The position numbers and the translations under genes are program-made. A DNA stretch of 16,167 bases from Prolixibacteraceae bacterium (GTDB lineage: Bacteria > Bacteroidota > Bacteroidia > Bacteroidales > Prolixibacteraceae): positions 1 to 16,167 of the forward strand of contig JAQIBQ010000200.1 of assembly GCA_027859005.1 (NCBI GenBank), read 5' to 3'. Position 1 is the first letter of the stretch; each line of letters opens with the position of its first letter. Of this stretch, positions 1 to 16,167 are shown in pieces. Under the pieces are notes generated by a model. It saw only the letters and a program-made list of their open reading frames with translations, did not search any database and was not told the DNA's origin.

Positions 1-368
1 ATATTTAAGACTTTCCACTCGAACGAAACAACATTCCGAAAGGTTTGTCCTGCTTTGTTTTTTCTCTTTTTTTTTATAAAATTACTTTCCCTCTATTAAT
101 CTTATTATTGGGAACAAGATTGAGTTATTTCAAGAATTGTTTTTCAGTTGGAAATATTTCTTTCAAATCAGCTCCTGTTTCTGAAAGTTTAATGAGTGCC
201 GTAATTTCCACTATAGCATATATTTGAGTAATATCTAGCCTTGTTTTATCTCTTTTTAGATAAAAATTCCAACAAAACTATAAATCATAACTTATTACTA
301 TTGTTTGGTCAACTTTTCTTCTGTTAATTTGCCAACCGAATTAAATAGCAATAACAATTGAAAAAAGG

Positions 369-737
369 GTGAAGCAAATTAATCGTCATATTGTACTTAA
401 AATATTTTCATTTTTACTTATTGTATCAATAGGAATATGGACAGCAAGTAAGTCTGTATTTTATCATGCACATTTATTGCAAAAAGGAAAAATAATCTAC
501 CACTCTCATCCATATAATACAAGCAACGATAGTACTCCATTTAAAAGCCACGAACATACCGATGCTCAACTAGTAGCAATCGACCATTTAAATATTATAA
601 TATTTGCTGTTATTGTGCAATTTTTGATTGTACTTACAAAAAAATATTTTAAGCATACTCAACAGAAATTTGATTATACCGAAATAAATATTTGTAATAC
701 GCTCGGTCGTTCTCCTCCTTCTTTTCTTTTTGCATAA
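369..737 (+). CDS. Hypothetical small membrane protein with a His-rich loop
   Basis: 122-codon ORF with a GTG start; there is no in-frame ATG anywhere, and the frame opens at 345. It has an N-terminal hydrophobic helix (IVLKIFSFLLIVSIGIW) and a second one (LNIIIFAVIVQFLIVL). The loop YHAH..YHSHPYN..KSHEHTD (nt 462-563) is His-rich. It lies upstream of the TonB-dependent receptor on the same strand. I recognise no family. Confidence 0.4.
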   Translation: MKQINRHIVLKIFSFLLIVSIGIWTASKSVFYHAHLLQKGKIIYHSHPYNTSNDSTPFKSHEHTDAQLVAIDHLNIIIFAVIVQFLIVLTKKYFKHTQQKFDYTEINICNTLGRSPPSFLFA

Positions 738-945
738 TCACCATTATTTAGTACAATTTTTATTTCTAATACACCAGTTATTACAATAGTCCGGTAAGCA
801 TTTTGCAATGCAGTGATAATAAGACAATTAAAAAAGTATCAATTGCGCATGCAACTCGCTAGCAATCAATGGCCTACAGTGTGTCTCGTTACTCAAATCT
901 CAAAATCTAACGATCTATTGTTATTGCTGTGTCTCAATTTTTGAT

Positions 946-3351
946 ATGAAGAAAATTATTCTCGTATTGCATCTGATTTTTAGTATAATCCTAATTTTAA
1001 ATGTCAATACCATTTTTGCTCAAAACCGCGGAAATCATGGGAAACATGGTTACCGTCATCAAAAAACCGATGCCAACATTGTAGGACATGTAGTAAGCGG
1101 AGATGAACATCTACCTTTTGTTAGTATAGCCATAAAAGGCACAACCATTGGAACAACAACCGATGAAACCGGTCACTTTCAACTCATAAATCTTCCTCCA
1201 GGCAAACACATCGTTGCTGTTAGTATGATTGGGTATAGACCACAAGAAAAAAAAGTTACACTTGAGGCAAAACAAACCATTGAAATCAAATTTAAACTGG
1301 AAGAAGATGCGTTAAATATTGAGGAAATAATTGTATCGGCCGACCGTAGCGAACAGAAAAGAACTGAAGCACCAGTAATTGTTAATACCTTGTCTCCAAA
1401 AATATTTAACGCTTCGGCCTCAGTAACATTGGGTGAAGGCCTTAACTTTTCTCCAGGATTACGCATGGAAAATAATTGCCAGAACTGTGGATTCTCCCAA
1501 GTTCGCATGAATGGGATGGAAGGTGCATATTCACAGATACTGATCAATAGTCGTCCTATCTTTAGTGGATTAGCAGGCGTATATGGCTTAGAACTAATAC
1601 CAGCCAACATGATCGAAAAAGTTGAAGTTGTGCGCGGCGGTGGTTCTGCATTATTTGGTAGCAATGCAATTGCAGGAACAATTAATATCATTCTAAAAGA
1701 ACCAAAAGCGAATACATACGAAGCTGGTACTCAAACATCTTTAATTGGCGTAGGCACCGATGGTTTGGCTAGCGATTATTCCGTTAATTTCAATACAACA
1801 CTTGTTTCCGACGACCACCGCTCAGGGGCTTCACTTTATGGATTTACCCGTGACCGGGAAATGTACGATGCCAATAATGATGCATTTTCAGAGATATCGA
1901 AATTAAAGAACTTAACTTTTGGAGGAAGAGCTTTCCACCGATTTAATAATCGCGACAAATTAGCGCTCGACTTCTTTGCTATTAAGGAGGATCGTGCTGG
2001 TGGCAACAAGTCAGATTATACTATGCACGAGCGAGATATATCAGAAGCAGTAACTCACGATATGAAAGTAATTGGTTTGTCTTATGACTGTTTCTTCAGA
2101 GATTACGACCTGCTTTCAGTATACGCTTCTGGCCAATTCCTTAATCGCGATTCATATTATGGAGCAAACCAATCATTAAGCGATTATGGTAAAACAAGAG
2201 ACAACTCTTACAATGCAGGTTTTCAATACAAAGCCAATTTCAGTAATTCAACATTAGTTGCAGGATTAGAGAGCACAGGTGGTTTTCTACTCGATAAAAA
2301 ATTAGGTTATTTAGACATTGATAATGCAGTCATTGAGAACAATAAAATTGTAGATATCCCTCATACCGAAAACACCATTGTGGCCAATCAGTCATCAATC
2401 ACAACTGGAGCTTTTGCTCAATACGAATTCAAAATGGATGGTTTCAAAATTGCAGCAGGTGGCCGTCTCGATCATTACGAAATTAAAGACCTTGACGATA
2501 CCTCTAAAACGCCTAAAACAGGTAACGCATTTAGTCCTAGAATAAGTATAATGTATAATGTAATTGGTGCTCTTCAAGCACGTGTCAGTTATTCACAAGG
2601 CTATCGTGCTCCTCAAATTTTCGACGAAGATTTACACATAGAAACATCTGGTTCTCGCAAAGTGCTTCATGTAAACGATCAGAATTTAACACAGGAGACC
2701 AGTCACAGTTACATGGCTTCGTTAGACTATAACAATTTAATAGGAAATGTGTACACAAGTATTTTAGTTGAAGGATTCTATACCCGACTGGTGGATGCTT
2801 TTGCAAATGAAATCGGAATCCCCGATGAAACTGGTACAGCAATTTACACTCGTATTAATTCTGAAGGTGAAGCAGCAGTGCAAGGTGTAAACATAGAACT
2901 TCGACTCAAACCCAGTAAAACATTATCGTTGAGCTCTGGATTAACAATACAAAACAGTGCTTTTGATGAGCCTCAAGATTTTAATGAAACCAATTTCTTT
3001 CGTACTCCTGACAACTATGGATTCTTCGCAATTGATTGGGATTTTCACAAAGGATTTTGTTTCTCAACAACCGGAAACTATACTGGCAAGATGTTAGTTC
3101 CTTACTTTGGCTCTGATAATTTAAATGGCGAATTACGAAAATCAGATCCGTTTTTCGATTTGGGTGCTAAGCTAAGCTATAAGGTAAAATTGAATGGTGC
3201 ATCGGTTGAATTTAACGGAGGTATTAAGAATATTTTCAACTCATACCAATCCGATTTCGACTCAAAAGTTGATCGTGACCCAGCCTACGTTTATGGCCCT
3301 TTGAAACCACGTACGATATTTTTAGGTGTTAAATTTGGAAATATATTATAA
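946..3351 (+). CDS. TonB-dependent outer-membrane receptor with an N-terminal CarboxypepD_reg-like domain; not SusC-type
   Basis: 801 aa. Signal peptide ends ..NTIFAQ. CarboxypepD_reg-like segment: VVSGDEHLPFVSIAIKGTTIGTTTDETGHFQLINLPPGKHIVAVSMIGY. Plug motifs: IEEIIVSADR, FSQVRMNGMEG..ILINSRPIF, IEKVEVVRGGGSALFGSNAIAGTINII. A long beta-barrel region follows. No SusD-like gene follows it. Confidence 0.9.
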   Translation: MKKIILVLHLIFSIILILNVNTIFAQNRGNHGKHGYRHQKTDANIVGHVVSGDEHLPFVSIAIKGTTIGTTTDETGHFQLINLPPGKHIVAVSMIGYRPQEKKVTLEAKQTIEIKFKLEEDALNIEEIIVSADRSEQKRTEAPVIVNTLSPKIFNASASVTLGEGLNFSPGLRMENNCQNCGFSQVRMNGMEGAYSQILINSRPIFSGLAGVYGLELIPANMIEKVEVVRGGGSALFGSNAIAGTINIILKEPKANTYEAGTQTSLIGVGTDGLASDYSVNFNTTLVSDDHRSGASLYGFTRDREMYDANNDAFSEISKLKNLTFGGRAFHRFNNRDKLALDFFAIKEDRAGGNKSDYTMHERDISEAVTHDMKVIGLSYDCFFRDYDLLSVYASGQFLNRDSYYGANQSLSDYGKTRDNSYNAGFQYKANFSNSTLVAGLESTGGFLLDKKLGYLDIDNAVIENNKIVDIPHTENTIVANQSSITTGAFAQYEFKMDGFKIAAGGRLDHYEIKDLDDTSKTPKTGNAFSPRISIMYNVIGALQARVSYSQGYRAPQIFDEDLHIETSGSRKVLHVNDQNLTQETSHSYMASLDYNNLIGNVYTSILVEGFYTRLVDAFANEIGIPDETGTAIYTRINSEGEAAVQGVNIELRLKPSKTLSLSSGLTIQNSAFDEPQDFNETNFFRTPDNYGFFAIDWDFHKGFCFSTTGNYTGKMLVPYFGSDNLNGELRKSDPFFDLGAKLSYKVKLNGASVEFNGGIKNIFNSYQSDFDSKVDRDPAYVYGPLKPRTIFLGVKFGNIL

Positions 3352-3389
3352 AAAATATCGTTTCTTAGTTTACAACTTGAAATTGGTGT

Positions 3390-4157
3390 ATGCATAGAAA
3401 ATTGATAATTATTATTTTCTTTTTATTTCCAACAGTAATATTTGCTCAGTCGGCCAAAGAGCTAAATCAAAATTTCACTAAATTCTTACTGGAAGGAAAC
3501 GAAAAAGCCTGGGAGAAACAGGTATATAAATTACAGAGCAAGCAATTATCACAAAAAGAATCGGAGATTTTATTATCGGCTGAATACGGACTCATTGGCT
3601 TTTATATGGCTAATAATCAACTTAGCGATGCTGAAAAAATGATTGGTCATTTTGAAAATCATCTATCTTCTATAAGCAAAACAAACATTATAGATGCCAC
3701 TAATTTAGCCTATGAGGCTTCAATCGCTGGATTCAAAATAGCAATTTCTCCAGGAAAAGCAATATTTCTGGCAGGTGTTAATAAGCGAAAAATAGAAAAA
3801 GCTTTAAGTATTGATCCCGACAACCCAATTGCTTTATTTGAGCAAGCAAATTCCTTGTTTTTCAGGCCAGAGAATTTTGGTGGAAATCAGAAAAATGCGC
3901 TTACAATTTATGAAAAGGCATTTTCAATTATGGAAAAAGAAATTCCATCTCATTGGATCTATTACAATACTGGTGTTTGGCTCGGGCAAGTATATACTCA
4001 TTTCAATCAACTAAAAAAAGCAAGACACATTTACGAACAACTTTTAGACAAAGCACCCAATTATAAAATTGTTGCTGAAGTACTATATCCCAATATTAAA
4101 CTTAGTGAATTTGATGAAAAATGGGATGCCTTCCTCGAAGATACAGATGAAGATTAA
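3390..4157 (+). CDS. Secreted hypothetical protein, helical/TPR-like
   Basis: 255 aa. N-terminal signal peptide MHRKLIIIIFFLFPTVIFAQ. Helical repeat-like C-terminus (ALTIYEKAF..., GQVYTHFNQLKKARHIYEQLLDKAPNY). It starts 38 nt after the receptor stop on the same strand, so it is probably co-transcribed. Confidence 0.6.
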   Translation: MHRKLIIIIFFLFPTVIFAQSAKELNQNFTKFLLEGNEKAWEKQVYKLQSKQLSQKESEILLSAEYGLIGFYMANNQLSDAEKMIGHFENHLSSISKTNIIDATNLAYEASIAGFKIAISPGKAIFLAGVNKRKIEKALSIDPDNPIALFEQANSLFFRPENFGGNQKNALTIYEKAFSIMEKEIPSHWIYYNTGVWLGQVYTHFNQLKKARHIYEQLLDKAPNYKIVAEVLYPNIKLSEFDEKWDAFLEDTDED

Positions 4158-4324
4158 TTTTTAATCCATTCCCTTACATTCTGGAACTTTAAAATAACAA
4201 AAACGAAATTGAAACTTCCAATGACAAAGCTGTTGGAGGATCGTTAACGAAAACATTTATAAAAATTGAGTCAGGAAAAATCTTCCTTGGTTAATTCAAT
4301 AGCATTTTAGATTGGAACCCAGAA

Positions 4325-4786
4325 TCAACGAGGAAATTTCAATTTCAAATTTCGATCATACATTATTATACTGCCCGCTACCGAAACATTTACACTTAAT
4401 ACGGTGTCGAACTTTACCAAAAAATGCGATTTTTCAATGGCGTTTTTAGTTAAACCATTATCCTCTGCACCTAACAAATATACACATCGGCGAGGATGTT
4501 AAAATTCTTCTAAAGGCACTGCTCTTTCATCAAGCTCCACACCAACTAACTGGGCTCCTTTGGGCAAATGATTATAAAAATCATCGAAATTTACGAAATG
4601 GAAATAGGGCATTGCTCCAGTGGCTTTATGAGTATCGCAAGCCTGTTTTGCGTAACGTTTTCCAACAGTAAAAATAAAACTGGCTCCCATGTTTTGTGCC
4701 GAACGCCATAAAACCCCAAGATTTTCAGGAGTTTTTCCATTCTGAATTCCAATGCCAAAAAAACCTTGTTCCAGTGTATCAATCAT
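4325..4786 (-). pseudogene. TrmH/SpoU-family RNA 2'-O-methyltransferase interrupted by one in-frame TAA (4499-4501)
   Basis: The ORF-track fragment 4499-4786 encodes FFGIGIQNGKTPENLGVLWRSAQNMGASFIFTVG (SpoU motif 1). After the TAA the same frame continues HPRRCVYLLGAEDNGLTKNAIEKSHFLVKFDTVLSVNVSVAGSIIMYDRNLKLKFPR, ending at TGA 4325-4327. This part carries SpoU motifs 2 and 3. 462 nt = 154 codons, all in one frame. Confidence 0.8.
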
Positions 4787-4808
4787 TGATAAGAATTAAT
4801 TCGAACTG

Positions 4809-4816
4809 CAAATATA
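4809..4816 (-). promoter_or_regulatory. Candidate Bacteroidota sigma-A -7 box (TATATTTG) for the methyltransferase gene
   Basis: The minus-strand sequence TATATTTG matches TAnnTTTG and lies 22 nt upstream of the ATG at 4786. No clean -33 TTTG was seen. Confidence 0.35.
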
Positions 4817-4899
4817 GTTTAAAAGTGAAAATTAAATCGTTAAAATTCATTCAAAATATATCAAATCAACTATTAAAACAATTACTTTTCAAATGAAAA

Positions 4900-4930
4900 T
4901 TTGAGAAGCTAAGCTTATCCTCTATTTTTG
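4900..4930 (+). promoter_or_regulatory. Candidate Bacteroidota promoter (-33 TTTG, 19-nt spacer, -7 TATTTTTG) for the SWIM/SNF2 gene
   Basis: TTTG at 4900-4903 and TATTTTTG at 4923-4930, 23 nt upstream of the ATG at 4954. Both spacing and sequence fit the published TTTG / TAnnTTTG consensus. Confidence 0.4.
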
Positions 4931-4953
4931 TAAAAAACAGCGGGAAACAAAAC

Positions 4954-5475
4954 ATGGATAGAAAAAAACTATATTTATTTAACAATCTAAATATCGAAGA
5001 ATATTGCAACTTACATTGCTCTGATGTAATTTTTGAACGAGGGTTCGATTATTTAAATAATTATCGAGTTATTTCAGATTGGCAACCACCAACAAAAAAA
5101 AATGACATTATCGTATCGGTTCAAGGAAGTAAAATTTATGATGTTCATGTTAAATATTTTAATTCCTCCGAAATAACAACTCATTGCAACTGCCCCTATA
5201 GCTTTGGTGGTTTGTGCAAACACGAGGTTGCGGCATTAATGCACATTGACATGACGAATACTCCTGCAACAAAAGTGATTGAAATTGAACCCAATCCTGT
5301 CACTGATGAGAACTGCACCATCTGGGAATTAGATAAACTCAATGAAGAATATTTAGACGCTTTTGCAAATAAACTTGATTATCGGTTTAATGAATTTCAT
5401 GATTACCGATTTTCAATTTCAAAATTACTTGCAAAAAAAATCCAGTGTAAGATCATTCCTGGGTATAACAGTTAA
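4954..5475 (+). CDS. SWIM zinc-finger N-terminal module of an SNF2 helicase; ends at an in-frame TAA
   Basis: 173 aa. SWIM CxCx(n)CxH signature HCNCPYSFGGLCKHEVAAL. N-terminal ..FERGFDYLNNYRV.. is typical of SWIM-SNF2 N-termini. It is in the same reading frame as the downstream helicase ORF. Confidence 0.75.
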   Translation: MDRKKLYLFNNLNIEEYCNLHCSDVIFERGFDYLNNYRVISDWQPPTKKNDIIVSVQGSKIYDVHVKYFNSSEITTHCNCPYSFGGLCKHEVAALMHIDMTNTPATKVIEIEPNPVTDENCTIWELDKLNEEYLDAFANKLDYRFNEFHDYRFSISKLLAKKIQCKIIPGYNS

Positions 5476-5574
5476 AAAGAGAAGGAACAAAAGGTTGAAG
5501 TAAGTATTCATCCGCTAGGCATTCAGCTAACCTGTAGTTGCAGCAGCTGGAACAAAGGTGTTTGCAAACACAAA

Positions 5575-8500
5575 TTGGTTACGCTAGAGAACTTAGCCGA
5601 AGAGCGTTTTTTTCCTGACGTAATTTACCCTGAAAATAAAAAGAAAATTACCGACAGCATAATGGCATCATTTGGACTAACTGGTAAAGTGCCGGAGAAA
5701 GATTTTATCAACTTCTTTATTACTCAAGATGGTCATATCAGTTTAAGTGTTGCTCCAAAATACGATGGAATTCAGCCTGTCGACCTTGATGAAAGAATGG
5801 CTTATCGTGAGGTTTTTCTATCAAATACACTAGCTGCGGGAGAAGTAAAAATCGATTTACCTGAGTTTCCAACAGAAGAAGAGTCAACCGCAAAATTTGC
5901 TCTTGGTTTTCAACTTGTTTACATTCCGTTTAATGAACGGATTCAAATTATACCCATTGCAGGAAAGCTAAATAAACGAGGTACTGCCATGATTTCAAAT
6001 TTTGAATACTACGATGAAACCTCCATTCTACCTATTACCGAAAATATCGAAGATGAAAAGCTGATCAGACTTTGCCATAAAATAGCTCCTGAAAAGCTGG
6101 ATAATTACCTAAGGCGCAAAGAGATAAACCCAAGACAAGATATCGAAAATTATGCATCAACAGAACTGATTCAGTACTTGATGCAATATCTTCCTGAACT
6201 GTTTCAACGACTAAGTAAGCAAGCTTTTGTTTTTATCAAAAATGAAAAAAACCACGGATATTATGACGCAGTACCGAAAAAGAAAAATCTCAGTAGAATT
6301 GAAGTATCGATGATACCAGCTAATTTAATTTATAGGTTAACTGAAGACGAAATTTTTGTTGACTTGTTACCGGTTATCGAAATTGAGGGTGAAGAATATT
6401 TGTTTGACGATGAACAGATTGAAATACTGAACCCTGTATTGGTAAAAATTGGAAGCACAATCCACCTAATAAACGGCTTACAACATGCGCTAGGGGTTAA
6501 AAACACTTATGAATCGAGCAGCATAAAAATGGTGAATGATCACTTGTCAGTTTTTTTAGATGAATATGTTATTCCACTCTCCCAATCATTCGATATTAAA
6601 TTTGATCAACTTTCAAACTACGACATGGAAGAATTAAAAGTAAAACCTGTTAAAAAGAAGTTATACATCAGCGGAATGGGGAATTTTGTACTTTTTAAAC
6701 CGGTTGTTGAATACGAAAAAAACATTGATATTGAGTTGCTGAAAAAGGGAACTCCTGTTACGATTAATGGTCATATCATTCATAAAACCATACGTGATGA
6801 AAAGTACGAGGATGAATTTGATAGTTTTTTCAGAGCCTTACATCCTTCGTTCGGGAAACAATATCCACACGAATTTTACAACCTGAAGGTAGATCAGATG
6901 ATCGAAAAGTTCTGGTTTTTCGATGCTTTTGAGAAACTTAAAGCTTTCGATGTTGAAGTGTATGGCCTCAACGATTTGAAAAATTTTAAGTACAGCCCCT
7001 TTAAAGGAACTGTAAATACAAACTTGAAATCGGGGAAAGATTGGTTTGAAGTTAAAGTGCAAATAGCATTTGGCGATAACAAAGTATCACTTAACGAAGT
7101 TCGGAAAGCACTGTTAAAAAACGAACGCTATATAAAACTTTCAGACAATTCGATTGGAATTTTACCCGAAGAGTGGCTTGAAAAATTCAATCGTTACTTA
7201 CGTGTGGGAGAAATAAAAGACGATAAATTACTCATTTCGAAAAAGAAATTCCCGATTGTAGAAGAGCTGTTTGAGGATATTGACGATGCCGAAATACTAA
7301 AAGAACTTGCCGAAAAAAGAAGGTTCCTTAAAGAATTTGAAGAGATTAAACAGGTAAAACTTCCAGCTGGCATTAAAGCCAATTTGCGCGATTATCAAAA
7401 ATCGGGTTTTAACTGGATGTGTTTTTTACACAGTTTTAAATGGGGCGGCATTTTAGCCGACGATATGGGCCTTGGAAAAACCCTTCAAGCCATTACTTTT
7501 CTGAAAAAAATTGCAAAAGAAGATAAAAGACCATCGCTGATTGTTGTGCCAACAACGCTGATTTTTAACTGGGAAAACGAGCTTAAAAAGTTTTGCCCAT
7601 CGCTAAAAGCACATTACTACTACGGGAGCAACAGAGAGAAAAACGAAGACGTTTTCAATAAAAGCAATCTGGTAATTACCACCTACGGACTGGTTGTAAA
7701 CGACATTGAATTTTTGAAATCAATTGAGTTCAATTACATTATCCTCGATGAGTCGCAAGCCATAAAAAACCCAAGCTCGAAGCGGTTTAAAGCGGTGAAC
7801 TTACTTACTGCGAGCAACCGGATTGCCATGACCGGCACTCCAATAGAAAACAACACTTTCGATTTGTTTGCCCAAATGAGCTTTGTTAACCCCGGATTTC
7901 TTGGTAGTGCCAACCATTTTCGCGATCAGTTCTCAACCCCTATCGACCGCGATGGTGATAAACAAAGAGCAGCCGAATTGCAACAAATGATTGCGCCATT
8001 CGTGATTAGACGGACCAAAGAACAAGTGGCTACCGAACTACCTCCAAAAACCGAAGATGTAATTTATTGCACCATGGATAAGGAACAACGTGGTGTTTAC
8101 GATGCCTACCGTAACAAAATCAGAGAACAACTGATGGAGAAAATTGAAACTGAAGGTTTTGGCAAATCGAAAATTCATGTGTTGGAAGGATTGTTGAAAC
8201 TGAGACAAATTTGTGATTCTCCTGCACTTTTGTCGGATGACGAAAATTATGGCGACGACTCAGTAAAAATTAAAGAGCTGATGAGACACATTACCCGCAA
8301 AACATCGAACCATAAAATTGTCATCTTCTCGCAGTTTGTAAAAATGCTTGCCCTGCTTAAAGACGAGGTTGAGAATATGAATATCAATTATGAATACCTC
8401 GACGGACAATGCAATCAAAAGCAACGGAAAGCCAGTGTTGCCCGATTTCAGGAAGATGACAACTGCCGTTTATTCCTGATTAGCCTAAAGGCCGGAGGCA

Positions 8501-8769
8501 CGGGTATAAACCTCACGGCTGCCGATTATGTTTATATTGTTGATCCGTGGTGGAACCCGGCTGTTGAAAACCAAGCCATCGACCGCTGTTATCGGATTGG
8601 TCAAGATAAAAAAGTCTTTGCTTACCGTATGATCTGTAAAGACACCATCGAAGAAAAAATTATTCAGTACCAACAAGACAAACGAGACGTTGCTGAAGGC
8701 ATCATCCAAACCGATGAAAACTTTATGAAAAAACTCACCCAAGATGACGTTAAAGCTATTTTTGGTTGA
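5575..8769 (+). CDS. SNF2-family DEAD/DEAH-box helicase; the frame is open from 5476 and the true start is unresolved
   Basis: Motif I ILADDMGLGKT (GLGKT at 7468-7482). Motif II ILDESQAIKN (DESQ from 7747). MTGTPIENN. Helicase_C segment FLISLKAGGTGINLTAADYVYIVDPWWNPAVENQAIDRCYRIGQ. The ORF-track start at 5575 is TTG. The first in-frame ATG is 5662. A second SWIM motif (TCSCSSWNKGVCKH, 5530-5571) lies upstream of both candidate starts. Confidence 0.9.
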   Translation: MVTLENLAEERFFPDVIYPENKKKITDSIMASFGLTGKVPEKDFINFFITQDGHISLSVAPKYDGIQPVDLDERMAYREVFLSNTLAAGEVKIDLPEFPTEEESTAKFALGFQLVYIPFNERIQIIPIAGKLNKRGTAMISNFEYYDETSILPITENIEDEKLIRLCHKIAPEKLDNYLRRKEINPRQDIENYASTELIQYLMQYLPELFQRLSKQAFVFIKNEKNHGYYDAVPKKKNLSRIEVSMIPANLIYRLTEDEIFVDLLPVIEIEGEEYLFDDEQIEILNPVLVKIGSTIHLINGLQHALGVKNTYESSSIKMVNDHLSVFLDEYVIPLSQSFDIKFDQLSNYDMEELKVKPVKKKLYISGMGNFVLFKPVVEYEKNIDIELLKKGTPVTINGHIIHKTIRDEKYEDEFDSFFRALHPSFGKQYPHEFYNLKVDQMIEKFWFFDAFEKLKAFDVEVYGLNDLKNFKYSPFKGTVNTNLKSGKDWFEVKVQIAFGDNKVSLNEVRKALLKNERYIKLSDNSIGILPEEWLEKFNRYLRVGEIKDDKLLISKKKFPIVEELFEDIDDAEILKELAEKRRFLKEFEEIKQVKLPAGIKANLRDYQKSGFNWMCFLHSFKWGGILADDMGLGKTLQAITFLKKIAKEDKRPSLIVVPTTLIFNWENELKKFCPSLKAHYYYGSNREKNEDVFNKSNLVITTYGLVVNDIEFLKSIEFNYIILDESQAIKNPSSKRFKAVNLLTASNRIAMTGTPIENNTFDLFAQMSFVNPGFLGSANHFRDQFSTPIDRDGDKQRAAELQQMIAPFVIRRTKEQVATELPPKTEDVIYCTMDKEQRGVYDAYRNKIREQLMEKIETEGFGKSKIHVLEGLLKLRQICDSPALLSDDENYGDDSVKIKELMRHITRKTSNHKIVIFSQFVKMLALLKDEVENMNINYEYLDGQCNQKQRKASVARFQEDDNCRLFLISLKAGGTGINLTAADYVYIVDPWWNPAVENQAIDRCYRIGQDKKVFAYRMICKDTIEEKIIQYQQDKRDVAEGIIQTDENFMKKLTQDDVKAIFG

Positions 8770-8803
8770 TAATTTTATGTTTCCTAAAACAAGAACTGCC
8801 ATT

Positions 8804-8935
8804 ATCTGTCAATTCATTGATTGAAATACAGCCTATATCTGTCAACGCATTGACAGTATATTGGCTTTAATCTGTCTGTTCATTGACAGATTAAATAAAT
8901 ATTTCTGTCTTTGTATTGATGAAAAAATACAAGAT
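8804..8935. repeat. Four phased 33-bp repeats, each with a palindromic core (consensus about ATCTGTC-N4-YATTGAYNR)
   Basis: Units start at 8804, 8837, 8870 and 8903. Unit 2 contains CTGTCAA-cgca-TTGACAG, a perfect 7-bp inverted repeat. Unit 3 contains AATCTGTC-tgttcatt-GACAGATT, a perfect 8-bp inverted repeat. Units 1 and 4 are degenerate. The remaining 13 nt or so of each unit are variable. Confidence 0.8.
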
Positions 8936-8986
8936 GGAAGTATTAATTCAGCGCTTTATCAAAAAATACGGCCGTACACAAATTAA

Positions 8987-9298
8987 AACAACCTTAGAAA
9001 ACCTGAGAAAATTTACCTCGACAATCCAACCTGAATGTATGCTATGATGGATAACCAGGCCGATATTGGCAACATTCGCGAAACCTTTTTTTACAACCAG
9101 GTGAGCCAGGTTTACGAAGTAATGGCATCGCCCTATTCCGATTTTTTGGTGAATGGAAAGTTTACTTTTGAAGTTGGAGGAAAAAGCAAAAAGAAGAAGC
9201 AGATTTCGAACATCGAAAATTCGTTTGTGCTAAAAGACGATATCGAAACAGGATACGAAAACGTGGTTCCTTTGTGGCTATTTGGTTTTTTGTATTGA
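8987..9298 (+). pseudogene. 5'-truncated relic of an AAA+ ATPase (family whose C-terminus is ..PLWLFGFLY)
   Basis: The frame reads NNLRKPEKIYLDNPT*MYAMMDNQADIGNIRETFFYNQV...DFLVNGKFTFEVGGKSKKKKQI...VPLWLFGFLY*, with an in-frame TGA at 9032-9034. Only about 100 C-terminal residues of a family I recall as roughly 390 aa are present. There is no room for the ATPase domain upstream. Confidence 0.65.
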
Positions 9299-9304
9299 GG
9301 CTTT

Positions 9305-9337
9305 GCTGAATTCAAAAGGGGCTTGATCAGCTTTTTT
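9305..9337 (+). terminator. Candidate intrinsic terminator after the ATPase relic
   Basis: GCTGA(at)TCAA at 9305-9315 pairs with TTGATCAGC at 9323-9331: 9 bp, a 2-nt bulge and a 7-nt loop. T6 follows at 9332-9337. Confidence 0.4.
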
Positions 9338-9357
9338 CCTTTAAGGAACAAAAAAAA

Positions 9358-9420
9358 AGCTGAATTTCGGTCGTGTTCACGAAACTCAACCTGAGTAATT
9401 CTAACGCGTCCTTAGGTTTC
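9358..9420 (-). pseudogene. Duplicated 3'-end fragment of the QueD/PTPS-family gene
   Basis: The minus-strand translation ET*GRVRITQVEFREHDRNSA matches the C-terminus ETNNRVRITQVEFREHERNSA of the intact gene at 10139-10606. 62 bp (9359-9420) align with 10158-10219 with about 8 mismatches, including a 32-bp identical core. Confidence 0.75.
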
Positions 9421-9534
9421 GGCCAAGCAAGATGATAATTTAATCTATATTCATTCGTATAAATGCCTATCTTGTCGTTTATCAATAATGTGAATTTAAA
9501 AGACTCCAAAAAAGTGTAACCTTAACCTAGTTAA

Positions 9535-10082
9535 ATGAAACTCCTCCTTTTATTTTTAACCTCCTTGCCCCTATTAGTATCTGGTGTAAAAACTTCAGCA
9601 AACCAAGACGAATCGAATCAAAAAAAATCACCATAAACCCGGCATTAAATATTGGTATCGAATCAGGATTATCTTTTCGCCTGGAATGGGAGAATGTCGA
9701 ACAAAGAAAATTTATTTTCAACACCGATGTGGGGCTATTTTTTAAAGATGATACTTATATCATGCTCGATTTAGGAGAGGGATATGGTTATCCGCTTATC
9801 TATTCAAATGGGCATGCACTATTTGCTAATGGATTTCTAACATTCATGCAACAAACCATGCCAATTGGAATGGCACTATTTAGGTATGGACCAACTGCAA
9901 AGCTGGAATTTGAATATCGTAAAACCTGGAATAGATTTTCTGTTCAGGTCGCACCAAACTACAGACAAATGGTACTGTTCAGTAAATTTATGGACTACCC
10001 CTGGAATATTGATTGGAGAAATTCTTTTGGACTTCGACTTGGTTTAATGTACAGCTTCACTCTCAATGGTTCGAGATTGTAA
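9535..10082 (+). pseudogene. Putative small outer-membrane beta-barrel protein, frameshifted at an A8 tract (9620-9627)
   Basis: ATG 9535 opens a signal-peptide ORF (MKLLLLFLTSLPLLVSGVKTSANQDESNQKK) that stops at 9634-9636. The frame used by ORF 9729-10082 is open back to 9531 and reads ..KKITINPALNIGIESGLSFRLEWENVEQRKFIFNTDVGLFF... It shows an alternating beta-strand pattern and a ..LGLMYSF near-C-terminal motif. One extra A (A9) would fuse the two frames. Confidence 0.6.
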
Positions 10083-10138
10083 AATGGTGACATGTAGTGT
10101 TTATAATTCCAAACCTTAACGTTTTGTCCTTGAGTTTC

Positions 10139-10606
10139 CTATTCAGGAATAAAAATGGCTGAATTACGTTCGTGTTCACGAAACTCAACCTGAGTAATTC
10201 TCACGCGGTTGTTGGTTTCTTTTAAAATGAAGGGATTCATTTTTTGATAAATGTATTCGGCATAACGCTCGGCGCCAACATGTGGCATTATTCGCAATTG
10301 AATTAAGCCTTGTTTATCTAATTGTTTGAATAACTCTAAATCGGGATCGTCTTCCGACACGATGGTGGTATGGTCGAACATATAGGCCATCCAGTCTTTG
10401 GGACTCATGCCGTCGATGGTAGACTTTGCCCGTTTCATGCCTCCAAAATCCCACACCCAGTTACGATGATCTAAATCGCCCTCGAACCATAGTTTAAACG
10501 AAACTCCGTAACCGTGAAGGTATTTACAATGCGAATCGGTAGCCCGCCACTGACGGAACACAGTACTGAAACCGTCGAATACTTTGGTAGATTGAAATTT
10601 TGCCAT
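10139..10606 (-). CDS. 6-carboxytetrahydropterin / 6-pyruvoyl-tetrahydropterin synthase (QueD/PTPS) family protein
   Basis: FSTVFRQWRATDSHCKYLHGYGVSFKLWFEGDLDHRNWVWDFGGMK resembles the PTPS/QueD fold signature (His-containing LHGH/Y block, then a DFG block). The ORF-track start at 10615 is TTG and lies inside a tandem repeat. The first ATG (MAKFQSTKV) is at 10606 and sits 26 nt downstream of a TAAATTTG -7 box. Confidence 0.7.
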   Translation of the reverse strand: MAKFQSTKVFDGFSTVFRQWRATDSHCKYLHGYGVSFKLWFEGDLDHRNWVWDFGGMKRAKSTIDGMSPKDWMAYMFDHTTIVSEDDPDLELFKQLDKQGLIQLRIMPHVGAERYAEYIYQKMNPFILKETNNRVRITQVEFREHERNSAIFIPE

Positions 10607-10642
10607 AAAAATCAAATTTAACCTCTAAAAATCAAATTTAAC
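10607..10642 (-). promoter_or_regulatory. Tandem duplication of a 16-bp element, each copy carrying a TAAATTTG -7 box, upstream of the QueD-family gene
   Basis: AAAAATCAAATTTAAC occurs at 10607-10622 and 10627-10642, a 20-bp period. The reverse complement of each copy contains TAAATTTG, which matches TAnnTTTG. Confidence 0.4.
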
Positions 10643-10698
10643 TTAATTTAAGCACAATCATGTTTCATTAACTAGTAAAAATTACTCAAAAAAAGGTC

Positions 10699-10706
10699 TA
10701 TTTTTG
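10699..10706 (+). promoter_or_regulatory. Candidate -7 box (TATTTTTG) for sbcD
   Basis: Matches TAnnTTTG and lies 25 nt upstream of the ATG at 10732. No clear -33 element. Confidence 0.35.
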
Positions 10707-10731
10707 ATATTCAATTCATTTTCGAAACACA

Positions 10732-11946
10732 ATGAAAATTCTCCATACTTCAGATTGGCATTTAGGTAAACGGCTCGATGATTTTTCACGCCTTGAAGAA
10801 CAGAAAGCCATCATGCAAGAAATAGGTACAATTGCAGATACAGAAAAAGTTGATGCTATTTTAATTGCAGGCGATCTATTCGACACCTTCAACCCGCCAA
10901 CCGAGGCCATCGACCTCTTTTATAGAACCTTAAAACAGTTAACCAATAATGGTCAACGCCCAGTGATAGCGATTGCTGGGAATCACGATTCGCCCGATCG
11001 GATTGAGGCACCTGATCCGCTGGCACGCGAATGTGGGATTATATTTGCCGGTTATCCAAACTCGAAAGTTGAGCCCTTTGAATTGGAATCGGGAGTTAAA
11101 GTACTGCATAGCGAAGAAGGATTTCTGGAACTTCAATTACCTAATACCAAAATTCCTTTACGCATTTTACTTACTCCTTATGCCAATGAGTTTCGTTTAA
11201 AAACAAGTTTAGGCCTAGAAAATAGCGAAGAAGAATTGCGCGAAGTATTACAAAGCAGTTGGAATAATTTGGCTGATAAATATTGTGATTCGAAGGGAGT
11301 AAACATCCTCTTGTCTCATCTTTTTGTTGTACGTAAAGGTGACAAAATGCCCGTAGAACCCGATGATGAAAAACCGATACTTCATGTAGGTGGCGCTCAA
11401 GCTGTTCACACCGAAAATATCCCAAAACAAATTCAATATACAGCTTTGGGACACCTGCACCGTATGCATTGTGTAGACAATCAATTTGGATTGGTTTACT
11501 ATTCAGGAAGTCCGTTATCATACAGTTTTGCAGAAGCCAATCAACGGAAATATGCTTTGATAGTTGACATTGAACCAGGACACTTTACCAGTGTTCAAGA
11601 AATTGAACTTACCAAAGGCAAACGCTTATTACGTAAACGTACTGAAGGAATAGAGGAAGCCATTCAGTGGTTAAGCGAAAACCAGGATGCACTTGTTGAA
11701 CTTACACTAGTAACCGAAACATTCCTTACAGCTAAAGAGAGAAGAGAACTTACCGCGGTGCATCAAGGCATTGTATCGGTTATACCTGAAGTGACAAACA
11801 AACAAGAACTTTCAGGAGAAGCTAAAAAGCAAATTGACTTGAGCAAAAGCATGGAAGAACTTTTTATCGACTATTTCAAACACGAAAAAGGCCAAGAACC
11901 CAATGAAGAATTGATGAAGATGTTTAATGAAATGATGGCCGAGTAA
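10732..11946 (+). CDS. sbcD: Exonuclease SbcD (Mre11-like calcineurin-fold phosphoesterase)
   Basis: MKILHTSDWHLGK, ILIAGDLFD and IAIAGNHDS (GNHD at 10978-10989) are the phosphoesterase motifs. Later GHLH. 404 aa. sbcC lies downstream. Confidence 0.9.
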   Translation: MKILHTSDWHLGKRLDDFSRLEEQKAIMQEIGTIADTEKVDAILIAGDLFDTFNPPTEAIDLFYRTLKQLTNNGQRPVIAIAGNHDSPDRIEAPDPLARECGIIFAGYPNSKVEPFELESGVKVLHSEEGFLELQLPNTKIPLRILLTPYANEFRLKTSLGLENSEEELREVLQSSWNNLADKYCDSKGVNILLSHLFVVRKGDKMPVEPDDEKPILHVGGAQAVHTENIPKQIQYTALGHLHRMHCVDNQFGLVYYSGSPLSYSFAEANQRKYALIVDIEPGHFTSVQEIELTKGKRLLRKRTEGIEEAIQWLSENQDALVELTLVTETFLTAKERRELTAVHQGIVSVIPEVTNKQELSGEAKKQIDLSKSMEELFIDYFKHEKGQEPNEELMKMFNEMMAE

Positions 11947-11952
11947 CAAATT

Positions 11953-12180
11953 CACCACAGATTACACAAATGAACACAGATAGAAAAAAAAACATAGAAT
12001 ACAAACAAAATGAAATTTATCCAACTATTGATCTGCGATAATCCGTGATATCTGTGGTGAAAAAAAGGTGCACCACGGATTACACAGAGGCACACCGATT
12101 ATAAAAAATAAAATAATGAAAATTCAGAATAGAAATATTTATACAGCAATTAATCTGCGATAATCCGTGTAATCCGTGGT
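11953..12180. repeat. Two complete imperfect-hairpin repeat modules (A arm, AT-rich loop, B arm) upstream of the GxxExxY gene
   Basis: Module 1 is 11953-12059: CACCACAGAT at 11953-11962 pairs with ATCTGTGGTG at 12050-12059. Module 2 is 12071-12180: ACCACGGATTACAC at 12072-12085 pairs perfectly with GTGTAATCCGTGGT at 12167-12180, plus inner GATTA/TAATC pairing. Confidence 0.8.
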
Positions 12181-12197
12181 AAAAAAATACAATACTC

Positions 12198-12587
12198 ATG
12201 AAAACAACTGATCTTCAAAAACTAAATGAAATATCCTATAAAATAATAGGAGCAGCATATAAAGTACATTCAGAACTTGGTCCAGGATTGCTGGAATCAA
12301 CCTATGAAGTTTGCCTGGAATACGAATTATTGAACTTAGGATTTAAGGTTGAACGTCAGAAAGCATTACCATTGGTCTACGATAAAATAAAACTAGATGC
12401 TGGTTATCGTATTGATCTGCTTGTGGAGGACAACATTATACTGGAATTAAAATCGGTTGAAGAAATTGCCCCCATTCACAAAGCACAAATTATGACCTAT
12501 TTAAAACTTTCAGGACTAAAGCTTGGACTTTTAATGAATTTCAATGTGTTGGATATGAAGAAAGGAATAAAAAGAATAATAATGTAA
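12198..12587 (+). CDS. GxxExxY protein (PD-(D/E)XK nuclease-like small protein family)
   Basis: 129 aa. ISYKIIGAAYKVHSELGPGLLESTYEVCLEYEL carries the eponymous G-LL-E-ST-Y motif. RIDLLVEDNIILELK is a D..(D/E)xK-like block. Ends ..GLLMNFN.. as is typical of the family. Confidence 0.85.
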   Translation: MKTTDLQKLNEISYKIIGAAYKVHSELGPGLLESTYEVCLEYELLNLGFKVERQKALPLVYDKIKLDAGYRIDLLVEDNIILELKSVEEIAPIHKAQIMTYLKLSGLKLGLLMNFNVLDMKKGIKRIIM

Positions 12588-12604
12588 AGTGTCGTTTAGA
12601 TAGA

Positions 12605-12894
12605 TTAATCTGTGGTAAAAATAATTCACCACCGATTACACAGAGGTACACAGATTGAAAAAATGAAAAAACAAAATAGATGTTTTTATCAGTAATTAAT
12701 CTTTGACAATCCGTGATATCTGTGGTAAAAAAAAAATTGCACCACCGATTACACAGAGGTACACAGATTAAAAAAAAAGAAAATTCAGAATAGAAATATT
12801 TATTCAGCTATTAATCTGTGGTTAAAAGAAAAAAGACAATATAAAATACATACGAAGTGAATTTATTCAACTATTAATCCGTATAATCTGTAGT
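12605..12894. repeat. Further copies and partial copies of the same hairpin repeat family, downstream of the GxxExxY gene
   Basis: Orphan B arm at 12605-12616. Module A 12627-12656 / B 12696-12726. Module A 12740-12769 / short B 12811-12822. Orphan loop plus B at 12856-12894. The A arms at 12627 and 12740 are identical over 30 nt. The 40 nt at 12779-12818 match 12118-12157 at 38 of 40 positions. Confidence 0.8.
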
Positions 12895-12905
12895 AAATAC
12901 AAGTT

Positions 12906-15900
12906 ATGATACCAATACAACTCACCATACAAGGTTTATACTCTTATCAGGAGAAACAAACCATTGATTTTACTCAATTAACAGCTGCCAATTTGTTTGG
13001 TATTTTTGGATCTGTTGGATGCGGAAAATCGTCTATTTTAGAAGCCATTACTTTTGCATTGTACGGCAAAACCGATCGTTTAAACCTATCGGGCGACAAC
13101 CGCAATTACAACATGATGAATTTGAAATCGGATGAACTACTTATCGAATTCATTTTTGAAACGGGGAAGGCTCAGACCGCTTATCGGGCAACAGTAGCAG
13201 GTAAAAGAAACAGCAAAAATTTTGAGGATGTAAAAAAACTAGATCGGAAAGCATACAAGAAAATAGATAATCAATGGAGCCCCATCGACACTGACGCTCT
13301 AGAACAAGCTATTGGCTTAAGCTACGAAAACTTCAAACGAACCATTATTATTCCTCAAGGACAATTCCAAGAATTTCTTCAGTTGGGAAATAAGGATCGT
13401 ACCCAAATGATGAAAGAATTATTCAACCTTGCCAAATACGAGTTTTTCTATAAGGTCACTGCTCTAGAGTCGAAAAATAACGCTGCAAAACAAAACATTG
13501 AAGGACAATTACAACAATTAGGTGCAATTGATTTAGAGCAAGTTGGATTGTATAAAACACAGCTCGCCGAACTTGAAAAAGAACTTGTATCTTTTAACCA
13601 AGCTCTTGCAAAACAGCAACAATTCGAGAAGGAATTACAAAACATTCAACAACTTACGCTTAAGAAAACACAAATTGAAAAGGAGTACAATCTTCTTTTG
13701 AACCAACAAGAAAAGCACAAGAAACTGGAAAACAAAATTGCCCGATACGAAGAAGCTCAAATCAAATTCAAACACCAGCTCGATTCATTGCACACAACCA
13801 ATGAGAAACACGAATCGCGTGGGAAACAGATAAAATTTGACACCACCAAACTAAAGGAAGAACAAGCGAACATTGAAAAGCTCACCAAGCTTTTGGACAA
13901 GATAAAACCCGCCTACGAAAACCGCGAAGACTTAAAAAAACGAGCCAACGAACTTACCCTCCTTTTGCAAATGAAAGCATTGAGCAAAACAATTTTAGAG
14001 GAAGAAGATCGCTTAACAAAAGGCGCTCAGGTTTGTAATGAAACCATTAAGCAGTTTGACAAATCGAAAATCGAAAAACAAGAATTAGAAGAGAAAATAA
14101 AAAAGACAAAGAAACTACTACCCGACATCTCGCTGCTTTCCAAAATTAAAACCTGGTTTGTTGAGAAAAACAACTTAGACAAACAGTTGAATGAAACGGA
14201 CAAAGAACTTGTGAATTATGAGGCTGACATTAAGAAATTGAAAGGTGATTTATTTAAAATTCAGCTTCATTCTATTTTTAAAGACCTCCCTAAAGCTGCT
14301 GATTTCGCGGATACGATGCAATACCTTAATAATTATTCGATGCAAATTAAGGTACAACAAAACAAGCTGATCAAGGAAGAAAATCACATCCCGGTAAAGG
14401 CACAAGTAAAAGAATATTCAAAAAACTTGGAAGATGGAAAAGCCTGTCCCCTATGTGGATCACTTGATCATCCTGAAATGTATAAAGCCGATGAAATAAA
14501 TGAAGTTCTCTCCAGATTAGAAAAAAATAAACAGCATTTAGATAAAGAGTTGGAGCAATTATCAACCCTGGTAAATCAAATCAATCAGATTGAAAACCAG
14601 AGCCAACTTATAATTAAGCAAAAACAGTTAGTCGCTGAAAAGAAGAAAGCTAAACAAAAGCAAAATGAGGAACACAACAAACTATTTGTTTGGGATAAAT
14701 ACAAGGAAGAAAAAAAACTAAACAGTGCTTTTCGAGATGCTGATGAAGTACAGAAAGAGCTGAAAGTGCTAGAAAAACATCAAGAAGAAATTGCGAAACG
14801 ATTAGATCTGGAAGAAAAAAACAAAGAGCGGTTTCAAACTGCCGTTGACAAAATTAAAACGTCTCTTACGGTGCACAATACGGAACTAAAAACAATAAGC
14901 AAGCAACTCAAGTCTATTGATACCGAATCGTACAACGAAACTTCTGCTTCTAAAATAGAAGAAGAGAAAGTAGGATTATTGAATGAGTTCGCTCGTCTTG
15001 AAAAAGAGTTCAATGAAAAAAACACGCAATTAACAGAACAAACCAAAGCACACAACACTTTATCTGGGAGTTTACTTGCAAACCAAAATGAGTGGGAGCA
15101 AGAGAAGTTAACTATAGCCGAACTGAACAAACAAGTTCAAGAACAGCTTCAGGCCTCAAGCTTCGACACACTCAATGAAATTAAACAATTGCTTGCAGAA
15201 CCATTCGACTCCAAACGAGAGAAGCAAAAAATTACACAATACAATGAATCACTTGTGAGACATAAATCTCAACTGGATGAAATACAGAAAGAGATTGGAA
15301 ACCAAGTTTATGACAGTGAAGTTCACCAGAAATTACAAGCACAATTGCTTGAGTTGAAACAGTTGATTGACCAAAAAAATCAAGAACAAGGGAAGGTTTC
15401 AGAACTATTGAAGAAGCTAGAGAAAGACATAGAGAACCAATCAAAATTATTAAAGGAAAAAGAGCAGTTAGATTTGAGGGCTGAAAACATTAAAACCATG
15501 AAAGGCCTCTTTAAAGCAAGTGGTTTTGTGAACTACATTTCGTCGGTTTATTTGCAGAACCTTTGTAATGCTGCAAACGACCGTTTTTTCCAACTCACCA
15601 AACAGAAGCTAAGTTTAGAAATCACTGAAGACAATAATTTCCTGGTGCGTGACTTTATGAATGGCGGAAAAACCCGAAATGTTAAAACTCTTTCGGGCGG
15701 ACAAACTTTCCAAGCAGCTTTGTCGCTGGCTCTGGCCTTAGCCGATAACATTCAAAAAATTACAGAATCGAATCAGAATTTCTTCTTCCTTGACGAAGGA
15801 TTTGGCTCCTTAGATAAAGAATCGTTGTCCATTGTTTTTGACACCTTGAAATCCTTACGGAAAGAGAAACGAATTGTTGGAGTAATATCGCATGTAGAAG

Positions 15901-15986
15901 AGATGCAGCAAGAAATTGAAGTTCACCTACGCATTAAAAACGACCAAGAAAAAGGAAGTAGAATAAGTACAAGTTGGGAAAGTTAG
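12906..15986 (+). CDS. sbcC: Exonuclease SbcC (Rad50-like SMC ATPase)
   Basis: 1026 aa. Walker A GSVGCGKSS at 13008-13034. Very long coiled coil rich in K, E and Q. Zinc-hook CPLCG at 14445-14459. ABC signature LSGGQTF. Walker B FFFLDEGFGSLD. D-loop/H-loop ..GVISHV. Confidence 0.92.
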   Translation: MIPIQLTIQGLYSYQEKQTIDFTQLTAANLFGIFGSVGCGKSSILEAITFALYGKTDRLNLSGDNRNYNMMNLKSDELLIEFIFETGKAQTAYRATVAGKRNSKNFEDVKKLDRKAYKKIDNQWSPIDTDALEQAIGLSYENFKRTIIIPQGQFQEFLQLGNKDRTQMMKELFNLAKYEFFYKVTALESKNNAAKQNIEGQLQQLGAIDLEQVGLYKTQLAELEKELVSFNQALAKQQQFEKELQNIQQLTLKKTQIEKEYNLLLNQQEKHKKLENKIARYEEAQIKFKHQLDSLHTTNEKHESRGKQIKFDTTKLKEEQANIEKLTKLLDKIKPAYENREDLKKRANELTLLLQMKALSKTILEEEDRLTKGAQVCNETIKQFDKSKIEKQELEEKIKKTKKLLPDISLLSKIKTWFVEKNNLDKQLNETDKELVNYEADIKKLKGDLFKIQLHSIFKDLPKAADFADTMQYLNNYSMQIKVQQNKLIKEENHIPVKAQVKEYSKNLEDGKACPLCGSLDHPEMYKADEINEVLSRLEKNKQHLDKELEQLSTLVNQINQIENQSQLIIKQKQLVAEKKKAKQKQNEEHNKLFVWDKYKEEKKLNSAFRDADEVQKELKVLEKHQEEIAKRLDLEEKNKERFQTAVDKIKTSLTVHNTELKTISKQLKSIDTESYNETSASKIEEEKVGLLNEFARLEKEFNEKNTQLTEQTKAHNTLSGSLLANQNEWEQEKLTIAELNKQVQEQLQASSFDTLNEIKQLLAEPFDSKREKQKITQYNESLVRHKSQLDEIQKEIGNQVYDSEVHQKLQAQLLELKQLIDQKNQEQGKVSELLKKLEKDIENQSKLLKEKEQLDLRAENIKTMKGLFKASGFVNYISSVYLQNLCNAANDRFFQLTKQKLSLEITEDNNFLVRDFMNGGKTRNVKTLSGGQTFQAALSLALALADNIQKITESNQNFFFLDEGFGSLDKESLSIVFDTLKSLRKEKRIVGVISHVEEMQQEIEVHLRIKNDQEKGSRISTSWES

Positions 15987-16018
15987 CTTGTAGACAGACA
16001 TTCTTGCTAGAATGAAAT

Positions 16019-16167
16019 TATAAGGGTAATGTAAAAATAAACTGACTGCCAACACCTTGTTCGCTTTCTATCCATATTTTTCCGTTGTGCTTTTCGATAA
16101 ATTCTTTGCAAAGAATTAAACCTAACCCGGTTCCCTTTTCGCCATTAGGACCCAAGGTAGAATTGTT
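16019..16167 (-). CDS. Sensor histidine kinase, C-terminal HATPase_c end; partial, continues beyond the window
   Basis: The minus-strand translation ..[41 protein letters not shown] contains the G2 box GTGLGL and the usual C-terminal GxGSxFxFxLP. It is not in the ORF track because the start lies outside the window. Confidence 0.75.

Follow-up and report, generated by a model that had tools for sequence, protein, structure and literature searches.

The sbcD and sbcC genes of a Prolixibacteraceae bacterium are separated by a cassette that carries a small nuclease-family gene amid hairpin-forming repeats, and we give somewhat more credence than doubt to the view that this cassette represents a system that resembles REPIN/RAYT pairs or MITEs and relies on a PD-(D/E)XK nuclease. 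Within the 16,167-nucleotide stretch of DNA analyzed (hereafter the window), the gap between the two host genes contains one intact GxxExxY/PDDEXK_3 gene encoding 129 amino acids, together with six repeat modules, three of which are complete. A preliminary description of this DNA had proposed that MITE- or REP-like mobile or selfish repeats reside inside sbcDC with a PD-(D/E)XK protein, and this proposal now draws support from relatives whose junctions are empty and from the presence of the same arms elsewhere. The basic unit of such a system would comprise an A arm, the open reading frame and a B arm, and the gene-less hairpin modules would be derivatives amplified around the nuclease gene.

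The host genes are readily recognized. The upstream gene, sbcD (positions 10732-11946, + strand, as are all features described below), encodes a 404-amino-acid protein that carries a Metallophos domain (Pfam), scores 185 bits against the NCBIfam model TIGR00619 sbcd (cut-off 77.65) and is 75-81% identical to annotated SbcD proteins of Sunxiuqinia, Draconibacterium and Maribellus. The downstream gene, sbcC (12906-15986), encodes 1026 amino acids. Its product matches Pfam SbcC_Walker_B at 32.6 bits (cut-off 27), and the NCBIfam SbcC models are its top families but fall under their curated cut-offs (266 versus 478.5). The 5′ end of this gene, ATGATACCAATACAACTCACCATACAAGG, aligns with the sbcC starts of three orthologous loci (L028, L030 and L044) that carry the same gene pair. 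SbcD, a Mre11-like phosphoesterase, is thus followed on one strand by SbcC, a Rad50-like ATPase, as expected for an SbcCD operon. Open reading frame coordinates agree with the earlier figure of 959 nt (11947-12905) between the sbcD stop at 11946 and the sbcC start at 12906.

In the related genera Sunxiuqinia (L028), Draconibacterium (L030) and Mangrovibacterium (L044), sbcD and sbcC share a 4-nt ATGA overlap, which bears out the expectation that these genes normally adjoin or overlap, and all three junctions lack the cassette. Phased repeat cores of the kind described below are absent from L028 and L030, and a looser scan found none in L028 or L044 and one chance-level match in L030. Comparison of filled and empty junctions places the insertion of the cassette precisely at the ATGA stop/start overlap, and the translational coupling of sbcC to sbcD has been lost through this insertion. 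A search of the window spacer for copies of its two flanks (3′ end of sbcD, 5′ end of sbcC) gave nothing that scores above shuffled sequences, and the empty sbcD/sbcC sites contain no arm-like target.

Two other Prolixibacteraceae lineages, represented by L029 and by L039-L043, also carry a GxxExxY gene and modules at the sbcD/sbcC junction. The 8-mer AAGAATGA is present at both cassette junctions of L029, the junctions of the window and of L039 are ambiguous, and no empty site is available to compare with the other loci. The SbcD proteins of L029 and L039 are nearer to those of the empty-site genera (80-84% identity) than to that of the window (75%). Occupancy of this junction in L029 and L039 could be due to shared ancestry or to a second hit, and a single old gain followed by precise losses may be involved.

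The repeat families and the inverted A and B arms that had been described in the gap were recovered independently by repeat detection, with A arms beginning at 11943, 12061, 12617 and 12730 and B arms at 12015, 12137 and 12683. CAC(N)GAT cores, two or three per arm and recurring every 9-10 nt, make up the arms. The A arm is an inverted copy of the B arm, and module ends conform to (T/G)CACCAC ... GTGGT(G/A). The phased-core pattern occurs five times in the window, always within the gap, versus 0.08 occurrences expected from shuffled sequences. Module 1 (11951-12061), whose first arm begins 4 nt past the sbcD TAA stop (11944-11946), is composed of A arm TTCACCACAGATTACACAAATGAACACAGAT, a 49-nt AT-rich loop, B arm ATCTGCGATAATCCGTGATATCTGTGGTGAA and an A-run, and corresponds to inverted repeat I1 (11951-11981 with 12031-12061; 31-nt arms, 77% complementary). 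Module 2 (12071-12180) has A arm CACCACGGATTACACAGAGGCACACCGATTA, a 49-nt loop and B arm TAATCTGCGATAATCCGTGTAATCCGTGGT. It corresponds to inverted repeat I2 (12072-12101 with 12151-12180, 49 nt between the arms) and includes the 14-bp perfect stem noted previously (12072-12085 with 12167-12180).

The remaining modules lie downstream of the GxxExxY gene. A lone collapsed B arm, TTAATCTGTGGT, is located at 12605-12616, 18 nt past the stop codon of this gene, and is the right-hand end of the A-ORF-B unit. Module 4 has the same collapsed B arm, and the inner sub-repeats of the lone copy appear to have been deleted between direct ATCTG cores; at the equivalent position past the gene, L029 retains a full lone B arm. 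Module 3 (12627-12726; repeat families D1 and D2) carries A arm CACCACCGATTACACAGAGGTACACAGATTG, a loop and B arm TTAATCTTTGACAATCCGTGATATCTGTGGT, and module 4 (12740-12822; D1 and D5) carries a full A arm, a loop and the collapsed B arm. A decayed remnant (12842-12897) follows, with a loop of the module 1 type (D4), the degenerate B arm TTAATCCGTATAATCTGTAGT and then the A-rich tail AAATACAAGTT, which precedes the sbcC start codon and resembles the leader of the GxxExxY gene. Where four complete and about three partial modules had been reported, we count three complete ones (11951-12061, 12071-12180 and 12627-12726). The reported sharing of loops holds, as evident by 92% identity between 12110-12157 and 12771-12818 (modules 2 and 4) and by the resemblance between the loop of module 1 and that of the last remnant (D4). 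These shared loops indicate that some copies did originate in local duplication. On inspection, DnaA boxes were also considered and rejected, as TTATCCACA is found at some stand-alone arms but the arms of the window read TTCACCACA.

The single gene within the gap (12198-12587, 129 amino acids) was correctly assigned to the GxxExxY group, a minimal PD-(D/E)XK nuclease family by HMM comparison. Its product matches PF13366 PDDEXK_3 (E 3.4e-44, 150.4 bits, cut-off 22, model positions 2-117 of 117) and TIGR04256 GxxExxY (E 2.5e-45, 153.6 bits, cut-off 35, model positions 1-116 of 116). The family motif reads G30-L-L-E33-S-T-Y36, and the catalytic-type residues are D73 and E83-L-K85. Alignments A1 and A3 show no variation at G30, E33, Y36, D73 or K85; the same holds for E83 in A1, and its conservation in A3 is at least 90%. 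Values of dN/dS are 0.04-0.07 where dS is measurable and dS is otherwise saturated, and these comparisons indicate that the protein is ancient and strongly constrained (dN/dS <0.1).

An AlphaFold2 (AF2) model based on the A3 alignment (pLDDT 92.6) was used in place of an unusable model from a shallow alignment (pLDDT 48), and predicts an alpha-alpha-beta-beta-beta-alpha-beta fold. The nearest folds found for this predicted model by Foldseek are those of Cas4 SSO0001 (TM 0.50, probability 0.98), Bax1 and alkaline exonuclease, all weak matches with E-values above 0.04. Sequence and profile searches of the PDB found no relatives, and the only matches in defence libraries are marginal ones to Cas4 and phrog entries. 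No relative was found in IMG/VR contigs, and no homologue in 50,697 phage records. The family is large, with 21,261 clusters at 50% identity that match PF13366/TIGR04256 at E <= 0.001. A survey of PD-(D/E)XK proteins lists it as having unknown function, and a search of the literature on GxxExxY, PDDEXK_3, PF13366 and the arm sequences returned almost nothing, with no description of this architecture.

The gene and the arms are in close contact. An A-rich leader, AAAAAAATACAATACTC (12181-12197), runs from the B arm of module 2 to the GxxExxY start codon and may serve as the translation-initiation region, and a decayed A-arm sub-repeat, CAACTGATCT, is kept at the 5′ end of the gene (12207-12216). 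In homologues at L045 and L023 the A arm extends into the start codon and N-terminus, and at L021 an A-arm remnant abuts the start codon.

The same arms were sought beyond this operon and were found both at other loci and in other phyla. The layout of A arm, open reading frame and B arm recurs in Bacteroidota, Gemmatimonadota, Alphaproteobacteria and Spirochaetota. The GxxExxY open reading frame has arms immediately on either side of it between two hsdM genes (L021-L027), between radA and a FAD protein gene in Bacteroides finegoldii, between ade and manC in Bernardetia, and between fabD and fabG in Sphingomonas, Sphingobium and Treponema. In every annotated locus the open reading frame is co-oriented with both neighbours. 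The predicted association of arms with the gene is also borne out in the ±10 kb loci of close homologues, where phased arms adjoin the GxxExxY gene. The sole exception, at position 8547 of L022, lies inside an hsdM gene. Duplication of the hairpins at L022 took in decayed copies of the 3′ end of hsdM as well, which looks like recombination or co-conversion and less like clean transposition. Arm type shifts with the GxxExxY clade, with GATTA, GAGGA, CGCAGAGG and CGCGAAGG types represented. We found no evidence for the suggestion that the cassette has an SbcCD-specific role, such as tuning of the sbcC:sbcD ratio or evasion of hairpin cleavage, and cassettes reside between many unrelated gene pairs.

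Gene-less modules are also dispersed, and lie in stretches of DNA, perhaps even in whole genomes, where no GxxExxY gene is nearby. At least five phyla are represented among the contigs (8 from genomes, 11 from metagenomes) that contain an exact 21-base A-arm motif, and no GxxExxY open reading frame was found in the stretches retrieved around it. The GC content of these contigs ranges from 0.29 to 0.70, and an identical 21-mer over such a range points to recognition of sequence, not of structure. Each of two ~1 Mb replicons of Gemmatirosa contains at least 39 module places, versus 3 and 0 gene matches, for a combined minimum of 78 places to 3 genes, and the records of B. finegoldii contain at least 33 module places versus 1 gene. 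Modules therefore outnumber genes at least 25-fold in these records.

Folding calculations on DNA and RNA agree with the earlier description of the modules as hairpin-forming, as evident by negative z-scores for modules 1-3 as DNA (-4.3, -3.9 and -2.2, with -13.6 kcal/mol for module 1) and as RNA (-5.1, -4.4 and -4.1). Module 4 folds weakly (z -1.6 as DNA and -3.0 as RNA), and the remnant at 12842-12897 has no significant DNA fold (z +0.6). Such folding raises the prospect that the arms act in the transcript, as do REP stabilizers of mRNA and the inverted repeats that enclose open reading frames in 23S rRNA intervening sequences. Pairing of A and B arms might hide the start codon of GxxExxY or give rise to RNase III sites whose cleavage removes the cassette from the sbcD-sbcC message, the modules might function as processing or stability hairpins, and the gene might reside there in the long term and play a part at the level of the host. 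We regard this explanation as unlikely, although several observations are in its favor. In all cases the cassette shares the orientation of the host operon and lacks a promoter motif of its own, the start codon is located inside the A arm in several homologues, and modules fold well as RNA (z -4 to -13). Furthermore, the fabD/fabG cassette and its arms have been retained since the split of Sphingomonas and Sphingobium, with G/A changes occurring in both arms together, and this pattern fits an in-place function, possibly at the level of RNA or regulation, as well as it fits mobility.

However, the arms of 15 modules show no covariation specific to their own module, as 77.7% of arm positions pair, compared to 76.8 ± 1.0% after exchange of arms among modules. 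The linkers are largely unpaired, as is the variable N within CAC(N)GAT. Sense RNA folds no better than antisense RNA, and the modules of the window fold 3-13 kcal/mol better as antisense RNA. Stand-alone modules occur in both orientations relative to neighbouring genes, with ~4 of 11 antisense to both, and the identical 21-mer again argues for recognition of sequence. The Rfam check called for earlier yielded no family, as the sole match in the gap was a chance hit to the snoRNA snR67 (22.5 bits versus a gathering threshold of 55, E 0.057). Given the lack of covariation, of sense-strand bias and of an Rfam match, the arms look like DNA sites, and by these sequence measures they resemble phased protein-binding sites more than selected stems.

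Transcription signals within the gap are likewise sparse. The motif TAnnTTTG, a Bacteroidetes-type -7 element, was said to be missing upstream of sbcC and is absent throughout 11947-12905; the nearest + strand occurrence is at 10699-10706, just upstream of sbcD. A scan of the gap for sigma-70 promoters and terminators gave nothing above shuffled sequences. The further claim, that runs of T follow none of the hairpins in either orientation, is not quite accurate for the - strand, where T8 and T10 occur 3-4 nt after modules 2 and 4. Its consequence nonetheless stands, as no intrinsic terminator (defined as a short GC-rich stem with a 3-8 nt loop and a T-run immediately after) is present on either strand of 11947-12905, where loops are ~49 nt and stems are imperfect. 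Because the cassette follows the orientation of the operon and lacks its own promoter motif, the GxxExxY gene and sbcC are presumably transcribed by read-through from the sbcD promoter.

A second explanation that we consider improbable is that the modules are an independent REP or MITE family, moved by a different enzyme whose gene lies elsewhere, such as a DDE transposase or an IS200-like RAYT, and that GxxExxY is a passenger that recombines into the modules or collects beside them, for example a homing-type nuclease that uses modules as landing pads. The numerical excess of modules and their occurrence away from any gene are consistent with this idea, as are the recombination-like duplications with hsdM 3′ ends at L022. 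In B. finegoldii, moreover, the sole gene detected has arms of the GAGGA type and the abundant modules are of the GATTA type, and this mismatch, together with modules that have no gene nearby, implies that another enzyme could move them. Yet no transposase gene is found in the window or beside the cassettes examined, save for unrelated IS elements in L021 and L029. It also counts against the passenger explanation that arm type follows the GxxExxY clade, that the start codon is built into the arm, and that neither the GTAG nor the CGTC tag of the surveyed REP classes (PMC3733652) is present in the arms. Lastly, the notion that the spacer grew by tandem duplication and acquired its gene by unrelated recombination, with no repeat family involved, would suit the loops shared among modules within the gap, but is already refuted by the same arms at other loci and in other genomes and phyla, by relatives with no spacer and by a spacer that has no duplicated sbcD or sbcC sequence, and we consider it extremely improbable.

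Returning to the nuclease-based system that we favor, the phased cores, spaced at one helical turn (9-10 bp), would be recognized as DNA by the nuclease, and several copies of the protein would probably bind side by side on them. Cutting at or near the arms might then cause units bounded by arms to be copied, transposed or subjected to gene conversion. Of these, A-ORF-B would be autonomous, and the hairpin modules would be non-autonomous passengers resembling MITEs or REPINs. Tandem arrays and collapsed arms could result from slippage or unequal recombination between direct sub-repeats. We know of no strand-transfer activity for a 125-amino-acid PD-(D/E)XK domain. The partnership between nuclease and repeats would be old and mostly vertically kept, as with REPIN-RAYT, and the ancient, constrained nature of GxxExxY places it closer to a long-term resident of that type than to a fast-moving parasite.

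Recurrence of the gene and repeat design across many phyla gives it the appearance of an undescribed repeat-nuclease partnership. Tentatively, we propose that GxxExxY proteins are the dedicated nucleases of phylum-spanning palindromic repeats made of phased CRCRGA cores, and that they represent a non-HUH solution to the task performed by REPIN-RAYT systems. A minimal PD-(D/E)XK enzyme would bind arrays of the 7-bp core, and would maintain or mobilize arm-bounded units including its own gene, for which host operons would be the vehicle.

The large uncharacterized PF13366/TIGR04256 family thereby gains a testable role. If the proposal of dedicated nucleases is true, a function would be assigned to ~21,000 clusters at 50% identity, and the common intergenic hairpins of Bacteroidota, Gemmatimonadota, Acidobacteriota, Planctomycetota and other phyla would be explained. 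If the link between gene and repeats holds, there would be REP-like repeat populations that are not tied to HUH transposases, and an explanation for hairpins that break assemblies in many phyla. Because the gene has its own phased arms and gene-less hairpins are dispersed elsewhere, tests can address the nuclease jointly with its candidate DNA sites. In addition, the cassette places ~950 nt of hairpins in the sbcD-sbcC operon, and relatives with filled and empty junctions constitute a natural experiment on SbcCD expression.

Several known systems share features with the cassette. Intervening sequences of 23S rRNA genes, of the Leptospira type with an S23p/four-helix-bundle open reading frame, have inverted repeats that are cut by RNase III. 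They resemble the cassette in placing a small open reading frame inside inverted repeats within a transcribed unit and in belonging to a multi-copy family of unknown function. Unlike these elements, the cassette is located between protein-coding genes, and its arms conserve sequence, not structure. Free-standing homing endonuclease genes include some of the PD-(D/E)XK class, such as I-Ssp6803I, and homing genes usually decay quickly. The cassette is similar to homing genes in having a small nuclease gene precisely between conserved genes, with presence or absence among relatives, and in that a gene situated mid-palindrome (between A and B) would split its own target. In contrast to homing genes, the GxxExxY family appears ancient and strongly constrained, phage homologues were absent from the records searched, and the empty sbcD/sbcC sites lack an arm-like target. 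The predicted protein core is of the Cas4/RecB type, as judged from the nearest folds (Cas4 SSO0001 and Bax1) and from weak Cas4 HMM matches, but GxxExxY has no Fe-S cluster module, unlike Cas4. An integron cassette, which would present R''/L''-L'/R' boxes with a GTTRRRY core and an IntI integrase nearby, was rejected on the basis of arms that lack this core and the absence of an integrase among the 10 window open reading frames scanned.

The likeness to MITEs such as Correia/NEMIS of Neisseria, RUP and BOX is closer. Modules of ~57-110 bp are non-coding, have terminal inverted repeats (arms of ~30 nt), occupy intergenic or intra-operon sites where they are co-transcribed with host genes, and include tandem and decayed copies; a longer gene-bearing relative with the same ends is represented by the A-ORF-B unit. 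Unlike MITEs, the presumed autonomous partner encodes no DDE transposase and the cassette ends are internally repetitive. A candidate target-site duplication was seen at L029 alone, as the 8-bp AAGAATGA repeat.

The REPIN-RAYT system (REPtron) joins palindromic REP doublets to a flanked, usually single-copy IS200-like tyrosine (HUH) transposase. Our system departs from this arrangement in that the enzyme is a 125-amino-acid PD-(D/E)XK nuclease, not a HUH/Y1 transposase, and no IS200-like/Y1_Tnp protein was found by Pfam and NCBIfam models among the 10 window open reading frames scanned, where the flanked gene is PDDEXK_3. The GxxExxY gene also resides between co-directional host genes without its own promoter, and several gene copies are present in some genomes. 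In REP classes (PMC3733652) one palindrome end carries a conserved tetranucleotide, GTAG or CGTC, whereas the arms described here are arrays of CAC(N)GAT phased at 9-10 nt, without a single stem and such a tag. Nevertheless, several features correspond. Hairpin-forming inverted doublets are dispersed in intergenic DNA in tens of copies, and outnumber the enzyme gene in Gemmatirosa and B. finegoldii. The conserved enzyme gene is itself flanked by repeats, is of low copy number, under purifying selection and largely vertically inherited, and the type of repeat shifts with the clade of the enzyme.

The gap of 959 nt (11947-12905) that separates the ORFs called as sbcD (10732-11946, + strand) and sbcC (12906-15986, +) carries a single gene (12198-12587, +) whose 129-aa product gives full-length matches to PF13366 (PDDEXK_3) and TIGR04256 (GxxExxY), far over both curated cut-offs. 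The repeat families that the preliminary description had reported in this gap were recovered in our repeat analysis, from which three complete modules could be parsed (11951-12061, 12071-12180 and 12627-12726), each comprising an A arm, an AT-rich loop and a B arm. Another module (12740-12822) has its B arm collapsed to TTAATCTGTGGT, a lone collapsed B arm (12605-12616) lies 18 nt past the GxxExxY stop codon, and a decayed module remnant occupies 12842-12897. The proposed hairpin folding was borne out, as the complete modules fold well beyond shuffled sequences both as DNA and as RNA. Furthermore, a decayed A-arm sub-repeat, CAACTGATCT, is present within the GxxExxY ORF (12207-12216), which together with the collapsed B arm past the stop codon indicates that the core unit in the window is composed of A arm, ORF and B arm.

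The cassette is without a promoter motif of its own. No TAnnTTTG promoter had been seen before sbcC, and indeed the gap contains none, the sole nearby + strand copy being just upstream of sbcD. Scans of the 959 nt also yielded no intrinsic terminator, no excess of sigma-70 motifs and no Bacteroidetes -7 motif, and the proposed Rfam search found no family for the gap sequence. The window belongs to a Prolixibacteraceae (Bacteroidota) MAG, and two sources assign proteins identical to its SbcD and GxxExxY to this family. A second assembly of this locus (L001) breaks off inside a repeat just past the GxxExxY gene.

Each arm is formed by two to three copies of the core CAC(A/G)GAT(T/A)A at a spacing of 9 or 10 nt, and the B arm is the A arm inverted. 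A set of 15 non-redundant modules, drawn from eight loci, shows almost no variation in the cores, and complementarity is mostly lacking in the linkers and at the variable fourth base. Covariation between arms was not detected in this set, as evident by the fact that 77.7% of positions are paired, a level reached by 114 of 500 shuffles, versus 76.8 ± 1.0% when arms are swapped. RNA modules fold no better in the sense than in the antisense direction, and for the window modules the antisense RNA fold is 3-13 kcal/mol better. Stand-alone modules occur in sense as well as antisense orientation with respect to neighboring genes. The lack of a pairing excess and of a sense-fold bias, along with these mixed orientations, argues for constraint on sites in double-stranded DNA rather than on a stem in the sense transcript. 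Therefore, what is constrained is a set of phased short sites, one helical turn apart, arranged as two opposed arrays on double-stranded DNA. We consider it unlikely that the arms act at the RNA level, a reading favored by the covariation of the arms at the vertically inherited fabD/fabG locus of Sphingomonas and Sphingobium, where the GxxExxY copy is conserved across the two genera and the G/A core differences between them are present in both arms.

At three comparison loci (L007, ~3355-3400; L009, ~3690-3745; L020, 4480-4520), CACAGAT-type arms are adjoined by further phased short repeats whose cores differ, for example CGCAAAG (ACCGCAAAGGCGCAAAGAACGCAAAA), CACAAAG/CACGAAG and GCACAAG. Phased-core arms may fall into several sister families.

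Comparison with relatives placed the insertion at the ATGA overlap of sbcD and sbcC. The empty site sought in relatives exists in three genera, where the two genes overlap by ATGA: Sunxiuqinia elliptica, Draconibacterium orientale and a Mangrovibacterium MAG. A phased-core scan found no cores in the first two of these loci, and a looser scan found none in Sunxiuqinia and Mangrovibacterium and one chance-level match in Draconibacterium. The order sbcD, module(s), GxxExxY, modules, sbcC recurs in two further Prolixibacteraceae lineages. In one of these (L029), a module lies 5′ of the gene, and a lone B arm followed by four tandem 82-nt modules lies 3′. In the other (L039-L043), the gene of the L039 locus is preceded by one module and a collapsed B arm and followed by two modules. 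The 8-mer AAGAATGA is found at both outer junctions of L029, as expected if a target duplication preserved the sbcD stop and sbcC start codons; the remaining junctions are ambiguous. SbcD proteins from L029 and L039 are 80-84% identical to those of the empty-site genera versus 75% to that of the window. Two separate insertions, or a single old one that several lineages have precisely lost, would account for this, and both scenarios imply that the junction has undergone gain and loss.

Similar units are found in other operons. In several Bacteroidota, the closest GxxExxY homologs (81-83% identical) are found in type I restriction-modification operons, flanked by two hsdM genes, and the same kind of arms directly adjoins the ORF there. 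The order at these loci (L021-L027) is hsdM, GxxExxY, hsdM, hsdS ... hsdR, with both hsdM genes full-length (e.g. L023, 8499-13034) and often with AbiEii-like neighbors, and this layout is kept across several Bacteroidota orders. At another such locus (L045), the gene is the last on its contig, preceded by hsdM, an HTH gene and HipA. The start codon falls within the A arm in L023 and L045, an A-arm remnant abuts the start in L021, and the first GxxExxY residues are encoded by further sub-repeats in L021 and L045. Within 10 kb on either side of the closest homologs, phased cores are confined to the immediate neighborhood of the GxxExxY gene, apart from a single occurrence in an hsdM gene (L022, from Saccharicrinis carchari, 8547). 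In L022 (9780-10560), each hairpin module around the gene is preceded by a decayed duplicate of roughly the final 40 nt of the upstream hsdM, indicating that modules were duplicated together with host flank. This duplication looks like the product of recombination or co-conversion, not of clean transposition. No such host-flank copies are present in the window.

Distant homologs, carried on large plasmids or chromids, have the same layout with lineage-specific cores. These include arms ACCACAGAGGACGCAGAGGACACGGAGG ... CTCTGTGACCTCTGTGTCCTCTGTGGTG in Bacteroides finegoldii (radA/FAD protein), CACAGAGA-type cores in Bernardetia (ade/manC), CGCAGAGGA modules flanking the gene on both sides in Gemmatirosa, CGCG(A/G)AGG arms in Sphingomonas and Sphingobium (fabD/fabG), and a 12-bp inverted repeat around the gene in Treponema. 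In the two sphingomonads (L034, 2992-3420; L049, 3001-3432), the 3′ end of the ORF contains the B arm, which is translated into a conserved tail at the C terminus of the protein (...ASSRLRVNQ...). In Fusobacteria, Prevotella and Persicobacter, periodic direct repeats flank the gene on both sides instead. The ORF is co-oriented with both neighbors in all annotated cases.

The ORF is intact and constrained. In alignments of Bacteroidota and sphingomonad clusters, G30, E33, Y36, D73 and K85 are invariant and E83 nearly so; synonymous sites are saturated at dN ~0.1, and dN/dS is 0.04-0.07 where measurable. An AF2 model (pLDDT 92.6) corresponds to a minimal PD-(D/E)XK fold, whose nearest solved structures are Cas4 SSO0001, Bax1 and an alkaline exonuclease, all weak matches (E >0.04, TM ~0.5); no sequence relatives were found in the PDB. 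The family numbers 21,261 clusters at 50% identity (E <= 0.001), with no representative in 50,697 phage records. A PD-(D/E)XK survey lists its function as unknown, and we found no description in the literature of repeats flanking GxxExxY genes. Among the listed family members (P0241-P0250 and others), some are proteins of ~275 aa with tandem double GxxExxY domains, and many others have N-terminal extensions like translated arms (e.g. TEGTEDTE, NHEGAKETKGTK, LTQRTQ).

Modules are also dispersed without the gene. Exact copies of the 21-base A-arm motif CCACNGATTACACAGAGGNACAC are present on eight genome contigs (Ignavibacteria, Bacteroides, Acidobacteriota, Deltaproteobacteria and Phycisphaerales) and 11 metagenome contigs, with GC from 0.29 to 0.70; about one chance match is expected for a 21-mer in the genome collection, as estimated from 4^21. 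The partner arm lies ~20-110 nt downstream in most of the fuller stretches, and no GxxExxY ORF was found in the stretches fetched around the motif, broad family profile included. Several groundwater contigs (L013, 3040-3185; L011; L015; L018) share a 140-nt module that recurs at no fewer than two distinct loci and whose loop also consists of a phased repeat (GTCCAAA(C/A)...). This reveals an element present in multiple copies in a genome of GC 0.6-0.65. Modules occupy at least 39 places on each of two ~1-Mb Gemmatirosa replicons, which have three and zero protein matches, and the window-type module occupies at least 33 places on 14 B. finegoldii records, with one GxxExxY gene. One B. finegoldii module that was inspected lies directly past a stop codon, between convergent genes.

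The preliminary description had proposed mobile or selfish MITE/REP-like repeats travelling with a small PD-(D/E)XK protein, and this proposal is supported by the empty sites, the recurrent A-ORF-B units and the dispersed modules. The data demonstrate phased-core arms, recurrence of the A-ORF-B unit across phyla, dispersed gene-less copies and no RNA-type covariation. We lean, by a modest degree, toward a nuclease that acts on phased DNA cores, with the hairpin modules as non-autonomous derivatives of the nuclease-gene unit. Such a nuclease would bind the phased cores on DNA, and cutting at or near the arms might cause arm-bounded units to be copied, converted or transposed. Recombination between sub-repeats could expand arrays and collapse arms, and translation of sbcC would now have to be initiated anew at the A-rich tail past the last arm. 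That another enzyme moves the modules, and that the GxxExxY gene is a passenger or a homing-type nuclease, seems doubtful; in its favor, the abundant B. finegoldii module type mismatches the arms of its gene.

Nothing here demonstrates a functional role for the sbcDC location. Cassettes occupy many unrelated operons, and arms about 30 bp long, imperfectly paired and separated by 49-nt loops, are expected to make poor SbcCD substrates. Occupation of the sbcD/sbcC junction in a second lineage keeps the idea of a link to SbcCD alive without proving it, as does a survey in which REPs within genes were often in replication and repair genes (PMC3733652).

Elsewhere in the window, a 69-nt direct repeat (86% identical) has one copy (9352-9420) in a small ORF (9327-9509, − strand) and the other (10151-10219) inside a PTPS/QueD-like gene (10139-10615, −); the small ORF region has the appearance of an incomplete duplicate of this gene's 3′ portion. 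Also upstream of sbcDC, a SWIM-like ORF (4954-5475) precedes the gene for an SNF2 helicase of 1064 aa (5575-8769) with strong but sub-threshold matches to DpdE/ZorD-type defense helicases (PADLOC, 1e-151) and to a pilus-regulating Snf2 family, and the pair is defense- or repair-like.

These observations attach a cassette design to a very large, functionally uncharacterized protein family. By membership, the cassette is neither a REP/RAYT system, as it lacks both an HUH enzyme and the GTAG or CGTC tag, nor a classical DDE MITE. In its manner of working, it is most like the REP/RAYT and MITE systems.
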